Shown one piece after another: positions 1 to 64,000 of a stretch of DNA of 64,000 nucleotides (positions within the stretch are counted from its first letter, which is position 1; each line of letters opens with the position of its first letter). The notes beneath the pieces are model-generated. The model was given only the letters and a program-made list of their open reading frames with translations, had not been told where the DNA came from and did no database searches. Where the stretch lies: sequence record MK327935.1. The stretch is one strand, 5' to 3'. The position numbers and the translations under genes were made by a program. This DNA is from Escherichia phage vB_EcoM_G2494.

Positions 1-704
1 AAATCATCGAAACGTTCAAAGGTTTTACCTTCATTTGCTTCGCCAAATTTAACCATTCTCAGGCCGTAACGACTACTAAACAGACGTTTCAACTGTCCAA
101 CGATTTTAGAATCAGTGGTTATAACTTCCAATTCTTCTACTTCACGAAAGAATTTTCTATCAGAATCAATAAACCAGCTAGTTCCTTTATGGTCTCTATC
201 TTCGGTTGCGCTCATTAGAGTATGGTCTTTACCATCAATTTCAATTACATCAATTTGCCCACATGGACTAACATTTTTAACAGTAAAAGGTCTATAATTT
301 ATTGCTCGTGCAATAACATAATTAAGGTTAGATACGTTTTCAGCATAATGGCAGAAGTCTGTCATAGCATTCGCATCTTTCCAAGTATAAGTTTTACCAA
401 CTTCCCATTTCTGGGGAACTTCTTCAACTTCACGAAAGAATTTTCGATCGAATGGACTAAAGAAATATGTTGCAGTCCAAATGTCTTTTCCTGTAGCAGT
501 TTTTGCCGTATGATAAACACCGTCTAGCTCTATTGCATTAATCCAACCGTTACCCTCGATCTCGATGATGGTAAATGGCTTGTCACCAATAGCTGCACTA
601 ATATCGCTGTTAAGTGGAGAAAGAACACCTTCTCCGTTAGTAATAAACTCAGTTTTAGCGTTTTCATCTTTCCAGGTGTAAGTTTTACCAATTTCCCATT
701 TCAT
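1..704 (-). CDS. hypothetical protein, 3'-truncated at window edge; two internal ~95-aa repeats
   Basis: Hand translation of minus strand from ATG near 704 (SD AAGGGGAA upstream) stays open to position 1; repeats each begin KWE(I/V)GKTYTWKD and end DRKFFREVEE. Not in ORF track because no stop in window. Confidence 0.45.
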   Translation of the reverse strand, partial: MKWEIGKTYTWKDENAKTEFITNGEGVLSPLNSDISAAIGDKPFTIIEIEGNGWINAIELDGVYHTAKTATGKDIWTATYFFSPFDRKFFREVEEVPQKWEVGKTYTWKDANAMTDFCHYAENVSNLNYVIARAINYRPFTVKNVSPCGQIDVIEIDGKDHTLMSATEDRDHKGTSWFIDSDRKFFREVEELEVITTDSKIVGQLKRLFSSRYGLRMVKFGEANEGKTFERFDD

Positions 705-716
705 AATATATTCCCC

Positions 717-1196
717 TTAACCGATTTTATCAAGTTCGTTTAATGCTTTCTCTGCTTCCTGTATAGCTTGCACTCTTTCCGGCATTTTGTCAAGAAAATC
801 TTTCAACTCTTCAAAACTGGAGATATGACGCAAGGCATTAGCACCGATAGCCGCATGTGATTTGCATTCAAAGCGAATTTTATAATTATCCATCGCCAAT
901 TTGAGAAGATCAATTAATTTAGATTCTTCTGGAATAATAATTTCTTCAAATCTGCTACGGTCATGATCCAGAAACCAACAAGATAGACCTACATCGGTTG
1001 AACTCATATAAGTTCCATCATGAAGATAAACAGACCGCACGTATCCTTTTTTCGCATCAACCGACGCAACTTTAAACGGTAATCGCAGATATTTCAAATA
1101 ATCAACATCATACCATTTAAAAAATTGGTTTGCATCTTTTACATCTTTCCACGCATAGGTCTTACCAGCTTCCCATTTCATAATATCATCTCTCAT
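717..1196 (-). CDS. hypothetical protein, paralog of neighbouring WExGKTY-domain genes
   Basis: ORF track 159 aa; N-terminal MKWEAGKTYAWKD motif shared with flanking ORFs. Confidence 0.5.
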   Translation of the reverse strand: MRDDIMKWEAGKTYAWKDVKDANQFFKWYDVDYLKYLRLPFKVASVDAKKGYVRSVYLHDGTYMSSTDVGLSCWFLDHDRSRFEEIIIPEESKLIDLLKLAMDNYKIRFECKSHAAIGANALRHISSFEELKDFLDKMPERVQAIQEAEKALNELDKIG

Positions 1197-1722
1197 TTTT
1201 GATACGTGATTCTAATTGGATCATACGGTCGCGCGTTTGCTTGTATTCGCGGATAGCACCGATTCGGCTAGGCATACCATCCAGTACGCTCTTAATCCCT
1301 TCTAGGGTAGTGATTTTAGCAATACTATTATGTAATCCCATCTTATCGATTAACTGAATGTCGTAGGCTTCCATAAGCAGACCCAGACGTTCTAAAGTTA
1401 GGTCTTCTTCTTTTTCTTCCGATTCTGGAATCTTAGGTTCAATAGTAACTTCGGTAAAGAAACGACGCTCACCAGACCAAAACCACACACCGGAACAGCC
1501 AATAGGGGATTCTTTTAACGTCATAGAGTCGTAACCACTGCCGATAATAGTAATTTCTCTAACATCACCATCATCGTCAAGGTCTTCTACCCTAAACGGG
1601 CGACCAGCCAACAAGTCAACAATACATCTGTTAATAGACGACGAAAATTTAGTCAGTTCGGCTTTCGACGCTTCGCATTCAATCTTGTAAGTTTTACCAA
1701 CTTCCCATTCCATAATAATCAC
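1186..1722 (-). CDS. hypothetical protein, WExGKTY-domain paralog
   Basis: ORF track 178 aa; N-terminal MEWEVGKTYK motif. Confidence 0.5.
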   Translation of the reverse strand: MIIMEWEVGKTYKIECEASKAELTKFSSSINRCIVDLLAGRPFRVEDLDDDGDVREITIIGSGYDSMTLKESPIGCSGVWFWSGERRFFTEVTIEPKIPESEEKEEDLTLERLGLLMEAYDIQLIDKMGLHNSIAKITTLEGIKSVLDGMPSRIGAIREYKQTRDRMIQLESRIKNER

Positions 1723-1723
1723 C

Positions 1724-2233
1724 TCAAATAATTTTCACTGGAATACTATTAACAATCTTGTATTGTACTTGATTGTCAGACCCCCGCCACGGCTTCTTCG
1801 TTGGCATATCTTTAATATAACGCCCATCGATGAACATGTCAACTGATTCTACAATTTTTCTTTGCTCATCATTCAATTGGTCAAGGGTATAACCAGACCA
1901 TAGCCAAATATCTTTATTTGGCATCCATGATTTTACTTCATCGATGATCCGTTGTACACCCTTTAAATTGCGTTTATACAGTGGATCGCCACCTAAGAAT
2001 GTTAGCCCCTGAATAAAATCAGGTCTAAGCAGATCCAGAATTAATCCCATTGTATCATCGGTGAATAGTTCCCCGTTCTTAGGATTGAGTAGACTGGAAT
2101 TAAAGCAACCATCACATGCGTGTGAACATCCGGTAACGTAAAGGGAGACTCTCACTCCCTCACCGTTAACCATATCACAATCTTTAATATCGGCATAGCG
2201 TAGTTTGCCGTATGTATCAGAACTCATATTCAA
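1724..2233 (-). CDS. nrdG: anaerobic ribonucleotide reductase activating protein (radical SAM)
   Basis: 169 aa; DMVNGEGVRVSLYVTGCSHACDGCFN cysteine cluster resembles T4/E. coli NrdG N-terminus; near nrdD. Confidence 0.85.
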   Translation of the reverse strand: MNMSSDTYGKLRYADIKDCDMVNGEGVRVSLYVTGCSHACDGCFNSSLLNPKNGELFTDDTMGLILDLLRPDFIQGLTFLGGDPLYKRNLKGVQRIIDEVKSWMPNKDIWLWSGYTLDQLNDEQRKIVESVDMFIDGRYIKDMPTKKPWRGSDNQVQYKIVNSIPVKII

Positions 2234-2444
2234 TTACCCCGAACTCGTTTACAATCTGCGCTTTATAGTAACCACCGCGAGATGCTAATAGATAAGCTGG
2301 GCTTAGGTATTCGTATTCACGGATTTCTACTTGTGCGTTTTCAGTTTCCCAAATCAGTAAAGTCCACATATTTGATTCTCCTGTAAAGTTGTATCTCGTC
2401 TTGATGAATATAGTATAGGGGATCTCGCGATCCCCGTCAAGCAT
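2217..2444 (-). CDS. small hypothetical protein (start possibly internal ATG near 2369 with AGGAGA SD)
   Basis: ORF track 75 aa, same strand as neighbours. Confidence 0.3.
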   Translation of the reverse strand: MLDGDREIPYTIFIKTRYNFTGESNMWTLLIWETENAQVEIREYEYLSPAYLLASRGGYYKAQIVNEFGVIEYEF

Positions 2445-2449
2445 TTATT

Positions 2450-2992
2450 TTAAATTTTTCGAATGTATTCAGACCATTCCTTCCCTGTCATTTCGGACCC
2501 GTTCTGGAAACTGAAATATTCATACGGCATCGAGTCAAGATAAAACAGGATCATACATCGCGCCATATAATACCAATCACGATTAAAGTAAACTACGTTA
2601 TCACCAGTACCATCAACCCCTTTATCATAACCATCGCGGGTACGGGCGACCCATTGAATGGTATCATTTTTCTCACGGATAGTAACAGGTTCCCAATATC
2701 CAGCACATCCAGCATGACCACACGAACAAGTAAGGAAATATTGACCTTTTGCTTTGTTGTCATCCCATTCACGATGAATTGGTTTGATTTCGTGAAACAG
2801 TGCCAAACAATCATGATTATGCAACACTGGCTTACCATCAATCAATGCATGGAATGTATACAAACGACCAGTAGACAAATAGCTATCCTCACGCTCAACC
2901 AGTTCAATAGCAATCTTTTTAGCTTGTTCTTTGTGTCGTTGTGCTTTACGCTTACGGTTTAATGATTTCATATTCACCTCACACATTATCAA
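2450..2992 (-). CDS. hypothetical protein, Cys/His-rich
   Basis: ORF track 180 aa. Confidence 0.5.
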   Translation of the reverse strand: MIMCEVNMKSLNRKRKAQRHKEQAKKIAIELVEREDSYLSTGRLYTFHALIDGKPVLHNHDCLALFHEIKPIHREWDDNKAKGQYFLTCSCGHAGCAGYWEPVTIREKNDTIQWVARTRDGYDKGVDGTGDNVVYFNRDWYYMARCMILFYLDSMPYEYFSFQNGSEMTGKEWSEYIRKI

Positions 2993-3534
2993 AGGTCGCG
3001 ATATAGTACATTATGAAAATGAGAACTTGCATTACCAATATTGTAGATAATAAATTCTTCATCCGGCGCTTGCGCTACAAATTGAGTATGAGCAACCGCC
3101 ACAACCTTAAAAATACGATCCGTGATCTTGTGTTTAATTTCTGCCCCTACTTCCATAGGAACATATTCATTTGTTTCTGTTTCAGTCGCAAAACAGCCAT
3201 CTTCTTCATAAGCACGAACAAATCGGTCGCAATCAGTACGCTTAACAAATTCAAGAGTATATAATTCTCGTGAATTGTCGGTATAGACCAATACAGAATT
3301 ATTATGATAGCGAATCACATACAGGTTATTATCATCGTCAATTACGCAAAAGCTACGGATTCCTTCGCCTTTACTCCAGCAGATATTAACCACCGTTCCT
3401 CTAATAAAAAAACTTTCCTTTAAATTAAAACTAGCCAATGTGCTAGCGTGCATTTTAACAACAACACCATCGCCAATTTCCAGTTTACGAAGTTTAACTT
3501 CTTTGCTCAGTACACAAAACATCATCATCATCAT
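2989..3534 (-). CDS. hypothetical protein
   Basis: ORF track 181 aa; promoter 3564-3591 upstream. Confidence 0.5.
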   Translation of the reverse strand: MMMMMFCVLSKEVKLRKLEIGDGVVVKMHASTLASFNLKESFFIRGTVVNICWSKGEGIRSFCVIDDDNNLYVIRYHNNSVLVYTDNSRELYTLEFVKRTDCDRFVRAYEEDGCFATETETNEYVPMEVGAEIKHKITDRIFKVVAVAHTQFVAQAPDEEFIIYNIGNASSHFHNVLYRDL

Positions 3535-3563
3535 GTTGTCCTCTCGTTGTTTTCGATGTGAGC

Positions 3564-3591
3564 ATTATACATTAGCTAATCAGGTTGTCAA
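3564..3591 (-). promoter_or_regulatory. sigma70-like early promoter (TTGACA-16-TATAAT)
   Basis: Minus strand reads TTGACAacctgattagctaatgTATAAT; member of a repeated promoter family. Confidence 0.6.
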
Positions 3592-3628
3592 CACCCCAAA
3601 ACGAAAAAGCCGACCCTTTCGGATCGGC
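3592..3628 (-). terminator. rho-independent terminator downstream of nrdD
   Basis: Minus-strand RNA hairpin gccgaucc-gaaa-gggucggc followed by UUUUUCGUUUU; 6 nt after nrdD stop. Confidence 0.6.
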
Positions 3629-3634
3629 TGAAAA

Positions 3635-5497
3635 TTACATGTGCTTAACGCGGTTTACCATCTCGGAGTGTTTCCCGTGGTTAAATGGACGCAGATCAAC
3701 AGATCCAAGATATCCACTAACGCGACGGATAACATTCATCTTTTCCAGATTGTCATTGCCGCAATCAGGACAAACAAAACCAGACTCGGTCGCTCTCATT
3801 TCCTTATTAGATCCGCATACATGACATACATCAGAAGGAGTATTAACACCGAAGTAGTGCAATTTATCCATTGCATAGTCCACTACAGTTTCAAGACCTT
3901 TCAGGTTGTTTTTCATGTCTGGGAACTCAACATAAGAGATCATGCCACCGGACGCCAGCCAGTGATAATCTTTCTCAAAGTCGATTTTCTCAAATGGAGT
4001 GACTTTCCGGTCTACGTCAAGGTGGAATGAGTTGGTGTACCAGTCTTTATCGGTAGCACCCTTAACAATACCAAATTGCTCTCGGTCCAGTCGATTAAAT
4101 CGATAGCAAAGGCTCTCGGCTGGCGTACCGTAAAGACTAAACCCAAGTCCGGTTTCGTCCTTCCATTTTTCAGTATAATGACGCAAGATCTTAAGAATAT
4201 GTTTACCGTATCGCTGCGCATCTTCCGAATCAAACGGATGAACATCAAACAGGACGCTCAATACCTCATGTAAACCAATATATCCAAGAGAGATACTAGC
4301 GCGACCATCTTTCAGAACTTCCAAAATTTCATCGTTTTGATGAATACGGAAAAACGCACCTTCGGTATACAGTACAGGAGCAACATTAGCTTTAGCGCCT
4401 TTTAAAGCGTCTACGCGACTCATGAGCGCATCAAAACAAATAGGCATACGATTAGCTAGCTCTTGTTCGAATAGCTCAATTCTGCGCATTACAGACGCTT
4501 TACCAGCACGACGCGCGGCAATAAGGGCAATACGCGGAAGATTCAGAGTCACAACACCTAAGTTATTACGTCCGTCTAATACTTCTTCGCCTTTCTCATT
4601 ATGCCACACACCCAGGAAGCTACGACAACCCATCGGGCTAACCGGAACACTAGATCCAGTGATACTACGGTTATTCTTCGCAGAGATATAATCAGGGTAA
4701 AGACGCTTACTAGAACATTCCAATGCAAGTTGCTTAATGTCGTAGTTCGGATCTTCCGGTTTAAGGTTTAATCCTTCTTCTAAGAACATCACCAGCTTAG
4801 GAAACACCGGAGTGATACCATCTTTACCTAAACCTTTAGTTCGAACTTTCAGGATCGCTTTCTGAATCAGTTTTTCTTCCCAGCTAGTCCCCATACCAAA
4901 TGTTAAAGTCACAAAAGGTGTTTGACCGTTGGTGGAGAACAAAGTGTTGATTTCATATTCCAACGCTTGATACCCGTCTAGCGTTTCTTTTTCTGTCTTC
5001 TCTTGTGCATAGAGAGTATCCGCTTTGATTCCGTAGGTTTCGGCATCAGCAAGGTGTTTATGATATGTTTTCTCAACATACGGTGCTAACACCTGATCGA
5101 TGTTTGCAATTGTGGTCCCGCCATATTGATGACTTGCCACCTGTGCGATAATTTGAGCGGTTACAGCACATGCAACACCGATCGATTTAGGACTTTCGAT
5201 TTGTGCGCTACCCAATTTAAAACCATTCTCTAACATGTCTTTGAGATTAACAAGACAGCAGTTAGTAAACGGCATAGCGGGTGCATAATCCATATCATGA
5301 TAATGAATGTCACCGTCTACATGCGCTTTATAGATGTGCTCAGGTAACACGGTTTTAGCAATCTGTTTAGACACAGCACCAGCAATCAGATCTCGACGTG
5401 TCGGGAATGTTCGCGCGTCTTTGTTCGCGTTCTCTTTGCTTACTTCGTTTTCTTTACCCGTTGCGATCTCTGTAATGTCTTTGATTAGTTTTTCCAT
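3635..5497 (-). CDS. nrdD: anaerobic ribonucleoside-triphosphate reductase
   Basis: 620 aa; resembles T4 NrdD along its length; C-terminal glycyl-radical motif RRVSGYLG and Cys-x2-Cys zinc site; no intron interruption. Confidence 0.9.
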   Translation of the reverse strand: MEKLIKDITEIATGKENEVSKENANKDARTFPTRRDLIAGAVSKQIAKTVLPEHIYKAHVDGDIHYHDMDYAPAMPFTNCCLVNLKDMLENGFKLGSAQIESPKSIGVACAVTAQIIAQVASHQYGGTTIANIDQVLAPYVEKTYHKHLADAETYGIKADTLYAQEKTEKETLDGYQALEYEINTLFSTNGQTPFVTLTFGMGTSWEEKLIQKAILKVRTKGLGKDGITPVFPKLVMFLEEGLNLKPEDPNYDIKQLALECSSKRLYPDYISAKNNRSITGSSVPVSPMGCRSFLGVWHNEKGEEVLDGRNNLGVVTLNLPRIALIAARRAGKASVMRRIELFEQELANRMPICFDALMSRVDALKGAKANVAPVLYTEGAFFRIHQNDEILEVLKDGRASISLGYIGLHEVLSVLFDVHPFDSEDAQRYGKHILKILRHYTEKWKDETGLGFSLYGTPAESLCYRFNRLDREQFGIVKGATDKDWYTNSFHLDVDRKVTPFEKIDFEKDYHWLASGGMISYVEFPDMKNNLKGLETVVDYAMDKLHYFGVNTPSDVCHVCGSNKEMRATESGFVCPDCGNDNLEKMNVIRRVSGYLGSVDLRPFNHGKHSEMVNRVKHM

Positions 5498-5507
5498 TGT
5501 ATCACCT

Positions 5508-5532
5508 ATGAAAAAGCGGGATTTCTCCCGCT
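5508..5532 (-). terminator. hairpin plus U-run immediately 5' of nrdD ribosome-binding site (terminator or attenuator-like)
   Basis: Minus RNA agcggga-gaaa-ucccgcu then UUUUUC, then AGGTGA SD and nrdD ATG. Confidence 0.45.
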
Positions 5533-5541
5533 CGTTGATAG

Positions 5542-6036
5542 TTATTTTACCAGTTCTGCTAATTCTTTTTCCGCCGCTTCCAGTTCAGCTTTAAGCTGTT
5601 TAATCTCTTGTCGCTTCTTATTAGCGGCTTCCTGCTTACTATTTCGGATAACCTGATCTAGATACAACTCCCAATCCTGAATATTTTTGATAATGTATCC
5701 GTCAACATTAATTGGTCGGAGATTCAGTACAGCTTCCAGTTTAGTCGCAAAAACTTTAATTGCTGGTGTGAAGTATTCATATTCGTTATCTTCAAACCAA
5801 TAACCTAGACTTGCATTATCAATACGAAGACGAAGTTTAAGATCAAGGTCTTTATCGTCGGTGTAAAGATCTTTCACCTGCCCCATCGAGCTAACAACAA
5901 CTTTAAAACGAATTTTATCTACACCGCCAAAAACATCTTCAAGAATATCAGCAATTGAGCTATTAGCGCAAGATTGGTCGCTGAATGCGTCAAGGTTTTC
6001 TTTAGTTACAGTATACCAAACATCTTGTACCCACAT
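5542..6036 (-). CDS. hypothetical protein
   Basis: ORF track 164 aa; start preceded by GAGGATTATATTATG context. Confidence 0.55.
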   Translation of the reverse strand: MWVQDVWYTVTKENLDAFSDQSCANSSIADILEDVFGGVDKIRFKVVVSSMGQVKDLYTDDKDLDLKLRLRIDNASLGYWFEDNEYEYFTPAIKVFATKLEAVLNLRPINVDGYIIKNIQDWELYLDQVIRNSKQEAANKKRQEIKQLKAELEAAEKELAELVK

Positions 6037-6066
6037 AATATAATCCTCTCGTTGTTAAGTGGGAGT

Positions 6067-6094
6067 ATTATAGCATACTCCCTTCGCATGTCAA
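6067..6094 (-). promoter_or_regulatory. sigma70-like early promoter with inverted repeat across the -10
   Basis: Minus strand TTGACAtgcgaagggagtatgcTATAAT; inverted repeat gggagta...tactccc. Confidence 0.55.
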
Positions 6095-7269
6095 GCACTA
6101 ACTTTTTTCTTTACTGCTTTCACCTTCTGGCGAATTGCTCGAATCTCTTCGATCTCTTTTTCAGTCTCTTTAACAATTTCTTTGCGATTCTGAATATCTG
6201 TATCGAGATTATCATCAAGTTTAGGCAGCATGTCAATCAAGAACTTTTTAAAGTCTTTCAGGTTTCGGATAACAGCACCTTCACCCATTACCGCAACACC
6301 CACACCATCCGGCAGATCACCAAACAGCTTAACCAGTTCAGACAGATGATCATGATCTTCTAGTGCTTCTTCCGGTTCAGATGGCAGTTCAACAAAGTTA
6401 TAACGTTCATCATTGCTGATCAAGTGATACCAGCAAAGCCCGAAAGATTTCGGTGTATATTCTACACCATCAATTTCAACCGCGTCAACACTTCCATAAT
6501 CATCTACTTTAGTTACCTTAAATCCTTGTCCCAGCTTTTGAACAATTTCAACAACATGACTTGATACAGTTTCAGCGGTAAACCAATATGGCAAATTATG
6601 CTGATTTGGCTTGTAGCGTTCACCTACTTTAAATCTCTGACCAGCCGCTTGCATAGAATGAAATTGTTGTTTCGTGATTTCCGCGAAGTATTCAAATTCG
6701 CCACCATCAAACACACAAGCCCATTGATCACAAAAACGATCTGCCTTAACAGTTTCACCTTTCGCGGTGATCGTGGTAGCTGATCCGTGCAATTCTTCTT
6801 CAACTAAAAAGCCATATTCGACAAAATCAACAAGTTTCATAGCTTCTTTGTGATCTGGATCATGCTCTCCCCAGAATCGCTTAAATTCTTGCAAACCTTC
6901 TGGGGTAAACGAATAACATTTACCTTTTTCAAAGTAAGTCGGCATTGCATCCTCTTTCTTGTTCATCGCTTCGTATGCCTCTTTTGAGATGCGTTTAAAG
7001 TATTTACGCTCACTGTGCATAATCATAGTAGCCCAATAATCCACAATATCATTAGCGGAATAAACTACATCTCCAGCTTCAATAGTAATAACATGACCGT
7101 GGTCATCTTTTTCTAATACTTTAAAGCCCTTTTCTACGATTTCAGCAACCCGAATATGACCACGGCGCGAAGCATCGGTCAGAATAATTGAATAGCGAGA
7201 AAAGTCTAGAAACTCATCTTTACCGCCTTCACGGAATGCATAGTAATGACCTTCAAAGAATTTAGCCAT
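6091..7269 (-). CDS. hypothetical protein (shares ERKYFKRI motif region with next two genes)
   Basis: ORF track 392 aa; GAGGATTATATTATG start context. Confidence 0.55.
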   Translation of the reverse strand: MAKFFEGHYYAFREGGKDEFLDFSRYSIILTDASRRGHIRVAEIVEKGFKVLEKDDHGHVITIEAGDVVYSANDIVDYWATMIMHSERKYFKRISKEAYEAMNKKEDAMPTYFEKGKCYSFTPEGLQEFKRFWGEHDPDHKEAMKLVDFVEYGFLVEEELHGSATTITAKGETVKADRFCDQWACVFDGGEFEYFAEITKQQFHSMQAAGQRFKVGERYKPNQHNLPYWFTAETVSSHVVEIVQKLGQGFKVTKVDDYGSVDAVEIDGVEYTPKSFGLCWYHLISNDERYNFVELPSEPEEALEDHDHLSELVKLFGDLPDGVGVAVMGEGAVIRNLKDFKKFLIDMLPKLDDNLDTDIQNRKEIVKETEKEIEEIRAIRQKVKAVKKKVSA

Positions 7270-7300
7270 AATATAATCCTCTCGTTGTTTAGACGGGAGT

Positions 7301-7329
7301 ATCTTACTACTCCCGTTTCATCATGTCAA
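7301..7329 (-). promoter_or_regulatory. sigma70-like early promoter (TTGACA-17-TAAGAT) with embedded hairpin
   Basis: Minus strand TTGACAtgatgaaacgggagtagTAAGAT; inverted repeat acgggagta...tactcccgt. Confidence 0.55.
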
Positions 7330-7892
7330 GCGTTAAATGACTTTTGGATCTCTTTCAGTTCAGCTACTTTATCGGCGCTGAATTTAGCGTAGGTATCATG
7401 TCGAATAATTTCACTTTCAAGAAAGGTTTCCAGCCGAGTTCTATTTTCAATAAGGAACTCTTTCAGGTCTTCCGCGTTCTTGATAAAGATTTTATTGTCG
7501 GTAATGTCATCTTCAATCGCAAAGGAGATAGAGCGAACTTTACCAAACAAGTTAATCAGATCTTCCAGAGATTCTTCTTTCTTAACTGGTTTCATTTCTT
7601 CAAACTGCTTTTTAGTGATACGTTTAAAGTATTTGCGCTCGTTTGCAGCAATCAGAACAGATGCACCTTCATACTCATGAGTTTCTACCAGATACACACG
7701 CCCCATCGCATCAACAGTTAGAACTTTAAAGCCGTTACAAAGCACGTCATACAAGAACTTATTATGTTGCGGACATCGTTTGATAAATTCCTCTGCGGAC
7801 TCAGCATTACGGAAAGTGTAATAACGACCTCGTTCAAAAACAGCATCAGTTGAAGACTTAGCCGGATACAATTTATACGTTTTCTGTACCAT
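7326..7892 (-). CDS. hypothetical protein, paralog of 6091-7269
   Basis: ORF track 7326-7910; start refined to ATG at 7892 preceded by GAGGATTATATT; ERKYFKRITK motif. Confidence 0.5.
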   Translation of the reverse strand: MVQKTYKLYPAKSSTDAVFERGRYYTFRNAESAEEFIKRCPQHNKFLYDVLCNGFKVLTVDAMGRVYLVETHEYEGASVLIAANERKYFKRITKKQFEEMKPVKKEESLEDLINLFGKVRSISFAIEDDITDNKIFIKNAEDLKEFLIENRTRLETFLESEIIRHDTYAKFSADKVAELKEIQKSFNA

Positions 7893-7906
7893 AATATAAT
7901 CCTCTA

Positions 7907-8179
7907 TCATTTCACTAATTGAACAGCACGAAACAGAATGCGGTCACACGGAAGAAGCATAAATTCCCAACGCGGATCAAAGTCTTTAGCGGTATATGTT
8001 TTCCCATCAACCGAGATTTCACTTACATAACCAATAGGTGACACTTTAAGAACAGTAAACCCATTCTTGATGACTTCGTAGGTATCTTTCAATCCTTCGT
8101 AGTCATCCTCTAGGAAGTCTTTACGTGCTTGCTCAGATTTAAAAACATAGGCCACACCAGCTTTAAACATCTTACGCAT
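7907..8179 (-). CDS. hypothetical protein, paralog of the two upstream genes
   Basis: ORF track 7907-8239; start refined to ATG at 8179 with AAGGAG SD; promoter 8211-8239 lies upstream of this start. Confidence 0.45.
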   Translation of the reverse strand: MRKMFKAGVAYVFKSEQARKDFLEDDYEGLKDTYEVIKNGFTVLKVSPIGYVSEISVDGKTYTAKDFDPRWEFMLLPCDRILFRAVQLVK

Positions 8180-8210
8180 TGTTGATTCTCCTTCTTGATT
8201 AGATGGGAGT

Positions 8211-8239
8211 ATTTTACTACTCCCATTTCTTATTGTCAA
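8211..8239 (-). promoter_or_regulatory. sigma70-like early promoter (TTGACA-17-TAAAAT) with embedded hairpin
   Basis: Minus strand TTGACAataagaaatgggagtagTAAAAT. Confidence 0.55.
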
Positions 8240-8242
8240 CTA

Positions 8243-8716
8243 CTATCTTAATCTTTGTATAAATTGTTTCTTATACTTCTTCGTGATTTCTTCTCGTGTA
8301 TCAGCGTCGCAGTAATCGAAACCTTCTGCGTCCATAATAGCAACCATCTCCGCGCGTGTCAAGCGTGAAAATCGTTTTACTTTATCAACAGCATATTGAG
8401 GATGTAAATGATTGTCGGTGTAGTCTCCTTTGATGTAATTAACATAGTTTGTAGCCCAAACAACGAAATCAGCACCTAAAGCACCAACACCAAACCGTTT
8501 AAAGTCTCCGGTCAACGATCCTTCTAGGCGGTTGCAACACGAATGAAGCAATCCCCTTACGCGGCCTTGCCCTTTCCCATCTAGATCGTGGTCGTGGTCA
8601 AGATGGTTTTTGCTCATATCCTCAAAAAGTGGCAATTGACAAAGGGGGCAAATGCCCCCCTGTTTTTCGAATAGTTCTTGTTTGTACTCTTTAGCACTCT
8701 TAGCAGTCAGTAACAT
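8243..8716 (-). CDS. 49: endonuclease VII (Holliday junction resolvase)
   Basis: CPLCQ...NHLDHDHDLDG...RGLLHSCCN resembles T4 gp49 zinc/HNH-like core; start refined to MLLT (157 aa) with GGAGGG SD. Confidence 0.85.
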   Translation of the reverse strand: MLLTAKSAKEYKQELFEKQGGICPLCQLPLFEDMSKNHLDHDHDLDGKGQGRVRGLLHSCCNRLEGSLTGDFKRFGVGALGADFVVWATNYVNYIKGDYTDNHLHPQYAVDKVKRFSRLTRAEMVAIMDAEGFDYCDADTREEITKKYKKQFIQRLR

Positions 8717-8740
8717 AAATTCACCCTCCAAAGAAGGTAT

Positions 8741-9022
8741 TTAACCATTAATCTTGTTTTTGACTACAAAGGATCGGAACTCATCAAAACCACCGATATA
8801 ATCACCATCATAGAAAATCTGCGGCATGGTGGCAATAACTTCTACCCCTGCGCGATCCTGAATGTCGGCAATGATAGAATCAATCTTTACCGGACGACCG
8901 TTTTCGTCTACACCATCATTAACCGGAATGTAGATGTAAGGGATCTTACGCGATTCACAAAGGCGCTTTGCATTCTGGCAATACTTACAGTTGTAACCTT
9001 CAAAACCAAAAATTTCTACCAT
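8741..9022 (-). CDS. nrdC: glutaredoxin/thioredoxin-like protein
   Basis: CKYCQNAKRL active-site CxxC and TMPQIFYDGDYIGGFDE resemble T4 NrdC; start refined to ATG at 9022. Confidence 0.75.
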   Translation of the reverse strand: MVEIFGFEGYNCKYCQNAKRLCESRKIPYIYIPVNDGVDENGRPVKIDSIIADIQDRAGVEVIATMPQIFYDGDYIGGFDEFRSFVVKNKING

Positions 9023-9030
9023 GTTATACC

Positions 9031-9843
9031 TCAATCTACGTTAGTTACATAAACTTCTTGCGTATCAGAAGACTTACCACCTGAACGATCTAGGCAATAG
9101 GTCTTATTCAACAGGACGCAGTTTAAATCATTCCGCTTGATAAAGTCAAGGAGATGATCATTTACCTTTCCCTTATGATGTGTGACATTACTGATACCAA
9201 ACTGAAAACCACGCGCCATAATCGATTCTACCCACTGATAGAATTTAATCTCTTCCTCGTCACTCCAGAACTTATTATATTCCGCAGAAGTGATAAGGTA
9301 CGGCGGGTCCAAATAAACGAAATCACCTGGCAAGATCTCGATCTCGTCATAACGACCAGACGTAAAACTGATTCGACCGTCTTTGTTTTCTTCCTTAAAA
9401 TTCAGGACACGCTCTACCGCGTTTTCGTTAAAAGTCCGTCGGCCAAAATTAGCATTAAATTCTCCCTTCCTGTTATGGCGGTTAATGTTGCTAAAACTGT
9501 GCTGAATCAGAACAAACAGAGATAGCGGATCTGGATTCTCATTATACTTCTTACGGAATGTCATGTAAGCGTCTTTATCATCACGAGACAAACCATTTTC
9601 GGCAATAATACGCTTGATCGTAGAAACCGGATCAGGACACTCGTCAATCGCTTTGTACGCGTCAATTAAGCGGTGATCATAGTCATTAGCCAGCACATCC
9701 CCTTCGACGTACAGAGACACGCTCAAGCCGCCACAGAAGGCATCAACAAAGCGGTTATAGTGCTTAGGGAAATACTTACTAACACCCGGCAATAACTTTT
9801 CCTTATTGCCAGTATAGGGAATTAAACCTAATGCTTTCTTCAT
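9031..9843 (-). CDS. dam: DNA N6-adenine methyltransferase (Dam-like)
   Basis: 270 aa; motif I DAFCGGLSV and motif IV DPPY; N-terminus resembles T4 Dam. Confidence 0.85.
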   Translation of the reverse strand: MKKALGLIPYTGNKEKLLPGVSKYFPKHYNRFVDAFCGGLSVSLYVEGDVLANDYDHRLIDAYKAIDECPDPVSTIKRIIAENGLSRDDKDAYMTFRKKYNENPDPLSLFVLIQHSFSNINRHNRKGEFNANFGRRTFNENAVERVLNFKEENKDGRISFTSGRYDEIEILPGDFVYLDPPYLITSAEYNKFWSDEEEIKFYQWVESIMARGFQFGISNVTHHKGKVNDHLLDFIKRNDLNCVLLNKTYCLDRSGGKSSDTQEVYVTNVD

Positions 9844-10274
9844 TATCCCTTCCTCAAATAAGTTCGCTCAATCTCTACCAGTTCGAAAAATTCATCCCAA
9901 TCACACGGAAAGTTGCAGTTTCCAAAATGGTCCTCTTTGTAAAGTTCTTTACCGGATGGCAGCTTAATATCTGTTACGCTGTAGTATCCGCAACAATCGC
10001 AATCACCCTCTGTATATTCTGTTTTAGTAGGAATATCCATCATTGCCAGATACAAAGGTACATCGTCTTGCTCAAAGTTCATGTAACCTTCATGGTCGAA
10101 TGAAACAAAGTTATCATCGCCACCGAAAGGGATATAATGGTCATAATCGGTTACAGGTTGACCGTGTAATTCCCATTCTACAATTTTAACATTACCGCTA
10201 AACTTGATACCCATAATTTCAACAAGAAAATGAGTATCGTCAATGTAAATCTTACTAGGGGTTGGATAAACCAT
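9843..10274 (-). CDS. hypothetical protein
   Basis: ORF track 143 aa. Confidence 0.5.
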   Translation of the reverse strand: MVYPTPSKIYIDDTHFLVEIMGIKFSGNVKIVEWELHGQPVTDYDHYIPFGGDDNFVSFDHEGYMNFEQDDVPLYLAMMDIPTKTEYTEGDCDCCGYYSVTDIKLPSGKELYKEDHFGNCNFPCDWDEFFELVEIERTYLRKG

Positions 10275-10284
10275 TATATAATCC

Positions 10285-10581
10285 TCATATCTCAGAGAAT
10301 AGAATCTCTGTTAGCTTCACTGACTGCTCTCTGAATGTTAGCGTATACTCGAAAGGAAAGTCAACGCCTAATTTCAGAAGAGAATAGCCTACCGCCTCTT
10401 TATGCTTATCGGTTAGGGCGATCCTAACCAATTCCCGTTGAATCTCTTTAGGCGGTGAATGGATAGTAACACGGGTATCATGCAATGTCCAGTCACCATT
10501 TCGAATTAAGATTAACGGTTTATCATCATTGAAGATCACCGACCCCTTTCCGGTCGGTGAGTGTTTTATACTAATCATCAA
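10285..10581 (-). CDS. hypothetical protein
   Basis: ORF track 98 aa. Confidence 0.45.
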   Translation of the reverse strand: MMISIKHSPTGKGSVIFNDDKPLILIRNGDWTLHDTRVTIHSPPKEIQRELVRIALTDKHKEAVGYSLLKLGVDFPFEYTLTFREQSVKLTEILFSEI

Positions 10582-10792
10582 ATTCTAAGAAATATTCTGG
10601 AACGATATAACCGTTAAAGTCATTACACTTATAAAAATGTGGTGCATTTAATGCTGGATGAGCATTAGTAAAGAGTTTACCCTCTAGAAACAGAATGTAA
10701 TTAATAGGTCTAATACCTACAGAATCAGGGTCTAAACCTTTTTCTTTCAGTTCAGCCAGCGTTAAAACTCGTCCAGATCGTAACTTAGCCAT
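10571..10792 (-). CDS. hypothetical protein
   Basis: ORF track 73 aa. Confidence 0.4.
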   Translation of the reverse strand: MAKLRSGRVLTLAELKEKGLDPDSVGIRPINYILFLEGKLFTNAHPALNAPHFYKCNDFNGYIVPEYFLEFDD

Positions 10793-11078
10793 GATTTACC
10801 CCTAATTCATCAAGATTATGTCGCAGCATTTCAGAGTATTTTTCTACTTCCTTGATCTTAGTGTGGATCTCCACGATCTCATCTTCACTATCAGATAGTT
10901 TAATGGCAATCGCGAGCGTGCTTTTACCAGCTTTCATAGTCTCTTTCCGTTCAACCAATAGATCCGCGTGTTTCAATAGCAATTCTTCACGTCGAACATA
11001 AGCGACGGTCAAAGCCTCATCAGCGATTTCTAAAGCATTTTCAGCGACACCAACAACCATTTTACGAGTAGACAGCAT
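10785..11078 (-). CDS. hypothetical protein (coiled-coil-like)
   Basis: ORF track 97 aa. Confidence 0.45.
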   Translation of the reverse strand: MLSTRKMVVGVAENALEIADEALTVAYVRREELLLKHADLLVERKETMKAGKSTLAIAIKLSDSEDEIVEIHTKIKEVEKYSEMLRHNLDELGVNHG

Positions 11079-11092
11079 AAATTCACCTCACA

Positions 11093-11401
11093 TTATTTCA
11101 CGTTAACGCCGTTATCAATCCAGCCGACGCTATTTGGTTTAACAGTTTTACCATAGGATGCATACTTAATCAAGCATGGTTTAACATCATTATCAAATCT
11201 TCCTAAACGTACTCCCAAATCAGGAATATCCATGTATGCGGCTTTATATCCCCATGTACCGTATTCAGAATCAATCTCAACCGGACGGCCTTTAAAAGCA
11301 TACACTACACCGTGACGGTCAACGATAACATAGCGATAGCCAGCCGGAAGATACACAGTTTCGCCGTAAACTTTAACTGGAGTAGCAGAAGAGATAAACA
11401 T
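11093..11401 (-). CDS. hypothetical protein
   Basis: ORF track 11093-11437; start refined to ATG at 11401 with GAGGATTATATT context, downstream of promoter 11436-11464. Confidence 0.5.
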   Translation of the reverse strand: MFISSATPVKVYGETVYLPAGYRYVIVDRHGVVYAFKGRPVEIDSEYGTWGYKAAYMDIPDLGVRLGRFDNDVKPCLIKYASYGKTVKPNSVGWIDNGVNVK

Positions 11402-11435
11402 AATATAATCCTCACATCGTTCATTTGATGCGGTC

Positions 11436-11464
11436 ATTATATGATAACCGCATTTTCATGTCAA
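11436..11464 (-). promoter_or_regulatory. sigma70-like early promoter (TTGACA-17-TATAAT)
   Basis: Minus strand TTGACAtgaaaatgcggttatcaTATAAT with hairpin gcggt...accgc. Confidence 0.6.
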
Positions 11465-11470
11465 CAGTTT

Positions 11471-11779
11471 TTAAAAATCTTCTTCCGGTTTATATCGACC
11501 GTCATCGACTGGTTTTGGACTGAATCCTTTATGCGTGCGCGGCTTCGCTTCCGGTTTACCAGCAATCATCAAACCAAAACATTTCAGCCCCTTATAACAC
11601 ATAACAATATCAACCACGGTCCACGTTATAGGCCATACGATTGCAGCAATACAAAATGCTCCTATATCGACCTCTTTGGTGTCCTTGTCGAATCTGGCGT
11701 ACAAGCAGAATACTAGATACGAGATCATTGCACCAGTAGTCCAGATATAAAGCACATTAACAATATCTTGTGTTGTCAC
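11471..11779 (-). CDS. small membrane protein (probable GTG start after AAGGAGG SD)
   Basis: ORF track 11471-11893; hydrophobic segments; strong SD precedes an in-frame GTG near 11779. Confidence 0.4.
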   Translation of the reverse strand: MTTQDIVNVLYIWTTGAMISYLVFCLYARFDKDTKEVDIGAFCIAAIVWPITWTVVDIVMCYKGLKCFGLMIAGKPEAKPRTHKGFSPKPVDDGRYKPEEDF

Positions 11780-11789
11780 ATTATCCTCC

Positions 11790-12068
11790 TTACATGTCTT
11801 GTAGTGCATAAAAGCATTTTTCTTCATAGTCATAGAAAATGTCAAAGTATGCTTTTTCCACATACTCGCCATTAATCCAAGCGGTAGTAACAATCAGAGT
11901 GGTCCAGTTAGATCCGCTCTCAACGGTAAAGGTTTTAATACCCAGCTTCGCTGCCAAGTCGAACGCAAACCGGACGCAACCACGGCAGGAAGTGATATTG
12001 GAAGTTTTGATTTTAAAGCCACCGCGAGTTTTAGAAATTTCTACTTTAGCGAAAGACAGGTTGCTCAT
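11790..12068 (-). CDS. hypothetical protein
   Basis: ORF track 11790-12125; start refined to ATG at 12068 with AAGGAG SD. Confidence 0.45.
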   Translation of the reverse strand: MSNLSFAKVEISKTRGGFKIKTSNITSCRGCVRFAFDLAAKLGIKTFTVESGSNWTTLIVTTAWINGEYVEKAYFDIFYDYEEKCFYALQDM

Positions 12069-12110
12069 TTTGATTCTCCTTAAGAAAGTGTGTTTCGTTT
12101 TGATGTGTGT

Positions 12111-12139
12111 AGTATAAGGGATCACCGATCCCCTGTCAA
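12111..12139 (-). promoter_or_regulatory. sigma70-like early promoter (TTGACA-17-TATACT)
   Basis: Minus strand TTGACAggggatcggtgatccctTATACT. Confidence 0.5.
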
Positions 12140-12148
12140 CAACTTTTT

Positions 12149-12478
12149 TTATGATTTTAGTGAATTAACCACTACATCAAAATGATGTACAGAGCACACC
12201 TTACGAAACACATATTCATCATGTTTCGGAATCGCCCCCAACCGCTTTATTTCGCTCGCCGACACGATAAACCGTTTATCAGGTGCATTTACCTTATATG
12301 CTTCAACAACGCACGGAAAACGCGTTTTAGAGAGTTCGGGATAGTTTTCTGACTCCATCAGGACAATGAATACCCTATTACATTGATTGTAGAATCCGGT
12401 TTTTGATTTCATCAAGTTTTCTTCTCTGTGAAATTCGTGCAATCTTCCTTTCATGATTTCGTTGGTTCTTGTCTTCAC
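12149..12478 (-). CDS. hypothetical protein (start uncertain)
   Basis: ORF track 109 aa; overlaps upstream ORF. Confidence 0.35.
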   Translation of the reverse strand: MKTRTNEIMKGRLHEFHREENLMKSKTGFYNQCNRVFIVLMESENYPELSKTRFPCVVEAYKVNAPDKRFIVSASEIKRLGAIPKHDEYVFRKVCSVHHFDVVVNSLKS

Positions 12479-12719
12479 AGTTTACCCACTCAACAAGGTC
12501 TTTACCTAACTCGAAAGCCCATTCTCGGTCCTGCTTTACGTTTTGTAGGTATGGACTTTCTGACACTCGACGCAGTGATCTTGTCGTAACAAGAATGATC
12601 CCAGGAATGTTCGGATGTTCCTTTCCATATACAATAGGACGCGAGTCACTATCAATACCTTGTAAGAAGGTGTATCCTGAATCACTTAGAATCATATACT
12701 TTTTCATTTCGTTCATCAC
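12378..12719 (-). CDS. hypothetical protein
   Basis: ORF track 113 aa. Confidence 0.4.
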   Translation of the reverse strand: MMNEMKKYMILSDSGYTFLQGIDSDSRPIVYGKEHPNIPGIILVTTRSLRRVSESPYLQNVKQDREWAFELGKDLVEWVNCEDKNQRNHERKIARISQRRKLDEIKNRILQSM

Positions 12720-12973
12720 AGTTTCCTCAACCAGTTATTCAAGCGAGTAAACCATGACGATTTTCGTGCTTTTTCTGTTTTACGGGCAAATCTATCCAAG
12801 AAACACCATTCATAATCATCATTGTAAATTCCCTCAAAGGAAGCTCCAGCTTTGCGTAATTCTTTGGTTGTTACCAAGAAACTATCATAGAATGGAGTTC
12901 CTCGAACAATGATCGGAAGTTTAACACCTTTCAAGAAAGAATAATCGGCATCATTAATAATTTCAATTTTCAT
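12716..12973 (-). CDS. hypothetical protein
   Basis: ORF track 85 aa. Confidence 0.45.
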   Translation of the reverse strand: MKIEIINDADYSFLKGVKLPIIVRGTPFYDSFLVTTKELRKAGASFEGIYNDDYEWCFLDRFARKTEKARKSSWFTRLNNWLRKL

Positions 12974-13218
12974 TTTACATTATCTCCATAGATCTTTCCA
13001 TCAATATCAATTTCACCAGCGCGAACATCTAGGATAAGATGCGGTAGGTGTATGCAGTTTTCCCACCCTACGCGCTTCATTTCTGAAACAGTGACGTAAG
13101 CCCACCCGTTCGCTGTAATAAAGTCTACTTCAACCTTGAGAGGAAAGCAAGACTTTTCTATGTCTTCGAATCCGATAATGTGTTTTGTCGTTGAATATGG
13201 AATATATCCGATGATCAT
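12970..13218 (-). CDS. hypothetical protein
   Basis: ORF track 82 aa. Confidence 0.45.
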   Translation of the reverse strand: MIIGYIPYSTTKHIIGFEDIEKSCFPLKVEVDFITANGWAYVTVSEMKRVGWENCIHLPHLILDVRAGEIDIDGKIYGDNVK

Positions 13219-13649
13219 TTTGTGATCTCCTTATACTCAACACACCATAAGCGGGTAGCCCATGATAAACGCTCATAACGCTGACAGAAATCGGACCATA
13301 GATATTGTGTACCGTTCGGCATAGTTGAAATATGCGTTTTCTCTCCAACTTTCACGAAAGAAGTATTCGATTTTGTGATCTCGACCGGAGTATATCCGAA
13401 AGCGGGTTCCAAGCCAACATCTGAACTAAATGCTAATTTAACAGAATTTGTTTTTCTGACCGCTGTCCGGTTTCCTTCTGGGTATAGCACAGCAGGTTTA
13501 GCGCCTAAGCGGATAAACTCAGTGTTTTTAATAAACAGAATATCATGATAACCGTCATATTCCGACACTTCCATAGTAACAGGAAAATCGACATGTTTTA
13601 AACCTGGTGGATCTCGCATATCATGAAATGTAGCCATCAACTTTTTCAT
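13215..13649 (-). CDS. hypothetical protein (C-terminal domain paralogous to 13660-13905)
   Basis: ORF track 144 aa; shared ITKSNxSFVxVGExTHIxTM...QYxWSxFC...LSWA motif. Confidence 0.5.
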   Translation of the reverse strand: MKKLMATFHDMRDPPGLKHVDFPVTMEVSEYDGYHDILFIKNTEFIRLGAKPAVLYPEGNRTAVRKTNSVKLAFSSDVGLEPAFGYTPVEITKSNTSFVKVGEKTHISTMPNGTQYLWSDFCQRYERLSWATRLWCVEYKEITK

Positions 13650-13659
13650 TCTATATTCC

Positions 13660-13905
13660 TCACTCTTCTGTAATTACTTCATATTCAATTTTCCATACAT
13701 CAATCGCCCAGCTTAAAAGCTCATACGATTTACAGAAAGATGACCAAATATACTGTTTTCCGTGCATCGTTGTTATGTGTGTATGCTCACCAACTTCAAC
13801 GAAAGACATATTTGACTTTGTGATAACTATAGGAATGCGACCGAAAGGTGGCGGTATTACTGATTCGTTGGTCTTCATTCTATATTCCTCACTCTTCTGT
13901 TTCAT
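13660..13905 (-). CDS. hypothetical protein (paralog of 13215-13649 C-terminal domain)
   Basis: ORF track 81 aa. Confidence 0.45.
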   Translation of the reverse strand: MKQKSEEYRMKTNESVIPPPFGRIPIVITKSNMSFVEVGEHTHITTMHGKQYIWSSFCKSYELLSWAIDVWKIEYEVITEE

Positions 13906-14125
13906 TTCTTTTATATGGTACTATAACAGGATTAATACAGCAAGCACCAATTACGTTATGAGCACCACAATTTAAGCATTTATAATCATGGAACTTATTA
14001 AGGAATCGCCCGAACTCATAACCGACTAACGCCGCGTGTACTTGAGTCTCGATCTCATCCATGTCAGCCAATGTTTTAACCTTCATAATATAATCCTCAA
14101 ATACTGGTTTTGCGAAGATGGTCAT
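13889..14125 (-). CDS. hypothetical Cys-containing small protein
   Basis: ORF track 78 aa; CLNCG...CC motif. Confidence 0.4.
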   Translation of the reverse strand: MTIFAKPVFEDYIMKVKTLADMDEIETQVHAALVGYEFGRFLNKFHDYKCLNCGAHNVIGACCINPVIVPYKRNETEE

Positions 14126-14387
14126 TACATGCTTTTAATGCATCAGTCGAGGTGTCATAGCGAGTATTATCATAGCACCAATAACCATCTGTCAACTGAT
14201 AAATTAATCCATCCTTTTTAGCGTCGATGAAAGACAATTCTTTGAAAGTTTCTACTTTCTTTGCTGATACTCCACGGTCACGGCGTTTATAGAGTTTAGC
14301 TAAAACGCGTTCAGCTTGTTCCTCTTTATCGCCAGACAGATCCCAGATGACGTTTCTGATATGCTTGATTAATTGTTCAGTGGTCAT
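14097..14387 (-). CDS. hypothetical protein
   Basis: ORF track 96 aa; promoter 14418-14445 upstream. Confidence 0.5.
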   Translation of the reverse strand: MTTEQLIKHIRNVIWDLSGDKEEQAERVLAKLYKRRDRGVSAKKVETFKELSFIDAKKDGLIYQLTDGYWCYDNTRYDTSTDALKACNDHLRKTSI

Positions 14388-14417
14388 ATTTGATTCTCCT
14401 TAGTTGGTATGGTTATC

Positions 14418-14445
14418 ATTATACGGGGATTTCTCACCGTGTCAA
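14418..14445 (-). promoter_or_regulatory. sigma70-like early promoter (TTGACA-16-TATAAT)
   Basis: Minus strand TTGACAcggtgagaaatccccgTATAAT. Confidence 0.55.
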
Positions 14446-14448
14446 CAA

Positions 14449-14670
14449 TTAAATGATCTCTGCTTCACCGTTAAGGAAGAAGGACCATGTTTTGTTAGGA
14501 TAACGAAGCGCCCATGATTCAGCAGTTTTAACACCAGCTTCGAACAATTGACGGCTGGTTACTTTAGCCATACCATCTTCGATGGCAACGTTTTCAATAA
14601 TCATCGGGTACTTAGCGCCACGCATGAAACCGAAGCCAGCGGAAGATTTGATGATTTTAACAGTTGCCAT
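14449..14670 (-). CDS. hypothetical protein
   Basis: ORF track 14449-14724; start refined to MATVK at 14670 with AGGAGA SD. Confidence 0.45.
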   Translation of the reverse strand: MATVKIIKSSAGFGFMRGAKYPMIIENVAIEDGMAKVTSRQLFEAGVKTAESWALRYPNKTWSFFLNGEAEII

Positions 14671-14709
14671 TTTTGATTCTCCTAGAAAGTGTCGTGTTTC
14701 GATGGGTGT

Positions 14710-14738
14710 ATTATGCAATAACACCGGATAGCTGTCAA
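14710..14738 (-). promoter_or_regulatory. sigma70-like early promoter (TTGACA-17-CATAAT)
   Basis: Minus strand TTGACAgctatccggtgttattgCATAAT followed by conserved acacccatcgaaac leader. Confidence 0.55.
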
Positions 14739-14756
14739 CACTTTCTAAGAAAAATT

Positions 14757-15041
14757 TTAAATTAATCGAATATAACCAAGAATTTCAGCGCCTTTAGCCA
14801 GTCCTAAAACTTCCCATTCAAGGTCGCCGTAGTCATAATTTGCAACCATCAACTGACCATTTTTCATGCAGCAATCATGAGAGAAAATTTGCCCCGCATA
14901 AACTACGATAGTAATAAACTTTCCTGATTCTGGCGGTGTGGAAGACAAAGCGACCATATGACCATTCAGCTTAGTAACCAGTGATGGAACAATAAAATTC
15001 GGGCTTACCTTAATACCGTTAAATTCGTTTGTGTCTTTCAT
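14757..15041 (-). CDS. hypothetical protein
   Basis: ORF track 94 aa. Confidence 0.45.
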   Translation of the reverse strand: MKDTNEFNGIKVSPNFIVPSLVTKLNGHMVALSSTPPESGKFITIVVYAGQIFSHDCCMKNGQLMVANYDYGDLEWEVLGLAKGAEILGYIRLI

Positions 15042-15388
15042 GCCAGACCTCGCAAAACACTAATAGCATAATCATGCTGGTTATTCATAATATCAATTGC
15101 ATTGTGATAACGAGCTAAACCATCAAGGATAAATTCTTGTTTATCCTGTTTCAGTTTGGTATCACGCGCAGCCATAAGAGCATCAAGAACAGGTCCAAAG
15201 TGATTATCTAATTCATCTTCGGTTGCAATGTTTCCTATTGCCTCGTCGATCCGTGATTCTAATGCTTGCTTTTCGTTGATCACTTGCTGGGTATATTCCA
15301 ACACATCAAGAATATCGCGGGTAACGTCGCCATGATAAGGTATTCCCGCATGAAGATGATCAATTAATCGCTGAATATCAATGTTCAT
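15038..15388 (-). CDS. hypothetical protein
   Basis: ORF track 116 aa. Confidence 0.5.
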   Translation of the reverse strand: MNIDIQRLIDHLHAGIPYHGDVTRDILDVLEYTQQVINEKQALESRIDEAIGNIATEDELDNHFGPVLDALMAARDTKLKQDKQEFILDGLARYHNAIDIMNNQHDYAISVLRGLA

Positions 15389-15723
15389 TTGTAACCCTCC
15401 TCTGAAAGCACATCCCAGATCGTTGAGTCAAGGTGCATTAAATTCCACATAATAGAGTCATAACTACCGAAGCCAGAAGTAAAAATTACATCACACTGGC
15501 GATATGTCTTATGAAAATCGGTGGCTGTCTCTGCATCAATCGGCATATCGTCACCTGAAAGCACCAGACATTTAAGAATCATAACTCTGTTAGCCGTTGG
15601 CGCTTGCTTAGTCTTTTCAGCATATTTTTCGATGATCCGTTTTGCCTTTTCTTCTTTGATACGTCCAGACCAAATCCGGTTTCGGTATTGATTCATAATA
15701 ATTTCAATCACATCATTTTGCAT
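15385..15723 (-). CDS. hypothetical protein
   Basis: ORF track 112 aa. Confidence 0.5.
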   Translation of the reverse strand: MQNDVIEIIMNQYRNRIWSGRIKEEKAKRIIEKYAEKTKQAPTANRVMILKCLVLSGDDMPIDAETATDFHKTYRQCDVIFTSGFGSYDSIMWNLMHLDSTIWDVLSEEGYK

Positions 15724-15922
15724 TCTTCACGGTCTCCATAATTGTTTTGTAAGCCAGCTTAAGATGATCACCGAAAAACTTTGCAGTGTTACCCTTCGGA
15801 TCACGGAGCATGGTTTCTACGATCTCATCGGCAGTAACAATTTCTCCTTTCTTTGCTGCATGTTCTACCATATACTTCAAAGTTTCTTCGGAAGCAAGTG
15901 CTGCGGCTACTGGATTAATCAT
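15713..15922 (-). CDS. hypothetical protein
   Basis: ORF track 69 aa; GGAGAA SD; promoter 15952-15980 upstream. Confidence 0.45.
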   Translation of the reverse strand: MINPVAAALASEETLKYMVEHAAKKGEIVTADEIVETMLRDPKGNTAKFFGDHLKLAYKTIMETVKNAK

Positions 15923-15951
15923 TTTGGTTCTCCTTTGTTGTCGATGTGTGC

Positions 15952-15980
15952 ATTATGCTATACCATATTCCGGTTGTCAA
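15952..15980 (-). promoter_or_regulatory. sigma70-like early promoter (TTGACA-17-CATAAT)
   Basis: Minus strand TTGACAaccggaatatggtatagCATAAT. Confidence 0.55.
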
Positions 15981-15985
15981 CACCT

Positions 15986-16020
15986 AAAAACGAAAAAGCC
16001 ACCCTTTCGGATGGCTTTTT
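15986..16020. terminator. bidirectional rho-independent terminator (conserved hairpin family)
   Basis: gccaccc-tttc-ggatggc flanked by A-run upstream and T-run downstream; same motif as 3592-3628 and 21826-21857. Confidence 0.55.
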
Positions 16021-16250
16021 GATTATATTTTATTCACGTCCATTTGTATAGTAGTGTTTGAATCGACCTTTGCTAAACTCGTTAAACATAGTAACCAATT
16101 CACCATCCCTTTCCAATGATAAACCTTCCTCGTCTTAGACGGGTCTTCCGATTAGGTAGTAATTGAACACGCGAAAGTATGAGGAAGCCAAATAGTTGTG
16201 TTAATGCTAGTATTCTTTTACTTCTGGTATGTATCCCACAGTGACTAACA

Positions 16251-16649
16251 TTAAGCCAGTCGAGTGAGTTTATAAATTGTTTTAAAGCATAGAGCTTTGA
16301 TATCGTCTAAAACGCTCTGTAACGAGCTATCAACATCATTATAAATCTCACTAGCCATTTGCGTTAACTCTTGCAAATAGGCAATTTCGCTAATCTCCTT
16401 GCGGACGACCAACTTTGGCTGATAACGACCAGTGATCCCAATATTGGTTTCAGTGAAATTATCAACCAATTCTTGCATTTCAAGATAGAACTCTTCTAGA
16501 GCCTTATGTTTTGCATAAGATCCAGGACCAGTTACCCCAAAATGCGCAGAATGCATATAAGTAACACTCATCAGACATTCACCGATAAAGCGGTCAACTT
16601 TATTAGCCTTTCCCTCTTCGGACGTCTTTAGAAAATCACTGAATTTCAT
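16251..16649 (-). CDS. hypothetical protein
   Basis: ORF track 132 aa. Confidence 0.5.
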   Translation of the reverse strand: MKFSDFLKTSEEGKANKVDRFIGECLMSVTYMHSAHFGVTGPGSYAKHKALEEFYLEMQELVDNFTETNIGITGRYQPKLVVRKEISEIAYLQELTQMASEIYNDVDSSLQSVLDDIKALCFKTIYKLTRLA

Positions 16650-16938
16650 GTTCTCGATTCTCCATATTATTCAACAGAACAAATTGTTGTGCGGCATATC
16701 CCCCCATAATAAAACACTGCCTAGAATCCATACATTTACTACGAGCATACATCTTCATAATATGGGCATGAAATTTCTGGCTGGTTTCAATGGAAGGAGA
16801 TATTTTGTTTACATATACTATCATTGCGCCGTCGAAATAATCAGTAAAGTCACCAGTTGGATCATATTGATCAGCACTGACACTTCCGACCGCAGTCAAG
16901 CATATTGCCGCTGTTAGAGTTTTACGAATAAATGACAT
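16636..16938 (-). CDS. secreted small protein (N-terminal signal peptide)
   Basis: ORF track 100 aa; MSFIRKTLTAAICLTAVGSVSA signal-like N-terminus. Confidence 0.5.
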   Translation of the reverse strand: MSFIRKTLTAAICLTAVGSVSADQYDPTGDFTDYFDGAMIVYVNKISPSIETSQKFHAHIMKMYARSKCMDSRQCFIMGGYAAQQFVLLNNMENREHEIQ

Positions 16939-16971
16939 AAGTCATTCCCCCAGATTGAAAATATTCAATTA

Positions 16972-16979
16972 TATTTATA
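16972..16979 (-). promoter_or_regulatory. T4 late-promoter-like box TATAAATA
   Basis: Minus strand TATAAATA about 35 nt upstream of ATG at 16938, inside hairpin ccccagatt...aatctgggg. Confidence 0.4.
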
Positions 16980-17006
16980 ATCTGGGGCTTTATTTATGAT
17001 TAACTC

Positions 17007-17603
17007 TTATTTGGTAGTACCGTCAATAAAATGTTTACGGCACACAGAAACATATTTATCCTCTGCACCGACTTCTATTTGAGCACCATCGCGAATAACA
17101 TTACCCTCTTTATCTACACGAAGGACCATTGTTGCTTTCTTACCACAATGACAAATACCCTTCATTTCGACCAGTTTATCAGCAAATGCCATTAATGCCG
17201 CAGATCCCTCAAATAGATTGCCCTGAAAGTCGGTGCGAAGCCCATAACACAAAACAGGGATATTGGCATCATCAACCAGTGCACACAAGCCTAAAACATG
17301 CTCTTTAGTCATAAATTGGGCTTCATCTACAAACACAGCATCAGGACGCCAGCGATCTGGTCTACGCTTACCTAGTGATTCACGATAAACCAAATCGAAA
17401 AGATCATCTGATTTAGTGAATGTGATCGCTGGAGCACTTAGACCAATTCGGGAAACAACTTCACTCTCTGAATCTCGATTATCAATCGCTGGCTTAAGAA
17501 TTAATACTCGCATATCACGTTCGGTATAGTTATAAGCACTTTGTAACAGGGAAGTTGATTTGCCAGCGTTCATAGATGCATAGTAGAAATATAATTGCGC
17601 CAT
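17007..17603 (-). CDS. tk: thymidine kinase
   Basis: 198 aa; P-loop MNAGKSTSLL and C-terminal Cys cluster, resembles T4 Tk. Confidence 0.9.
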   Translation of the reverse strand: MAQLYFYYASMNAGKSTSLLQSAYNYTERDMRVLILKPAIDNRDSESEVVSRIGLSAPAITFTKSDDLFDLVYRESLGKRRPDRWRPDAVFVDEAQFMTKEHVLGLCALVDDANIPVLCYGLRTDFQGNLFEGSAALMAFADKLVEMKGICHCGKKATMVLRVDKEGNVIRDGAQIEVGAEDKYVSVCRKHFIDGTTK

Positions 17604-17896
17604 TAATTAATCTCCAAAAATCCAACAAGACCTAAACCGATATAAGTCCAGTTACAAAGGAAAAAGAAGCAAACACCCATAGCAAAGATAAATCCGCGTA
17701 GTGTCTTTGGATAACCTACCCAATATTCCCGACCATCTTCTAACCGGATCAGTTTATTTCCTTGCGAGTCCATATCAACTACAACATGTTTATTTCGAGA
17801 TTGCAATAGATATTGTTTTACAATCTCAATACCCGCCATAATAACAATAACGAAAATAAAAGTCCACACAACAAGATTAATGATAGTCTCAAGCAT
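17603..17896 (-). CDS. membrane protein
   Basis: ORF track 97 aa; hydrophobic N- and C-terminal segments. Confidence 0.45.
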   Translation of the reverse strand: MLETIINLVVWTFIFVIVIMAGIEIVKQYLLQSRNKHVVVDMDSQGNKLIRLEDGREYWVGYPKTLRGFIFAMGVCFFFLCNWTYIGLGLVGFLEIN

Positions 17897-26411: not shown

Positions 26412-26633
26412 TTATAGTTGATCAGCGATGTAAGCGTGACAAGCGCGGAGTTTCATTAATGCACTACCTTTCACTTCGCCTACGATGTTCATAACTTCTA
26501 AGCGGTCGGATGGATTCATCTTAGAGCACCAGATCTGGTTAGCCAATTCCAGTTTACTCATATTTGGTTCCATCTCAAACAGTTCACGCTCAAAGTCGAT
26601 AATTTCTTTTGCTGCGTCTTTAAAGTTAATCAT
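26412..26633 (-). CDS. hypothetical small protein
   Basis: ORF track 73 aa; promoter 26663-26691 upstream. Confidence 0.45.
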   Translation of the reverse strand: MINFKDAAKEIIDFERELFEMEPNMSKLELANQIWCSKMNPSDRLEVMNIVGEVKGSALMKLRACHAYIADQL

Positions 26634-26662
26634 TTTGATTCTCCCGTTTCGTTGATGTTTGT

Positions 26663-26691
26663 ATTGTAGGGGAGTTATCCTCCCCTGTCAA
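26663..26691 (-). promoter_or_regulatory. sigma70-like early promoter (TTGACA-17-TACAAT)
   Basis: Minus strand TTGACAggggaggataactccccTACAAT with hairpin ggggag...ctcccc. Confidence 0.5.
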
Positions 26692-26699
26692 CACTTTTA

Positions 26700-26885
26700 T
26701 CAGAAATATGCAATATAGTTTGCCAGTCCTACAGAGTCATCATTCGGCATTGCTTTTACTGCCAGTTCAAACCCTGCTTCAACTTTCTGTTTAGCGGATT
26801 CTTCGTTATAACCCCAGATTACCAGAATAGCTACTACGTTTTCTTTGCTTACTGCTTTCAGTGCTTTAGTGATGCGACGTGCCAT
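26700..26885 (-). CDS. hypothetical small protein
   Basis: ORF track 61 aa; promoter 26932-26960 upstream. Confidence 0.4.
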   Translation of the reverse strand: MARRITKALKAVSKENVVAILVIWGYNEESAKQKVEAGFELAVKAMPNDDSVGLANYIAYF

Positions 26886-26931
26886 AATTTGATTCTCCGT
26901 TTAAGAAAGTGTGTTTCGTTTCGATGGGTGT

Positions 26932-26960
26932 ATTATGCTATAGGCCGGATCTGGTGTCAA
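26932..26960 (-). promoter_or_regulatory. sigma70-like early promoter (TTGACA-17-CATAAT)
   Basis: Minus strand TTGACAccagatccggcctatagCATAAT. Confidence 0.55.
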
Positions 26961-26985
26961 CAACTTTTTTAAAAAATTTTAGGCA

Positions 26986-27012
26986 ATAAAAAAGCCACTC
27001 CGAAGAGTGGCT
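26986..27012 (-). terminator. rho-independent terminator
   Basis: Minus RNA agccacuc-uucg-gaguggcu followed by UUUUUUAUU. Confidence 0.55.
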
Positions 27013-27162
27013 TATAGGGAAGGTAGCGAATCTTCCTTGTCTCCAACCTGCTAGCGGCCTAGCAAGTGAATGCTTTAGCGTACCGGATCGCCCACATACG
27101 CTGTAATAAATGCGGCTAGGTGACGTCCAAATCATTCTAACCGCGCTGTCTTTAGTTCACTA

Positions 27163-27381
27163 TTATTTATATCGCTTTCTCTCGCGACGTTTTTGATCTT
27201 CTTCCTTGATAGAGTTAAATGCATCAAAAAGACACATGAAACTAATAATAAACATAACCGTATTTTCTATGATATCCCACGGCTTCGCATCAGTACAGAT
27301 CCCCCAAACGGTAAGAAATGCAAATAGTGCAGAAGAGATCACAAGCATGATACTTGCTAAGATATAAAAAGTCATTTTCAT
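27163..27381 (-). CDS. small hydrophobic membrane protein
   Basis: ORF track 72 aa. Confidence 0.35.
   Translation of the reverse strand: MKMTFYILASIMLVISSALFAFLTVWGICTDAKPWDIIENTVMFIISFMCLFDAFNSIKEEDQKRRERKRYK
27164..27171 (-). promoter_or_regulatory. T4 late-promoter-like box TATAAATA
   Basis: Minus strand TATAAATA overlapping the stop of ORF 27163-27381 and facing a ~150-nt ORF-free interval that ends at terminator 26986-27012. Confidence 0.35.
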
Positions 27382-27572
27382 GGTTTTACCTCAATTCTTC
27401 GATATTCATCACACATCCACGCAGTAAGCAAGAATCCCAACACATAAGCAACAAAATACGTTAATGCTTCTTCTGGTTCGGTGCTATGCGCCATCATCAG
27501 ACCAGCGAGAAAGGTCTTAACAATTACATTTAAAATAATTAGCCACGCAAATAATTTCATCGTTTGCCCCAT
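27378..27572 (-). CDS. small hydrophobic membrane protein
   Basis: ORF track 64 aa. Confidence 0.35.
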   Translation of the reverse strand: MGQTMKLFAWLIILNVIVKTFLAGLMMAHSTEPEEALTYFVAYVLGFLLTAWMCDEYRRIEVKP

Positions 27573-27796
27573 TTCGGTCGAGTCTTTTCAAACTTATACA
27601 TTCCGTAACAATCTCGAATCATCCACGTAACAAGAGCACCAGTCAACACAGACAATACACAGAAGAAGTAAAACGGTCCGGTTGCATTATCAACATGAGC
27701 AAGCCAGGTAAAGAAAACACATGCTAAGAATGTGAAGAACATCATAAAACACAAGAAAGCAAAATATTTTATGCTACTCATAGCGCCACCATACAA
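27557..27796 (-). CDS. small hydrophobic membrane protein
   Basis: ORF track 79 aa. Confidence 0.35.
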   Translation of the reverse strand: MYGGAMSSIKYFAFLCFMMFFTFLACVFFTWLAHVDNATGPFYFFCVLSVLTGALVTWMIRDCYGMYKFEKTRPKWGKR

Positions 27797-27884
27797 CAGA
27801 TCATAAGAAAACCCAACGCAATAAGAATTGCATCAAATTTAGTGAACTCCGGTCCACCTATCAACATCATTCGTTCTATTTCGT

Positions 27885-28127
27885 TCATAGCGTACAAAGC
27901 CATTTAAAAGCACCACATAAAGCGAGCAGAATACTAGGTATAAACGAGATCAAAACAAGGTTGCAAAAATCATCTAAGGTAACACCGGAATAGCTACCTA
28001 CTGTAACAACACCGATCATCAGACACAGAAAGAAAACAAATGCAATCAGAAACAAAGTATTACTAAACAGTTTAGTGATCATTAGACACCCCACGACGAT
28101 CAATTTCAAAAACTTTTTTATCATCAA
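27885..28127 (-). CDS. small hydrophobic membrane protein
   Basis: ORF track 80 aa. Confidence 0.35.
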   Translation of the reverse strand: MMIKKFLKLIVVGCLMITKLFSNTLFLIAFVFFLCLMIGVVTVGSYSGVTLDDFCNLVLISFIPSILLALCGAFKWLCTL

Positions 28128-28275
28128 CGAAGCATGTCACAACTGCCTCGTTGACTTCCGCAAATTGTTGTGTTACCCACTTAAGGTCAGAGCGAAACAA
28201 TGTTCTATTAATAACAAATGTTTTACCGCTCTTATCCTTACCCATAAATTTTGCTTTAACCATATCAAATTCCAT
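28072..28275 (-). CDS. hypothetical small protein
   Basis: ORF track 67 aa. Confidence 0.4.
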   Translation of the reverse strand: MEFDMVKAKFMGKDKSGKTFVINRTLFRSDLKWVTQQFAEVNEAVVTCFVDDKKVFEIDRRGVSNDH

Positions 28276-28474
28276 ATTATCACCTTATTTGCTAATCGCT
28301 AAACCCAATCCGAAGAGAGCACCCGATGCTACAGTATACCCGAAAGTTTCAAAGGCAGTAAAGATATCTAAGCCACCAGCTAACAGAGTTGCAGTAAACA
28401 GAGTACCAGCTACGAACATAAAAGTTTTACCGATGAATTTCATTTTGATTCTCCTTTCGTTTGTTTGTGGGGGT

Positions 28475-28503
28475 ATCTTACTACCCCCGTTTCATGTTGT
28501 CAA
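28475..28503 (-). promoter_or_regulatory. sigma70-like early promoter (TTGACA-17-TAAGAT) with embedded hairpin
   Basis: Minus strand TTGACAacatgaaacgggggtagTAAGAT; inverted repeat gggggta...taccccc. Confidence 0.55.
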
Positions 28504-28509
28504 CTATTT

Positions 28510-28884
28510 TTAAGAATATTTTACTTCGTCTACAATGTCTTTCATGACATTGATTTCCATTCCGGTCAGAACACGTTGGAACATGTGCTGCACATACGCT
28601 TTCAGGTATTCATTTGATGGCTTGCTATCGAAAGTCTTTTTAGTGTAGTAGTCATCACCGAAAGCTACTGTAATTACATTTTCGTCGTCGTTCCAAGCGA
28701 TATAAGCAAATTTGCCGTTATCCCAGAAGCGAGCACTAATTGCTACTTTTGTTGAATCGAATCCTACTTCGCTGTGAGATTCAAGAACTACTTGCGTACC
28801 AGTTTCTTTATGAATGTAGTAGCGGGATACTAAGTCAAAGTTACGGGTGTAGTGACATTCGAATTTATCTTTAAACATCATCAT
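28510..28884 (-). CDS. hypothetical protein
   Basis: ORF track 28510-28953; start refined to ATG at 28884 with AGGAGA SD, downstream of promoter 28922-28950. Confidence 0.5.
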   Translation of the reverse strand: MMMFKDKFECHYTRNFDLVSRYYIHKETGTQVVLESHSEVGFDSTKVAISARFWDNGKFAYIAWNDDENVITVAFGDDYYTKKTFDSKPSNEYLKAYVQHMFQRVLTGMEINVMKDIVDEVKYS

Positions 28885-28921
28885 TTTGATTCTCCTAAGT
28901 GTGTTTCGTTTCGATATGTGC

Positions 28922-28950
28922 ATTATGCTATAGTCGTTTATGGTTGTCAA
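28922..28950 (-). promoter_or_regulatory. sigma70-like early promoter (TTGACA-17-CATAAT)
   Basis: Minus strand TTGACAaccataaacgactatagCATAAT. Confidence 0.55.
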
Positions 28951-28951
28951 C

Positions 28952-28986
28952 ACCTAAAAACAAAAAACCCCGAAAAATTTTTCGGG
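28952..28986 (-). terminator. rho-independent terminator
   Basis: Palindromic hairpin ccccgaaaaatttttcgggg; minus RNA followed by UUUUUUGUUUUU. Confidence 0.55.
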
Positions 28987-28994
28987 GTATAGAA

Positions 28995-29465
28995 TTACAG
29001 TTTGGTCGTCCACTCCAGGTCTAGATCTTCGACATACTCATGAGATCGGACAATCTCTAAATCGAACTCTAGGTTAGTGCCAAATTTACGCGCACCAACA
29101 TCATAAGAAAGCGTGATATGCGGTACATATTCAGGATAATCCCACGTCGCACCTAAAGCAGTGCCGATATCGTGTCTGAATTGCATGTAGTCGCTTTCAA
29201 ATGCCAGCACAAGCGCATTAGTACCGGATTGAGTTTCAAACACTTTCAGATGGCATAGAGAGCCTAAGAACTTCTCCCCTTCTTCTGGGATAAACGGAAC
29301 ATAGACACGAGAATATAAGATAGTGCTATGCAGTTTATCACGAGGAACGGCATTAGGCAGATCGTAGAACTCCTGCAATTTTTCAATGCGGTCTAGTGTA
29401 TCCTCAGTGAATTTAACCGCCGCATATGTACCTTTAACGGATTCTCGAAACGGGGTCATAATCAA
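28995..29465 (-). CDS. 2H-phosphoesterase-fold protein at the T4 57B (Acb1) position
   Basis: 156 aa; two H-x-T/S-x motifs (LHSTIL and PHITLS); located immediately upstream of 57A and gene 1 as T4 57B is. Confidence 0.5.
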   Translation of the reverse strand: MIMTPFRESVKGTYAAVKFTEDTLDRIEKLQEFYDLPNAVPRDKLHSTILYSRVYVPFIPEEGEKFLGSLCHLKVFETQSGTNALVLAFESDYMQFRHDIGTALGATWDYPEYVPHITLSYDVGARKFGTNLEFDLEIVRSHEYVEDLDLEWTTKL

Positions 29466-29728
29466 GCCTCCGTGATCAGTTCTACTTCCTCTTTAGCGTC
29501 TTCCGCTGCTTCGTCTTTAGGGAGAAGTGCTTTCACTTCTTCGACAATAGCATCAAGGGAAACAGTCCCGTTTTCGTCTGGCTGAATACCCAGAATGCGT
29601 ACCAGTTCCATCAATACACGCTCACGATCTTTCAGTTGGCCTTCTAAGAATGCGGCCTTTTCTTGAGTGTCAAACAGACGTACTTTCAGGACATTAATCA
29701 TTTGTTCATGCTGATTGGACATATTCAC
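29462..29728 (-). CDS. 57A: tail-fibre assembly chaperone gp57A-like
   Basis: 88 aa; LKVRLFDTQEKAAFLEGQ resembles the T4 gp57A coiled-coil N-terminus; position next to gene 1. Confidence 0.6.
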   Translation of the reverse strand: MNMSNQHEQMINVLKVRLFDTQEKAAFLEGQLKDRERVLMELVRILGIQPDENGTVSLDAIVEEVKALLPKDEAAEDAKEEVELITEA

Positions 29729-29754
29729 ATCTCCTACTTGTTGATAACTTTTTA

Positions 29755-30411
29755 TTAAATGTTCGCGAGAATCGCGCTTTCAAATTCTTCTAATGTACCA
29801 TTATTTATGATAATGGTTTCACCGTCAATAGGCAAAATTCCTTTTTCGGTGGAGTGAGTCGATACAATACCAGTATCACGCTGAATATGCAACACCTTAG
29901 CACCCATAGAACGCACGAGAGCAATTTCAATAGGCTGACGCACATCAACCACTACAAAATAACCTTCTTCATTTTTGCGCTTCATAAACTCATTCACGAA
30001 GAGATTACACCAATAAAGCGGATTGATCAAGTTAACCATTATATCAGTACCGAGAGTGGTTAACATGAGACGAATAGACCAGACGTTATTATGTTTTTCG
30101 CCAATCTCATTAACGACCTTGTAAATCTCAGCCAGACGATCACAAGTAAAGGAACTACCGCCATACTTCGAATCTAGCATAAGCAGACACTGAATAAACC
30201 ACTTATGCGCGGTATAGGTATCAATACCTAGATCGGATTCTCTGTCACGCCCTAACCCGTCAAAGTCAAGATAAGTCAGACCTAAGTCTGGTTGACATTC
30301 GCACAATATTTCTTTGATCGGTGCTGCCAGTTGATAACTATGTCCATCAATGATTAACGCGGCAGTGTCTTTTCCTACTCGCTTTTTACCACAAAGTGCA
30401 ATCAATTTCAT
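29755..30411 (-). CDS. 1: deoxynucleoside monophosphate kinase
   Basis: 218 aa; P-loop MKLIALCGKKRVGKDT and overall resemblance to T4 gp1. Confidence 0.85.
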   Translation of the reverse strand: MKLIALCGKKRVGKDTAALIIDGHSYQLAAPIKEILCECQPDLGLTYLDFDGLGRDRESDLGIDTYTAHKWFIQCLLMLDSKYGGSSFTCDRLAEIYKVVNEIGEKHNNVWSIRLMLTTLGTDIMVNLINPLYWCNLFVNEFMKRKNEEGYFVVVDVRQPIEIALVRSMGAKVLHIQRDTGIVSTHSTEKGILPIDGETIIINNGTLEEFESAILANI

Positions 30412-30426
30412 TATATAAGCCTCTTA

Positions 30427-31017
30427 TTACTTTCTAAAAGCAGGGTGCATAGCTTTAATACCTTCCACCCTCTGACGATCCGCCGCCTGAATTGCTGGGC
30501 GAGGAACGATCAGTTGACCATCACGTTCAATGCTCATTGTTTTAAAGGGAAGAATTGCAGTACACACCAGAGATTCATGCATATCATCGGTGTATGTTAA
30601 CTCAAGTTCCCCCAATTGTGAACACCAACAACCATAAAAGTTAAAAGTGCACACAATGTTACGTCGTTCGTTGTCCATCATGTGAACTTGAACGGCTTCC
30701 GGCATTGAATCCTTCCACGCAGTGGAGTTACCGTTATTGTAGTCTACTATAGAAAGCATCCATGTGTAAAGGTTTAGATAACTTTCCAAATGCTCATCGA
30801 CAATAAACCGGACTACCAGCGGGTCAAACTCTACATGACTAGACGGATAATCAGCAACCGCCAAACCATATTGACCAGCAACTTGTTTAGTCGGTGGAAT
30901 GGTTATAGCAGGAAGTGTAACACCTTGAGCATTTAAAGTAAAGCCTTTTGTTAGTTGCCCATCTGGAATATTGATCTGCCAGTTGCTGGGGTTAGCATAG
31001 TTAAAGAGATTAGACAT
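30427..31017 (-). CDS. 3: tail tube terminator / tail completion protein
   Basis: 196 aa; T4 order 1-3-2-4. Confidence 0.65.
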   Translation of the reverse strand: MSNLFNYANPSNWQINIPDGQLTKGFTLNAQGVTLPAITIPPTKQVAGQYGLAVADYPSSHVEFDPLVVRFIVDEHLESYLNLYTWMLSIVDYNNGNSTAWKDSMPEAVQVHMMDNERRNIVCTFNFYGCWCSQLGELELTYTDDMHESLVCTAILPFKTMSIERDGQLIVPRPAIQAADRQRVEGIKAMHPAFRK

Positions 31018-31206
31018 TACTGATTCCTCAAATGAAAATATTTATTAACAATTGTCGCTTTGCGACGTGCCGTAGGCACTGACTACTTTTTAACCTAAAC
31101 AAATTTTTATTATTCTAAAGATCTTTCTTCGTTTTGGTTATGTTTTAACCAATAACTATATTTTTATACAGTAATAAATAAAACGGGTACTATACGAGGA
31201 CTTCTT

Positions 31207-31461
31207 ATGACAGAAGACATTTTGTTAAAACTCTATGATCGTTTGGACAACGAATTGGCAACATTGCGGGGTGAAGTTCTCTATTTGTCTAAATGCAATA
31301 CAGATCTGCTTAAGCAGATTGCAGAAAGGGATGATCAAATAAAATCCCTTTCAGGTGCATTACGTGATCGCGACAAGGCATTAGAGATTTTACAGCGTGT
31401 TACCAATAAGGAAGAATTAAAAGACTTCTTACATGGTTATGCTCATGCTATCGATCTATAA
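31207..31461 (+). CDS. hypothetical coiled-coil protein on opposite strand between genes 3 and 2
   Basis: ORF track 84 aa; GAGGA SD 7 nt upstream of ATG; preceded by a 189-bp intergenic region. Confidence 0.4.
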   Translation: MTEDILLKLYDRLDNELATLRGEVLYLSKCNTDLLKQIAERDDQIKSLSGALRDRDKALEILQRVTNKEELKDFLHGYAHAIDL

Positions 31462-31486
31462 TAAAAAAAGCCCGTCAATGACGGGC
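31462..31486 (-). terminator. rho-independent terminator downstream of gene 2
   Basis: Minus RNA gcccguc-auu-gacgggc followed by UUUUUUUAUU. Confidence 0.55.
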
Positions 31487-31492
31487 TTAATG

Positions 31493-32314
31493 TTATGCAT
31501 CCTTCCAAACTTTCCTTGCGTCGTATTTCTTGCCTTTTGACATAAACTGATATGTCGGCATATAGATAATATTGCTCCAGTCTTTCGGGCTAATCTCAAC
31601 AAGTTTTGTTTTAATGTGTCCCGGTAGATATGCTTTGATCATGTGATCACTTCCACGCATACCTTTTACATCGCTCCATTTGATTTTTAAGCGTGTTTTA
31701 TTGCTCAAGGTAGGAGTAGATGCATATTGCTTTAAAAGTGCTTCCAGAAACTGCTGACGGGCTTTAGGCGTTACATAGTGTAAGTTAAGACCCAGCATTA
31801 CAGTATTACCCGCCTTTGTCTTAGAATCACCCAGACAAATGATCAGCGGGAAAACATCCCAATATGGCAAAGTGTCTTTATACTTCGCATCATACATAAA
31901 GGTATAGATTCGCCCTACTTGCGGTTTTACAATCTGGTGTCCCTTTATTCCCGCTTTTATTGTTTTAGTAAACCACTCCTGTGATTTTTCTTTAGGACGA
32001 CTCTTTGATACAGCACGCATAGACGCACGAAAATCATTAATCATCATCATTGCGCGTTGCTGCTTATTGAGACCCTTTGCGCCTTTCCCTTTTAGTTTTT
32101 CAACTTCTATTGCTGTTTTAATTTCGCTGGCATAACGAGACATACTTTTAGTGAAAGTCGCATAGGCTATTCCCTTAGAATCTGCAAATGCTTTAGCTGT
32201 CATGCCTTTGGCTTTTGCTTTCGCAAATTCTACACCCAATTCGACCCACTGTTTAGACTTTCGTTTTTGGGGAGACGGCTTTTCGTCTTCTGTGATTATT
32301 TCAAATACGCTCAT
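31493..32314 (-). CDS. 2: DNA end protector protein
   Basis: 273 aa (T4 gp2 is 274 aa); synteny. Confidence 0.7.
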   Translation of the reverse strand: MSVFEIITEDEKPSPQKRKSKQWVELGVEFAKAKAKGMTAKAFADSKGIAYATFTKSMSRYASEIKTAIEVEKLKGKGAKGLNKQQRAMMMINDFRASMRAVSKSRPKEKSQEWFTKTIKAGIKGHQIVKPQVGRIYTFMYDAKYKDTLPYWDVFPLIICLGDSKTKAGNTVMLGLNLHYVTPKARQQFLEALLKQYASTPTLSNKTRLKIKWSDVKGMRGSDHMIKAYLPGHIKTKLVEISPKDWSNIIYMPTYQFMSKGKKYDARKVWKDA

Positions 32315-32325
32315 AATATTATCCT

Positions 32326-32802
32326 CTATTTGTTAAGCCCTTTAAAGCCAAACACTTTCTTTAATGCATGTTCGGTGATGATCTTAAACTCCATGTTATG
32401 CTTTTGACATAAATCAACCGCAGCTTTCCACTTTTCCGTGTTTACAGTATATGTGTAACACTCTTGCATATATCTTTGCTTAGTCTTAGTGGTTATTCTT
32501 TTTGGCCTTTCTGGTGGCCTTGTCTCTTTTGCTGGTTTTATTTCCCATAAATGCTCTTTACCATCATCAAACTTAACGTATATATCCATGTAGTAGCGCC
32601 TTTTTTTGTTATCGGCGCTGGACCAGTATGGAATCACTACGGTCTCTGACCCCCATTTAGCGACTCTAGGGTTACGGTCTAGCCACTTAAAAATGTGCAA
32701 CTCCCAGCTTGACCTATACGTTATTTTATGCAAGTTATTCCCTTTGTACTTCTCAGGATTTTCCGGTCTATACTTGCCCTTATAAGTGTTAGATCCTCCC
32801 AT
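32326..32802 (-). CDS. 4: head completion protein (nuclease-like fold)
   Basis: 158 aa; synteny; YRSSWELHIFKW...YYMDIYV...HLWEIKP motif block. Confidence 0.7.
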   Translation of the reverse strand: MGGSNTYKGKYRPENPEKYKGNNLHKITYRSSWELHIFKWLDRNPRVAKWGSETVVIPYWSSADNKKRRYYMDIYVKFDDGKEHLWEIKPAKETRPPERPKRITTKTKQRYMQECYTYTVNTEKWKAAVDLCQKHNMEFKIITEHALKKVFGFKGLNK

Positions 32803-32817
32803 TTTAGCACCCTTTAT

Positions 32818-32825
32818 TATAAATA
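32818..32825 (+). promoter_or_regulatory. T4 late promoter box TATAAATA (gene 53)
   Basis: TATAAATA about 32 nt upstream of gp53 ATG. Confidence 0.55.
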
Positions 32826-32857
32826 CATAATACTATTTATCAATTGAGGGTGCTAAA

Positions 32858-33412
32858 ATGCTCTTTTCTTTCTTCCCTGCCATTGAATACAACGGCAAGA
32901 TGATTACTGACATTGTGCGCAATTACCGCGCATATTTCAACGCAATAATTTCTGATTATAACATACAAACATATTACATTCAAGGTAGTCCACGACCGGA
33001 ACAAGTTGCATATGAAGTATACGGAAACCAACAACTTTATTGGATCTTGCTGATGCTTAATGACGTATACGATCCGTTCCATGACTGGATCACCGATCAA
33101 GAGACAGCATATGAATCAGCCGAACAGCGATATGCAAATGTAGGAGGAAATCAAGTATTATACCATGTTGATATTGACGGAAACAAGTATTGGAATCTTA
33201 CCGAATATCCGAAAGGATCAAGCAATTGGTATGATAAAGGGGATATTCATCACCGTTATTTGCAGTTTCAGGGTGCATTGTCGGCAGTAGACACACTGGA
33301 AGATGCGATCCTCCGCAATGAGGAACGACGCAAGATCAAGATCATAGATCCTACACAAATTAAACAATTTATTAACGCATTCATTCGAGAAATGGAAAAG
33401 GCTGATGTGTAA
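32858..33412 (+). CDS. 53: baseplate wedge protein gp53
   Basis: 184 aa; immediately upstream of gene 5 as in T4. Confidence 0.7.
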   Translation: MLFSFFPAIEYNGKMITDIVRNYRAYFNAIISDYNIQTYYIQGSPRPEQVAYEVYGNQQLYWILLMLNDVYDPFHDWITDQETAYESAEQRYANVGGNQVLYHVDIDGNKYWNLTEYPKGSSNWYDKGDIHHRYLQFQGALSAVDTLEDAILRNEERRKIKIIDPTQIKQFINAFIREMEKADV

Positions 33413-33423
33413 GGTGATTAATT

Positions 33424-35223
33424 ATGCTAATGTTTAATAACTCCGTTAAATGGTTTACCGGAATTGTAGAAAACAGGGAAGACCCATTAATGCTGGGGCG
33501 TGTTCAGGTTAGGATTCATGGTATACATCCCTCGCTATCCGCGCACGGTGACATTCAAGGTCTTCCAACCGAAGATCTATTATGGATTACGCCAGTACAA
33601 GATATTACAAGCGCGGCGATCTCCGGTATAGGTCAAAGCCCTACTGGTATTGTTGAAGGTTCAATGGTATTTGGTTTGGCTTTAGATGAACGTTATTTAA
33701 ACTGCGTTATTCTGGGTACTATTGCCGGACAATATACAGAGAAACCACTCACTACAGAGGGTTTTTGTGACCCTTCTGGTGCATATCCTCGTTATATTGG
33801 TAATGATGTTAATATTCTTGCTCGTGGCGGTATTAACCCAGAAACCGGGCAAACAACAAAACCTGATAGTGTCTATATTCGAGATGAAAACACTGGAGTT
33901 GCAGTAAATCCAGACGACGAGCCATTAGACCAAATTCCGGTTGATGATAATCCTGATTTTACAATAGAAAAAATGCTGCGGGGCGATGAGGGATATCGCG
34001 AGAAATGGTATCTTGATTCAGAAGGATATCCGACAATAGGCATCGGGCATTTGATCATTTATAAGAAAACCAGTGATCTGGGTATTATCAATAATGAACT
34101 TTCTAAGCTGGTAGGGCGTGAAGTTACAAACGGAAGACTTACAGCCGAAGAAGTTAGTAAAGTATTTGCTGACGATATAGAAAAGACTCGTCGTGATATG
34201 CGCAAACATCCACGAATTGCACCTGTCTATAATAAATGTAATGCCTCACGTCGTATGGCATTAGAAAATATGGCGTTTCAAATGGGTGTTAGTGGATTGG
34301 GTAAATTTAAGAATAGTCTTGCTGCGATGTTAGCGGAAGAATGGAAACAAGCCTATGATGGATTACGTCAATCGGTGTGGGCTAACCAAACTCCAGGACG
34401 TTCAAGCCGTGTTTCTAAAATTATTCTTACCGGTAACTTAGAATCATATGGCGTAATTGCTCCAAAGAAAGAGGAATCTGTTTCTGAGGATCCGCGAGCA
34501 CGTTTGAGAAATGCCCGTATTGCTGCCTATAAGACGCAGAGAGCAGAAGAAGACCCAGAAGCACCGTTTACCCCACAAGACACACGAATCATGTTTAAAG
34601 AGCCTAAGAGTTCGTATTCTGCAAGGTATCCATATAACCATGTGTACGAGTCAGAGAGCGGTCATATTATCGAGATTGATGATACTCCTTCTCATGAGCG
34701 ATATCATCGTAAACATCCTTCGGGTACATTTGAAGAAACCAGACCGGACGGAACGAGGGTAGAAAAGATTGAAGGTGATGATTATCTGATCGTTAAGCAA
34801 GGCCGTAAAGTAAACGTTAAGGGTAATTTGCAAGTTGTTGTTGAAGGTGACGCGCAAGTTTATTATATGGGTAATGTGATGCAAACCGTTGATGGTAACG
34901 TCACTGAATTTATTCGTGGCAATGTTAATCAGACCGTTGAAGGTACTGCTAACATGCATGTTGTCGGTGATGTTATCGCACAGCTTGACGCTAATTTAAC
35001 GGCTAATGTCAAGGGTAATGCTGAATTAATGATCGAGGGTAACACTACCGAAACAATTAAAGGTAACTATGATTTAACCGTTGAGGGTAATTTTAATATG
35101 ACCGTCAATGGCACTAAATCAGATCAGGTTAATGGTGACTGGTCCCGTAATTGTGGTGCAAGCGTTAAAGATATTGCATCTGGCACAGTTAAAATTGATG
35201 GTAGCCGTATTGATCTTGGGTGA
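33424..35223 (+). CDS. 5: baseplate hub / tail-associated lysozyme gp5
   Basis: 599 aa; N-terminal domain, T4-lysozyme-like GYPTIGIGHLI region and C-terminal VxGxxxV beta-helix repeats match T4 gp5. Confidence 0.9.
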   Translation: MLMFNNSVKWFTGIVENREDPLMLGRVQVRIHGIHPSLSAHGDIQGLPTEDLLWITPVQDITSAAISGIGQSPTGIVEGSMVFGLALDERYLNCVILGTIAGQYTEKPLTTEGFCDPSGAYPRYIGNDVNILARGGINPETGQTTKPDSVYIRDENTGVAVNPDDEPLDQIPVDDNPDFTIEKMLRGDEGYREKWYLDSEGYPTIGIGHLIIYKKTSDLGIINNELSKLVGREVTNGRLTAEEVSKVFADDIEKTRRDMRKHPRIAPVYNKCNASRRMALENMAFQMGVSGLGKFKNSLAAMLAEEWKQAYDGLRQSVWANQTPGRSSRVSKIILTGNLESYGVIAPKKEESVSEDPRARLRNARIAAYKTQRAEEDPEAPFTPQDTRIMFKEPKSSYSARYPYNHVYESESGHIIEIDDTPSHERYHRKHPSGTFEETRPDGTRVEKIEGDDYLIVKQGRKVNVKGNLQVVVEGDAQVYYMGNVMQTVDGNVTEFIRGNVNQTVEGTANMHVVGDVIAQLDANLTANVKGNAELMIEGNTTETIKGNYDLTVEGNFNMTVNGTKSDQVNGDWSRNCGASVKDIASGTVKIDGSRIDLG

Positions 35224-35231
35224 GGTAACTA

Positions 35232-35798
35232 ATGGTTGAAATTCTTCCGATGAGTTCAAAATTGGAGGATATCAGCGAGCGAGAAATCTTTGAGGTGGTG
35301 TTCTCTTATAAAGCAACGCCACCGGATGCAAATACCACATACACGATTAAAGAGTTTAAGATCAGCGAGTATCGCCCTAATAAGGGCGTTACCGTTGAAG
35401 AAACTAAAATATCTGGTGAGTATCGTGATAGTTTTTCGCTTGGCGCGGATTCTCTTAAATATATAACGAAAGATCGAATTAAAAAATCTGCCGGAAGTTT
35501 TGATGATTTACCAGATCCAACTACCGCAGATCTATATTATTTTAACGCTCCTACACGTCTACAGGAGGTTTATACTTATAAAGTAACCCTAACCTATATC
35601 CAATCTGTTTCAGAGTCTTCTGGGGGTTCTGGTGAAGGAAATAGTGGTGGTTCCAATAGCCGAGAGGGTGCTGGTGAAACTAATCCGCCTCCGGTAGTAA
35701 CAGAACACACAATAGAGAAAGTTTATACTCAAACCGTTTTTGGAAATTGGGATGTGTGGGCGCAGCAACTAAGAGATTATGTACATAGGGGTGTTTAA
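35232..35798 (+). CDS. hypothetical protein (position of T4 5.1)
   Basis: ORF track 188 aa; Gly/Ser-rich C-terminal segment. Confidence 0.45.
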   Translation: MVEILPMSSKLEDISEREIFEVVFSYKATPPDANTTYTIKEFKISEYRPNKGVTVEETKISGEYRDSFSLGADSLKYITKDRIKKSAGSFDDLPDPTTADLYYFNAPTRLQEVYTYKVTLTYIQSVSESSGGSGEGNSGGSNSREGAGETNPPPVVTEHTIEKVYTQTVFGNWDVWAQQLRDYVHRGV

Positions 35799-35852
35799 TG
35801 GCTGGCGGGTGTCGATGCCCCGCCGTCATAAATAGTTATATAATGATTTAAT

Positions 35853-36605
35853 ATGAGGTGTTTTATGATTAAAGTGCATGACGATTTCAAAGAACTTTAT
35901 AATGTATGCTCTGAACGTTTTTATTATGATGAAACGAGCGGAACAATTAGACGAAAATATGATTGTAAGAGCAATCATTATAAAGCGGGTGATGTAGTAG
36001 GATATAAAAGAAAACAAAAAAGAACAAATAGTGAAGATGATGTGTTCTATATGTTTACTAAGATTGATGGAGTTTCTTATTCAATTCAACAAATTGTCTT
36101 CTTGCTTACCGAAGGGTATATACCCAATTGCATCGATCATATTAACAGAGACACACTAGATAATCACCGTGAAAATCTTCGTGATGCATCGCGAAGCGGA
36201 AATGCTCGCAATAAATGCAAGGTATATAAAAATGGTTTCGCCTCTTCCGATTACATTGGTGTGTCTAAGCGGGGTTCTGGATTTAGGTGTCGTATTAGAA
36301 TAGACCATGTTATTGCATATGATGAAACGTTCGAAAATGAAACATCTGCCGCATATGCATATAACGTAGAATGTATAAAATTAGGTGTCAGTGAGTATAC
36401 CAACTTTAATAAATTTGAAGACGAAGAATCTGTTAGGAAACTTTACGAAAAAGAGAAAGAAAATAAAGAGTTTCAAGAATATTGGAAGGGAACACATAAA
36501 CAGGGTAAACGATGGGGCGCTAAAGTTAAGAGTGTGCGTTTGGGTACATTCGAAACAAGGGAAGAAGCTAGACTAGCTATAATTCGCTACAAAGAGGGGT
36601 TTTGA
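35853..36605 (+). CDS. HNH homing endonuclease (AP2/HNH_3-like), freestanding
   Basis: 250 aa; [21 protein letters not shown] motif; inserted between 5.1-like gene and gp5.4; own CATAAATA/TATAAT-like upstream signals. Confidence 0.75.
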
Positions 36606-36898
36606 TGGCTGGTTTATCATATGACAAAGCAAAAACTACTGGACATGGTAATTACGGTCCGACAATAATTAATGCAACTCAATCTAAGGTATTTGTTGAG
36701 GGTATCCCTGTATTAGTCGAAGGAGACCCAATTACACCACATACAAAAACAACAAAGCCTTATGATACACACGGGGGAACTACGGTCGCCAGTACCCCGA
36801 AAGTATTTGTTACCGGAAAGAAAGCAATTCAAATGGCAGATCGTATTAGCTGTGGCGATACCGTCGCTATGGCATCACCGAAGGTATTCATAAAATGA
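36602..36898 (+). CDS. 5.4: baseplate spike tip PAAR-repeat protein gp5.4
   Basis: 98 aa (T4 gp5.4 is 97 aa); position between 5 and 6. Confidence 0.7.
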
Positions 36899-38799
36899 CA
36901 AAGCAAAAGATTACACAAATTCCTGATATTTTTAATGCTGCTACATTCGATGAAATTAAAAGCGCATTAACAGACTGGATGAGAAACCAGGAAGAATTTA
37001 AAGATTTTGATTTTAATGGTGCTGGTATTAACGTATTGATGGACTTGCTCGCATATAACACTCTGTATATTCAGCAATTCGCTAACGCCGCGCTATATGA
37101 ATCTTTTATCAGAACGGCAATTAAGCGTAGTTCAGTTGTTCAAGCCGCGCAAGATTTAGGATATTTGCCAGCAAGTAAAACTAGTGCATCGACCACAATT
37201 ATGTTGCACGTATCACATCCGCGAAATCCGGCAAGTATTCGAATCCCACGAGGAACTAAATTTATTGCAAGTGTGGATCGCCAGACTTCTTACCCGTTTG
37301 TGACTACAGAAGACGTTGTGAGCGTTTTAGGTTCAAATGGTTTATATACGCCTATGCTTAAAGTCGCACAAGGTCGTATTGTTCGTACAGAAATGTTATT
37401 TGATCCGAAGAAACAAATTCTGATCCGTGATCCTGATATTGACCGCGCTCAGGTTAAGTTGTGGGTAGATGGTGCTGAATGGAAAGACTGGACACGAGAA
37501 AGCATTGTTAACGCAACTGGCGCTAGTAATATTTTCTATATGCGTGAAACCGTAGACGGTCATACAGAAATCTTCTTTGGTGAAGGTGAATCAACTTTAT
37601 CTGCTGCTGGCGGGGCGCTGGAAGCAAATTATATTGGTGGACTTAAGCCGTCAACTGGTGCTAATATTGTTATCGAATATATTAGCACTAAAGGCGCGGA
37701 AGCAAACGGTTCAGTTAATTTTACATATGCGGATACCCTTGCATCTATCTCTATTGTTAAAATTATTGAGAATCCGACAAATGATCGTGATTATGTCGGT
37801 GCAGATGGTGGTGGTGATCCTGAATCAATCGAACGTATCCGTGAACTTGCTCCGGTAATGCGTGAATCTCAGCGTCGTTGTGTGACTGCTTCCGACTATG
37901 AGGCTTTTGTGTCTAGCCGTTTTGGTAGTATTGTTCAGGCGGTACAATGTTTCACCGACCGAGAAAAACCGGGTTATGCTTTTGTTGCTGTTAAGCCTAA
38001 ATCTGGCTTGCGCTTGACAACCGTTCAAAAAGAAGATATGCGGGATTATCTGGCAAAATATAACCTTGCCCCTATCACGCCGAGCATCATTGACCCTAAC
38101 TATCTGTATATTAAACAGAATATTAAAGTTTCCTATTCAATCAACGACTTGTCAGAATCAGAGCAGTGGTTGCGCGGTGCGGTTATTGATCAGATTGATG
38201 CATATTATACCGACGAAGTGGAAATTTTTAACCAGACCTTTAGTAAGTCTAAAATGCTTGCGCGTATTGACAAAGCTGATGTATCTGTGATAGGTTCTAG
38301 TGCAGAAATCGAGATGGTGCGCGAGATCGACAACTTCTATAAAGCACCGATGGCGGGAATCAAGTTTTTAAACCAGTATAAGAGCGGAATCAAGTCTAGT
38401 TCATTCAACTTCGAAAAGGACGACAAGCAATATCCGATCCATTATGTAAGTACAGAAATGAACAAAGAATCAGGTTTAGCTAAATTGTTGGTTGGACCTT
38501 TCCCTGTTGATTCTACAATCGCTTTACCGCACTATTCCGGCACTGATTTTGATAAAGAGGTTATTGACGGGGCGGACCTATACTTTGAGGTTGGAGAAGT
38601 TCAGCATTATGACGACCTTATTTCATGGGATCTGGGTAAACTGAATATCAATAGCGATCGCTTTACTGGTTCATATATTGAGTTGACAGCTAAACCGATT
38701 GCTGATAACATCTTTACTAAAGACGGTTCTTTGATCGTGTTTGAAAACGATCTCCGTCCTCAGTACACAACTATTAGTCTGGAGGCAATTGCTCAATGA
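36895..38799 (+). CDS. 6: baseplate wedge protein gp6
   Basis: 634 aa; synteny and size (T4 660 aa). Confidence 0.8.
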
Positions 38800-41700
38800 T
38801 TAAAGCGCCTAGTGTAACTAGCTTGACAATAGAAAAATTGTCTGCTAATCAGGCGTATATCACATGGGATGACGTAGGCGAAAACTTCTTTTATTTTGTG
38901 GAGTTAGCCGAAACCAGAACACGAGACGGGGAGATCATCCCCGTCGATGAGTTAAGCTGGGTAAACCTGGGATATACTGCCGACCAAAACTGGTTTGAGG
39001 ATAAAAACCTTTTTCCAGAATATTATTACAAATTTCGTGTAGCAGTAGCCGCAGAAGGATTTGAACAAAGTAAATGGATTGAAACCGAAGAGTTTCAGAC
39101 ATTTAAAACAAACGCATATAATTTTTCTATGATGCGAGAGTTCAACCTTGCAAACGAGTTTATAAAGGAAAAATTTACATACGATAATCGAGAGTATGTC
39201 AAGTTTAATACCGACCTTATTCAAGCATCATTGATGAAGGAAGATTTTGTCTTTAGTCCTGAATATGCAAACATGACAAATATCTCAAACTACATTGTAG
39301 TTGATGAGAACTTTCATGAAATACAGGATCACATAGAAAAAGTTTGTATTGATATAAACCGCACTATGTTAGCGGAAATGAACGGTGTTTTGTACCTTTT
39401 CGAACGGTTCCAGCCGATTGTGAAAGTGTCAAATGATAAAGGTCAATCATGGAAAGCATACAAGGCTTTTAATGACCGTGTAGGAAATCCGGTTTCCCGC
39501 ACATGCGTTTATCAGTCTAAAACCACTACTTACGTTTTAGGATATGACCGAATCTTTTACGGACGACAAGCTAGCGATACTCGATGGAGCGCGGACGATG
39601 TTCGATTTAGTGATGATACGATCACTTTTGCAAAGGTTGGTGACGAGAACGATTTAGGCATTGACGTTGAGGTCTTTGGTGTATTTTCCAGATTAACAGG
39701 GGACACCACAAAATACGCCGAAGCTATGGCGTGCAGTGATGACTATTTGTGGGTTGGTGCTAAAGATGTTATTCGCCGGATTCGTCTTAAGAATACTCCA
39801 GTTGATACCGTACAGGGTTCGCCTACGTTTGGAGAAAAAATATTCGATCCTGATGTTATCCGAGTAACAGGAAATGATAAAGCTGTCATTCAGAAAATGG
39901 ATGTGATCGACGGTAAATTGCTTGTATTTGTTACTGGTGAAGTTAAACAGCGTTATCAAGATCCAACCAAACCAGAAAACGTTGTTCCGTCAGATGATGC
40001 GGGTGTATACTTAATAGGGAGTGATGGTCTGTCTTTTCAGAGAGTATTTGGCAACACTCCGCAGGAAAGGGAATATATTCAGCATGGGTTCAGTAATATG
40101 TCAACCAATGGTGATGAGGTGTTTATAAGCCATTATAATCATCACTTCGAAAGCATTTTACCTGATCCAGAAACTGCCGCGAAATATGAATTGGGCGAAG
40201 CTGTAAAATATTCTCAGGAGCCAACTTATCTAACTGATAAGAAAATACATCAAACTACTTTCAGAGCAAGTTATGATGATTTGCGTATTTGGGAGTTAGG
40301 ACCGCAAGCGTATTATAATGAGGCCGACTATACATGGATGCGTCGAAACGGTGTTCGTGTATGGATCACAAATGATAATCGCCCGTTGGTTGTTTATCCA
40401 GAAGTTGTCTATACGCAGGAAGTTGATACTTCCGGCATTCTTGATAAAAACAGAATTAACCGTGAAGTTTATGATAAAGGGACCGTGACCTGTTATCTTA
40501 ACAATGTTAAATTTGAAGGATTCAAACAATATGCATCCGGTGTAATGTTCCATAAAAACACGGGAGAGATCATTGGATTCTATCAATTTAATTATCGTGT
40601 TCGTGACCAAGTTGGTGTATATTGGAAACCTACAAATGTAGCATTTGTTGCTGAATTGCAAAATCAGGTTCGAGAGGTTCCCTGGGTTCCGGTTCACTAC
40701 GATCGAGAGCAAGATCCAGATTTGCGACCTTTACTGAATAAGATGACACCTGATAGCTTTTTACTTGAGAACGAAAATTTCAGAAAATTCTCTGAATATT
40801 ATCTGCAATTCTTAAGTGATGGTTCAGGAACATATTATAATAAACTAAAAAATCTGATTAAAAACAAATATCCACGCGAGCAAGATGCATATGAGTATCT
40901 TTGGTCAGAGATGAACAAACGAAACATCTATGCAGATAAAAACAAGCGAGATGCGGTAGTAAGATTCTTTGAATCCCGCAAATCAGATTTTTATTCCACT
41001 AAGGGCGTGGAGGCTTCTTATAAGTTCTTGTTTAAGTTACTTTATAATGAAGATGTGGAAATTGAGGTTGAATCACAAGCCGGACTAGAGTATGATATTG
41101 TTGTTAGTTCAACGAACATTGACGAGGATATCGTAGGTCGCACGATTTATACCCCGACCGGACGGGCTAACGTGACTTATCTTGAAAGGGAATATGAAGG
41201 TGGACGTCTACGCTGGCGAGTAACCATTCATAACCTGATCGGGCGGTTCGAAGAAGGTCAAGTGATCAAATCAGAGAAAACAGCGTTTGAAGGGATGATC
41301 CTTGTTGGTGTGCGTGGTAAAGAGTTGTTGAGTAGTTCAATCGACTATATCAACCGCTCACGAAGCCAATACACCATGAAGATTAAAAGTGCATTGCCAG
41401 TTTCGCGCTATGCAAATGATGTAATGCGATTCGTTCATCCTGTCGGCTTTGGGTTTATCGGTGTTACCCTGCTTACGATGTTCATTAACAGCGGGTTGAG
41501 CATGAAGCACACCGAGACGATAATTCAATCTCTGAAAAATTATAAGTTTGACAGCGGATTGCCTAGCGTGTATCCTGATCGGGTGGCAGACCTTGACGTT
41601 GACGGAAACATTAAGAAAGACCCACTAACAGGGAAACCATTATACTTAACGTCACCGACAATGGGCGAAGAGTTCCCCGTTCCTCCTGAATATGATCAGG

Positions 41701-41882
41701 AGAACAGCGAATTGTTCCACGGACTTAAAGCAAGCGAACGAAGATTTGCAATGAGTCCACTGTTTGACCAGTCGGCGGTAACATTCTCTATGTTCCGTGA
41801 ACTTGTAGATAAACGGTTGAAGGATAATATAGGGAATCCACGCGATCCGAAGAATCCGACACAGAGGAAAATTAATGGCTAA
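38796..41882 (+). CDS. 7: baseplate wedge initiator gp7
   Basis: 1028 aa (T4 1032 aa); synteny. Confidence 0.8.
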   Translation: MIKAPSVTSLTIEKLSANQAYITWDDVGENFFYFVELAETRTRDGEIIPVDELSWVNLGYTADQNWFEDKNLFPEYYYKFRVAVAAEGFEQSKWIETEEFQTFKTNAYNFSMMREFNLANEFIKEKFTYDNREYVKFNTDLIQASLMKEDFVFSPEYANMTNISNYIVVDENFHEIQDHIEKVCIDINRTMLAEMNGVLYLFERFQPIVKVSNDKGQSWKAYKAFNDRVGNPVSRTCVYQSKTTTYVLGYDRIFYGRQASDTRWSADDVRFSDDTITFAKVGDENDLGIDVEVFGVFSRLTGDTTKYAEAMACSDDYLWVGAKDVIRRIRLKNTPVDTVQGSPTFGEKIFDPDVIRVTGNDKAVIQKMDVIDGKLLVFVTGEVKQRYQDPTKPENVVPSDDAGVYLIGSDGLSFQRVFGNTPQEREYIQHGFSNMSTNGDEVFISHYNHHFESILPDPETAAKYELGEAVKYSQEPTYLTDKKIHQTTFRASYDDLRIWELGPQAYYNEADYTWMRRNGVRVWITNDNRPLVVYPEVVYTQEVDTSGILDKNRINREVYDKGTVTCYLNNVKFEGFKQYASGVMFHKNTGEIIGFYQFNYRVRDQVGVYWKPTNVAFVAELQNQVREVPWVPVHYDREQDPDLRPLLNKMTPDSFLLENENFRKFSEYYLQFLSDGSGTYYNKLKNLIKNKYPREQDAYEYLWSEMNKRNIYADKNKRDAVVRFFESRKSDFYSTKGVEASYKFLFKLLYNEDVEIEVESQAGLEYDIVVSSTNIDEDIVGRTIYTPTGRANVTYLEREYEGGRLRWRVTIHNLIGRFEEGQVIKSEKTAFEGMILVGVRGKELLSSSIDYINRSRSQYTMKIKSALPVSRYANDVMRFVHPVGFGFIGVTLLTMFINSGLSMKHTETIIQSLKNYKFDSGLPSVYPDRVADLDVDGNIKKDPLTGKPLYLTSPTMGEEFPVPPEYDQENSELFHGLKASERRFAMSPLFDQSAVTFSMFRELVDKRLKDNIGNPRDPKNPTQRKING

Positions 41883-42870
41883 TGAAAATAGTGTGATCTA
41901 TCGCTCAATCATTACTAGTAAATTCAGAACGGAAAAACTTCTGAATTTCTATAATTCTGTAGGCGATGAGGCAAATCAAATTACAATTTATGGAACGTTT
42001 GGACGTTCGGAGCCGTGGTCAGAAAACGAAAAAGAGGTGGGCTTTGCCCCACCTTATCCGACCGATTCAACGGCTGGTGTTGTTGACATGTGGACCCATA
42101 TGATGGGGGCGGTTAAGATTAACAAATCACTTCTTGATGCGGTTATCCCTCGTAAAGATTGGGGTGATACCGGACAGGATAACCCGCGCACATTCTTTAT
42201 CAATGACATTGTTGTTGTCAACTCAGCACCATATAACCGAACTGATGTTGGTAGCGGCTGGATGGTGTATCGCGTAACCGATGTTCCTGATCGCGGTTAC
42301 TGCTCGATTTCAAGCATTGACGCTAAAGTAGAGTGTTTGAAGTTGGGCGGAAAGTGGACACCCACTCATGAATCAATTGCGCCACCTGTAGGAAAGGGCG
42401 ATTCTATTGATATGGGTGATGGGTATCGTTGGGAATATCTGTACACAATTCCACCTGATGCGGCGATCAACCGTTGCACCAATGAACATATTGTTGTACC
42501 GTTCCCCGATGAACTGCGACAAGATCCGGCGCGTTGGGGCTATGACAATGTGATCACATGGTATAATGACTATAATCTTCTTTATCGGCTGAAAGTAGTA
42601 ACTTTGCGTTTTCAGGCTTATATGGACTCTGCGCAATTCCCAACTACCGCGTTAGTGGGTAATACTGGTTTCCGTCAGTTAAGCATTATCCTTAACCCAT
42701 TGGAAAAGAAAGCACGCCCTAGCGATCCAGACGTTAAAGCGGTCAAAGATAAGTACCGACCGCAAGACTTAGAGCCACACTCAGGCGAAATGATCTACAT
42801 GGAAAACCGACAACCTATCGTTCGGTCATTAGATCAAACAGAACTTGTTTCTGTATTGTTTGAGTTCTAA
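41875..42870 (+). CDS. 8: baseplate wedge protein gp8
   Basis: 331 aa (T4 334 aa); synteny. Confidence 0.8.
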   Translation: MANENSVIYRSIITSKFRTEKLLNFYNSVGDEANQITIYGTFGRSEPWSENEKEVGFAPPYPTDSTAGVVDMWTHMMGAVKINKSLLDAVIPRKDWGDTGQDNPRTFFINDIVVVNSAPYNRTDVGSGWMVYRVTDVPDRGYCSISSIDAKVECLKLGGKWTPTHESIAPPVGKGDSIDMGDGYRWEYLYTIPPDAAINRCTNEHIVVPFPDELRQDPARWGYDNVITWYNDYNLLYRLKVVTLRFQAYMDSAQFPTTALVGNTGFRQLSIILNPLEKKARPSDPDVKAVKDKYRPQDLEPHSGEMIYMENRQPIVRSLDQTELVSVLFEF

Positions 42871-42883
42871 GTGTATGATTTTA

Positions 42884-42918
42884 AAAGCCAATTCGAGAGA
42901 GTTGGCTTTTTCTATTTT
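42884..42918 (+). terminator. rho-independent terminator after gene 8
   Basis: Hairpin agccaa...ttggct followed by TTTTCTATTTT. Confidence 0.55.
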
Positions 42919-42923
42919 GAGTG

Positions 42924-42951
42924 TTGACAATCTTATTTGGTAAGGTATAAT
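42924..42951 (+). promoter_or_regulatory. consensus sigma70 promoter (TTGACA-16-TATAAT) inside the late module
   Basis: gtgTTGACAatcttatttggtaaggTATAATac, followed by GGAGGA SD and ATG at 42981. Confidence 0.65.
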
Positions 42952-42980
42952 ACACACATCTAAACAACGGAGGATAAATT

Positions 42981-43238
42981 ATGGCACGTCGTAAATTTAC
43001 AGATAATTGTGAAGCAATTCAGGTATCCCCTTGCGGTTGGGATGTGATCGCGAACGGTGAAAAGATCGGAGAGATCATCGATCATACTCATTCATCATTA
43101 GCCGATTACACCGATGAACTGTGGGAGGGTATCAACTTCATGAATGACACTAAACGATTCAAGACTATCGACGAAGCTATCTATTTTGTGTATAATCCAA
43201 CTTTCGGTATGTGGGGAACTAGAAAATGGCACGCGTAA
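42981..43238 (+). CDS. hypothetical protein (first gene of inserted cassette)
   Basis: ORF track 85 aa; strong SD. Confidence 0.5.
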   Translation: MARRKFTDNCEAIQVSPCGWDVIANGEKIGEIIDHTHSSLADYTDELWEGINFMNDTKRFKTIDEAIYFVYNPTFGMWGTRKWHA

Positions 43239-43558
43239 ATATTAAATTGCATTACACAATGAATAAAGCTAAGTTCCCAATGCAAAAGCATTACTATGGT
43301 CTACGTGCACAAGATCCTAAACTCTATGGTACTCATTGGTTTTGTAAACATGATAACCAATGGCACACATACGAAGAAATGCACGAGATGATGAAACAGG
43401 GTATTGAATTTAGTTATTCTAATTATGACCATCGTATAACTTGCATTCGAAAATTGAAACGATGGATTCGTAAGAATCCGCAATTTAAAAACTTTGTGTT
43501 CTTTATGTCTCATGTTTATTTGGGACATAGCGTTACCGTCACAGCAAAGGTTAAATAA
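43226..43558 (+). CDS. hypothetical protein (second gene of cassette)
   Basis: ORF track 110 aa; overlaps neighbours (translational coupling). Confidence 0.5.
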   Translation: MARVNIKLHYTMNKAKFPMQKHYYGLRAQDPKLYGTHWFCKHDNQWHTYEEMHEMMKQGIEFSYSNYDHRITCIRKLKRWIRKNPQFKNFVFFMSHVYLGHSVTVTAKVK

Positions 43559-44397
43559 TGGCACGACTTTCTAAACAAGAACAAAAATTACACGATCGGG
43601 CGATGGAGTTGATTAATTCAGATCGTCCATTGACATTTGAAGAAAAAGAATTTTGCTATAACAATTATCATGGCGATGGACTAGGTGGTTCCGGTGCATT
43701 CTTTACCCCAGAATGGCTTGCCTGGGATTTTACCATTGATGCACACTGCACCGGAAAAGTATTAGATCTTTGTGCGGGGATCGGTCGCTTATCTTTTTGT
43801 ATGTTACATCGTTGTAAGCCAGAAAAGATCGTATGCGTCGAACTCAATCCAGAATTTGCGCGGATTGGCAAGCGACTATTACCGGAGGCAGAATGGATCA
43901 CCAGCGATGTATTCGAATTTGAGTCAAACGAAAAATTCGATGTGGTGATCAGCAATCCACCTTTCGGTAAAATCAATACTACAGACACAAAGGATGTATT
44001 TGAATATACTGGCGGTGAGTTTGAATTTAAGGTTATGACGTTAGGCCAGAAGTTTGCCGATGTAGGTTATTTTATTGTTCCTGCTAGTTCCGCTGGGTTT
44101 GCTTATTCCGGTAGACCTTATTATGATGAATCAGTGAAGTCTAATAAATATCTAAAATGGAGCAAACAAACTGGTTTGGTGACTTACGCCGGATGTGGGA
44201 TCGATACATCAATCTATCGCGATGAATGGCATAGTACCAACGTTTTAACAGAAGTGGTTGAGGTTCGGTATTACGAGAAAGAAGCCGTAGAAGCGCCTAA
44301 ATCACGTCCTAACGAACAAATAGAAGAAAGTAAGGAGATCACCTTACCGAAACAGGAAAGCGAGTCTGGGACGCTCTCAGATTTGTTTGACATTTAA
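43558..44397 (+). CDS. SAM-dependent amino-methyltransferase (probable N6-adenine DNA MTase, gamma-type motif order)
   Basis: 279 aa; FFTPEWLAWDF, motif I VLDLCAGIGRL, motif IV VISNPPFGK in order X-I-IV. Confidence 0.7.
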   Translation: MARLSKQEQKLHDRAMELINSDRPLTFEEKEFCYNNYHGDGLGGSGAFFTPEWLAWDFTIDAHCTGKVLDLCAGIGRLSFCMLHRCKPEKIVCVELNPEFARIGKRLLPEAEWITSDVFEFESNEKFDVVISNPPFGKINTTDTKDVFEYTGGEFEFKVMTLGQKFADVGYFIVPASSAGFAYSGRPYYDESVKSNKYLKWSKQTGLVTYAGCGIDTSIYRDEWHSTNVLTEVVEVRYYEKEAVEAPKSRPNEQIEESKEITLPKQESESGTLSDLFDI

Positions 44398-44402
44398 TTA
44401 TA

Positions 44403-44428
44403 AGCCGTCCTTGTGGGCGGCTTTTTTG
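44403..44428 (+). terminator. rho-independent terminator after the methyltransferase cassette
   Basis: Hairpin gccgtcc-ttgt-gggcggc followed by TTTTTT. Confidence 0.65.
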
Positions 44429-44448
44429 TATGTATTTTATAAATAATA

Positions 44449-44456
44449 CATCATAA
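44449..44456 (+). promoter_or_regulatory. T4 late promoter box TATAAATA (gene 9)
   Basis: TATAAATA 17 nt upstream of the gp9 ATG. Confidence 0.55.
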
Positions 44457-44472
44457 CATGAGGAATTAAACA

Positions 44473-45327
44473 ATGGCACAAGTTCCAAAGAAAAGAATAG
44501 ACACAGGTACTGTCGGCAATCCATCGACTGGCGATATCTTATATGATGGCGGTAATAAAATTAACGATAACTTTGATTCAATATATGACGCATTTGCTGA
44601 TCAACGGTTTAAAGACGTAGACCACGGCGTAGGAAGAATGGTTATTCATGCAACCGGATACTATCAGAAACATCCACGTCAAAGCTACTCTGGGTCCGCT
44701 GTTGAGATTGGGAGTCTACACGATATCGATACAACTCAAGGCGCACTTATTGCTATTCTACCTAAAGCAAAGGTTGGTGAGGGTGTTGTATTCATAAATA
44801 GTAACGGTAGCTTTTCAACGACGACACCGCTCAATATTAGAACTCAAGCAGGTGATTCTATTAGCGGGTATTCCGGTGATGCTATAATAACACAACCATT
44901 TTCAAAAGTCACTGTTTGGTGTACTGCCGTTGAAGGTAGTCGCGTAACATGGCGATTGGGTATCGAAAGTATGTTTACCGATACAACAACGCCATTAGAT
45001 AAAACAGTTAACGTAACTGGAGTAGCAACAAACGTTGCTATTGCCGCAAAAACAGAATACGTTTCCATCAAATTATTAACTACCGCTAGCAATACATCCG
45101 GTTCAAAAATGCGTTCAAGTGAAACGCTACTGATGATTGATTCTAAAGCCGGAAAAGTTTATGCGACGGAATATGCAGTTTTGCAGAAGACAGAAGACGA
45201 ATTATACACGGTTCGTTATTTCATCGGTTCCGGCGATAAAGTATATGCAGAGTATAAGGCTACTGGCGAAAATATTCGTTTAGCAGTTAAAGCCGTAGAC
45301 ACTATTAAAATCGGGGTTGCTACATGA
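44473..45327 (+). CDS. 9: baseplate wedge / long-tail-fibre socket gp9
   Basis: 284 aa (T4 288 aa); synteny. Confidence 0.75.
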   Translation: MAQVPKKRIDTGTVGNPSTGDILYDGGNKINDNFDSIYDAFADQRFKDVDHGVGRMVIHATGYYQKHPRQSYSGSAVEIGSLHDIDTTQGALIAILPKAKVGEGVVFINSNGSFSTTTPLNIRTQAGDSISGYSGDAIITQPFSKVTVWCTAVEGSRVTWRLGIESMFTDTTTPLDKTVNVTGVATNVAIAAKTEYVSIKLLTTASNTSGSKMRSSETLLMIDSKAGKVYATEYAVLQKTEDELYTVRYFIGSGDKVYAEYKATGENIRLAVKAVDTIKIGVAT

Positions 45328-47126
45328 AACAATTAATTAATATCGGTAACGTTGTTGATGACGGTACAGGTGATTATCTAAGAAAAGGCGGTCAAAAGAT
45401 TAATGACAACTTTTCTGAACTTTATACTAAGCTGGGGGATGGTGATATCCCTCATGCATCCGGCGCGTGGAAAACTCACACACAACCAGTATTAAAACCA
45501 AATTTTGGTGATGCATGGGCAATTAATACAACGAACAACGCTGTTTCTGTTGAATTGCCTAAAGGAAGCGCGAGTGATTACAATAAAACAATTAAACTTC
45601 GTGATGTTTGGCGCTCATGGGCTGCACATAACGTAACATTGAAGCCAGCACAAGGTGATACCATTAAGGGATCTCCAATCGACCGTGAGTTGTATAAAGA
45701 TTTTATGGATGTTGAACTGGTTTATTGTGCGCCTGGACGCTGGGAATATATCGAAAACAAGCGAGTTGACACGATCACCACGTCTGACCTAAGCACAGTA
45801 GCTAAGGAAGTTTATATTGCCACAGAAGGGCAAACAGATTTCCCTAATGTATTTGGTTCTAACACATATAACACTCGAAATGTTGAAGTATATTATCGAG
45901 GAAACCTTTTATATTATGGCAAGTCTTTTAGTAATGACTCTAACTACGGTTCAATTGGTGAGGATGGATCACTTGTTGAACTTGATGGCAAAAGCATAAA
46001 ACTTCGTTTTCCTTGTTCGGCTGGGGACACCGTTCAAATTATTACATATATGGACGGAATTGCATCATTCCGATCTAGTTATATCACACACACAATTAGA
46101 GTGTATGATACCGGAATGACAGCACTAGAAACTATTCCGGGTGAAGTGTGGGTAGGTGATTTATCGACGAAAAAAGAATTTACCAATGCTGATTTGGGAG
46201 TTAGTAAACGTGATATAATTAACCCAAATTCATTTGAGTTATTAATAAATGGCACTCAAATGATTAAAGCTGGTGATGCTGATCTTCCTTCGTTTGTTTG
46301 TGAAGGTGCTGACGGAGAAACCGAAGAGAGTTGCGCACTTGCTGGCGGTCAGTGGGTACAGTCTGGAGAAGATTATTCACTGGTATTTGATGAGAATAGC
46401 ATTGTAACAGGGATTAAATTAGCTAAAGCGTTGGACAATAGAGATACTATAACAATTCGTTGGTTTAATAACGATATCGGAACTCTATTAGAATGGGATG
46501 GTGTCGGCGGAATTAAAGAAAAAGCAGACAAGATTTATCTCAATAACGAAGACGAAGTTAATTTAACAAAACAAATTGAATATACAGACTTCCAGAATCC
46601 TAGTCAGAAAAACACTCGTCCGGCAGAAGAGTATTCAGGTCGAATTATGGATATATATTCACTGTTTGATATTTTTCATCCGGTCGGCACGATATACGAA
46701 AACGCACATAACCCAGCTAACCCAGCGACCTATATGGGGTTTGGTATCTGGGTTCGGTATGCGGAAGGAGAATTTCTTGCTGGTTGGTCTTCCGATGCCA
46801 GCGACCAGAATTTTGCATTAAACAATAACGATCTTGATATTCATGGACAACCTACACACACCGCTGGTGGTACTGGTGGTGAAGTTGCCTATCAAATCAA
46901 GAAAGATATGATTCCTGAATTACAATCCAGCGATCGTGTTTTGGTGAAAGACGATACAGGGTCAATTATCATTGGTGGCTGTCAAGTTGATCCTGATGCG
47001 GCAGGTCCAGCGTTTACGAAATATAGAGAGGATATCGTAAAAGTTAATTCTGGAAATGCTGATCCATCAATGATGGGCATTCTTCCTCCATATCGCACCG
47101 TTCATCGCTGGTTAAGGGTAGGTTAA
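45324..47126 (+). CDS. 10: baseplate wedge / short-tail-fibre attachment gp10
   Basis: 600 aa (T4 602 aa); synteny. Confidence 0.8.
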   Translation: MKQLINIGNVVDDGTGDYLRKGGQKINDNFSELYTKLGDGDIPHASGAWKTHTQPVLKPNFGDAWAINTTNNAVSVELPKGSASDYNKTIKLRDVWRSWAAHNVTLKPAQGDTIKGSPIDRELYKDFMDVELVYCAPGRWEYIENKRVDTITTSDLSTVAKEVYIATEGQTDFPNVFGSNTYNTRNVEVYYRGNLLYYGKSFSNDSNYGSIGEDGSLVELDGKSIKLRFPCSAGDTVQIITYMDGIASFRSSYITHTIRVYDTGMTALETIPGEVWVGDLSTKKEFTNADLGVSKRDIINPNSFELLINGTQMIKAGDADLPSFVCEGADGETEESCALAGGQWVQSGEDYSLVFDENSIVTGIKLAKALDNRDTITIRWFNNDIGTLLEWDGVGGIKEKADKIYLNNEDEVNLTKQIEYTDFQNPSQKNTRPAEEYSGRIMDIYSLFDIFHPVGTIYENAHNPANPATYMGFGIWVRYAEGEFLAGWSSDASDQNFALNNNDLDIHGQPTHTAGGTGGEVAYQIKKDMIPELQSSDRVLVKDDTGSIIIGGCQVDPDAAGPAFTKYREDIVKVNSGNADPSMMGILPPYRTVHRWLRVG

Positions 47127-47127
47127 T

Positions 47128-47772
47128 ATGATTTCTAAAACACGTTCTAAAGCAAGCGTATTTTCTAGCGACGCAGCATTCATTTCATACGATCCGGGGT
47201 CTAAAGACCCCATTATTGGTGACATTCGCCCAATTGGTGGATTAAACGTAGACCAATCTCGCAAAGGTTCTTTTATTAACAACGTACAATCAGCCATTGA
47301 TGATTTGTATAGCATTTCTATGCTTAATGTCGGTGATGTATTGGTAACTACAAATTCAACTCCACCGGAAGCGGCGGGACAAATAGAAACTCTTTCTTTC
47401 ACTGGAACGGTAACAAATAAACACGATCCAGCCGCGAAAAAAGTTGTGATTGAAGTTTTGGGTTATCCATTTGTTGTTAATGTTGGAACATCGAATGTTG
47501 CATTATGCGAAATGGTCACAACAAAATTTACTGAATTGAAAGACAAAAGTATCTTATTCTCTAGAGTTGAGAGGAAAGGTACTGGCAACGATAAAATAGA
47601 GATTCAGTATATTGATTCAAATGCACACGAAGCAACGGTCGTAGAAAAATATGGTATTAGCGTTCGTGGGGAAATAAATTCCCCTGCTCGTTATGGTTAT
47701 GGTGCATGGTCCAGAATGGGAACGGAAGAAAAATTTGGTTCAACACTATTTTATTTTAAGCGTATTGCGTAA
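47128..47772 (+). CDS. 11: baseplate wedge gp11
   Basis: 214 aa (T4 219 aa); synteny. Confidence 0.75.
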   Translation: MISKTRSKASVFSSDAAFISYDPGSKDPIIGDIRPIGGLNVDQSRKGSFINNVQSAIDDLYSISMLNVGDVLVTTNSTPPEAAGQIETLSFTGTVTNKHDPAAKKVVIEVLGYPFVVNVGTSNVALCEMVTTKFTELKDKSILFSRVERKGTGNDKIEIQYIDSNAHEATVVEKYGISVRGEINSPARYGYGAWSRMGTEEKFGSTLFYFKRIA

Positions 47773-47782
47773 GGTGTAAATT

Positions 47783-49186
47783 ATGAATAACACTATTAAT
47801 CACGTAAAAGACGATGCACAGTATGTTAAGTTTGACCCTACCGGAAATTGGCCTAGCAATATAAAAAACGTACAAGCGGCATTAGCCGCTATTCAGGGGT
47901 TTGCTATTGCAGGTCTTCCAACGGCAACCGAAGAAACAGCGGGTATTGCTGAAATTGCTACTCAAAAAGAAGTAGATGATGGGTTGGATGGAACTAAAAT
48001 TGTTACCCCAAAAACATTGGCTGTTAAGCTGTCAAGACCGGACGCAACAAAACTTGTCAAAGGGATCACTCGCTATGCTAATAACGATGAAGCTATGGGC
48101 GATACTCCAAATATTGCAATTGGTCCTGATACATTAACCCATGTATTCGAGAAGAAGAAGGCAACGGAAACCGTACAGGGTACAATTAAAATTTGTTCTA
48201 TGGATGCGGCAAAAATAGGTAGCGATGACACTATGGCAGTAACGCCTAAAAAGATGCACGCTGCGATTGCTCAGATTGTTCCTGGATTGATCCCAGAGCA
48301 AAATACCGCTTCCGAATCCCGTGAGGGTCTAGTTAGGCTGGCAACAAGCCAACAAACGCTTGCTGGTACTATCAGAGAAGGATTTGCCGTTAGCCCATAT
48401 GCATTTTCCAACGCAAGAGCCAATGAAAATCAGGCGGGTACTGTTAAAATTGCGTCATCCCAACAAATGATTGACGGTAATGACAACACAGTAGTAGTAT
48501 CAGCACAAAAATTTGCGAACACTAAAGCAACCACTGGACAATTCGGTGTTGTTAAGCTAACAGATAATCCCAGTTCCGGTGAAGCAAATGCTGCGTTATC
48601 TGCAAATGCTCGTGTATTGCCTCTAAGCGGTGGTGTCGTTACTGGTGATGTGTATCGTCATAGTGGAGGTGACGGAAACCAGTTTACCACTAAAAACGAA
48701 ATGGATGCATGGTGTATGCCAATTGGTGCAATTATTCTAACTGCATTCAATAGCAATGATCACGGCGCATTTAAAATTTGTAACGGTCAATGGTTAAATA
48801 AACACCAATATCCAGTATTATTTTCACGAATCGGTTTCACTTACGGCGGAGATGGCGGAGACAACTTTGCTCTACCCGATATGCGAGGGCTTGTTGCTAG
48901 AGGATGCGACCACGGTCGAGGACTAGACCCAGGTCGTGGATTTGGTACTTATCAAGACGACACCATGCAACATATGACAGGTAACTTCCCTGTAGCTAAC
49001 CGTTGGCGCGGTTGGACTGGTGGTGCATTTGCCATCACAGGCGGTCAATGGAGCACGAACTATAAAAACGGTGGTGGTGATGATTGGGGTAGTATTGTTA
49101 ACTTTGACAGCGCAAGACAGGTTAGAACGTCTGGCGAAACTCGCGTTAAAAGCCTTGCATTAAACTACATGATAAGGGTACAATAA
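47783..49186 (+). CDS. 12: short tail fibre gp12
   Basis: 467 aa; repeated AGxxxxAT...DG...VTPK motifs; synteny. Confidence 0.8.
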   Translation: MNNTINHVKDDAQYVKFDPTGNWPSNIKNVQAALAAIQGFAIAGLPTATEETAGIAEIATQKEVDDGLDGTKIVTPKTLAVKLSRPDATKLVKGITRYANNDEAMGDTPNIAIGPDTLTHVFEKKKATETVQGTIKICSMDAAKIGSDDTMAVTPKKMHAAIAQIVPGLIPEQNTASESREGLVRLATSQQTLAGTIREGFAVSPYAFSNARANENQAGTVKIASSQQMIDGNDNTVVVSAQKFANTKATTGQFGVVKLTDNPSSGEANAALSANARVLPLSGGVVTGDVYRHSGGDGNQFTTKNEMDAWCMPIGAIILTAFNSNDHGAFKICNGQWLNKHQYPVLFSRIGFTYGGDGGDNFALPDMRGLVARGCDHGRGLDPGRGFGTYQDDTMQHMTGNFPVANRWRGWTGGAFAITGGQWSTNYKNGGGDDWGSIVNFDSARQVRTSGETRVKSLALNYMIRVQ

Positions 49187-50955
49187 TGATCGAACAGTTA
49201 AACATTCGAAAGATCCCTAACGTCGATGGTGTCCCTGGAGAGGGACAGCATTCTATTAGCTGGATTAAAAATGGTGAATGTCTAAGCGCAGCAACCACAG
49301 AAACAGGACACGAGGGGACGCTTAACCGCGCCCCTTATGCGATTCAAGAAAATATTGTTCGTCTGGATGAAAATTCTAAGACAACGGTAACAAAAGTTAA
49401 CGAAGTTGTTACAGCAGTTAATGATATTAAAACTACTTTAGGCGCGGTTGCTGATGGTAGTATTATTGATATTGTCAATCAAACTATTGCAAAGGTTGAG
49501 TCTGTAGAAGAAAATTTAGGAGAAACTTCAAGGACATTACAAACCACAGTAGATGAACTGGCAGAAACAGGAAAGAAAATTGGTGTTCGTCCGGCAGCAG
49601 ATCCGAGTACACGAACAATATATGATGATATTTCTTTCATCAAACAAGAATTGGGTGCTTTCCCTAACTTCACTATCAACGGTTCTCCAGATCCGGGTAG
49701 TTCAGGTTCCGGTATCAAATATCGAGTTATCCAGAATACGGAAGCATTAAACAACCACGATCAGCGAATCCGCCAACTAGAAAACGACTGGCAAGATTCT
49801 GACGTTGGAGAGCTAACAAAACAAGTTAACAAAATACGAAGCGAGCTAGGCGATACATCACTAGCAACACAGGACAATGTTTATCTTCGTCTTCGCACAA
49901 ACACTAGCAATATCGCTAGTATATCAAACGAAGTTCAGGAAGTAAAGAAAGCGATTCTATTTGAATCAATTCCTGATATCGGGACTAAAGTAACTAAGCT
50001 ACAATCTGATTATACACAGCTTAATGATGAAGTCAACGGCTTTGACGCTGGTATCCGTCCTCGTTTAACTCTTCTGGAAAATACGATTGGCAATCCTCAA
50101 GCCGCTGGAAGTATTGATTATCGATTGACTAATCAAGAACGGGAATTTGTAGATCTTAAATCTATTGTCGGTGTTAGTGGTGCTGATGGCCTACGTGGTG
50201 AGGTTGCACGAATCTCTAACACAGTTGGTACTGATAGTGAGCGTCATACTATCGCAGGTCGTCTAAAAATTGTAGAAAATACACAGGGACGACTAGAAGC
50301 TAGCGTACAGGATATCGAGCAAATGATCGGAGATCGAGATTCCGGTCTAACCGCCGGGGTTATTAAGCTGTCAAGCGACATGTACGGCAATCCAGAAGGA
50401 AGCACGCAGCTTGAACAAGATGGGGTCGTGAAAACTGTTAAGGAATTGAGCACATCAAATGCAAGCAAGGTAACAGACGTTCCTGATGATGGTTTCCATT
50501 ATCTACGTAAGCACGGGGAATGGGTTCAGGTCGCATGGGCGGCTGGTACATTTAAAAACACCGCTCAGATTGATATTACTCTCGACGGACAAGATCAATA
50601 CAAAGGAATCCCGCTAAACGATATGACCGAAGAAGTTCCTGCGCGTGGAATGGTTAAGAGCGAATCTCTTGTTACGGTTAACGACAAAGGCTTATTCCGT
50701 TGTGATTTCCGTTGTTCTGTACATGCGGCAAATAACGCTACTTTCGTAGTCGGTATTGCTAAAAATGGTCTGATTGTACATGAGGTACGAAATGGTCATT
50801 ATGGAACTGATGATTTAATTAGCTATTCTACCAGTGCTTTCCTAAATATTGAAAAGGGCGACCGGATCGATATTCGCATTAAGGGCGTATCCGAAGAAGC
50901 ATTAGCGCAACAGCTACAAATTAAAGAGTTCCTCTTTGGAATTTCTCCGGTATAA
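49186..50955 (+). CDS. wac: fibritin (whisker) with C-terminal extension
   Basis: 589 aa; N-terminus VDGVPGEGQHSISWIKNGE resembles T4 Wac; foldon-like DGFHYLRKHGEWV followed by about 130 extra residues. Confidence 0.8.
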   Translation: MIEQLNIRKIPNVDGVPGEGQHSISWIKNGECLSAATTETGHEGTLNRAPYAIQENIVRLDENSKTTVTKVNEVVTAVNDIKTTLGAVADGSIIDIVNQTIAKVESVEENLGETSRTLQTTVDELAETGKKIGVRPAADPSTRTIYDDISFIKQELGAFPNFTINGSPDPGSSGSGIKYRVIQNTEALNNHDQRIRQLENDWQDSDVGELTKQVNKIRSELGDTSLATQDNVYLRLRTNTSNIASISNEVQEVKKAILFESIPDIGTKVTKLQSDYTQLNDEVNGFDAGIRPRLTLLENTIGNPQAAGSIDYRLTNQEREFVDLKSIVGVSGADGLRGEVARISNTVGTDSERHTIAGRLKIVENTQGRLEASVQDIEQMIGDRDSGLTAGVIKLSSDMYGNPEGSTQLEQDGVVKTVKELSTSNASKVTDVPDDGFHYLRKHGEWVQVAWAAGTFKNTAQIDITLDGQDQYKGIPLNDMTEEVPARGMVKSESLVTVNDKGLFRCDFRCSVHAANNATFVVGIAKNGLIVHEVRNGHYGTDDLISYSTSAFLNIEKGDRIDIRIKGVSEEALAQQLQIKEFLFGISPV

Positions 50956-50960
50956 GAAAT

Positions 50961-50986
50961 TAAAGGGGCGTTAAGCCCCTTTTCCG
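50961..50986 (+). terminator. hairpin/terminator after wac
   Basis: aggggc-gttaa-gcccct followed by TTTTCCGTTT. Confidence 0.45.
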
Positions 50987-51001
50987 TTTATAGGTGATAT
51001 T

Positions 51002-51934
51002 ATGTCAGGATATGTAACCAATAACCCAAGAGAATTAAAAGACGCTATTCTGCGTCGTTTAGGCGCACCAGTAATTAACGTAGAAGTCACAGAAGACCAG
51101 ATTTACGATTGTATTCAGAGAGCACTAGAACTCTATGGGGAATATCATTTCGATGGTGTGAATAAAGGATATAAAGTATTTCGTGTTAGTGCAGAGCAAG
51201 CGCAACATGGGGTATTTGATTTAAGCGATTCTGGTGTATTCGCAGTAACTAAAATAATTCGAACAAACGTAGGTAGCGCGGCTACGATGGATGGCACTGC
51301 CGTTTATCCGTGGTTTACCGACTTTCTGTTGGGTTTAGCGGGTGTAAATGGCGGTTTAGGATCTGGCTGTAGTAAATTTTATGGTCCAAATGCAATGGGC
51401 GGTGATCTAGGATATTTCGAACAGCTTATGAGCTATCGAGCCACTATGCAAAATATGCTCAATCCGCTGCCAGACTATTGGTATAATAGCGCAAACGGAC
51501 AACTTAAGATTACAGGAAACTTCCGAGAAGGTGATCTCATTGTTGTTGAATTATATGTTAAAAGCTATATAGACGTTCCTGATATGATCGGCGCGGTTGC
51601 TGGTTATGCTCATGCAGGAGGATGTTCTACCGCTGGCGGGATTAGCGCCGTTTATGATAATCCAACTGCTGGTTTAAGCGGGATTGTTGCTGGAATGGGA
51701 CCGATCCGTGATAACAAGCAGGGCGCATATAATAACCGTTGGGTTAAAGACATGGCAACCGCTTTCACTAAGGAGGTTTGGGGGTCCATCATGGCTAAAC
51801 ATCAAGGTCTGCAATTACCCGGCGGTGTCACTGTTGATGGTATCCGAATCATTGAAGAAGCACGCGCCGACATTGAGAAATTGCGACAAGAACTAGAATT
51901 ATTAGATCCTCCGTTCGGCATCCTCATGATTTGA
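51002..51934 (+). CDS. 13: neck protein gp13
   Basis: 310 aa (T4 309 aa); synteny. Confidence 0.75.
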
Positions 51935-51970
51935 TTTATTGGGGGAGTATTCCCCCATTTGGAGTAACAT

Positions 51971-52711
51971 ATGTTTAACAACACTCTTTTTGCTCGCCTT
52001 GAATCGCAGAAGGACTACGAGAATACACGACAAACAGAGATTCTTAATCCTTATGTGAACTTTCACAAATATACAAATACTCAGACGTTAGCCGACGTTA
52101 TGGTCGCCGAAGCTATTCAGATGCGAGGTGTAGAATTATATTACATCCCTCGTGAATTTGTCAAACCAGATATGATCTTTGGTGAGGATGTTCAAAGCAA
52201 ATTTACTAAAGCATGGAAATTTGCGGCTTATATTAACTCATTTGATGGGTATGAAGGAGCGGGTAATTTCTTCTCTAGTTTCGGGTATCAAGCTAATGAT
52301 GAACTAACTTTTACGGTTAACCCCAACCTATTCAAGCATCAAGTAGATGATCAAGAGCCAAAATCAGGTGACTTAATTTATATTCCAATGAGTAATGATC
52401 TCTTTGAAATTAATTACGTCGAGCCATATCAGCCGTTTTTTCAGGCTGGAAAAAATGCCATGCGTAAAATTATTGCAGAGAAATTCGTGTATAGCGGTGA
52501 GGAATTGCGACCAGAATTACAACGCAATGAGGGAATTAATGTTGATGAGTTTGCGGATCTGGATCTTGCACCGATCACTAATCTGGACGGGTTAACAGAT
52601 ATCAACTTAGATCAGTACAAAGAAGATAAGCAATTCAGAAGCGAAGGACAAGATTTTATTGATCCGTTTGATCCTATTAATGGCAAGGGTTCACCTTTCG
52701 CCGATTTTTGA
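51971..52711 (+). CDS. 14: neck protein gp14
   Basis: 246 aa (T4 256 aa); synteny. Confidence 0.75.
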
Positions 52712-52751
52712 TAAATACTTGTATTGATATAATATAAGGATCTAATGACTT

Positions 52752-53507
52752 ATGAAAAACTATTATCTATACGAAATAAAGAACAATATAAATGGTAAGA
52801 TATATGTTGGCATTCGTGGGTATGATGGTGACATAAGTCAAGATCCTTATATGGGTAGTGGATTGACTCTTAAGAGGTCTATTAAAAAGAACGGGATAGA
52901 AAACTTCACAAAAACAATTCTCAAAACGTTTGACTCATGGAAAGAGGCAAGGAAAGCAGAAAGAGAAATAGTTACAGAGGAATTTGTAAAAAGAGAAGAT
53001 ACCTATAATGTTTCGGTTGGTGGACAAGGTGGAAATACTCACGCTGGGATGAGCGAAGAACGAAGAAAACTTGCAAGCGAAAGACACGCAGAAGCAAACC
53101 GAAATAGAGTATGGAAGCAAGAATCTAGAGATAAGGTTAGCGCAAGATTCAAAGGTCATAAGCTATCACAGAAGCAGATAGACGCGCTAAAGAAGGCAAA
53201 CACAGGAAGAAAGTTCACAGAAGAACACAAGTTCAAAATAGGTAAAACGTGGCGAGGAAAGAAACGACCAGATATAGGAGAGAAGGTTGCGGCAAAATTA
53301 ACAGGGAGAAAACTACCCCCAGAACATGTGGCAGCAATAACGCAAAATACACCGAGAGGAAAACAACACTTTAGGGCAAAAAGATTCTTCATCGACGATA
53401 TGGAATTTTATATTTTGAGTGACGCAGCTAAAATGTTTGGTATAAGTTATAAAACGGTTAAAGCTAGACTTCTCTCAGATAAGTTTCCTACATGGAGATA
53501 TGAATAA
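52752..53507 (+). CDS. GIY-YIG homing endonuclease (Seg-like) with NUMOD-type repeats and C-terminal HTH
   Basis: 251 aa; YLYEIKNNINGKIYVGI (GIY-x10-YVG), downstream R/E/N catalytic residues, repeated GxKxSxE-like modules; inserted between genes 14 and 15. Confidence 0.8.
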   Translation: MKNYYLYEIKNNINGKIYVGIRGYDGDISQDPYMGSGLTLKRSIKKNGIENFTKTILKTFDSWKEARKAEREIVTEEFVKREDTYNVSVGGQGGNTHAGMSEERRKLASERHAEANRNRVWKQESRDKVSARFKGHKLSQKQIDALKKANTGRKFTEEHKFKIGKTWRGKKRPDIGEKVAAKLTGRKLPPEHVAAITQNTPRGKQHFRAKRFFIDDMEFYILSDAAKMFGISYKTVKARLLSDKFPTWRYE

Positions 53508-54396
53508 ATGTTTTCACATTTTTACAATTCGTCAATTAGACGGTATATTGTATTGCTGGGTAATTTATTCTCCGGCGTACAAATTAAAAGGGTGCGTAGC
53601 GACGGTGAGCGTTTTATTAAAGTTCCTATCACCTACGCAAAGAAAGAAAAATTCATGATGAGTCTGGACAAATATAACAATATCTCAAGTGAGGAAGACG
53701 TAGCAAAGGTAGAAACTATTTTACCGCGTATGTGTCTTTCTTTGATTGATATGACATACGCCCAGAACTTTAAAACAAATATTGCAAATAAGACAGTACC
53801 AAAATATACGGCTGATGGAATCAGGAGCGTAACACAATATAATCCTGTACCATATAAGTTTACTTTCGAGTTAGGGATTTATACGCGTACAATATAATCC
53901 TGTACCATATAAGTTTACTTTCGAGTTAGGGATTTATACGCGTAACGAAGATGATATGTTTCAGATAATTGAACAGATTCTTCCTTACTTCCAGCCTCAT
54001 TTTAACTGTAAGATTAAAGAACTACACGGTAATGATGTATGGATTGATCGAGATATTCAGGTCACTATTAGTTCTATTACTCCAGATGAACAGGTAGGCG
54101 AAGATAAGTTTTCTCGTCGTCGTCTTGAGTGGACCATTATGTTCGAATTTATCGGCTTTATATATCCTCCAGCTACCGACGTTAAGGGGGAAATTAGAAC
54201 GATTTATCTTGATTTTCATGCTAATTCTCGTGAATTAAATCCTAGCGGTAATTTTGAATCAGTGGATCACGAGGTCGTTAAACGTGACGTCGAGCAAGAA
54301 GATTGGGACGGAACAATCAAAGAATCATATTCTAGTGATATTCCAATACCAGTTGCACCAACTCCACCGGGTCCACGTATTGTAAGAGAATTTTAA
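53508..54396 (+). pseudogene. 15: gene 15 (tail sheath stabiliser/terminator) split by a frameshifting 55-bp tandem duplication
   Basis: ORF track gives 53508-53897 (129 aa) and 53956-54396 (146 aa) in different frames; combined length about 277 aa matches T4 gp15 (272 aa); second ORF has no SD; removing one repeat copy restores one frame. Confidence 0.7.
53834..53943 (+). repeat. perfect tandem direct repeat, 2 x 55 bp
   Basis: acaatataatcctgtaccatataagtttactttcgagttagggatttatacgcgt occurs twice head-to-tail (53834-53888 and 53889-53943). Confidence 0.85.
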
Positions 54397-54409
54397 GAGG
54401 TATTTTATT

Positions 54410-58018
<3,609 letters not shown>

Positions 58019-58049
58019 CGATAATGCATAAAAAGATGAGGAAATTCTA

Positions 58050-60053
58050 ATGACTCTATTATCACCGGGTTTCGAAACGAAAGAAACTACTCTCTCCACT
58101 ACCATTGTGCAATCTGCGAGTGGTCGCGCGGCGATGGTAGGTAAATTTCAATGGGGTCCAGCTTTCCAGATTGTTCAAGTAACTAATGAAGTTGAATTAG
58201 TTAATAAATTTGGTCAGCCGGATAATAACACCGCAGACTATTTCATGAGCGGGGCTAACTTCCTCCAGTATGGCAATGACCTGCGTGTTGTTCGTGTACT
58301 CAATAAAGAAAAAGCAAAAAACGCAACCGCACTGGCTGGTAACGTCGAGTTTGAAATCACAAACGAAGGTTCAAACTATGAAGTAGGCGATACCATCAAG
58401 ATTAAACATAACCGTCAAGATATTGAAACGGCTGGTAAAGTAACTAAAGTTGATGGTGATGGTAAAGTTAAGGGCGTATTTATCCCAACTGGTAAAATTA
58501 TCGCTCACGCTAAAGCAATCGGTGTATATCCAGAACTTGATGGCGGTTGGACGGCAGAGTTCACTTCTTCGTCAGGTAACGGTAGTGCGGCGCTGTCAGT
58601 AACTAAAATTGTTACTGATTCCGGTCTTCTGTTAACGGATCTGGAAACTTCCCGCGCCAATATCACAAATCAAACTTTCTTGACTAAACTCCAGAAGTAT
58701 GATATGCCAGCGGTAAGCGCGATCTATGCTGGTGAGATTGGCAACTCGCTGGAAGTTGAAATTCTGGCACGTAGCTCGTTCAGTGGCGCGGTAGCACCTG
58801 AATTAACTATGTATCCGTTCGGCGGAACTCGTTCCGCAGCACGCAACCTAATTCCATATGCACCGCAGAATGATAATCAATATGCGTTTATTGTTCGTCG
58901 AGATGGTGTTGTGGTAGAATCCTATGTACTGTCTACTCTGAAAGGGGATAAAGACGTATACGGCAATTCTATCTACATGGACGACTTCTTTGCTCGTGGT
59001 TCTAGCCAGTACATCTATGCAACCGCTCAGGGCTGGGTCGATGGTTTCAGTGGTATTATCTCTCTCGCTGGTGGTGTTTCTGCTAACGAAGCAACGACTG
59101 GTGGAGTTGGTTCTGATCCGTTCATCGGTGCGATGATGCAAGGTTGGGATCTGTTTGCTGAACGAGAATCTATTCACGTAAACCTGTTGATCGCTGGTGC
59201 ATGTGCTGGCGAAGGCGATGCGTTCTCTACCGTACAGAAACATGCTGTTTCCATCGGTGATGAGCGTCAGGATTGCTTAGTAATAGTTTCTCCGCCGCGT
59301 AGCACTGTTGTTAATATTCCGGTGACTACCGCAATTGATAACCTGATTGCATGGCGCGAAGGTTCAGGAAACTATAATGAAAACAACATGAACATTAATA
59401 CCACTTACGCGGTTATTGATGGTAACTACAAGTATCAGTATGACAAATACAACGACGTAAACCGTTGGGTTCCGTTGGCTGCTGATATTGCTGGTTTGTG
59501 CGCTCGTACTGATGCTGTATCCCAGCCGTGGATGAGTCCGGCAGGTTATAACCGTGGTCAGATCATGAACGTGGTTAAACTGGCTATTGAGCCTCGCAAG
59601 GCACACCGTGATCGTCTGTATCAGGCTGCAATTAACCCGGTGATCGGTGCTGGTGGTGAAGGGTTTATCCTGATGGGTGATAAAACCGCTACGACTGTTC
59701 CTAGCCCGTTTGACCGCATTAACGTTCGTCGTCTGTTTAACATGCTGAAAAAGAATATCGGCGATTCAAGCAAATACAAACTGTTTGAAAACAACGATAA
59801 CTTTACTCGCGCTTCCTTCCGTATGGAGGTTTCGCAATATCTCAGCACGATTCGCTCTCTTGGTGGCATTTATGACTTCCGAGTACAATGCGACACCACG
59901 AACAACACGCCGGATGTAATTGATCGTAACGAATTTGTTGCTAGTATGTTCATCAAACCAGCAAAATCGATCAACTATATCATGCTCAATTTCACTGCTG
60001 TTGCAACTGGTTCTGATTTTGACGAAATTATCGGTCCAGCTAACCAGGCATAA
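58050..60053 (+). CDS. 18: tail sheath protein gp18
   Basis: 667 aa (T4 659 aa); synteny. Confidence 0.9.
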   Translation: MTLLSPGFETKETTLSTTIVQSASGRAAMVGKFQWGPAFQIVQVTNEVELVNKFGQPDNNTADYFMSGANFLQYGNDLRVVRVLNKEKAKNATALAGNVEFEITNEGSNYEVGDTIKIKHNRQDIETAGKVTKVDGDGKVKGVFIPTGKIIAHAKAIGVYPELDGGWTAEFTSSSGNGSAALSVTKIVTDSGLLLTDLETSRANITNQTFLTKLQKYDMPAVSAIYAGEIGNSLEVEILARSSFSGAVAPELTMYPFGGTRSAARNLIPYAPQNDNQYAFIVRRDGVVVESYVLSTLKGDKDVYGNSIYMDDFFARGSSQYIYATAQGWVDGFSGIISLAGGVSANEATTGGVGSDPFIGAMMQGWDLFAERESIHVNLLIAGACAGEGDAFSTVQKHAVSIGDERQDCLVIVSPPRSTVVNIPVTTAIDNLIAWREGSGNYNENNMNINTTYAVIDGNYKYQYDKYNDVNRWVPLAADIAGLCARTDAVSQPWMSPAGYNRGQIMNVVKLAIEPRKAHRDRLYQAAINPVIGAGGEGFILMGDKTATTVPSPFDRINVRRLFNMLKKNIGDSSKYKLFENNDNFTRASFRMEVSQYLSTIRSLGGIYDFRVQCDTTNNTPDVIDRNEFVASMFIKPAKSINYIMLNFTAVATGSDFDEIIGPANQA

Positions 60054-60086
60054 TCAGTAAATTAGCATAGATTAAAAGTTAAATCA

Positions 60087-60107
60087 AGCGGGGAGAAAAT
60101 CCCCGCT
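60087..60107 (+). other. GC-rich stem-loop downstream of gene 18 (no U-tract)
   Basis: agcgggga-gaaaa-tccccgct; similar hairpins follow gene 19 (60634-60652) and gene 13 (51941-51956). Confidence 0.4.
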
Positions 60108-60126
60108 CTATTAAGGAATATCAATT

Positions 60127-60621
60127 ATGGCACTCGATTTGAATGATATTACACGCGGTTTCGAGTCTGGCGATTTTGCTCGTCCTAACCTGTTTGAAGT
60201 TGAGATCCCGTATCTGGGGCAAAACTTTAAGCTGATGTGTAAGGCTGCGACTGTCCCTGCTGCTACCGTAGAAAAAATTGCTGTAGGCTATCAAAACCGT
60301 AAAATTAACATCGCTGGCGACCGTGTATACGACGACTGGACCATCACTGTATTCAACGATGACGCACACAAGATCCGTGATGCTATCGTTGCATGGAGCG
60401 ATCAGACACATGGCACAGGTTCGGCGATCACTGGTGCAACTCCTGCACAATATAAGAAACAAGCTATTGTTCGTCAACTTAACCGTAACACCGAATCAAC
60501 TAGCGAAAAAACATTGTACGGTATTTTCCCGACCAACGTTGGTGAAGTAACCCTCGATTGGGAACAAAACAACGAAGTTGAAACGTTTGAAGTTACTTTT
60601 GCTATCGATTGGGTAGAATAA
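60127..60621 (+). CDS. 19: tail tube protein gp19
   Basis: 164 aa (T4 163 aa); synteny. Confidence 0.85.
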   Translation: MALDLNDITRGFESGDFARPNLFEVEIPYLGQNFKLMCKAATVPAATVEKIAVGYQNRKINIAGDRVYDDWTITVFNDDAHKIRDAIVAWSDQTHGTGSAITGATPAQYKKQAIVRQLNRNTESTSEKTLYGIFPTNVGEVTLDWEQNNEVETFEVTFAIDWVE

Positions 60622-60679
60622 ATATATTATCATGCGGGGAGAAGTTCCCCGCCTAATTTCTCCCAATTCGAGGTGAATA

Positions 60680-62245
60680 ATGTTTAGTAGATTAAAAATG
60701 CTTGCGCGTTGGGCTGATTTTGACAACGACAAATACGAAGAACAAATTAAAGATAAAGCAGAGTCTATCGCCGCACCTAAAAACAATGATGGTGCTACGG
60801 AAGTAGAAATTAATGATAATTTACCTGCTAGCGCGTGGAACTCTCTTACCCAGCAATTTTACAGCACCGACCAGAAAATCAGCACAACTAAGCAATTAGT
60901 TAACACATATCGCGGTTTGATGAATAACCATGAAGTCGAAAACGCTGTACAAAATATCGTTAACGATGCGATTGTATTTGAAGAAGGTCATGAAGTTGTT
61001 TCATTAAATCTTGAGGAGACTGGCTTTAGTGAATCTGTAAAAGAGCGCATTCATGAAGAATTTAAAGATCTTTTAAACACTATCCAGTTTGATAGGCGCG
61101 GTCAGGATATGTTCCGTCGCTGGTATGTCGATTCTCGTATTTTCTTCCATAAAATCATCGGCAAAAATCCAAAAGATGGTATCGTAGAATTACGCCAGCT
61201 TGACCCACGTAATCTTGAATATGTTCGCGAGATCATTACAGAAGACACACCGGAAGGTAAAATTTATAAAGCAACGAAAGAATATTTCATTTACACTGTA
61301 GGCAATAGCTCTTATTGCGCAGGTGGTCAAGTATTCTCTCCTAATAGTCGCGTTAAAATCCCGCGTAGTGCTATTACATACGCTCACAGCGGCTTGATGG
61401 ATTGCGATGATAAATATATCATTGGTTATTTGCATCGGGCTGTTAAGCCAGCAAACCAGCTTAAATTGTTGGAAGACGCAATGGTCGTTTATCGTATCAC
61501 GCGTGCACCGGAACGCCGAGTGTTCTTTATTGATACCGGAAACATGAACAACCGCAAGGCTGCACAGCACATGAACTCAGTGGCACAGTCTTTTAAAAAC
61601 CGCGTTGTTTATGATGCATCGACTGGTAAACTTAAAAACCAGCAAGCAAATCTATCAATGACAGAGGACTACTGGTTACAGCGTCGAGATGGTAAAGCAA
61701 TAACCGACGTTACTACTTTACCCGGTGCATCCGGTATGAGTGATATCGATGATATTCGCTACTTTAACCGTAAATTGTATGAAGCGTTGCGTGTACCATT
61801 GTCCCGTAGTAATCTCTCTGATGCTAATATGGTTATTGGTGGTGACGGTTCAGAAATTACTCGCGATGAGTTGGAATTTTCGAAATTCATTAGAACTCTG
61901 CAATCACAGTTTTCGGAAGTATTGCGCGATCCACTTAAATATAATCTGATCCTTAAAAATGTAATTACGGAAGACGATTGGGATCGTGAAATAAATAATA
62001 TCAAGGTGGTTTTCCATCGGGACTCTTATTATACAGAAGTTAAAGACGCGGAAATTTTAGAACGTCGAATCGGTCTAATCGAACGTATCGCCCCTTACAT
62101 TGGTAAGTATTTCTCTAACCAGACAGTGATGCGTGACATTCTGAAATATACCGATGACCAGATGGACACCGAGAAGAAACAGATCGAAGAAGAAGCGAAC
62201 GATCCGCGCTTTAAACAAACTCCCGATGAAATAGAGGATTTTTAA
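60680..62245 (+). CDS. 20: portal vertex protein gp20
   Basis: 521 aa; resembles T4 gp20 (for example GYLHRAVKPANQLKLLEDA, RDSY...ELKEAEILERR). Confidence 0.9.
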   Translation: MFSRLKMLARWADFDNDKYEEQIKDKAESIAAPKNNDGATEVEINDNLPASAWNSLTQQFYSTDQKISTTKQLVNTYRGLMNNHEVENAVQNIVNDAIVFEEGHEVVSLNLEETGFSESVKERIHEEFKDLLNTIQFDRRGQDMFRRWYVDSRIFFHKIIGKNPKDGIVELRQLDPRNLEYVREIITEDTPEGKIYKATKEYFIYTVGNSSYCAGGQVFSPNSRVKIPRSAITYAHSGLMDCDDKYIIGYLHRAVKPANQLKLLEDAMVVYRITRAPERRVFFIDTGNMNNRKAAQHMNSVAQSFKNRVVYDASTGKLKNQQANLSMTEDYWLQRRDGKAITDVTTLPGASGMSDIDDIRYFNRKLYEALRVPLSRSNLSDANMVIGGDGSEITRDELEFSKFIRTLQSQFSEVLRDPLKYNLILKNVITEDDWDREINNIKVVFHRDSYYTEVKDAEILERRIGLIERIAPYIGKYFSNQTVMRDILKYTDDQMDTEKKQIEEEANDPRFKQTPDEIEDF

Positions 62246-62485
62246 ATGAAACAATTTATCGAAGCAATTAAAACTCGCGATCTAACGCTGATCGAAAAAG
62301 AATTTGATAAGATCATGGAGGCTAAAAAAGCCCAGATCATCGAATCCCAGCGTGTCGAAATCGCATCCAGCGTCATGATCGAAGGTGAAGAAGAAAAAGA
62401 CCGCGATGATGAAGATATGGAAGATGAGGACGACGAAGACGAAGATCGCAAAGACGATAAAAAAGACAAAGAAGACGACGAATAA
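62246..62485 (+). CDS. 67: prohead core protein gp67
   Basis: 79 aa with strongly acidic C-terminus; position after gene 20. Confidence 0.6.
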   Translation: MKQFIEAIKTRDLTLIEKEFDKIMEAKKAQIIESQRVEIASSVMIEGEEEKDRDDEDMEDEDDEDEDRKDDKKDKEDDE

Positions 62486-62497
62486 TAGGAAGCCAAC

Positions 62498-62905
62498 ATG
62501 ATTAAAGATTTTACTCCTAAAGCTGACTTAGAAACTTTTCTGCCGGAAGCACAGGAAAAATTGGACATGTTGGCTATGTTTGAGTCAGAAGAACTATTGA
62601 AAATCGTTGAAGGTATCTCCGAGGATGAGCCGGAACTGGCGGTAGCAATGCTGTCTATCATCGACGGAATTACTGTAAATGAAGCAATGGTTAAACATGT
62701 AAACGCACGCGGGGAAGTTGCACGTAAGAAAGATCGCAAAACCCGTGAGCGTAATGCTTACATGACTACTGGCCTAAGCAAAGCTAAACGCCGTCAAATT
62801 GCCCGTCGTGCTGCAAAAACCAAACGTGCAAATCCATCTATCGAACGTCATGCGGAACGTAAGCGCAAAAAAGCAATGCGTAAACGTAAGGCGTTAGGAT
62901 TATAA
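62498..62905 (+). CDS. 68: prohead core protein gp68
   Basis: 135 aa; basic C-terminus; synteny. Confidence 0.6.
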   Translation: MIKDFTPKADLETFLPEAQEKLDMLAMFESEELLKIVEGISEDEPELAVAMLSIIDGITVNEAMVKHVNARGEVARKKDRKTRERNAYMTTGLSKAKRRQIARRAAKTKRANPSIERHAERKRKKAMRKRKALGL

Positions 62906-62916
62906 CAGGAAACAAC

Positions 62917-63612
62917 ATGGAAAAGAACGAATTACTGATCGAACAATGGGGCGTTCCTTGTGCTCGCGGTAGTTCGTCATTGCTTGAATCATTTGATGAT
63001 AAGGCTACAGGAAATCTCTATATTCAAGGGATTTTCCTGCAAGCCGAAACAGTAAACCGTAATAAACGCTGGTATCCTCGCAGTGTTCTAGAAAATGCGG
63101 TTACTAAATACATACATGAACAAGTTGAGACACATCAAGCTCTAGGCGAACTTAATCACCCAGCAAGAGCAATGCCAGATCCATCCAATGCTTGCATCAT
63201 AATTGAAAAATTATGGTGGGAAGGTAATAACGTGATGGGTAAAGCCCGTGTTATTGAAGGGGATAAAGGCGCAGGTGATAAACTTGCTGCACTGATTCGC
63301 GCTGGCTGGATTCCTGGCGTTTCCTCCCGTGGGTTGGGTCGGTTGAAAGACTCTGGTCGCGGATACAATATTGTACAGGAAGGTTTTGTGTTGACGGTTG
63401 GTGTTGATGTTGTATGGGGTCCGAGCGCACCAGATGCGTGGGTAACTCCTGTGGTTGAGTCAACGGATAGCGATTCTAGCGCGTCAGACGCACCAGAAAG
63501 CGATAAAACCGAAAAAGTGATTAACCCTACAGCCTCACAACAAAACATCGTAGAATCGAATAATAGCGCGTTTATGGCGCTCGCAGAAGCGTTATCTAAA
63601 CGCTATAAATAA
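62917..63612 (+). CDS. 21: prohead core protease gp21
   Basis: 231 aa (T4 212 aa); synteny between 68 and 22. Confidence 0.75.
   Translation: MEKNELLIEQWGVPCARGSSSLLESFDDKATGNLYIQGIFLQAETVNRNKRWYPRSVLENAVTKYIHEQVETHQALGELNHPARAMPDPSNACIIIEKLWWEGNNVMGKARVIEGDKGAGDKLAALIRAGWIPGVSSRGLGRLKDSGRGYNIVQEGFVLTVGVDVVWGPSAPDAWVTPVVESTDSDSSASDAPESDKTEKVINPTASQQNIVESNNSAFMALAEALSKRYK
63604..63611 (+). promoter_or_regulatory. T4 late promoter box TATAAATA (gene 22)
   Basis: TATAAATA about 33 nt upstream of the gp22 ATG. Confidence 0.5.
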
Positions 63613-63643
63613 TAACGTCGTTATCAACAAGAAGGTTATAACC

Positions 63644-64000
63644 ATGCTTAAAGAAATGCTGCTCGAAGAAGCAAAACAGATCACCGTAGACGTTGCTCTC
63701 GATGACCTGTTTGAATCCGTCGAACTGTCGCCGGAAGTAAAAGAAAATTTTGGTACTATCTACGCTCAGGCGGTAAAAGCTAATGCTGTTGCACTGGCAG
63801 AAAGCCACATTGAAAAAATCGCCGCTAAAGCCGATGAACTGGTAGAATCAAAGGTCGAAGAAGCACGCACCGAGATTGAAACCAAACTGTACGAAGATGC
63901 AGATAAATTCCTGAATCACTTAGGCGCTAAATGGCTGGCGGAAAATAAAGAAGCCGTTACCCGTAATATTAAAGCGGATCTGTGCGAATCCCTGATTGGT
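63644..64000 (+). CDS. 22: prohead core scaffold protein gp22 (3'-truncated by window end)
   Basis: Hand translation MLKEMLLEEAKQITVDVALDDLFESVELSPEVKENFGTIYAQAVKA... resembles the T4 gp22 N-terminus; open to window end. Confidence 0.6.
   Translation, partial: MLKEMLLEEAKQITVDVALDDLFESVELSPEVKENFGTIYAQAVKANAVALAESHIEKIAAKADELVESKVEEARTEIETKLYEDADKFLNHLGAKWLAENKEAVTRNIKADLCESLIG

What the first reader, a model, noticed from the sequence alone, without database searches (positions are those of the whole stretch)
28995..29465. 2H-phosphoesterase-fold gene at the 57B position: candidate cyclic-nucleotide-degrading anti-defence enzyme
The protein has two H-x-T/S-x motifs (LHSTIL, PHITLS) typical of 2H phosphoesterases and sits upstream of 57A and gene 1, the location of T4 57B (Acb1, which degrades cyclic oligonucleotide signals of CBASS). 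Assignment rests on motif and synteny only.
Basis: partly seen in the sequence, partly recalled or inferred. Interest (0 to 1): 0.5.

Follow-up and report, generated by a model that had tools for sequence, protein, structure and literature searches.

The report
Acb1 anti-CBASS nuclease of RB49-like phage

Summary
The ORF is real. It matches Pfam PF23474 (Acb1) at E=1.2e-51, against a cut-off of 27 bits. It matches the crystal-structure sequence of Erwinia phage FBB1 Acb1 (7T26) at E=2e-43, and is 46-47% identical to T4 gp57B. An AlphaFold2 model (pLDDT 91) superposes on 7T26 with TM 0.97 and rmsd 0.9 Å.

All residues shown to matter in Acb1 are present:
- the HxT/HxT tetrad: H44, T46, H114, T116;
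- the base-stacking aromatics: Y12, F74, Y108, W150;
- the adenine-reading glutamate: E144.

Gene order is 3 - 1 - 57A - 57B, as in T4. The gene shows signs of translational coupling to 57A and is followed by a strong terminator.

The window is a Krischvirus (RB49/JSE/Phi1 type, 98-99% identical). The exact protein is already in GenBank as QBO63089.1 of phage vB_EcoM_G2494, a phage that was in the 2022 lysate screen that discovered Acb1.

The gene is a known family member that public records label "hypothetical" or "RNA ligase". Activity is inferred, not measured. Interest is low.

The parts
28995..29459 (-). acb1 (gene 57B) coding sequence: 154 aa plus a TAA stop, starting at the ATG at 29459
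   Evidence: ORF list and sequence. Pfam PF23474 Acb1 E=1.2e-51. PDB 7T26 E=2e-43. JSE 57B is annotated with the same start. The exact protein is GenBank QBO63089.1.
29322..29330 (-). First catalytic HxT motif, H44-S45-T46 (CAT AGC ACT)
   Evidence: Read from the sequence. H44 and T46 are invariant in 62 homologues. They are equivalent to T4 H44/T46, and H44A/H113A is catalytically dead in T4 (PMC9117128).
29112..29120 (-). Second catalytic HxT motif, H114-I115-T116 (CAT ATC ACG)
   Evidence: Read from the sequence. H114 and T116 are invariant in 62 homologues. They are equivalent to T4 H113/T115.
28998..29030 (-). C-terminal segment (residues 144-154) with the adenine-reading E144 and the lid tryptophan W150
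   Evidence: Alignment to T4 E141 and W147. Conservation is E in 56/62 and W in 47/62. The last 4 residues have pLDDT below 50, which fits a lid that is flexible in the apo state (lid described in PMC9117128).
29467..29471 (-). Shine-Dalgarno GGAGG, 7 nt upstream of the acb1 ATG and inside the end of 57A
   Evidence: Read from the sequence. The 57A TGA stop (29462-29464) lies 2 nt before the acb1 ATG, which suggests translational coupling. In T4 the two genes overlap by 4 nt.
28957..28988 (-). Intrinsic terminator just after the acb1 stop: a 9-bp stem (5 G-C pairs), a 4-nt loop and a U-run
   Evidence: Terminator scan. RNA fold -13.6 kcal/mol, z = -4.3, with 0 of 200 shuffles folding as well.
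29462..29728 (-). Gene 57A, the tail-fibre assembly chaperone, immediately upstream in the same transcription direction
   Evidence: Pfam GP57 27.4 bits; PHROG 1002 E=3.2e-26. JSE annotates the start at the ATG two codons in.
29755..30411 (-). Gene 1, dNMP kinase
   Evidence: Pfam DNMK E=1.6e-67.
30427..31017 (-). Gene 3, tail completion / sheath stabiliser protein
   Evidence: PHROG 45 E=4.9e-43; Pfam gp19-like 31.4 bits; JSE annotation.

Best explanation
The gene encodes the Krischvirus (RB49-like) orthologue of T4 gp57B, known as Acb1. Acb1 is a small, metal-independent 2H phosphodiesterase made during infection. By homology, it binds the 3'-5'-linked cyclic di- and trinucleotides that host CBASS cyclases produce (3'3'-cGAMP, cUA, cAAA, cAAG) in a U-shaped pocket. 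Aromatic residues Y12, F74, Y108 and the lid residue W150 stack on the bases. E144 reads the N6 of one adenine. The H44/T46/H114/T116 tetrad catalyses attack of the adenosine 2'-OH on the adjacent phosphodiester, passing through a 2',3'-cyclic phosphate to a linear 3'-phosphate product. Destroying the signal keeps the CBASS effector switched off, so abortive infection does not occur and the phage replicates. Shown here: family membership, fold, conservation of all functional residues, synteny, and the coupling and terminator signals. Inferred from T4 and FBB1 Acb1: the substrates, the chemistry and the anti-CBASS phenotype.
For: Sequence: Pfam PF23474 Acb1 174.7 bits, E=1.2e-51, covering profile positions 1-143 of 144. 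phmmer to the FBB1 Acb1 crystal-structure sequence 7T26/7T27 gives E=2e-43 over residues 10-153. Identity to T4 gp57B is 46-47% over the full length.

Structure: the AlphaFold2 model has mean pLDDT 91.3 and pTM 0.84. Its best PDB matches are 7T26 (TMt 0.97, rmsd 0.9 Å, 52% identity) and 7T27. LigT and other 2H enzymes match only at TM about 0.5.

Residues: in 62 homologues H44, T46, H114 and T116 are invariant. Y12 occurs in 61/62. Position 74 is F or W in all 62. Position 108 is F, Y or W in 58/62. E144 occurs in 56/62 and W150 in 47/62. These are the residues that Hobbs et al. 2022 identified structurally and by mutagenesis (PMC9117128).

Context: the order 3-1-57A-57B is the same as in T4. 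There is a Shine-Dalgarno sequence, a 57A stop 2 nt before the start, and a terminator. All 58 related phage records keep the gene at 80% protein identity or more, 57 of them at 95% or more.

Precedent: all 9 further Acb1 homologues tested in the 2022 paper cleaved 3'3'-cGAMP and cAAA. The exact protein belongs to phage vB_EcoM_G2494, which is listed among the phages of that paper's lysate screen.
Against: No activity has been measured for this orthologue with the tools available. The per-phage result of the 2022 lysate screen for G2494 is in a figure that could not be read. Identity to the two characterised enzymes is only 46-55%. There are aromatic substitutions (F74 for T4 W74, Y108 for T4 F107; both also occur in the active FBB1 enzyme) and a two-residue insertion at 131-132 relative to T4 and FBB1. 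The substrate range could therefore differ in detail. Public records call the protein 'RNA ligase' or 'hypothetical protein'. NCBIfam has no model for it.
Confidence: 0.93

Rival explanations
1. It is an RNA-repair or RNA-ligase type 2H enzyme (LigT / 2'-5' RNA ligase-like), as the RefSeq and PHROG label 'RNA ligase' suggests. It would act on RNA ends or on 2',3'-cyclic phosphates rather than on immune signals.
For: RefSeq JSE and Phi1 call 57B 'RNA ligase', and PHROG 755 carries the same label. There are weak matches to Pfam 2_5_RNA_ligase2 (19.4 bits) and LigT_PEase (14 bits). LigT structures appear in the fold search.
Against: Both LigT-type Pfam matches are below their curated cut-offs (27 and 23.3 bits), while Acb1 scores 174.7 bits. 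Structural similarity to LigT is only TM about 0.5, rmsd 5-7 Å and 11-13% identity, against TM 0.97 and 0.9 Å for Acb1. The 'RNA ligase' label is a family name propagated from the fold and predates the 2022 characterisation of T4 57B. The substrate-contact residues specific to cyclic-oligonucleotide binding are conserved.
Confidence: 0.03
2. It has the same chemistry, but its main biological target in this phage lineage is a nucleotide signal other than CBASS messengers. Candidates are type III CRISPR cA3 or 2'3'-c-di-AMP. Alternatively, its specificity has shifted relative to T4 Acb1.
For: T4 Acb1 is among the most promiscuous viral 2H phosphodiesterases. It cleaves 2'3'-c-di-AMP as fast as 3'3'-cGAMP, and substrate selectivity differs even among close structural relatives (bioRxiv 10.1101/2025.08.21.671373). 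This orthologue differs from T4 at two stacking positions and has a 2-residue insertion.
Against: The substitutions are the ones found in FBB1 Acb1, which was crystallised with 3'3'-cGAMP hydrolysed in the active site. The adenine-reading Glu and the lid Trp are retained. All ten Acb1 homologues tested in 2022 cleaved 3'3'-cGAMP and cAAA. This reading overlaps with the main one rather than excluding it.
Confidence: 0.08
3. It is a decayed or inactive remnant kept only because it is translationally coupled to 57A.
For: Two close relatives in the protein cluster appear disrupted: phage Cognac has the gene split into 64-aa and 82-aa ORFs, and phage TB34 has a truncated, frameshifted version. T4 Δacb1 grows normally without CBASS.
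Against: The ORF here is intact and full length, with every catalytic and binding residue present. 52 phage records carry it at 99% protein identity or more. The structure model is confident.
Confidence: 0.01

Closest known systems
T4 gp57B = Acb1 (anti-CBASS protein 1; NP_049750.1; Hobbs et al., Nature 2022, PMC9117128)
   Same: The length is nearly the same (154 vs 152 aa), with 46-47% identity end to end. The HxT/HxT tetrad, Y12, the adenine-reading Glu and the lid Trp are shared. The genomic position is the same (3-1-57A-57B), with tight junction to 57A.
   Different: F74 replaces T4 W74 and Y108 replaces T4 F107. There is a two-residue insertion at 131-132. The 57A stop lies 2 nt before the start, rather than the 4-nt overlap seen in T4. 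The downstream neighbour is an unknown early gene (phrog_15253) followed by dmd, not ipI. Activity has not been measured for this orthologue.
Erwinia phage FBB1 Acb1 (PDB 7T26 apo, 7T27 with 3'3'-cGAMP)
   Same: It is the closest solved structure: E=2e-43 by sequence, 52% identity in the structural alignment, model-to-crystal rmsd 0.9 Å and TM 0.97. It shares F at position 74 and Y at position 108 with this protein.
   Different: The host genus differs. This protein has the same 2-residue insertion relative to FBB1 in the segment before the last strand.
Other viral 2H phosphodiesterases (Burkholderia phage BCSR5 PDE, PDB 9Q2G/9Q2Y; poxvirus cGAMP PDE; coronavirus ns2) and cellular LigT / CPDase
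   Same: They share the 2H phosphoesterase core with two HxT/S motifs.
   Different: Identity is only 10-18% and TM 0.45-0.73. The BCSR5 enzyme has an N-terminal lid, whereas Acb1 has a C-terminal one. These are separate families, and this protein does not belong to them.

Membership tests
Acb1 (Pfam PF23474; T4 gp57B family) | Full-length match to the curated family profile above its gathering score | tested here: met
   174.7 bits against a cut-off of 27, E=1.2e-51, residues 9-152 on profile positions 1-143 of 144. All 64 database homologues also carry PF23474.
Acb1 (Pfam PF23474; T4 gp57B family) | Compact 2H phosphoesterase fold matching the solved Acb1 structure | tested here: met
   AF2 model with pLDDT 91.3. 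Foldseek against 7T26 gives TMt 0.97, rmsd 0.9 Å, E=2.6e-16. This is a prediction, not a solved structure.
Acb1 (Pfam PF23474; T4 gp57B family) | Active-site HxT/HxT tetrad (T4 H44, T46, H113, T115) | tested here: met
   H44, T46, H114 and T116 are present and invariant in 62 homologues. Their definition comes from PMC9117128.
Acb1 (Pfam PF23474; T4 gp57B family) | Aromatic base-stacking residues (T4 Y12, W74, F107, W147) | tested here: met
   Y12, F74, Y108 and W150 are present. The F and Y variants are those of the active FBB1 enzyme.
Acb1 (Pfam PF23474; T4 gp57B family) | Glutamate contacting adenine N6 (T4 E141), which explains the need for at least one adenosine | tested here: met
   E144 aligns with T4 E141 and is E in 56 of 62 homologues.
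Acb1 (Pfam PF23474; T4 gp57B family) | Flexible C-terminal lid that closes over the ligand | tested here: met
   The C-terminal LDLEWTTKL segment aligns with the T4 and FBB1 lid and includes the Trp. The terminal residues have low pLDDT, as expected for a segment disordered without ligand. Lid closure itself was not tested.
Acb1 (Pfam PF23474; T4 gp57B family) | Position directly after 57A in the 3-1-57A-57B cluster of T4-like phages (typical of the family, not strictly defining) | tested here: met
   Window gene order compared with T4 and JSE.
Acb1 (Pfam PF23474; T4 gp57B family) | [quoted passage not shown] | not testable with these tools
   This needs recombinant protein and TLC or HPLC. 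The 9 further homologues tested in PMC9117128 were all active.
Acb1 (Pfam PF23474; T4 gp57B family) | Protects the phage from CBASS in vivo | not testable with these tools
   This needs a deletion phage and CBASS-carrying hosts. T4 Δacb1 shows a more than 300-fold defect.
LigT / 2'-5' RNA ligase (Pfam PF13563, PF02834) | Match to the family profile above its gathering score | tested here: not met
   19.4 bits against 27, and 14 bits against 23.3. Structural similarity to E. coli LigT is only TM about 0.5.

The most novel reading that the evidence does not exclude
The Krischvirus Acb1 lineage is 46% identical to T4 Acb1, has F74/Y108 and a two-residue insertion before the last strand. It may have a shifted substrate profile. 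One example would be reduced activity on 2'3'-c-di-AMP, which would let these phages defeat CBASS without tripping the Panoptes decoy-nucleotide system. The apparently disrupted copies in phages Cognac and TB34 might reflect counter-selection by such guard systems.
Probability: 0.06. Interest if true: 0.4.

Novelty: already known. Interest (0 to 1): 0.12.

Why it matters
Scientifically it adds little. Acb1 was discovered, solved and shown to defeat CBASS in 2022, and a curated Pfam family already captures this protein. The practical value lies in annotation. The identical protein and its close relatives are still labelled 'hypothetical protein' or 'RNA ligase' in GenBank and RefSeq records of RB49-like phages, several of which are candidates for phage therapy. 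Knowing that they carry an intact anti-CBASS nuclease helps predict host range on CBASS-positive or Panoptes-positive E. coli.

Tried and rejected
- NCBIfam scan: no model matches the protein, so PGAP-style naming gives nothing.
- Literature searches for Krischvirus + Acb1 (0 papers) and RB49 + CBASS (2 irrelevant papers): no study of this orthologue was found.
- Hobbs et al. supplements: phage vB_EcoM-G2494 (RB49 type) is listed in the lysate screen. Its per-phage result is only in figures that are not held as text, so direct evidence of activity could not be extracted.
- Second CBASS antagonist: tblastn with T4 Vs.4/Acb2 found nothing credible in the 64-kb window (best E=0.23). This says nothing about the rest of the genome.
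- T4-type late promoter TATAAATA: there is none on the minus strand between 27172 and 32900. Only a near-match (AATAAATA) lies about 15 nt before the gene 3 start, and sigma-70-like consensus matches lie inside gene 1. The promoter that drives acb1 is therefore not established.
- 'RNA ligase' reading: considered and rejected, see the rival explanations.
- Plus strand under the gene: it holds only short mechanical ORFs with no support.

Full report
**1. The observation**

The interval 28995-29465 holds one uninterrupted ORF on the minus strand. The mechanical ORF list starts it at a TTG (29465). The sequence instead shows a GGAGG at 29467-29471, seven bases upstream of an ATG at 29459. The TGA stop of the preceding gene lies at 29462-29464. 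The RefSeq record of the near-identical phage JSE annotates the same ATG. The gene is therefore 28995-29459, giving 154 aa.

- LHSTIL contains H44-S45-T46, codons 29322-29330.
- PHITLS contains H114-I115-T116, codons 29112-29120.

The plus strand under the gene holds only short ORFs without support.

**2. What it is**

Sequence searches agree.
- The curated Pfam Acb1 model (PF23474) is matched end to end: 174.7 bits against a cut-off of 27, E=1.2e-51.
- The generic 2H families 2_5_RNA_ligase2 and LigT_PEase score below their cut-offs.
- PHROG 755 matches at E=1e-54.
- The only hit among all PDB sequences is Acb1 of Erwinia phage FBB1 (7T26/7T27), at E=2e-43 over residues 10-153.
- tblastn against 50,697 phage records finds the protein in 1,474 records. 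T4 gene 57B matches at 46% identity over the full length. A direct alignment gives 47%.

The structure agrees too. An AlphaFold2 model built on 62 homologues is confident (mean pLDDT 91.3, pTM 0.84; only residues 1-5 and 151-154 are low). It superposes on 7T26 with rmsd 0.9 Å, TM 0.97 normalised to the crystal chain, and 52% identity. The next hits are the Burkholderia phage BCSR5 phosphodiesterase (TM about 0.7). LigT-type enzymes follow only at TM about 0.5.

**3. Functional residues**

Hobbs et al. 2022 (PMC9117128) define the following for Acb1:
- an HxT/HxT tetrad (T4 H44, T46, H113, T115) that performs metal-independent acid-base catalysis;
- four aromatic residues that stack on the bases (Y12, W74, F107, W147);
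- E141, which contacts adenine N6;
- a flexible C-terminal lid.

H44A/H113A is catalytically dead.

In this protein the equivalents are H44, T46, H114, T116, Y12, F74, Y108, W150 and E144. F74 and Y108 are the residues also found in the FBB1 enzyme, which was crystallised with cleaved 3'3'-cGAMP.

Conservation across 62 homologues down to 31% identity:

| Position | Conservation |
|---|---|
| H44, T46, H114, T116 | invariant |
| Y12 | 61/62 |
| 74 | always F or W |
| 108 | aromatic (F, Y or W) in 58/62 |
| E144 | 56/62 |
| W150 | 47/62 |

The only structural difference from T4 and FBB1 is a two-residue insertion at 131-132.

**4. Context**

The window is a Krischvirus of the RB49/JSE/Phi1 type. 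The 3.1 kb around the gene is 98-99% identical to 58 phage records.

On the minus strand the order is:
- gene 4;
- gene 2;
- a small ORF on the opposite strand;
- gene 3 (30427-31017);
- gene 1, dNMP kinase (29755-30411);
- 57A (29462-29728);
- acb1.

T4 has the same 4-2-3-1-57A-57B order. So the gene lies downstream of 57A and gene 1 in the direction of transcription.

The Shine-Dalgarno sequence sits inside 57A, and the stop-to-start distance is 2 nt. This suggests translational coupling. In T4 the two genes overlap by 4 nt.

A strong hairpin terminator follows the stop codon at 28957-28988: -13.6 kcal/mol, z = -4.3. After it comes a near-consensus sigma-70 promoter, TTGACA-17-CATAAT (28950-28922). 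It precedes an unknown early gene (phrog_15253) at the place where T4 has the anti-restriction gene ipI. Then comes dmd, the antitoxin against RnlA/LsoA (Pfam Dmd E=1.5e-15). So acb1 sits at the edge of a variable early region that contains at least one other counter-defence gene. This resembles the arrangement noted for T4.

The promoter that drives acb1 was not established.

**5. How it most likely works**

The mechanism is inferred by homology to T4 and FBB1 Acb1.
1. The enzyme captures CBASS cyclic di- and trinucleotides that contain at least one adenosine.
2. It strains the ring so that the adenosine 2'-OH attacks the adjacent 3'-5' bond.
3. It releases a linear 3'-phosphate product through a cyclic-phosphate intermediate.

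Removing the messenger prevents activation of CBASS effectors. T4 lacking acb1 loses more than 300-fold plating efficiency on CBASS hosts and is otherwise normal.

All nine additional homologues tested in that study cleaved 3'3'-cGAMP and cAAA.

T4 Acb1 also cleaves 2'3'-c-di-AMP, and when over-expressed it can trigger the Panoptes guard system. The same liability may apply here.

Shown here are membership, fold, residues and gene organisation. Substrates, chemistry and phenotype are inferred. I put 0.93 on this explanation.

**6. Rivals**

- *RNA ligase.* The 'RNA ligase' label in RefSeq and PHROGs reflects the shared 2H fold. The LigT-type profiles fail their cut-offs and the fold match is remote. 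Confidence 0.03.
- *Shifted target range.* This cannot be excluded. It has no positive support beyond two conservative substitutions and a short insertion. Confidence 0.08, and it overlaps the main reading.
- *Decayed remnant.* This is contradicted by the intact ORF, full residue conservation, and 52 records at 99% protein identity or more. Confidence 0.01.

**7. Novelty**

The exact 154-aa sequence is already public as QBO63089.1, 'hypothetical protein G2494_00126' of Escherichia phage vB_EcoM_G2494, in a cluster of 79 sequences. That phage is listed as an RB49-type phage in the lysate screen of the paper that discovered Acb1. Homologues are named 'Anti-CBASS protein Acb1' in UniRef and in some newer GenBank phage records.

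No paper specifically on the Krischvirus orthologue was found. NCBIfam has no model, which explains the persisting 'hypothetical' and 'RNA ligase' labels.

**Verdict**

The feature is an already known kind of gene in an already sequenced phage lineage. Interest is low (0.12). The only open questions are the untested activity and specificity of this orthologue, and whether the disrupted copies in two sister phages are real.

Noticed in passing
window 28510-28953 (-), promoter 28922-28950 (-): An unknown early gene sits directly after the acb1 terminator, at the position where T4 has the anti-restriction gene ipI. JSE annotates it as 124 aa starting MMMFKD. It matches phrog_15253 (no function) and weakly matches Pfam Gp30.7 (E=0.004). 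It has its own near-consensus TTGACA-17-CATAAT promoter. It is a candidate for a further counter-defence gene.
   Followed up: partly
window 28072-28275 (-): This is dmd (Pfam Dmd E=1.5e-15), the phage antitoxin against the RnlA/LsoA toxins. It lies about 700 bp from acb1, so the locus looks like a small anti-defence cluster.
   Followed up: partly
window 27163-28127 (-): A run of five small ORFs (41-80 aa) with overlapping starts and stops and very hydrophobic products. They have no family matches above threshold and are annotated hypothetical in JSE.
   Followed up: partly
relatives of window 28995-29459 (protein cluster): Phage Cognac carries acb1 split into 64-aa and 82-aa ORFs. Phage TB34 has a 143-aa version that lacks the N-terminus (no Y12) and has a frameshifted C-terminus (no lid Trp). 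These may be natural inactivations or sequencing errors.
   Followed up: partly
window 31493-32314 (-) versus L001 6494-8439: Phage JSE has a 1143-bp endonuclease gene next to gene 2 that this window lacks. The gene 2 ORF here is 273 aa, and its first 75 residues match a separate PHROG labelled 'HTH DNA binding protein' (phrog_32288), whereas JSE annotates gp2 as 248 aa.
   Followed up: no
window 31207-31461 (+): An 84-aa ORF that looks like a coiled coil lies on the opposite strand between gene 3 and gene 2. It is annotated hypothetical in JSE and has only sub-threshold Pfam matches.
   Followed up: no
whole window: tblastn finds no homologue of T4 Vs.4/Acb2, the cyclic-nucleotide sponge, in these 64 kb (best E=0.23). 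Whether the phage encodes one elsewhere was not checked.
   Followed up: partly

What the first reader, a model, noticed from the sequence alone, without database searches (positions are those of the whole stretch)
31207..31461. Opposite-strand coiled-coil ORF between genes 3 and 2
An 84-aa plus-strand ORF with a GAGGA Shine-Dalgarno lies between two minus-strand late genes that are adjacent in T4, preceded by a 189-bp intergenic region with two short palindromes (gtcgc...gcgac, gtgcc...ggcac). It is heptad-like and Leu/Glu/Lys-rich. This may be a lineage-specific insertion, a regulator, or a non-coding region that happens to be open.
Basis: seen in the sequence. Interest (0 to 1): 0.4.

Follow-up and report, generated by a model that had tools for sequence, protein, structure and literature searches.

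The report
Conserved small leucine-zipper phage gene
The open reading frame is a real protein-coding gene, already annotated as hypothetical RB49ORF130w, that RB49-like T4-type phages carry as a self-contained and probably late-expressed unit inserted backwards between tail gene 3 and head gene 2; it encodes a small leucine-zipper protein of unknown function, so the finding is correct but fairly ordinary.

Summary
An 84-codon plus-strand ORF (31207-31461) with a GAGGA ribosome site lies in the gap between minus-strand genes 3 and 2. A 189-bp spacer with two adjacent 5-bp hairpins precedes it.

The window is a Krischvirus (RB49-like coliphage). The ORF is 100% identical to RB49ORF130w, annotated "hypothetical protein" since 2003 (phrog_17832, unknown function). 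All 58 matching phage genomes carry it.

It is a real gene. Uncultured relatives at 94%, 73%, 67% and 44% identity keep it next to gene 2, between genes 3 and 2 wherever the contig is long enough to show both. dN/dS is about 0.09-0.11, the same as for genes 3 and 2.

It looks like an autonomous unit:
- a T4-type late-promoter motif ((A/T)ATAAATA) sits 27 nt before the ATG and is the longest invariant run in a spacer that is otherwise about 70% identical;
- a strong hairpin terminator is shared with gene 2.

The product is a 9.7-kDa acidic protein. It has one uninterrupted leucine zipper of about 8.5 heptads and a short C-terminal helix with an invariant FLxGYAH motif.

No informative homologue or fold match exists. 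Profile similarity to the tail-fibre chaperone gp57A is weak and inconclusive.

My best guess (about 35%) is a late, lineage-specific assembly accessory factor. Function remains untested.

The parts
31207..31461 (+). ORF130w coding sequence: 84 codons plus stop, giving a 9.7-kDa acidic leucine-zipper protein.
   Evidence: ORF list. It is 100% identical to RB49ORF130w and matches phrog_17832 at E = 2e-57. dN/dS is 0.09-0.11. AlphaFold2 gives pLDDT 90.5 with helices 2-64 and 68-83.
31196..31200 (+). Shine-Dalgarno sequence GAGGA, 6 nt upstream of the ATG.
   Evidence: Read from the sequence. Equivalent AGAGGA, AAGGAG and GGAGG sites sit before the homologues in L003, L006 and L010.
31173..31180 (+). 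T4-type late-promoter-like motif AATAAATA. The inferred transcription start is near 31186, giving a leader of about 21 nt.
   Evidence: Motif search. The core ATAAATA is the longest invariant run in the spacer alignment, and the motif is exact TATAAATA in L009/L021, L003 and L006. A or T at -13 is normal for RB49 late promoters (PMC1524935). The function is inferred, not shown.
31468..31488 (.). Hairpin terminator with a 9-10-bp G+C-rich stem, shared by the convergent ORF130w and gene 2. The T-run lies on the minus strand and an A-run plus a weak T-rich tail on the plus strand.
   Evidence: Terminator scan. Folding gives -16.9 and -14.6 kcal/mol with z = -5.2 and -4.7. The stem is invariant in the relatives. 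TransTerm predicted it in RB49 as 'RB49ORF130w-><-2' (PMC1524935 supplement).
31054..31066 (.). Hairpin 1: GTCGC-TTT-GCGAC.
   Evidence: It is 100% paired in 4 lineages, and 3 of its 5 pairs show compensatory changes. It is unique in the window.
31067..31079 (.). Hairpin 2: GTGCC-GTA-GGCAC, directly abutting hairpin 1. A T-rich tract follows on the plus strand in all lineages.
   Evidence: The outer pair changes from G-C to A-T as a compensatory change.
31039..31046 (-). Late-promoter-like AATAAATA, 22 nt upstream of the gene 3 ATG and divergent from the ORF130w promoter.
   Evidence: It is conserved in L003, L009 and L021.
31134..31152 (.). A 7-bp A+T-rich inverted repeat, TTGGTTA-N5-TAACCAA, 21 nt upstream of the late-promoter motif. 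Its role is unknown.
   Evidence: The arms are kept with a different loop in L006, but not in L003 or L009.
30427..31017 (-). Gene 3 (tail completion / tube terminator). This is the left flank, given for context.
31493..32314 (-). Gene 2 (DNA end protector). This is the right flank, convergent with ORF130w.

Best explanation
ORF 31207-31461 is a genuine protein-coding gene, identical to RB49ORF130w. It forms a self-contained, 'moron-like' transcription unit set backwards into the head/tail-completion gene cluster.

Proposed chain of events:
1. A T4-type late promoter (AATAAATA, 31173-31180) is read by the phage gp55-RNA polymerase.
2. Transcription starts near 31186 and gives a leader of about 21 nt carrying a GAGGA ribosome site.
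3. The 84 codons are translated.
4. Transcription ends at the hairpin shared with convergent gene 2.

The product is a 9.7-kDa acidic protein with two parts:
- one uninterrupted leucine zipper of about 8.5 heptads (residues 3-62), with Leu at 7 of 9 d positions and Val/Ile/Leu/Asn at a positions;
- a short amphipathic C-terminal helix.

I infer that it forms a parallel homodimer. The most conserved surfaces (LRDR[DE]KA[LV]E[IV]L and FLxGYAH) would bind a partner protein.

It appears to be made together with the virion proteins, sits among morphogenesis genes, and evolves as slowly as its structural neighbours. Its most likely role is therefore a lineage-specific accessory factor in virion assembly: a chaperone or adaptor for head/tail completion or fibre proteins.

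What is shown: the gene is real, conserved, syntenic and under selection, and its product is helical with a heptad pattern.
What is inferred from motifs: late timing and termination.
What is inferred from residue rules: the dimeric state.
What is inferred only from context: the assembly role (about 35% likely).
For: Identity and distribution:
- The region is 98-99% identical to RB49-like genomes.
- The ORF is annotated RB49ORF130w and is present in 58 of 58 matching records, 52 of them at 100% amino-acid identity.

Coding:
- Homologues at 94, 73, 67 and 44% identity lie next to gene 2, between genes 3 and 2 in the three contigs long enough to show it.
- dN/dS is 0.093 and 0.108, against 0.091 for gp3 and 0.084 for gp2.
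- Within the genus, all 2-3 differences are synonymous. The 94-95% lineage shows 17-19 synonymous against 4-5 non-synonymous codon changes, while the upstream spacer is only 70% identical.

Late unit:
- Of the 11 WATAAATA motifs in the window, 8 lie between called ORFs, 22-56 nt upstream of an ATG. This one sits at 27 nt, close to the 33 nt for gene 53.
- ATAAATA is the longest invariant run in the spacer, and the motif is exact TATAAATA in three other lineages.
- A or T at -13 is documented for RB49 late promoters (PMC1524935).
- The gene faces the same way as late genes 53 and 5.
- No sigma-70 promoter lies at a suitable position.
- The terminator is supported.

Protein:
- AlphaFold2 gives pLDDT 90.5 with helices 2-64 and 68-83.
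- The heptad register is matched by 0 of 5000 shuffles, in all four lineages tested.
- The invariant motifs are listed.

Context:
- The gene is embedded in the 57A-1-3-2-4-53-5 cluster.
- Its G+C content (0.377) is like that of the genome (0.402), so it is not a recent foreign import.
Against: - There are no expression or proteome data. No paper in the held library mentions the gene.
- The published RB49 promoter survey (17 late sites) did not call a late promoter here. It states that late promoters were found only before T4 orthologues.
- In the most distant homologue (L010) the motif is only GCTAAATA, although that phage uses canonical TATAAATA before gene 53.
- Tevenvirinae build very similar virions without this gene.
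- One viable isolate (FL20) has a frameshift at codon 42, and truncated metagenomic variants exist. If these are not sequencing errors, the gene is dispensable.
- No homology or fold match links it to any assembly protein.
- Arg occupies two core d positions (R41, R55), which is unusual for a simple homodimeric zipper.
Confidence: 0.35

Rival explanations
1. The protein is a late accessory factor that acts on the host or on the infection process rather than on the virion. Examples would be a modulator of lysis timing or superinfection, an anti-defence protein, or a coiled-coil decoy that pairs with a host coiled-coil protein. The zipper would dimerise with or sequester a target, and the gene would be dispensable in permissive laboratory hosts.
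For: - The gene is restricted to one clade and absent from Tevenvirinae, which build similar virions.
- It may be dispensable, given the FL20 frameshift and the truncated variants.
- The 2/3 junction is a hot spot that holds unrelated accessory genes in other genera.
- The most conserved segment has polar Arg/Asp in the zipper core, which suggests hetero-association.
Against: - There is no match to any anti-defence or defence family (PADLOC) or to any lysis family.
- According to PMC1524935, most host-directed accessory ORFs of T4-like phages are early and transcribed leftward. This gene has a late-type motif and late orientation.
- Its conservation is as strict as that of structural genes.
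Confidence: 0.3
2. The gene regulates phage gene expression. Either the protein binds the transcription or translation machinery, or the act of convergent late transcription into the shared terminator tunes expression of gene 2 (and, through the divergent promoters, gene 3).
For: - The unit is convergent with gene 2 at a single shared hairpin and divergent from the gene 3 promoter 126 bp away.
- Conserved hairpins and an inverted repeat lie in the spacer.
- Small coiled-coil proteins often act as adaptors.
Against: - Strong purifying selection on the amino-acid sequence shows that the protein matters, not just transcription.
- The protein is acidic and has no basic region or DNA/RNA-binding domain.
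- The transcript does not overlap the coding sequence of gene 2 or gene 3.
Confidence: 0.12
3. The protein is a diverged paralogue of gp57A, the small coiled-coil chaperone for trimeric tail-fibre proteins. It would act as a second fibre-folding chaperone.
For: - Size, acidity and layout are similar: an N-terminal coiled coil followed by a short C-terminal helix.
- Both genes lie in the same cluster.
- hhalign against an 11-sequence gp57A alignment scores 27.6 (P = 1.2e-4, probability 55%). Controls score lower: reversed 13.5-15.5, and heptad-block-shuffled mean 13.6, sd 3.0, max 22.
- The signal persists without the Krischvirus gp57A sequences (26.1).
Against: - With a larger 29-sequence gp57A alignment the score falls to 23.9 (probability 28%), while the best shuffle reaches 23.4.
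- The aligned register shifts by a heptad between runs.
- BLASTP finds nothing.
- There is no hit to Pfam GP57 or phrog_1002 even at E <= 10.
- ORF130w has aromatic residues and no acidic tail. In the gp57A alignment aromatic residues are rare outside a conserved Phe/Leu column, and most members end in an acidic tail.
Confidence: 0.08
4. The ORF is a chance open frame in a non-coding spacer.
For: It is short, has no known domain, and was never studied.
Against: - The frame, length and position are conserved down to 44% identity.
- dN/dS is about 0.1.
- Differences by codon position are 21/10/43.
- A ribosome site is present in every lineage.
- No other frame is open in the relatives.
Confidence: 0.02

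Closest known systems
RB49ORF130w (AAQ15383.1 / RB49p130), PHROG family phrog_17832
   Same: The protein sequence is identical, with the same position and orientation between genes 3 and 2. The full-length match to the 84-position profile has E = 2e-57.
   Different: Nothing differs; this is the same gene. The family has no assigned function and no literature.
T4 gp57A tail-fibre assembly chaperone (Pfam PF17594, phrog_1002)
   Same: Both are acidic helical proteins of about 80 residues, with an N-terminal coiled coil and a short C-terminal helix, encoded in the same morphogenesis cluster. A weak profile-profile signal exists.
   Different: ORF130w does not match the family models. The profile signal is not robust. 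ORF130w has a longer zipper, aromatic residues and no acidic tail. The true gp57A is present separately at 29462-29728.
'Morons' of lambdoid phages (autonomous promoter-gene-terminator units inserted between conserved late genes; from my own knowledge of the literature)
   Same: A single extra gene with its own promoter-like motif and terminator lies between two genes that are adjacent in relatives.
   Different: The host phage is strictly lytic. The promoter motif is of the phage late type rather than a host promoter active in a lysogen. The unit is fixed across a genus rather than sporadic.
PeSL (promoter-early stem-loop) cassettes of RB49/phi1 (PMC4122927)
   Same: This is an accessory ORF in an RB49-type genome bordered by G+C-rich stem-loops.
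   Different: PeSLs carry near-perfect sigma-70 promoters (TTGACA-N17-TATAAT) and mark genes that differ between RB49 and phi1. Here no such promoter is found, and the gene is identical in RB49 and Phi1.
phrog_7322 gene at the 2/3 junction of Pseudotevenvirus and Slopekvirus (IME-CF2 gp013, KP27_206)
   Same: It is an opposite-strand accessory gene in the same gap. In KP27 it is convergent on gene 2 with an annotated bidirectional terminator.
   Different: It is an unrelated protein of about 262 aa. In KP27 it is annotated with sigma-70 and 'middle' promoters rather than a late one. Its function is unknown.
GCN4/bZIP-type leucine zippers (from my own knowledge)
   Same: Leu recurs every seventh residue at d (L6, L13, L20, L27, L34, L48, L62). 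The a positions are beta-branched or Leu, with a single Asn (N31), which is the classical signature of a parallel dimer.
   Different: There is no basic DNA-binding region and the protein is acidic overall (pI 5.1). Two d positions are Arg. No significant bZIP family match is found.

Membership tests
RB49ORF130w / phrog_17832 | Full-length sequence match to the family profile. | tested here: met
   E = 2.1e-57 over residues 1-84 of an 84-position profile. The protein is 100% identical to the RB49 protein.
RB49ORF130w / phrog_17832 | Position between genes 3 and 2, on the opposite strand. | tested here: met
   The arrangement is the same in RB49, TB34, L003-L005, L010, L011 and L021-L023.
Protein-coding gene (as opposed to a chance ORF) | Purifying selection and frame conservation across diverged relatives. 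| tested here: met
   dN/dS is 0.093 and 0.108. Codon-position differences are 21/10/43. No other frame is open in the relatives. One lineage shows 17-19 synonymous against 4-5 non-synonymous codon changes.
T4-type late gene | A TATAAATA-class motif at the right distance upstream of the start codon. | tested here: met
   AATAAATA lies 27 nt before the ATG. The motif is exact TATAAATA in three lineages, and the core is invariant in a spacer about 70% identical. A or T at -13 is accepted for RB49 (PMC1524935). In L010 the motif is only GCTAAATA.
T4-type late gene | Transcription late in infection that depends on gp55/gp33/gp45. | not testable with these tools
   No transcript data were found. 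The site is not among the 17 late promoters predicted for RB49.
gp57A chaperone family (PF17594 / phrog_1002) | Match to the family models. | tested here: not met
   None of the 5 family members hits PF17594 or phrog_1002, even at E <= 10. BLASTP finds nothing.
gp57A chaperone family (PF17594 / phrog_1002) | Profile-profile homology. | tested here: inconclusive
   hhalign gives probability 55% and score 27.6, above all controls. With a larger alignment this falls to probability 28% and score 23.9, against a best shuffle of 23.4.
gp57A chaperone family (PF17594 / phrog_1002) | Sequence character: few aromatic residues and an acidic C-terminal tail. | tested here: not met
   ORF130w has Y10, Y26, F74 and Y78 and ends in ...GYAHAIDL. 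In the gp57A alignment aromatic residues are rare apart from a conserved Phe/Leu column, and most members end in Asp/Glu-rich tails.
Parallel dimeric leucine zipper | An uninterrupted heptad repeat with Leu at d and beta-branched residues or Asn at a. | tested here: met
   14 of 18 a/d positions are hydrophobic, reached by 0 of 5000 shuffles. Leu occupies 7 of 9 d positions and N31 lies at a. AlphaFold2 predicts a single helix over residues 2-64.
Parallel dimeric leucine zipper | The actual oligomeric state and strand orientation. | not testable with these tools
   Only single-chain prediction is available. Arg at d41 and d55 leaves hetero-association or another state possible.
bZIP transcription factor | A basic DNA-binding region N-terminal to the zipper. 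| tested here: not met
   The zipper begins at residue 3. The protein has pI 5.1 and net charge -4. bZIP_1 is hit by only 1 of 5 members, at E = 0.01.
PeSL cassette | A near-consensus sigma-70 promoter joined to a stem-loop. | tested here: not met
   No sigma-70-like site lies upstream of the ORF. The best by-eye candidate is TTGGTT-17-TATATT (8 of 12) and it is not conserved. The PeSL definition is taken from PMC4122927.
Known RNA family (for the hairpins or the terminator) | An Rfam match at the gathering score. | tested here: not met
   Only sub-threshold chance hits appear (E 0.1-0.9, bit scores far below gathering).

The most novel reading that the evidence does not exclude
ORF130w would be a previously unrecognised class of late-expressed leucine-zipper morphogenetic factor. 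It might be a very diverged second gp57A-type chaperone that Krischvirus and its sister lineages need for folding or joining a lineage-specific virion component. It would also be the first 'novel ORF' of an RB49-type phage shown to be driven by a late promoter, contrary to the published generalisation that late promoters precede only T4 orthologues.
Probability: 0.1. Interest if true: 0.5.

Novelty: already known. Interest (0 to 1): 0.22.

Why it matters
The practical value is modest. The work turns a 20-year-old 'hypothetical protein' into a testable object. It is now a bona fide, strongly constrained, probably late-expressed 9.7-kDa leucine-zipper protein with two defined conserved surfaces, and it is fixed in every RB49-like phage. 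Several of those phages are candidates for phage therapy.

If the late promoter is real, it is an exception to the published statement that novel ORFs of T4-like phages are early and that late promoters precede only T4 orthologues (PMC1524935).

The survey also shows that the gene 2/gene 3 junction is a recurrent insertion site for opposite-strand accessory genes in Straboviridae outside the Tevenvirinae.

None of this overturns current understanding.

Tried and rejected
Searches that gave nothing useful:
- Fold searches of the AlphaFold2 model found only itself in BFVD and nothing at E <= 0.001 in the PDB. A single long helix is uninformative.
- A profile search of PDB sequences, NCBIfam, PADLOC and Pfam returned only generic coiled-coil noise: dynein, SIR4, NEMO, Fez1, Phage_scaffold at E = 0.02, and LmuB.
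- An exhaustive HMMER search of 1.84 billion representative proteins found only three true clusters (P0001, P0007, P0008). The other hits are long coiled-coil proteins with multiple matched stretches.
- Scans of IMG/VR and JGI metagenomes gave only near-identical copies.
- Four literature searches found no mention of the gene, no Krischvirus virion proteome and no transcriptome.
- No paralogue exists in the window. Rfam has no match.
- The neighbouring genes in L010 and the positional analogue phrog_7322 give no functional hint.

Ideas considered and dropped:
- gp57A paralogy. BLASTP was negative. hhalign was initially suggestive but weakened with a larger alignment. I keep it only as a low-probability rival.
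- PeSL cassette. Rejected because there is no near-consensus sigma-70 promoter.
- An internal-protein-like capsid-targeting or protease-site motif (I/L-x-E). It is not conserved in P0004 and is expected by chance in Leu/Glu-rich sequence.
- T4 rIII-like lysis-inhibition factor. It has a similar size, but no annotated PHROG family matched.
- The internal palindromes of the ORF (31304-31319 and 31324-31352). They are not conserved in relatives, so I treat them as incidental.
Full report
**1. What is there**

The window region 30400-32400 is 98-99% identical to 53 full-length RB49-like coliphage genomes of the genus Krischvirus.

The ORF runs from the ATG at 31207 to the stop ending at 31461 and encodes 84 aa. 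GAGGA at 31196-31200 lies 6 nt before the ATG.

The left neighbour, 30427-31017(-), is gene 3 (tail completion; phrog_45, Pfam Phage_T4_gp19). The right neighbour, 31493-32314(-), is gene 2 (DNA end protector; phrog_429). Beyond these lie gene 4, gene 1, 57A and 57B.

The spacer 31018-31206 is 189 bp. It contains two abutting hairpins, GTCGC-TTT-GCGAC (31054-31066) and GTGCC-GTA-GGCAC (31067-31079).

**2. It is already annotated**

In the RB49 record the same ORF is RB49ORF130w, 'hypothetical protein' AAQ15383.1. In TB34 it is labelled by BLAST to RB49p130.

It matches the 84-position profile of phrog_17832 (unknown function) end to end at E = 2e-57. No Pfam family reaches threshold.

tblastn finds it in 58 phage records, all Krischvirus. 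Of these, 52 are 100% identical at the protein level. No paper in the held library mentions it.

**3. It is a real gene**

The large protein collections add only a few relatives:
- P0002 and P0003 at 94% and 93% identity;
- P0004 at 73%;
- P0005 at 67%;
- P0008 at 44%, found by the exhaustive profile search.

Every one lies convergent on gene 2. Four of the five contig sets examined also show gene 3 on the other side:
- L003-L005 for P0005;
- L021-L023 for P0002;
- L010 and L011 for P0008, with two extra plus-strand genes upstream.

The P0004 contig (L006) is too short to show the left neighbour.

Against L003 and L006 the ORF has dN/dS 0.093 and 0.108. That is indistinguishable from gp3 (0.091) and gp2 (0.084), and tighter than gp1 (0.165). 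Differences by codon position are 21/10/43, and no other frame stays open in the relatives. Synonymous sites are near saturation, so the ratios are approximate.

Within the genus, the 2-3 differences from RB49-type genomes are all synonymous. The 94-95% lineage shows 17-19 synonymous against 4-5 non-synonymous codon changes, while the upstream spacer is only 70% identical.

G+C content (0.377, GC3 0.333) is typical of the genome (0.402). The 'non-coding but open' reading is refuted.

**4. Anatomy of the unit**

*(a) Promoter.* The motif WATAAATA occurs 11 times in the window, no more than chance (13.7 expected). However, 8 of the 11 lie between called ORFs, 22-56 nt upstream of an ATG:
- 31173-31180(+), 27 nt before ORF130w;
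- 31039-31046(-), 22 nt before gene 3;
- 32818-32825(+), 33 nt before gene 53.

In the alignment of five lineages, ATAAATA is the longest invariant run in the spacer. The motif is exact TATAAATA in L009/L021, L003 and L006.

Nolan et al. place TATAAATA at -13 to -6 and state that T at -13 is replaced by A in many RB49 late promoters (PMC1524935). That puts the start near 31186.

Their conservative list of 17 RB49 late promoters does not include this site or gene 3's. They did predict the terminator 'RB49ORF130w-><-2', and no early promoter falls in the interval I checked.

No sigma-70-type site lies before the ORF. In L010 the equivalent motif is only GCTAAATA, although that phage uses canonical TATAAATA before gene 53. 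Late expression is thus a well-supported inference, not a demonstration.

*(b) Terminator.* AAGCCCGTC-ATT-GACGGGCTT (31468-31488) folds at -14.6 to -16.9 kcal/mol, with z = -4.7 to -5.2. It has the T-run on the gene 2 strand and an A-run plus a weaker T-rich tail on the ORF strand. Its stem is invariant in the relatives.

*(c) Hairpins.* Across four distinct lineages all 39 pair cells are standard pairs, and 4 of 10 pairs show compensatory double changes. Slid controls give 20-46% pairing. With only four sequences this is supportive rather than conclusive.

The hairpins are unique in the window and match no Rfam family. They lie outside both inferred late transcripts, between the two divergent late-promoter motifs. 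A T-rich tract follows them on the plus strand in every lineage.

In L006 they keep their position relative to the ORF although the sequence to their left is different. I read them as an insulator or terminator belonging to the ORF130w module. They may be a remnant of a longer plus-strand cassette like the one in L010. This is speculative.

**5. The protein**

AlphaFold2 with the six-sequence alignment gives pLDDT 90.5. It predicts one helix over residues 2-64 and a second over 68-83.

The heptad register is continuous:
- d positions: L6, L13, L20, L27, L34, R41, L48, R55, L62;
- a positions: Y10, L17, V24, N31, I38, I45, L52, L59.

14 of 18 core positions are hydrophobic, reached by 0 of 5000 shuffles. 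The result is the same in three other lineages.

The protein is acidic (pI 5.1) and weighs 9.7 kDa. It has no basic region, signal peptide or membrane segment.

Residues invariant down to 44% identity cluster in three places: LY..[LMI][DE]NEL..L[RK]G, LRDR[DE]KA[LV]E[IV]L.R and FL.GYAH.

Leu at d with a single Asn at a is the classical signature of a parallel dimer (my own knowledge). The two conserved Arg at d suggest that the C-terminal third may engage something other than itself.

**6. Search for relatives and function**

Nothing informative came from fold searches, PDB sequences, NCBIfam, PADLOC, or Pfam and PHROG scans at E <= 10.

The only lead was gp57A, the small coiled-coil fibre chaperone encoded 1.5 kb away.
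- BLASTP is negative.
- hhalign against an 11-sequence gp57A alignment gives score 27.6 (P = 1.2e-4, probability 55%). This exceeds the reversed controls (13.5-15.5), the column-shuffled controls (max 16) and the heptad-block-shuffled controls (mean 13.6, sd 3.0, max 22; 0 of 60 reach it).
- The signal persists without the Krischvirus gp57A sequences.
- With a 29-sequence non-redundant gp57A alignment the score falls to 23.9 (probability 28%), against a best shuffle of 23.4. The aligned register also changes.

I call this inconclusive. ORF130w resembles gp57A in size and layout but fails the family's sequence tests.

**7. Comparative context of the junction**

Genes 2 and 3 abut, with gaps of 82-107 nt, in Karamvirus, Gelderlandvirus and Tequatrovirus.

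Other genera differ:
- Pseudotevenvirus IME-CF2 and Slopekvirus KP27 carry an unrelated opposite-strand gene of about 262 aa (phrog_7322). In KP27 it has an annotated bidirectional terminator shared with gene 2.
- 44RR has a 112-bp repeat there.
- Lazarusvirus has an empty 229-nt gap.
- Aeh1 is rearranged.

The junction is therefore a recurrent insertion point outside the Tevenvirinae, and ORF130w is the occupant in the Krischvirus clade.

Nolan et al. note that novel ORFs almost invariably share the direction of flanking genes, and that late promoters were found only before T4 orthologues. ORF130w is an exception to the first statement and probably to the second.

**8. Mechanism**

My estimates for each step:
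- real gene, about 0.97;
- autonomous late unit, about 0.7;
- dimeric zipper, about 0.6;
- assembly accessory role, about 0.35.

The main rival is a late host- or infection-directed accessory protein (about 0.3). The clade restriction favours it, as does the possible dispensability. One viable isolate, FL20, has a net -1 frameshift at codon 42, and truncated variants P0006 and P0007 occur in assemblies. Both may be sequencing errors.

A regulatory role (about 0.12) and specific gp57A paralogy (about 0.08) remain possible. A chance ORF is excluded.

**9. Verdict**

It is an already-annotated ORFan family of unknown function. Nothing found here is surprising for a T4-like genome. Interest is low to moderate.

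Noticed in passing
window 28995-29465 (-): The gene 57B homologue matches Pfam Acb1 (anti-CBASS phosphodiesterase) at E = 1.2e-51. The window therefore carries a recognisable anti-defence gene 1.5 kb from the finding.
   Followed up: partly
window 31054-31079: The tandem 5-bp hairpins are kept with compensatory changes in four lineages. In L006 they stay with the ORF130w module although the sequence to their left differs. They lie between the divergent late-promoter motifs of gene 3 and ORF130w, outside both inferred transcripts, and their role is unknown.
   Followed up: partly
window 31134-31152: A 7-bp inverted repeat, TTGGTTA-N5-TAACCAA, lies 21 nt upstream of the late-promoter motif. The arms are conserved with a different loop in L006 but not in L003 or L009. 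It could be a protein-binding site or chance.
   Followed up: no
L024 (Escherichia phage FL20, PP400781.1) 401-660; proteins P0006, P0007: FL20 has AT->G (net -1) at codon 42 of ORF130w, which truncates it to a 44-aa annotated CDS. Two metagenomic variants are frameshifted after ...DQIK. These are either sequencing errors or evidence that the gene is dispensable.
   Followed up: partly
L010 3862-3935 (also the first 25 nt of L006): About 3.4 copies of a 22-nt unit, TAGCGATTACACAGCGATTCAC (iteron-like), lie in the enlarged gene 3-ORF spacer of the distant relative. Similar AGCGAT words occur at the left end of L006.
   Followed up: no
L010 4072-4941: The distant relative carries two additional plus-strand genes (64 aa and 204 aa, no family match) upstream of the ORF130w homologue. 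A terminator hairpin separates them from it. This suggests the module was once, or can be, a multi-gene cassette.
   Followed up: partly
L014 1120-1911 (IME-CF2), L016 1028-1816 (KP27), L017 2061-2172 (44RR): The gene 2/gene 3 junction is a recurrent insertion site. Pseudotevenvirus and Slopekvirus carry an unrelated opposite-strand gene of about 262 aa (phrog_7322). 44RR has a 112-bp intergenic repeat that occurs 6 times in its genome.
   Followed up: partly
L006 185-463: The called start of P0004 (92 aa) lies 3 nt after the TATAAATA motif. The ATG at 212, with AAGGAG upstream, would give an 83-aa protein that fits the family, so the database start is probably wrong.
   Followed up: partly
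window 32326-32802 (-) and 31493-32314 (-): gp4 (head completion) matches the TnsA-like endonuclease N-terminal domain (PF08722, E = 1.9e-20). The first 75 residues of gp2 match a separate PHROG annotated 'HTH DNA binding protein' (phrog_32288), which suggests a two-module gp2.
   Followed up: no
window 31304-31319 and 31324-31352: Inside the ORF there is a perfect 16-bp palindrome (ATCTGCTTAAGCAGAT) and a 9-bp inverted repeat with an 11-nt loop. Neither is conserved in L003 or L006, so they are probably incidental.
   Followed up: partly
L002 (phage TB34) 3526-3901: In the TB34 record gene 4 is annotated as two short CDSs (165 and 135 nt) instead of one of about 477 nt. This suggests frameshifts or assembly errors in that record.
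   Followed up: no

Follow-up and report, generated by a model that had tools for sequence, protein, structure and literature searches.

Results

Gene 4 encodes the head-completion nuclease gp4

The window analysed here is the whole stretch of 64,000 nucleotides from the RB49-like coliphage Escherichia phage vB_EcoM_G2494 (MK327935.1), and it contains two regions which encode related nuclease domains, gene 4 and the first open reading frame of gene 17. In T4-like phages gp4 is a core, essential head-completion nuclease. Gene 4 of the window (32326..32802, minus strand) encodes a protein of 158 aa which is the ortholog of T4 gp4, as judged by its identical length, its gene 2 / 4 / 53 context and a full-length profile match. 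Its neighbourhood is canonical, adjoining gene 2 (31493-32314) and facing gene 53, and residues 5–149 of the protein match phrog_218, the 'head closure' family of the PHROG profiles (E=5.5e-59). The protein has a TnsA-like PD-(D/E)XK fold and carries the Pfam domain PF08722, as do 120 of 120 gp4 homologs among the matches listed, which bear names such as 'head completion protein / Head completion nuclease'. The catalytic residues, assigned from the family alignment, are E34, D73, E87 and K89, all in invariant columns, and the AlphaFold (AF2) model has a pLDDT of 92.9. The PD-(D/E)XK, TnsA/Endo I-like nature of gp4 has already been published (Kosinski et al. 2005, PMC1189080) and is also given in the passage of PMC7824862 that cites Benler 2020, which further mentions DNase activity for T4-type gp4 and describes the nuclease as non-specific.

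Gene 17 is interrupted by a putative split intein

Gene 17, which encodes the terminase large subunit (TerL), is divided between two ORFs on the plus strand. The first of these (ORF1, 54904-56655, 583 aa) comprises an N-extein, a short N-terminal intein piece (IntN) and an endonuclease. The N-extein (54904..55665) corresponds to TerL aa 1–254 and ends in the Walker B motif (...FIYIDE); it matches Terminase_6N (1.4e-25), is collinear with RB49 gp17 and differs from the sequence encoding aa 1–254 of that protein at 20 of 762 nt. IntN (55666..55755) starts exactly at the point where RB49 gp17 is interrupted and consists of about 30 aa, with an approximate C-terminal boundary, which hold Cys1 and intein block A only. 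It is conserved in L005, P0137 and P0140 and in Pseudomonas phage PspYZU05. Unlike in PspYZU05 and at L075, where the IntN ORF ends 43 aa and 33 aa after Cys1, respectively, in the window about 300 more residues follow in frame.

The first part of this extension is a middle region (ORF1 aa 285–440, 55756..56223), which gave a weak Zn_ribbon_3 match, contains two Cys4 clusters, CSTKGC...CHNYC at aa 352–378 and CPEC...CRKC at aa 401–419, and is presumed to be the DNA-binding part of the endonuclease. The second of these zinc ribbons is kept in the 199-aa free-standing protein of PspYZU05. A conserved linker, KILNGEFTP, and a PD-(D/E)XK nuclease domain complete ORF1 (aa 441–583 and stop codon, 56224..56655). 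This domain carries PF08722, which 11 of 11 proteins closely related to the insert have too. It also matches Phage_endo_I (29.0 bits) and phrog_15427 (1e-46), while among PDB sequences T7 endonuclease I is matched at about 1e-3. The catalytic residues, again from the family alignment and again in columns that are all invariant, are E493, D528, E539 and K541; the AF2 model has a pLDDT of 86.3, with TnsA as its top fold match.

The second ORF (ORF2) lies in a different frame and overlaps ORF1 by 20 nt. A conserved GAGGA Shine-Dalgarno sequence (56623..56627, plus strand) is located 8 nt ahead of its ATG, within the last nuclease codons, and this GAGGA-then-ATG layout is found in the window, at L005 and in PspYZU05. 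ORF2 opens with the C-terminal intein piece (IntC, 56636..56953), whose 106 aa include blocks B, F and G and end in ...NNVESHN at the junction defined by comparison with RB49. In a phmmer search, residues 5–108 matched the 'Consensus engineered intein CatC' (PDB 6DSL_B, E=7.1e-13), an alignment that takes in the block-B His and the HN at the end, and weaker matches to DnaE inteins of the PDB were also obtained. The C-extein (56954..58015) runs from Cys+1 (CAFIKNW...) to the end of TerL, corresponds to RB49 gp17 aa 255–607, matches the C-part of Terminase_6N as well as Terminase_6C, and differs from RB49 at 11 of 1062 nt.

The element as a whole measures 1288 nt and lies exactly at FIYIDE/CAF of RB49 gp17 (E254/C255, the Walker-B DE/C, the slash marking the insertion point), where the nucleotides of the empty RB49 site read ...ATTGATGAA|TGCGCATTT... 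The exteins add up to the 607 aa of RB49 gp17 (254 + 353), and the junctions, FIYIDE/C...HN/CAF, are such that nothing has been replaced. The splicing nucleophiles Cys255 (ORF1) and Asn106 and Cys107 (ORF2) are present, and are conserved at L005, in PspYZU05 and in the surveyed loci described below.

Generic intein HMMs (Pfam, NCBIfam) gave no match with an artificial IntN+IntC fusion, and for this reason the element was assigned as an intein from the CatC and DnaE matches together with the junction residues; recognition by such HMMs does not define the family. A search of the PDB with the window IntN for the CatN fragment found none, probably because the query was too short. The blindness of generic intein HMMs explains why annotators missed the element, leaving it as a 'hypothetical protein'; the GenBank labels of ORF1 are 'hypothetical protein', 'DNA packaging enzyme' or 'terminase large subunit'. 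Its sequence places the element among the atypically split inteins of the GOS-TerL/AceL-TerL/Cat type, with the break after the first helix. The first-pass annotation had assumed an ordinary intein which contains its endonuclease, a description which has to be replaced, since only the short N-piece is continued in frame by the nuclease, and the C-piece has an ORF of its own in a different frame.

The nuclease domain of ORF1 is an ancient relative of gp4

The domain resembling gp4 occupies the C-terminal aa ~465–583 of ORF1 (56296-56652). The first-pass annotation had pointed out this likeness under the interval 32326-32802, which covers gp4, whereas the other partner lies about 24 kb away. All the peptide strings that it quoted are present, those of gp4 in the 158-aa minus-strand ORF and those of the terminase at 56368-56589 in the 583-aa ORF, and the likeness proved to be real by several measures. 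BLASTP aligned the two with 29% identity over 83 aa (E=2e-4). The Smith-Waterman score of gp4 against the nuclease domain was 74, well apart from the 32±5.7 of shuffled controls (z-scores of 7.3 with the nuclease domain shuffled and 7.1 with gp4 shuffled), and it was reached by one of 6000 shuffles (Gumbel p≈4e-5). Both proteins exceed the curated, whole-protein gathering score of 26.5 bits for PF08722 (Tn7_TnsA-like_N), gp4 with 73.6 bits and ORF1 with 34.5 bits. PHROG matches were reciprocal, ORF1 matching the gp4 family phrog_218 (2.4e-9, 38 bits) and gp4 matching the endonuclease family phrog_15427 (1.7e-4), and comparison of the two family alignments by hhalign gave a probability of 98.9% and E=2.9e-17; the 112 aligned columns run from gp4 residue 7 to residue 150.

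The D...E-x-K-like core noticed at first sight is borne out by the invariant residues listed above, and an α-β-β-β-β-α-β core with catalytic E...D...(D/E)xK is present in both gp4 and the ORF1 domain. The secondary-structure elements of the two AlphaFold models follow in the same order and the best PDB fold match is TnsA (1F1Z/1T0F) for both, with modest Foldseek TM-scores of 0.41–0.56; a viral match to 'Head completion nuclease' was found at rank 20 (E=1.5e-6, TMq 0.54). The likeness also reaches past the catalytic core, into an N-terminal G-x-[YF]-x-P segment and a C-terminal F-x-I-I-T-E segment.

An HMM built from the nuclease family matched 121 of 121 gp4-family sequences (median 39 bits) and gave just 19.5 bits with T7 endonuclease I, and the gp4 HMM matched 156 of 158 nuclease domains and left T7 Endo I unmatched. 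When the window was searched with the nuclease HMM, all other ORFs stayed at 7 bits or below. Because the two families match each other almost throughout and T7 Endo I weakly or not at all, the relationship between them is specific rather than generic. Nevertheless, the ORF1 domain is not itself a gp4 ortholog, as its phrog_218 match amounts to merely 38 bits, its context is different and it lies outside the gp4 clade. In a neighbour-joining bootstrap tree, with a T7 Endo I sequence (residues 15–69 verified) as outgroup and a nuclease sample skewed to close relatives, gp4 formed a clade with 81% support and the nucleases one with 54%. Furthermore, an insertion of ~22 residues after the ExK motif is specific to gp4 in the family alignment and absent from all the nucleases. 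We conclude that gp4 and the nuclease domain of ORF1 are true but ancient relatives.

The element is sporadic and its nuclease family is tied to split inteins

The element was found in 5 of 64 matching phage records, and most Krischvirus records keep an intact empty site. Such sporadic presence with otherwise identical empty sites is a signature of mobility. Five independent coliphages in GenBank (kaaroe, SAP, TB34, phiS and JK32) show this two-ORF layout, and so does a metagenomic relative with 57% identity; as the Shine-Dalgarno sequence is conserved too, the layout is not an artefact. A cluster of five changes relative to RB49 within ±25 nt of the insertion site was considered as a trace of co-conversion and mostly dissolved on comparison with more alleles, leaving just a silent GAT>GAC at position -4, which tracks imperfectly with the element (7/7 carriers, which are not independent, and 2/7 empty alleles). 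The evidence for co-conversion is weak.

The nuclease family is large (1665 cluster representatives at 50% clustering), is found in unrelated phages, among them those of Campylobacter, Bacillus, Proteus and Pseudomonas, and is recurrently tied to split inteins. A free-standing family nuclease lies between two TerL pieces in PspYZU05 and in 38 of 80 surveyed IMG/VR loci. The in-frame IntN-nuclease fusion of the window is rare, seen in none of these 80 loci. L005 also has the fused form. Elsewhere the same TerL site carries decayed remnants, nuclease-less splits, in which IntC begins beyond a non-coding spacer, or contiguous mini-inteins (L024, L067, L096). Family members are also located between the split-intein halves of a UvsW-type helicase (L016, L017), again at DE/C, and are fused to helicase IntN pieces (P0186, P0232) or to a TerL IntC (P0148). 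NUMOD3 is present on some of them.

Both the endonuclease and the intein parts are live and under purifying selection. Values of dN/dS were 0.07–0.10 for the nuclease (against phiS), 0.02–0.25 for the middle region and 0.01–0.05 for the intein parts (IntC 0.01–0.05 against phiS), and it is these low values, together with the invariant catalytic residues, which indicate a live gene. An in-frame ATG-ATG at aa 282/283 (55747/55750), with GAGG upstream, is a candidate internal start from which a separate endonuclease product could be made; the relative P0001 does not share it. Inside the element there is no late promoter of the T4 type (TATAAATA).

Discussion

The explanation which we consider well supported and quite probably correct is that the window encodes two homologous nucleases with different jobs, gp4 being the resident core nuclease and the ORF1 domain the catalytic module of a homing-type endonuclease, carried by a split TerL intein between E254 and C255, and that their likeness reflects old ancestry. 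ORF1 would yield TerL(1-254)-IntN(~30 aa)-endonuclease(~300 aa), and ORF2, from its own Shine-Dalgarno sequence and ATG, IntC(106 aa)-TerL(255-607). IntN and IntC are then expected to associate and to splice in trans via Cys1, Cys+1 and the terminal Asn, which would restore the 607-aa gp17 and release IntN-endonuclease and IntC. In a mixed infection, the endonuclease would cleave gp17 alleles that lack the intein, at the insertion site or close to it, and recombinational repair of the cut allele would copy in the whole element.

We infer splicing activity, DNA cleavage with its specificity, and homing; for trans-splicing the reasons are that gp17 is essential, that the carrier phages in GenBank are viable and that IntN and IntC are under purifying selection. 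Splicing might be impeded by the 300 aa which extend the 30-aa IntN at its C-terminus. The predicted endonuclease nevertheless has the marks of a homing enzyme, as it is coded within or between the putatively self-splicing halves of a conserved gene and occurs sporadically, alongside intact empty sites.

One alternative is that the terminase-fused nuclease was domesticated for packaging or head completion and no longer homes, or never did. In its favour, the nuclease is under strong purifying selection and is attached to a terminase fragment, HNH nucleases working with terminases provide precedents (PMC10448857), and the closest non-self family is a morphogenetic nuclease, described as non-specific where PMC7824862 cites Benler 2020. 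We nevertheless find domestication unlikely, because RB49, Phi1 and most other close relatives package their DNA without the nuclease, the same family splits a helicase gene unrelated to packaging, and the same terminase site holds remnants and nuclease-less versions; moreover, zinc ribbons or NUMOD modules followed by a C-terminal nuclease are a typical homing-endonuclease architecture.

The first-pass annotation had left open whether the intein nuclease derives from a gp4-type nuclease fold or shares ancestry with it, and of the two only shared ancestry stands. A recent origin, in which the resident gp4 gene was duplicated within the genome and recruited into the intein, has in its favour that the two families are mutually the closest detectable relatives, with T7 Endo I further away, that the likeness extends to the G-x-[YF]-x-P and F-x-I-I-T-E segments and that both families occur in T4-like phages. 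The identity of just 29%, the 1665 representatives reaching into Campylobacter, Bacillus, Proteus and Pseudomonas phages and the gp4 insertion missing from all nucleases make such an origin very improbable, and derivation from the resident gp4 is unsupported because gp4 forms its own clade (81% bootstrap), in which the window nuclease is not nested. The sequence comparisons rather support old shared ancestry inside the TnsA/Endo I-like PD-(D/E)XK clade.

The break between ORF1 and ORF2 could also be taken for a frameshift, due to a sequencing or assembly error, a pseudogene or programmed +1/-2 shifting, with a contiguous intein as the real product. The 20-nt overlap and the contiguous mini-inteins at the same site (L024, L067, L096) would agree with this, but we give it very little credence, as five phages that were sequenced independently and a 57%-identical relative all have the identical break, a conserved Shine-Dalgarno sequence and ATG open the C-piece, and inspection of the overlap revealed no canonical slippery heptamer. 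Furthermore, the nuclease is a separate ORF in PspYZU05 and 38 IMG/VR loci, IntC follows a non-coding spacer in nuclease-less loci, and the AceL/GOS-TerL family has been seen to trans-splice experimentally (PMC11766414).

Finally, that the likeness is only that of a generic PD-(D/E)XK fold or motif, arising by convergence or chance, as the short motifs common to these nucleases, the low pairwise identity and the modest TM-scores to TnsA (0.41–0.56) might suggest, has almost no probability in our view and is effectively refuted by the shuffling (z≈7), hhalign (E=2.9e-17 over 112 columns), Pfam (both above the PF08722 gathering score) and HMM statistics (121/121 and 156/158, with other window ORFs at 7 bits or less).

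Starting from two old homologues with separate roles, a bolder proposal can be made, which we regard as speculative and rather less likely than not to hold in full. TnsA/gp4-like PD-(D/E)XK enzymes may form an unrecognised major family of homing endonucleases, the principal partner of atypically split terminase (and some helicase) inteins, with gp4 as a domesticated offshoot or as the source. The IntN-endonuclease and IntC of the window might then reassemble non-covalently after splicing into a bifunctional particle, a living intermediate between free-standing and intein-embedded endonucleases.

Neither the gp4 fold nor the split TerL intein is new, and the gp4 resemblance by itself mostly confirms Pfam and earlier fold predictions. 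What looks undescribed is the IntN-endonuclease fusion, the role of the nuclease family and the presence of such elements in cultured coliphages; according to a 2024 paper, no intein had been reported from coliphages (PMC11162368). RB49-group cultured coliphages appear to carry, naturally, an atypically split terminase intein of a kind characterised from metagenomes and valued for protein labelling, and the element may offer a tractable E. coli phage system for natural trans-splicing of an essential packaging motor. Free-standing, IntN-fused, IntC-fused, decayed and absent forms of the nuclease at one site amount to a near-complete record of an endonuclease invading an intein and splitting a gene. 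As the closest relative is an essential morphogenetic nuclease, it also becomes testable whether core phage functions arise from selfish nucleases or the reverse. In addition, the systematic mis-annotation of ORF1 in GenBank deserves to be flagged.

Comparison with known systems

Among the known split terminase inteins, AceL-TerL is reportedly due to Thiel 2014, GOS-TerL reportedly to Bachmann & Mootz 2015, and the consensus Cat intein (PDB 6DSL) is said to come from Stevens 2018. The putative intein of the window has in common with them the gp17-type host, the break after block A or helix α1, an IntN of ~30 aa, an IntC of ~105 aa, and Cys1 and Cys+1. The GOS 'Terminase' (gp17) locus is broken after motif N1 and has a long C-part (Dassa 2009, PMC2677866), and AceL/GOS-TerL inteins, which trans-splice experimentally (PMC11766414), are split after helix α1 into an IntN of 25–37 aa and an IntC of about 104–122 aa (PMC11766414, PMC13014065). 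However, the known examples are metagenomic and were studied as isolated fragments, whereas the window element belongs to cultured E. coli phages and its IntN bears a ~300-aa in-frame endonuclease extension.

The layout follows the logic of the 'fractured genes' of Dassa et al. 2009, in which a phage gene of DNA metabolism is arranged along one strand as an N-part with IntN, an endonuclease and IntC with a C-part. Their three-ORF form is matched exactly by PspYZU05 and by 38 of the 80 IMG/VR loci, with a nuclease of the gp4-like family. The window differs in having two ORFs rather than three, with IntN and endonuclease joined without stop or spacer, and in the enzyme itself, which is of the TnsA/Endo I/gp4-like PD-(D/E)XK kind and so lies outside the endonucleases listed in that paper, where only GIY-YIG and Vsr-like (EDxHD) enzymes are given (Dassa et al. 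2009, PMC2677866).

With respect to nucleases, the window gp4 agrees with the T4 gp4 family in length, position beside gene 2, PF08722 fold and intact E/D/ExK motif. For the ORF1 domain this family is the nearest non-self family by profile comparison, but the domain lacks the ~22-residue insertion, has N-terminal zinc-ribbon or linker modules, and is sporadic and located inside an apparently mobile element. Both window nucleases have the fold and E-D-ExK constellation of the N-terminal domain of Tn7 TnsA (PF08722; 1F1Z, 1T0F) and, unlike TnsA, lack its C-terminal domain and a transposon context. T7 endonuclease I (PF05367; 1M0D, 1FZR) is the only solved sequence match of the ORF1 domain (E about 1e-3, aligned over FRSxxE...D...ExK); of its junction-resolving activity and domain-swapped dimer there is no sign for the ORF1 domain. 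I-Ssp6803I is a homing endonuclease of the PD-(D/E)XK superfamily. The Vsr-like I-Bth0305I (PMC3239194; PDB 3R3P) likewise employs a restriction-endonuclease fold in homing, and 3R3P is a weak fold match (E=4.6e-3), but its site is of the EDxHD/Vsr type, whereas the window nuclease family has a classical E-D-ExK site and is much nearer to gp4 and TnsA. Both I-Ssp6803I and I-Bth0305I belong to subfamilies other than that of the window nuclease.

A nuclease domain in the terminase gene is homologous to gp4

The DNA under study comes from an RB49-like coliphage of the genus Krischvirus and shares 98.8% identity with Escherichia phage kaaroe across the gene 16–18 region. Its gene 4 ORF (158 aa, 32326–32802, minus strand), which adjoins the gene 2 ORF and faces genes 53 and 5, matches the T4 gp4 family phrog_218 'head closure' over its full length (5.5e-59), and homologs go by the names 'head completion protein' or 'Head completion nuclease'. 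The gp4 fold was predicted to be PD-(D/E)XK, similar to TnsA and T7 endonuclease I, as early as 2005 (PMC1189080), and gp4 is described as a TnsA-like REase-fold virion nuclease whose DNase activity Benler et al. 2020 demonstrated (PMC7824862). In the neighbouring gene 2 ORF (31493–32314, minus strand), residues 15–63 weakly match the C-terminal helical region of the gp4-family HMM (14.4 bits, E=6e-4 in a search of 405 segments of the window), which may reflect mere Lys/Ala-rich composition.

The first-pass annotation had pointed out that a nuclease domain of the terminase intein resembles gp4. The sequence in question (56368–56589, plus strand) lies ~24 kb from gp4, towards the C-terminal end of an ORF of 583 aa (54904–56655, plus strand; ORF1) that starts as the large terminase gp17. 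This resemblance is real, as alignment scores lie far above those of shuffled sequences and models of both proteins have the same best fold match, the Tn7 transposition protein TnsA (1F1Z/1T0F), so that neither shuffle-like scores nor unrelated folds were found. BLASTP aligned 83 residues at 29% identity (E=2e-4), and the Smith-Waterman score of 74 was 7 standard deviations over shuffles, equalled by one in 6000. Both proteins exceed the Pfam gathering score (26.5) for PF08722, TnsA-like endonuclease N-terminal (gp4 73.6 bits, ORF1 34.5 bits). Alignments of the gp4 family (24 homologs) and of the family of the terminase-attached domain (11 relatives) were matched by hhalign over 112 columns (probability 98.9%, E=2.9e-17), spanning nearly the whole of gp4 from the N-terminal G-x-[YF]-x-P segment through RSSWE, the catalytic D, E-[IV]-K-P and the KW..A..(W)C helix to the terminal F-x-I-I-T-E. 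The catalytic residues (E34/D73/E87/K89 in gp4, E493/D528/E539/K541 in ORF1) occupy columns invariant within each family, and the AlphaFold models (pLDDT 92.9 and 86.3, respectively) have their secondary-structure elements in the same order.

Among solved structures, a sequence search linked the ORF1 domain to T7 endonuclease I alone, with catalytic motifs aligned. The gp4 relationship is specific, as locally built HMMs show by cross-matching the two families: that of the nuclease family matched all 121 gp4 sequences (median 39 bits) and T7 endonuclease I (sequence partly checked against PDB matches) at only 19.5 bits, whereas the gp4 HMM matched 156 of 158 nuclease domains and left T7 endonuclease I unmatched. 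No further members of the nuclease family were found among the window's ORFs.

By these comparisons, the closest detectable relatives of gp4 are the intein-associated endonucleases. Of the two origins first proposed for the domain, common ancestry with a gp4-type nuclease holds up; recent derivation from the resident gp4 is very unlikely, since gp4 comes out as a separate clade in a rough NJ tree (81% bootstrap; nuclease clade 54%).

The nuclease is part of a split intein

RB49 gp17 (607 aa) carries the Walker-B motif FIYIDE/CAFIQNW (slash, junction). In the window, a 1288-nt element (55666–56953, plus strand) is inserted exactly between gp17 E254 and C255, leaving extein parts of 254 and 353 aa collinear with RB49 gp17. 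The element is spread over two reading frames. Past the extein, ORF1 continues with Cys1 and intein block A for 329 residues in all, until the stop at 56655. ORF2 begins in a different frame at 56636 (plus strand), with GAGGA 8 nt before it, and encodes 106 residues ending in NNVESHN, followed by Cys+1 and the remainder of gp17. This 106-aa C-terminal intein fragment (IntC) matches the consensus engineered fragment CatC (PDB 6DSL_B) over its whole length (E=7e-13) and DnaE inteins more weakly. Since Cat is the consensus of AceL-TerL and GOS-TerL, naturally atypically split terminase inteins with an N-terminal fragment (IntN) of 25–37 aa and an IntC of ~104 aa (PMC11766414; PMC13014065), the element can be assigned by sequence to this known family. 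Generic intein HMMs did not match the window's intein, which accounts for annotations such as 'hypothetical protein'.

An assembly artefact is ruled out, as five phages from several countries with independent GenBank records (kaaroe, vB_Eco_SAP, TB34, phiS and JK32) share this two-ORF layout. A T4-like contig from a metagenome also has it, with an ORF1 homolog just 57% identical across the intein-nuclease part, and the SD-ATG before the C-piece is kept in three diverged loci. In the part of ORF1 after IntN, two Cys4 clusters are followed by the PD-(D/E)XK domain, with the conserved linker KILNGEFTP between them; in-frame ATGs at aa 282/283 are candidate separate endonuclease starts.

Purifying selection acts on all parts of the element in Krischvirus carriers (dN/dS against phiS, at dS ~0.2, of 0.07–0.10 for the nuclease and 0.01–0.05 for IntN and IntC), and most Krischvirus genomes lack it, keeping an otherwise identical empty site. 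The 200 nt directly upstream (55466–55665) are 96.5% identical to kaaroe, against 98.8% for the gene 16–18 region. Their best phage-database matches (97.5%) are phages without the element, which suggests local mosaicism beside the insertion. The signal of co-conversion is weak.

Arrangements of the nuclease family

An exhaustive search with the linker and nuclease returned 1665 representatives after clustering at 50%, 666 of them at E≤1e-10. Most are 280–500 aa long with the nuclease C-terminal, and some have NUMOD3 motifs or are labelled putative homing endonucleases. Among 80 IMG/VR loci with this IntC type, 38 have a free-standing family nuclease between the TerL pieces, among them remnants truncated to 60 and 129 aa, 39 lack the family upstream (the TerL N-part being absent from the locus in 9), some with a mere 24-nt IntN-IntC spacer, and in the other 3 the same DE/C site contains a contiguous mini-intein. 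As none of the 80 has an in-frame IntN-nuclease fusion, that of the window is a rare variant. It recurs in Krischvirus carriers, locus L005 and database proteins P0132, P0133, P0137 and P0140; protein P0148 is the mirror image, nuclease-IntC-TerL-C.

At the same terminase site, different phages have endonuclease remnants (60, 129 aa), split inteins that lack the endonuclease (24-nt spacer) or contiguous mini-inteins (loci L050 3314–3493, L052 3107–3493, L075 190–4713, L024, L067 and L096), a series resembling steps in a cycle of gain and decay of homing endonucleases.

In two other loci (L016 1498–5232; L017 152–2653), a UvsW-type helicase is fractured at the Walker-B DE/C of motif II by a typical split intein (IntN ~95 aa, IntC 35 aa), with a free-standing gp4/TnsA-like endonuclease that carries NUMOD3 (P0008) between the halves. 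The likeness of this I-D-E/C site to the terminase site hints at related target recognition. Proteins P0186 and P0232 fuse the family nuclease to helicase IntN pieces.

Other insertions

A second kind of gp17 intein, contiguous, ~331 aa long and with a LAGLIDADG-like motif, occupies the Walker-A site in Escherichia phage FL15 (PP400778.1; locus L003, 1005–3821; junctions RQLGK/ALDVN and THN/TTAVAIF), where the gene is mis-annotated as 'replicative DNA helicase DnaB', and is also found in FL04 and ELT3. Protein P0133 (803 aa) combines a related Walker-A intein with the Walker-B IntN-endonuclease in one ORF. P0140 (542 aa), a terminase middle fragment, starts with a Walker-A IntC (GILSHN/TSALAIY) and ends with the Walker-B IntN and endonuclease, an organisation implying a large terminase encoded in three pieces that would be joined by two different split inteins.

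Within the window, a 251-aa GIY-YIG/I-TevI-type ORF (52752–53507, plus strand) lies between genes 14 and 15, where RB49 has a spacer of just 26 nt. It matches the I-TevI DNA-binding domain (1.4e-7) and, weakly, SegE GIY-YIG and NUMOD3, and is probably another free-standing homing endonuclease insertion. A 250-aa HNH_3 ORF (35853–36605, plus strand), between the gene 5 region and a small ORF (36602–36898), is a further probable mobile endonuclease. In gene 15, which encodes the tail sheath stabilizer, a perfect 55-nt tandem duplication (53834–53888 = 53889–53943) that RB49 lacks shifts the frame and turns the 277-aa protein into ORFs of 129 aa (53508–53897) and 146 aa (53956–54396). The duplication is an assembly artefact or else a genuine mutation, which would probably be deleterious.

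Probable mechanism and relation to known systems

The ORF1 and ORF2 products would associate via IntN and IntC and trans-splice to native 607-aa gp17. The freed IntN-endonuclease, probably still IntC-bound, would then cut intein-less gp17 alleles of co-infecting phages, whose repair would copy the element in. What the sequence comparisons show is the architecture, membership in the intein family, conservation of the residues for splicing and catalysis, a sporadic distribution, repeated association with inteins, and selection.

In the literature searched, of incomplete coverage, no description was found of an in-frame IntN-endonuclease fusion or of a split-intein/endonuclease system in cultured coliphages. 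Earlier work had described the gp4 fold and activity, TerL inteins with an atypical split, and the concept of fractured genes. Pseudomonas phage PspYZU05, in which a 199-aa family member is a free-standing gene between TerL-N+IntN (stop 43 aa past Cys1) and IntC+TerL-C, has a three-ORF 'fractured gene' as in Dassa et al.

Follow-up and report, generated by a model that had tools for sequence, protein, structure and literature searches.

A putative AP2-HNH homing endonuclease gene at the 5.1/5.4 junction of the baseplate cluster in an RB49-like coliphage

Introduction

For T4-type phages, freestanding homing endonuclease genes are textbook material, and the gene analyzed here, already annotated and published as ORF137 of phage GEC-3S, conforms to the textbook in its class, genomic habit and regulatory themes. 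The closest precedent by position is T4 segC, a freestanding homing endonuclease gene located at 5.1/5.3 (PMC2988022) and thus, like the present gene, lying directly downstream of 5.1 in the 5-to-6 interval (PMC2988022, Table 1); segC also overlaps its upstream ORF and has no promoter of its own (PMC2988022). The two differ in family, however, the segC product being a GIY-YIG enzyme and the protein described here a predicted HNH enzyme. The genes for T4 MobA and MobE are comparable in being freestanding HNH genes in gaps between conserved genes, and the T4 mob genes are similar as well in that many have no promoter to themselves and depend on translational linkage with adjacent genes, but their C-terminal DNA-binding regions are not AP2 and their sites are near genes of nucleotide metabolism rather than in the baseplate cluster. 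MobA and MobE nick their targets yet are inherited at high frequency (PMC2988022). Different endonucleases at the same intergenic site have been described in T4-type phages, with SegH/Hef replacing mobC/mobE (Sandegren et al. 2005, as cited in PMC2988022).

The AP2-HNH class of homing endonucleases has been reported from phages, cyanobacteria and protists (Magnani et al. 2004, as cited in PMC1524935 and PMC10448857), and examples are on record for RB49 and RB43 (PMC1524935) as well as for further phages (PMC10448857). The arrangement of an N-terminal HNH domain followed by C-terminal AP2, as in RB49 ORF040c, is shared by the protein studied here, and RB49-group phages carry several AP2-HNH genes at other sites. 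A further point of comparison is I-HmuI of Bacillus phage SPO1 (PDB 1u3e), an HNH nicking homing endonuclease that the predicted nuclease half of the present protein resembles in fold, at a sequence identity of only 16%. The gene for I-HmuI lies within a group I intron, and its product binds DNA through helical/HTH domains, whereas the present protein is encoded by a freestanding gene and has two predicted AP2 domains.

ORF137 of GEC-3S (BN201_0137, YP_009118820.1) encodes 246 aa, is labeled 'putative HNH homing endonuclease' in GenBank, and was listed in 2012 as one of a pair of homing endonuclease genes that no other RB49-group phage shared with GEC-3S (Merabishvili et al., PMC3528706, Table 2). 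The gene described below corresponds in identity and site to ORF137 and to its orthologues in Skers, W115, JEP8 and Whisky (98.4-99.6% protein identity), with a few point differences, such as M63 in the window versus L63. In the literature searched, no experimental test of GEC-3S ORF137 or its orthologues was found. The current understanding of homing endonucleases is left unchanged by the present analysis; what is added is the exact anatomy of the insertion, the tandem-AP2 architecture, a candidate target in the form of a linked and recoded stretch of 53 nt that replaces Pro by Gly in the PAAR tip, and the use of the short 5.1-6 interval by two or three unrelated HNH-AP2 genes. The preferred reading, to which a probability of about 0.85 is assigned, is that of a freestanding, intron-less AP2-HNH homing endonuclease cassette inserted precisely at the overlap of 5.1 and 5.4.

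Gene and neighborhood

The window, that is the whole stretch of DNA analyzed, comprises 64 kb of Escherichia phage vB_EcoM_G2494 (MK327935.1). It contains an intact ORF of 250 aa at 35853-36605 on the + strand, in the translation of which the 18-residue motif quoted in a preliminary description of this locus is present. The endonuclease gene is likelier to start at ATG 35865 (246 aa) than at the ORF edge at 35853, since a GAGG Shine-Dalgarno sequence lies 6 nt upstream of this ATG and the same start is used in all five GenBank orthologues. The gene and its surroundings are as follows.

32858-33412: gp53, upstream of the 5.1 group
33424-35223: gp5 hub/lysozyme, upstream of gene 5.1
35232-35798, + strand: gene 5.1, 188 aa, the upstream neighbor, with stop TAA at 35796-35798 (PHROG 1168, E 2e-54)
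35855-35858, + strand: GAGG Shine-Dalgarno sequence, 6 nt 5' of ATG 35865 (sequence)
35865-36605, + strand: putative HNH-AP2 homing endonuclease gene, 246 aa plus stop (profiles, alignment, predicted structure)
36605-36898, + strand: gene 5.4, 97 aa, PAAR tip of the central spike, the downstream neighbor (Pfam PAAR_motif, E 2e-10; RB49 annotation)

The upstream neighbor is orthologous to RB49 gene 5.1 and gp6 follows gp5.4, so that the 5.1-endonuclease-5.4 group is flanked by gp53, gp5 and gp6. The placement between a 5.1-like gene and gp5.4, made in the preliminary description from the sequence alone, was therefore correct by the profile matches and by RB49 orthology. Gene 5.4 begins at ATG 36605, the A of which is shared with the endonuclease stop (TGATG), and not at TTG 36602 as in the ORF list. 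For annotation, the start codons are hereby fixed at 35865 for the endonuclease and 36605 for gene 5.4, and the ORF is to be described as a mobile passenger and not as a baseplate component. In many GenBank records of Krischvirus the product of gene 5.4 is labeled 'phospholipase', against its match to the Pfam PAAR motif, and this name looks like a propagated misannotation.

Anatomy of the insertion

Alignment with phages in which the site is empty delimits an insert of 807 bp, placed exactly at the overlap between the 5.1 stop and the 5.4 start. The following elements were recognized at its edges.

35788-35805, + strand: upstream copy of the junction repeat, GGGGTGTTTAATGGCTGG, including the 5.1 stop and a vestigial 5.4 start ATG at 35798-35800; the insert starts after it (alignment)
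35798-35829, + strand: GC-rich RNA/DNA hairpin, AUGGCUGGCGGG...CCCGCCGUCAU, about -18 kcal/mol, with no U-tract (fold energy)
35798-35851, + strand: remnant 17-codon frame, MAGGCRCPAVINSYIMI followed by a stop, opened by the vestigial 5.4 start (translation)
36596-36612, + strand: downstream copy of the junction repeat, GGGGTTTTGATGGCTGG (alignment with empty-site phages)

The two junction copies, between which the insert lies, are imperfect. At the downstream edge, the last codons of the endonuclease gene supply gene 5.4 again with a G-rich ribosome-binding stretch and with an overlap of stop and start (TGATG), the two features found before 5.4 where the site is empty, and to judge from this arrangement the translational coupling of the essential tip protein 5.4 would be kept. 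The locus is a clean natural example of a freestanding cassette slotted into coupled essential late genes with their coupling apparently unbroken. At the upstream edge, the hairpin, which the preliminary description had already reported, pairs the vestigial 5.4 AUG and is kept in all insert-bearing phages. The remnant 17-codon frame stops 13 nt before the endonuclease ATG; that it acts in termination-reinitiation is a speculation.

The coding sequence of the insert has a GC content of 35.2%, compared with 41% in both flanks. A search of positions 35500-36900 against Rfam gave no family match at E<=1, group I introns included, by which an intron or another known RNA element is excluded. An intron-encoded homing endonuclease was rejected on the same result and on the completeness of the flanking ORFs without splicing.

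Distribution among Krischvirus

A 2.5-kb query around the ORF matched 59 phage records, all of them RB49-like coliphages of the genus Krischvirus, with Skers (98.8%) and GEC-3S (98.6%) as the best matches, and on this sequence similarity the window phage is assigned to the same genus of RB49-like T4-type phages. The endonuclease gene is present in six of the 59 records (five phages: Skers, GEC-3S, W115, JEP8 and Whisky). At least 34 records among the matches listed align in two pieces spanning 1,693-1,694 bp, without exactly 807 bp. The empty site was found in about 45 Krischvirus records, in which the end of 5.1 and the beginning of 5.4 overlap in the sequence TAATG, and this junction was aligned at base level in RB49, Phi1, JSE, kaaroe and PHB13. 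The junction is likewise empty in phiS, a more distant Krischvirus; in Merlin, a Moonvirus, the two genes abut without an insert, the overlap being TGATG.

The element is nearly identical (at least 98.4% at the protein level, tblastn) in phages whose flanks are nearest to those of phages with no endonuclease or with another one at the site. For the 2-kb flanks, the nearest phage to the window is KFS-EC on the upstream side and kaaroe on the downstream side; for JEP8 it is RB49, and for W115 it is kaaroe. Among the six gene copies, 14 variable codons are silent and 8 are replacements, and all frames are intact, a ratio that indicates purifying selection on the endonuclease gene.

The comparison of the 5-5.4 interval across relatives, proposed in the preliminary description, thus found a gene that is not conserved at its site. 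This bears on whether the product might be a structural or accessory protein of the baseplate with merely an HNH-like motif, as its location within the baseplate cluster and its co-orientation and translational linkage with 5.4 might suggest. The gene is lacking in about 90% of the close relatives, whose baseplate is the same, and by this pattern of presence and absence a structural role is effectively refuted, its probability being negligible. The earlier proposal of an invasion of a structural operon by a mobile endonuclease gains support instead from the sporadic presence of the gene, the precise placement of the 807 bp at the 5.1/5.4 overlap, the low GC content, the mixed flanks, and two features detailed below, the linked patch in 5.4 and a second occupant of the site.

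Protein architecture

The preliminary description had called the product an HNH/AP2-type endonuclease and had proposed a profile search as a check. Residues 75-115 of the 246-aa protein match Pfam HNH_3 (PF13392) at 32.2 bits (E 8e-8), above the cut-off of 24.8 bits, and PHROG 99 'HNH endonuclease' is matched at E 1e-39, so that the HNH part of the name stands. The AP2 part is weakly matched by Pfam, under the cut-off (E 0.017), but it is confirmed by the predicted structure. HNH_3 and AP2 were the only Pfam families matched at E<=0.5, with neither a GIY-YIG nor a structural-protein profile among them; PHROG likewise gave no structural-protein profile for the endonuclease. The lack of such a match and a predicted fold made of a nuclease and DNA-binding domains both argue further against a structural protein. 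NCBIfam and PADLOC returned no matches, so that the protein has neither a name from a curated family nor a connection with defence systems.

The AlphaFold model, a confident one (mean pLDDT 91.9, pTM 0.79), divides the protein into the following parts.

aa 1-73: N-terminal beta domain (AlphaFold model)
aa 74-116: predicted HNH beta-beta-alpha-metal core with D91, H92, N104 and N113 (model and alignment)
aa ~130-172: predicted AP2 domain 1, with a beta-beta-beta-alpha unit at 133-172 (AlphaFold model)
aa 187-206: long linker helix (AlphaFold model)
aa ~208-246: predicted AP2 domain 2, with a beta-beta-beta-alpha unit at 210-245 (AlphaFold model)

In the fold comparison, the HNH half is predicted to adopt a beta-beta-alpha-metal fold like that of the solved HNH homing endonuclease I-HmuI. 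Foldseek ranks the DNA complex of WRINKLED1, a double-AP2 protein, first (probability 1.0, 147 columns), and the two beta-beta-beta-alpha units of the predicted structure match the AP2 domains of TEM1, WRI1 and AtERF1; aligned homologues of the endonuclease carry PF00847. Two AP2 domains and a long helix are thus predicted here, as in plant WRINKLED1, whereas most close relatives in the alignment of 28 relatives (A1) have one AP2 domain. By model and alignment, the protein is identified as an HNH nuclease with tandem AP2 DNA-binding domains of the AP2-HNH homing endonuclease class. In the phage literature searched, no experimentally tested member of this class was found, and the protein, if active, would add a characterized AP2-HNH enzyme with tandem AP2 domains; it might also serve as a marker-exclusion tool for RB49-group therapeutic phages.

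An exhaustive HMMER search among 1.84 billion representative proteins gave 14,746 relatives at E<=1e-3, compared with only 6 proteins from a word-indexed homologue search. Above 50% identity the HMMER search found only the protein's own cluster, the next-best clusters being 30-40% identical. Within the 64-kb window, tblastn with the protein finds only its own gene and no paralogue. A sequence search of the PDB was discarded, as it gave matches to Mos1 transposase at chance level (E about 0.5); I-HmuI and the AP2 proteins were reached via fold comparison.

In the alignment of 28 relatives and a wider set of 251 related HNH segments, the columns of D91, H92, N100, N104, N113 and N116 are invariant or nearly so; among the 251 domains those of D91, H92 and N104 do not vary, and that of N113 has Asn in 247. 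D91, H92, N104 and N113 correspond to the metal-site and general-base residues of the HNH superfamily (Asp-His, structural Asn, metal-binding Asn). This protein has Gln at position 75, which belongs to the 'HR' motif preceding the HNH core; the column has His in 225 of 248 sequences (91%), Ser in 14 and Gln in 5 (~2%). The change from His to Gln could reduce activity; this His is family-typical and is not known to be catalytic. The substitution of a near-invariant residue would fit an enzyme that brought the insert in by homing but has since lost its activity or been domesticated, persisting as a neutral passenger or as a sequence-specific DNA-binding protein that acts through its two AP2 domains, such as a regulator, and the rarity of the element (6 of about 58 records) and the co-option of AP2 domains as regulators elsewhere (PMC10448857) are compatible with such a fate. 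It is nevertheless improbable, as none of the core residues D91, H92, N104 and N113 is altered, the six intact frames and the ratio of silent to replacement codons speak for purifying selection, and the different flank backgrounds, together with the origin of the phages from several countries, argue for recent spread.

A recoded patch in gene 5.4

Immediately downstream of the insert, gene 5.4 of the window differs from that of every endonuclease-free relative in a short patch.

36613-36665, + strand: recoded patch in 5.4, 16 substitutions in 53 nt, codons 3-21 (comparison with every endonuclease-free relative)

Twelve of the changes are lone third-position substitutions and silent, codon 18 is altered at all three positions (CCA to GGT, P18G), and codon 21 is altered at its first position (V21I). 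When the window is compared with each empty-site phage in 100-nt bins, all bins have 0-9 mismatches except the one after the insert, with 16 in 95 aligned bases. Only 8 nt separate the patch from the edge of the insert, it breaks off sharply after 53 nt, and it is denser than any other in the 4.7 kb of aligned flank; at a background rate of 1.8%, the corrected P of the cluster is about 2e-12. With a 179-nt query, the allele is 98-100% identical only in the six insert-bearing records and in KFS-EC, other Krischvirus records reaching at most 90.5%, and it occurs in none of the about 45 empty-site records.

Pro18 is conserved in the outgroups phiS and Merlin. Polarizing the patch by these two outgroups gave 6 versus 8 and 4 versus 8 matches, the silent sites being saturated; by this comparison Pro18 is clearly the ancestral state and the sole clearly polarized site of the patch.

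The patch is probably a cleavage-resistant or a co-converted version of the endonuclease target, two alternatives that are alike in sequence. A freestanding endonuclease with its target next to its gene would be expected to give this pattern, the carrier having a resistant target or a short co-conversion tract from the original donor. Since KFS-EC has the patch without the window-type endonuclease, the linkage is not absolute. The patch could also be a fragment that hitch-hiked from a divergent donor rather than a selected immunity allele. A different account would see in the substitutions an ordinary mosaic patch acquired from a divergent phage and lying beside the insert by chance. Krischvirus genomes are indeed mosaic, with other patches reaching 7-9 mismatches per 100 nt (for example at 34400-34499), and besides the KFS-EC case, a 5.1 3'-end allele first suspected of being linked to the endonuclease is also found in eight empty-site phages. 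There is nonetheless only a slim chance that the neighborhood is accidental, given the start of the patch so close to the insert, its abrupt end, its position as the densest cluster in the aligned flank, its absence from every empty-site record, and the fact that no donor with the patch sequence was found in the phage collection. With the patch taken as a version of the target, the 53 nt in the PAAR tip gene constitute a concrete and testable candidate.

The segment 34400-34499 itself, inside gene 5, has 6-9 mismatches per 100 nt to most relatives and 2-3 to KFS-EC and JSE, which suggests that the hub/lysozyme gene has a short tract of its own acquired by mosaicism or recombination.

Expression and proposed mechanism

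Two candidate late-promoter sequences were considered for the endonuclease gene.

32818-32825, + strand: TATAAATA, exact T4-type late-promoter consensus, 33 nt 5' of gene 53 (sequence; presumed promoter)
35827-35834, + strand: CATAAATA, 7-of-8 match to the late-promoter consensus, weak candidate (sequence)

The 'promoter-like boxes' of the preliminary description did not hold up: they come down to a TATAAT at 35839 and the CATAAATA at 35827, and a scan of the 67-nt leader for sigma-70 promoters and terminators found nothing. CATAAATA has 4 matches in the window compared with 5.0 expected by chance, and exact TATAAATA matches in the window are no commoner than chance; on these counts, a promoter belonging to the endonuclease gene was rejected as unsupported. 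As the leader has no sigma-70 promoter, CATAAATA is at chance frequency and an exact TATAAATA stands upstream of gene 53, read-through from the late operon appears to be the source of expression, and the endonuclease gene probably rides the late operon transcript. The TATAAATA at 32818 would then be the promoter of a 53-5-5.1-(HEG)-5.4-6 late transcript that carries the endonuclease gene. Of the freestanding endonuclease genes of T4, 7 of 12 lack their own promoter (PMC2988022).

In the mechanism proposed, the polycistronic 53-5-5.1-5.4-6 message would yield the 246-aa protein late in infection, and the C-terminal pair of AP2 domains would recognize a particular sequence at the start of 5.4 in co-infecting insert-free relatives. 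The I-HmuI-like HNH domain would then nick or cut at the 5.4 start, and T4-type recombinational repair, with the insert-bearing genome as template, would copy the 807-bp cassette and a short flank of 5.4 into the cut genome. The carrier itself may be shielded in that its own copy of 5.4 has 16 changes in 53 nt, by which the first 20 codons are recoded. Harm to the host phage would be limited by the cassette ends, the last codons restoring the ribosome-binding stretch and the TGATG that couples 5.4, while the hairpin at the 5' edge would bury the leftover 5.4 start codon. We infer the steps of expression, binding or cutting and repair from these data and from the behavior of the T4 Mob and I-Hmu enzymes (PMC2988022), and this holds equally for the cleavage activity, its exact target, the choice between a nick and a cut of both strands, the transcript, and what the hairpin and the junction repeats do. 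The recoding of the carrier's 5.4 and the 5.4-preserving cassette ends are read from the sequence comparison, and the present data also show the gene and its fold, the unaltered catalytic residues, the exact point of insertion, the pattern of presence and absence, the linkage of the patch, and purifying selection.

Other endonuclease genes at and near the junction

The 5.1/5.4 junction and its vicinity harbor further HNH-AP2 genes in related phages.

2513-3052 of the KFS-EC segment compared, with the same coordinates in two further segments: second HNH-AP2 gene, 179 aa
KFS-EC, Makalu_003, MIZ4, MIZ5, G5211 and G37-3: the six Krischviruses that carry the second HNH-AP2 gene
3404-3958 of the Whisky segment compared: third HNH-AP2 gene, 184 aa

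The second gene, whose product is about 30% identical to the window protein, occupies the same junction, where it abuts the 5.1 stop and replaces the last 5.1 codons. Both occupants of the junction thus belong to the same broad family, in distinction to the replacement of mobC/mobE by SegH/Hef. In KFS-EC the second gene occurs together with the window-type recoded start of 5.4, and Makalu_003 and GEC-3S belong to the same species but have different occupants. The third gene (HNH_3, E 2e-10; AP2, E 8e-7) lies between 5.4 and 6 and was found in Whisky only in the phage collection, so that in this phage two endonuclease genes flank the 294-bp PAAR gene.

A more ambitious interpretation would make the 5.1/5.4 junction a contested landing pad, on which unrelated HNH-AP2 genes displace one another and in doing so leave a mark on a structural protein. 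In this interpretation the target would be the first 60 nt of 5.4, and the immunity allele would force the Pro-to-Gly change at a PAAR-tip residue conserved across genera; KFS-EC might be a 'doubly protected' product of the contest, and the hairpin and the 17-codon frame might form a purpose-built translational throttle for the endonuclease. Taken jointly, these propositions are put forward tentatively and are doubtful as a set.

The 3' end of 5.1 is itself polymorphic. At 35760-35769 the window, like JEP8, has the RB49-type allele GCGCAGCAAC, whereas another allele, AGTAAACAGT, which alters two amino acids of gp5.1, is found in Skers, GEC-3S, W115 and Whisky, in all phages with the second endonuclease, and in about eight empty-site phages; it is tied to neither endonuclease. 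The possibility that AGTAAACAGT is an immunity allele of the second endonuclease was considered, and a strict link was rejected since eight empty-site phages carry it. Outside the window, related HNH-AP2 genes are located at 39772-40296 in GEC-3S, 68244-68711 in Skers and 141772-142239 in E26, where they adjoin dam and the helicase-loader gene 59 at sites that are variable within Krischvirus.

What the first reader, a model, noticed from the sequence alone, without database searches (positions are those of the whole stretch)
52752..53507. GIY-YIG Seg-like endonuclease inserted between genes 14 and 15, beside the gene-15 lesion
The GIY-YIG catalytic motif, NUMOD-like repeats and a C-terminal HTH identify a Seg-type homing endonuclease. 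Its stop codon is immediately followed by the gp15 start, and the 55-bp duplication lies about 330 bp downstream; double-strand-break repair near homing-endonuclease sites is a plausible source of such a duplication.
Basis: partly seen in the sequence, partly recalled or inferred. Interest (0 to 1): 0.45.

Follow-up and report, generated by a model that had tools for sequence, protein, structure and literature searches.

The report
Known Seg-type homing endonuclease; duplication probably an artefact
The ORF is an ordinary, already annotated selfish homing-endonuclease gene sitting between the neck gene 14 and tail gene 15 of an RB49/JSE-like coliphage, and the 55-bp duplication that breaks gene 15 next to it is most likely an untrimmed assembly overlap, not damage done by the enzyme.

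Summary
Window 52752-53507 encodes a 251-aa free-standing GIY-YIG endonuclease: an I-TevI-like catalytic fold, five to six 17-aa NUMOD3-type repeats, and an I-TevI-type C-terminal DNA-binding helix-turn-helix. It is 41-45% identical to T4 SegD and SegE. It lies in an ~805-bp cassette that replaces 36 bp between genes 14 and 15 of a Krischvirus.

The same protein at the same site is already annotated as "homing endonuclease" in JSE, TB34, SAP, FL20, AV108 and MIZ4/5. It also occurs in at least 10 metagenomic or SRA contigs. 49 phage records have the empty site.

The cassette is 15-25 times less diverse than its flanks (pi 0.0014 vs 0.020-0.037). The flanks do not differ between carriers and non-carriers. 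This points to recent horizontal spread and a target at the empty 14/15 junction.

The link to the gene-15 lesion is not supported:
- None of 26 compared relatives, 16 of them carriers, has the duplication.
- The DNA between the endonuclease gene and the duplication is identical to that of endonuclease-free phages.
- The repeat is perfect, unique in the window, frameshifts an essential conserved gene, and is exactly 55 bp. That is the SPAdes k-mer overlap left when a circular contig is rotated untrimmed.

Low interest; already known.

The parts
51971..52711 (+). Gene 14 (neck protein / head closure Hc2), upstream neighbour
   Evidence: Pfam T4_neck-protein E=6.8e-102; annotated gp14 in JSE, RB49 and TB34
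52720..53525 (+). Inserted homing-endonuclease cassette (~805 bp). It replaces 36 bp of the empty site in RB49 (CATAAACAAGGGGGTCAAATGTTCGGTTGGCACTAT).
   Evidence: Alignments with TB34 and JSE (occupied) and RB49 (empty). The only fixed carrier/non-carrier differences lie at these boundaries.
52752..53507 (+). Free-standing Seg-type GIY-YIG homing endonuclease ORF, 251 aa
   Evidence: 100% identical to the annotated 'homing endonuclease' of JSE (YP_002922226.1), TB34, SAP, FL20 and AV108.
52752..53030 (+). GIY-YIG catalytic domain (aa 1-93). Y7 (GIY), Y18/G20 (YIG), E70/E72 and N86 are invariant in the family alignment.
53040..53360 (+). Linker with five to six NUMOD3-type 17-aa helical repeats (aa 97-203)
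   Evidence: 17-aa periodicity z=3.0/4.0; NUMOD3 sub-threshold hit at aa 152-173; homologues carry PF07460; six short helices in the model
53358..53501 (+). C-terminal I-TevI-type DNA-binding domain (helix-turn-helix), aa 203-250
   Evidence: Pfam PF20987, E=1.4e-7, 31.7 bits vs cut-off 27
53494..53525 (+). Gene-15 translation start supplied by the cassette: GGAG at 53494-53497 inside the endonuclease ORF, ATG at 53508, and six recoded first codons (MFSHFY in place of RB49's MFGWHY)
   Evidence: The local RNA fold pairs the GGAG and the AUG, z=-2.15. Coupling is inferred, not shown.
53508..53897 (+). Gene 15 N-terminal fragment (129 aa), ending at a stop created by the frameshift
   Evidence: Pfam T4-gp15_tss positions 1-118. 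Intact gp15 of relatives is 277 aa and matches T4 gp15 (PDB 4HUD/3J2M) at E=5e-100.
53834..53944 (.). Perfect 55-bp tandem duplication (2 x 55 + 1 nt); probable untrimmed k=55 contig-end overlap
   Evidence: TRF. Absent from 55 phage records, from 26 aligned relatives, from viral contigs and from metagenome contigs.
53956..54396 (+). Gene 15 C-terminal fragment (146 aa ORF)
   Evidence: Pfam T4-gp15_tss positions 122-242

Best explanation
The ORF is a free-standing, Seg-type GIY-YIG homing endonuclease gene. It is carried on an ~805-bp cassette in the gene 14/gene 15 intergenic site of an RB49/JSE-like T4-type coliphage (Krischvirus).

By analogy with I-TevI and the T4 Seg enzymes, the protein would bind a long asymmetric DNA site as a monomer, using its C-terminal helix-turn-helix and NUMOD3 repeats. 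The tethered N-terminal GIY-YIG domain would make a double-strand break in co-infecting relatives that lack the cassette. Recombinational repair from the carrier genome would then copy the cassette in (intronless homing). This mechanism is inferred.

The only sequence that distinguishes carriers from non-carriers is the replaced 36 bp: the 14/15 spacer, the gene-15 ribosome-binding site and the first six codons. The most likely target is therefore the empty junction itself, and insertion destroys it. This is also inferred.

The cassette brings a new ribosome-binding site and a recoded 5' end for gene 15. The endonuclease stop codon abuts the gene-15 start. Deleting the cassette would therefore disable an essential gene, which favours its retention.

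The neighbouring 55-bp tandem duplication in gene 15 is unrelated to the enzyme. It is most probably the SPAdes k=55 end overlap of a circular contig that was rotated without trimming.
For: Identity of the protein:
- PHROG 314 E=1.3e-46.
- I-TevI DNA-binding domain above the Pfam cut-off.
- Confident GIY-YIG fold whose best PDB matches are the I-TevI catalytic domain.
- 41% identity over 141 aa to T4 SegD (E=3e-27) and 45% over 91 aa to SegE (E=8e-21).
- Invariant Y7, Y18, G20, E70/E72 and N86.

Mobility:
- The site is occupied in 8 phage records and empty in 49, with the empty site >=95% conserved.
- The identical protein is indexed in 65 blocks of the public assembly collection. All 10 places shown have gp14 / endonuclease / intact 277-aa gp15.
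- Among 17 carriers, pi of the cassette is 0.0014. In the same genomes pi is 0.037 (gp13), 0.025 (gp14) and 0.020 (gp15).
- Carriers and non-carriers share identical 360-bp flank haplotypes, and pi+ is about equal to pi- and to dxy in every 100-bp bin.
- JSE was already counted as having one seg-like GIY-YIG endonuclease gene, and RB49 none (PMC2993671, Table 5).

Target at the junction:
- Fixed differences occur only at 52720-52743 and 53508-53525.

Duplication as an artefact:
- It is exactly 55 bp, 100% identical and the only such repeat in 64 kb.
- It is the window's only private variant across gp13-gp16.
- It frameshifts gp15 inside a segment conserved with T4 gp15.
- It is absent from all relatives.
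- PMC8483715 reports 55-bp overlapping ends on a SPAdes contig of a T4-like phage, trimmed before the genome was reopened.
Against: - No biochemical or genetic test of this enzyme exists to my knowledge.
- T4 free-standing endonucleases usually cut hundreds to thousands of bp from their gene (PMC2988022). A cut at the junction would therefore be atypical for the family, and a target beyond the ~1.7 kb examined on each side is not excluded.
- The family's near-invariant His after the YIG motif is Tyr24 here, next to a 2-aa insertion. The I-TevI Arg27 equivalent could not be assigned. The paralogue of MIZ4 shares this 'R-x-x-D-G' variant.
- The artefact reading cannot be proven without reads. 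The source genome is not in the searchable collections.
Confidence: 0.8

Rival explanations
1. First reader's reading. The endonuclease cuts in gene 15 about 330 bp downstream of its own gene. Illegitimate (microhomology-type) repair of such a break produced a real 55-bp tandem duplication.
For: Free-standing T4 endonucleases do cut hundreds of bp from their genes, and illegitimate break repair at microhomologies is documented in T4 (PMC2988022). The duplication is close to the endonuclease gene, 327 bp away.
Against: - 16 other carriers have intact gp15.
- The sequence from the endonuclease gene to the duplication is identical to that of endonuclease-free phages, so there is no immunity polymorphism.
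- Carriers share no co-converted haplotype across 53526-53889.
- The junction has only 1 bp of microhomology, and the nearby 7-bp GCGTAAC direct repeat is out of register, 58 vs 55 bp.
- The product frameshifts an essential, conserved gene.
- The length equals a default assembler k-mer.
Confidence: 0.04
2. The duplication is real but unrelated to the endonuclease, for example replication slippage or template switching in a subpopulation or laboratory stock. It would be tolerated either because the two gp15 halves assemble, or because it is a minority variant captured by the assembler.
For: The two ORFs together lack only about four gp15 residues (NEDD), and the second ORF starts at an in-frame Met. 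Perfect identity fits a very recent event.
Against: gp15 is an essential tail terminator. The break lies in a stretch conserved from T4 to Krischvirus. There is no convincing ribosome-binding site before the second ORF. The duplication is never seen in 55 phage records or other collections. The exact 55-bp length would be a coincidence.
Confidence: 0.08
3. The endonuclease gene is an inactive or domesticated remnant, inherited vertically and lost repeatedly. It would be retained only because it now carries the gene-15 translation start.
For: A family-conserved His is replaced by Tyr24. The cassette supplies the gp15 ribosome-binding site and start. T4 SegD, a close homologue, has no listed target or demonstrated activity in the 2010 review's Table 1.
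Against: Cassette diversity is 15-25 times lower than the flanks in the same genomes. The cassette sits in many different flank haplotypes that are shared with non-carriers. This is the signature of recent horizontal spread, not of old vertical inheritance. The ORF is intact and 100% identical at protein level across isolates from several countries.
Confidence: 0.08

Closest known systems
Annotated 'homing endonuclease' of Escherichia phage JSE (YP_002922226.1; EpJSE_00154), and the same gene in TB34, SAP, FL20, AV108 and MIZ4/5
   Same: 100% amino-acid identity (99.6% in MIZ4/5). Same insertion boundaries between genes 14 and 15, and the same recoded gene-15 start. JSE's single seg-like GIY-YIG gene is tabulated in PMC2993671.
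   Different: Only the neighbouring 55-bp duplication in gene 15, which none of them has.
Phage T4 SegD and SegE (free-standing GIY-YIG Seg endonucleases)
   Same: Homologous catalytic domain: SegD 41% over 141 aa, SegE 45% over 91 aa. Free-standing between essential late or repair genes. Sporadic distribution among close relatives.
   Different: Different insertion site (T4 segD lies between 23 and 24, segE between inh and uvsW). Longer NUMOD3 linker and an I-TevI-type C-terminal HTH. The 'GIRGYDG' variant replaces 'G-x-H' after the YIG motif. The inferred target is at the insertion junction rather than at a distance.
I-TevI (intron-encoded GIY-YIG endonuclease of the T4 td intron)
   Same: Best structural match of the catalytic domain. 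Same modular plan of catalytic domain, long linker and C-terminal HTH DNA-binding domain (PF20987 above cut-off).
   Different: Not intron-encoded. The linker is built of NUMOD3 repeats, and no zinc finger was identified. Only 24-25% identity in the catalytic domain.
Second GIY-YIG endonuclease between genes 13 and 14 in MIZ4 and SRA contig L026
   Same: Full-length paralogue, 33% over 264 aa (E=2e-36), with the same architecture and the same R-x-x-D-G variant. Same neck-gene neighbourhood.
   Different: Different intergenic site, 271 aa, and absent from the window.
SPAdes k-mer end overlap on circular or circularly permuted phage contigs
   Same: Exact 55-bp, 100% identical repeat, one per genome. 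Rotating an untrimmed contig turns the terminal overlap into an internal tandem duplication. A 55-bp overlap is reported for a T4-like phage assembly (PMC8483715).
   Different: Not verifiable here, because the reads and assembly history of the source genome are unknown.

Membership tests
GIY-YIG homing endonucleases (I-TevI / Seg type) | GIY-YIG catalytic fold (beta-beta-alpha-beta-alpha core) | tested here: met
   AF2 pLDDT 87-97 over aa 1-90 with E2-11, E17-25, H38-47, E52-60, H63-73. Foldseek top three hits are the I-TevI catalytic domain, probability 1.00, TM 0.65-0.67.
GIY-YIG homing endonucleases (I-TevI / Seg type) | Conserved motif residues: Tyr of GIY, Tyr/Gly of YIG, catalytic Glu, Asn | tested here: met
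   Y7, Y18, G20, E70/E72 and N86 are invariant in the 26-sequence alignment A3. The motif aligns to I-TevI IYQIKN...VYVG.
GIY-YIG homing endonucleases (I-TevI / Seg type) | Conserved Arg (I-TevI R27) in the active site | tested here: inconclusive
   No unambiguous equivalent was found. The query has R22 in a 2-aa insertion, and Tyr24 where the family has a near-invariant His.
GIY-YIG homing endonucleases (I-TevI / Seg type) | Separate C-terminal DNA-binding module joined by a linker (NUMOD repeats / HTH) | tested here: met
   PF20987 I-TevI_DNA-bd at aa 203-250, 31.7 bits vs cut-off 27. 17-aa periodicity in the linker, z 3.0/4.0. NUMOD3 is sub-threshold in the query but called in homologues.
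T4 Seg family (free-standing, intronless homing) | Sequence homology to characterised or named Seg proteins | tested here: met
   SegD E=3e-27 and SegE E=8e-21. The Pfam SegE_GIY-YIG hit is just below its cut-off, 20.1 vs 25.
T4 Seg family (free-standing, intronless homing) | Free-standing gene in an intergenic site, present or absent among otherwise collinear close relatives | tested here: met
   8 occupied vs 49 empty phage records, with identical boundaries.
T4 Seg family (free-standing, intronless homing) | Site-specific double-strand break (2-nt 3' overhang) in the endonuclease-free allele, with the carrier allele spared | not testable with these tools
   Indirect evidence only: the sole fixed carrier/non-carrier difference is the replaced 36-bp junction.
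T4 Seg family (free-standing, intronless homing) | Biased inheritance with co-conversion of flanks in mixed infection | not testable with these tools
   Indirect evidence only: cassette pi 0.0014 vs flanks 0.020-0.037, in many flank haplotypes shared with non-carriers.
Endonuclease-linked insertion in an essential gene, tolerated by translational bypass (T4 mobA / gene 60 type) | The insertion co-occurs with the endonuclease gene across carriers and disrupts the enzyme's target; a stop codon follows the take-off codon, with a matched landing codon in frame | tested here: not met
   The duplication is absent from 16 other carriers. The codon before the stop (ATA at 53892) has no ATA downstream in the restoring frame, by inspection of the sequence.
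Assembler k-mer overlap artefact | Perfect repeat of exactly a default k (55), single occurrence, absent from relatives, biologically implausible consequence | tested here: met
   Precedent in PMC8483715.
Assembler k-mer overlap artefact | No sequencing read spans both copies plus unique flanks | not testable with these tools
   The source genome and its reads were not identifiable. Exact-protein look-ups of four window proteins found nothing.

The most novel reading that the evidence does not exclude
The 55-bp duplication is real and is a product of endonuclease activity on its own genome. The Seg enzyme would also nick or cut inside gene 15, with illegitimate repair duplicating 55 bp. The phage would survive because the two gp15 halves assemble, or because ribosomes hop 55 nt between identical codons of the two copies. 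That would be a newly arisen analogue of the T4 mobA / gene 60 bypass cassette.
Probability: 0.03. Interest if true: 0.7.

Novelty: already known. Interest (0 to 1): 0.12.

Why it matters
As it stands it matters little. The gene is a catalogued, though biochemically uncharacterised, selfish element of RB49/JSE-like phages.

Two modest points are useful:
- The population data give a clean natural example of a free-standing endonuclease cassette that has swept into many flank backgrounds. It shows essentially no linked co-conversion tract. It has also captured the translation start of an essential gene. Together these predict a target at the empty junction, which would be unusual for Seg enzymes and is easy to test.
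- The gene-15 'lesion' is a likely curation error, an untrimmed 55-bp overlap. It should be corrected rather than interpreted biologically.

Tried and rejected
- Carrier-specific polymorphisms (immunity sites) in genes 13-16. I compared 17 carriers with 11 non-carriers and found none outside the junction. The apparent 'fixed' sites at 52720-52743 and 53021/53022 are the 36-bp empty-site sequence aligned into the insert.
- A diversity valley or co-conversion tract next to the cassette, in 100-bp bins. None was found; pi+ is about equal to pi- and to dxy.
- The duplication junction elsewhere. It is absent from phage records, IMG/VR, JGI metagenomes and all fetched loci. The wild-type junction control gave only 2+2 hits, so the collection scans are weak negatives.
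- Identifying the source genome, to compare an independent assembly. Exact-protein look-ups of both gp15 fragments, wac and the gp17 N-part all came back 'not on record'.
- Microhomology at the duplication. Only 1 bp is shared, and the 7-bp GCGTAAC repeat is 58 bp apart, so it is out of register.
- RNA structure hiding the endonuclease's own translation start. None was found (z=-0.22).
- Gene-60-type bypass signals. The reading frame and codon arrangement do not fit.
- Direct sequence search of the PDB with the single protein gave nothing. A profile gave only a motif-level I-TevI hit, E=0.04. The fold search was needed.
- Sigma-70 promoter and terminator scans were not above the shuffled expectation in a meaningful way.

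Full report
**What is there**

The window comes from an RB49/JSE-like T4-type coliphage (genus Krischvirus). Megablast of 51900-54500 finds 68 phage records, the best being TB34/SAP at 99.3% and FL20 at 98.6%. No record is identical, and exact-protein look-ups of four window proteins are 'not on record'. The source genome is therefore not in the collections available here.

The local gene order is as follows:
- wac, 49186-50955
- gene 13, 51002-51934
- gene 14, 51971-52711
- the flagged ORF, 52752-53507
- gene 15 in two pieces, 53508-53897 and 53956-54396
- gene 16, 54410-54907
- gene 17

**The ORF**

It encodes 251 aa. Family and structure evidence:
- PHROG 314 'homing endonuclease' matches at E=1.3e-46.
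- Pfam gives I-TevI_DNA-bd at aa 203-250 above the curated cut-off. SegE_GIY-YIG and NUMOD3 fall just below theirs.
- An AlphaFold model built on 26 homologues is confident for aa 1-90.
- The three best PDB matches of that model are the I-TevI catalytic domain, with probability 1.00 and TM 0.65-0.67.
- In the family alignment Y7, Y18, G20, E70/E72 and N86 are invariant. These are the GIY Tyr, the YIG Tyr/Gly, the catalytic Glu and the Asn.
- The linker has a 17-aa periodicity with G[HRK]K in register five times. These are the NUMOD3-type repeats.
- Direct comparison gives 41% identity over 141 aa to T4 SegD and 45% over 91 aa to T4 SegE.

One oddity: the family's near-invariant His after the YIG motif is Tyr24 here, next to a 2-aa insertion ('GIRGYDG'). 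The paralogue found between genes 13 and 14 of MIZ4 shares this variant.

**It is an insertion, and it is already known**

Alignment with RB49 shows an ~805-bp cassette (52720-53525). It replaces 36 bp: the 14/15 spacer, the gene-15 ribosome-binding site and the first six codons. Gene 15 now begins MFSHFY in place of MFGWHY. Its ATG directly follows the endonuclease TAA, and a GGAG lies inside the endonuclease ORF.

The identical protein at the identical site is annotated 'homing endonuclease' in JSE, TB34, SAP, FL20 and AV108, and it is 99.6% identical in MIZ4/5. Petrov et al. 2010 already count one seg-like GIY-YIG gene in JSE and none in RB49 (PMC2993671). 49 phage records carry the empty site, conserved at >=95%. 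The exact protein is also indexed in 65 blocks of public assemblies. All 10 places shown have gp14 / endonuclease / intact 277-aa gp15.

**Evidence that it is a mobile element, and where it probably cuts**

I compared 17 carriers with 11 non-carriers.
- Cassette diversity is pi=0.0014. In the same carrier genomes pi is 0.037 (gp13), 0.025 (gp14) and 0.020 (gp15).
- In every 100-bp bin of both flanks, pi among carriers, pi among non-carriers and the between-group divergence are about equal.
- Carriers share identical 360-bp flank haplotypes with non-carriers. For example, the window's first 364 bp of gene 15 equal those of MIZ6, Delraymugoa and kaaroe.
- The only fixed differences are at the cassette boundaries.

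This is the pattern expected of a cassette that recently spread horizontally into many backgrounds. It leaves the replaced 36-bp junction as the only candidate for a site that is present in non-carriers and destroyed in carriers.

T4 free-standing endonucleases typically cut hundreds to thousands of bp away from their genes (PMC2988022). A junction target would therefore be atypical and remains an inference. A target further than ~1.7 kb away is not excluded.

**The gene-15 lesion**

The 55-bp tandem duplication at 53834-53944 is real in the sequence. It is perfect and is the only tandem repeat of score >=60 in the window. It is also the window's only private variant across genes 13-16. It frameshifts gp15 within a stretch conserved with T4 gp15, which the intact protein of relatives matches at E=5e-100 (PDB 4HUD/3J2M).

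It is absent from:
- 55 phage records;
- all 26 aligned relatives, including 16 carriers;
- IMG/VR and JGI metagenomes. The wild-type control gave only 2+2 hits in these two collections, so these are weak negatives.

The junction shares only 1 bp of microhomology.

The length is exactly 55 bp, a default SPAdes k. A circular or circularly permuted genome assembles into a contig whose ends overlap by k. Rotating that contig without trimming produces precisely a perfect internal k-bp tandem duplication. A T4-like phage announcement explicitly reports trimming such a 55-bp overlap before reopening the genome (PMC8483715). The general behaviour of the assembler is stated from my own knowledge.

I estimate 85-90% that the lesion is this artefact.

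**Verdict**

- Observation: confirmed.
- Seg-type endonuclease reading: supported.
- Link to the duplication: not supported.
- Novelty: already known.
- Interest: low.

The residual exotic reading is a real, endonuclease-caused duplication tolerated by split gp15 or ribosome hopping, echoing T4 mobA / gene 60. It is not strictly excluded, but it fails the tests that could be run: the duplication is absent from other carriers, and the stop and landing-codon arrangement does not fit. I give it about 3%.

Noticed in passing
window 54904-56655 and 56636-58015: The large terminase gene 17 is in two overlapping ORFs.

- ORF 1 (583 aa) carries Terminase_6N up to profile position 106, ending '...FIYIDE'. 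It then has a Cys, an intein-N-like stretch, CxxC motifs and a TnsA-like / endonuclease-I-like PD-(D/E)XK domain at aa 485-574.
- ORF 2 (459 aa) begins with ~106 extra residues ending 'VESHN|C', then resumes Terminase_6N at profile position 105, followed by Terminase_6C.

This looks like a split intein or 'fractured gene' with an embedded endonuclease. The same 583-aa form is annotated in TB34, SAP and kaaroe. RB49 and JSE have an uninterrupted 607-aa gp17. FL15 has a 938-aa contiguous form annotated as DnaB.
   Followed up: partly
L006 682-1497 (MIZ4); L026 1368-2183 (SRR12268560 contig): A second free-standing GIY-YIG / NUMOD3 / I-TevI-HTH endonuclease (271 aa, 33% identical to the one studied) sits between genes 13 and 14 in some Krischvirus genomes. 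The neck-gene cluster is therefore a hot spot for Seg-type insertions.
   Followed up: partly
window 50400-50914 (3' half of wac): The C-terminal half of fibritin (wac) exists as two sharply divergent alleles among otherwise ~98% identical Krischvirus genomes; pi is about 0.12-0.16 there. The window carries the FL20 / JSE / KMB43 / FL15-type allele, which indicates mosaic exchange independent of the endonuclease cassette.
   Followed up: no
window 52225-52324 (gene 14) and 51750-51901 (gene 13) in JSE (L002): JSE alone carries dense clusters of substitutions in short patches of genes 13 and 14. These look like imported tracts from a more distant relative.
   Followed up: no
window 53470-53560: In carriers the predicted RNA fold pairs both the gene-15 GGAG and its AUG in small hairpins (MFE -19.1 kcal/mol, z=-2.15). 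The empty-site RB49 leader shows no such structure (z=-0.55). This would fit translational coupling of gp15 to the endonuclease ORF, but the signal is modest.
   Followed up: partly
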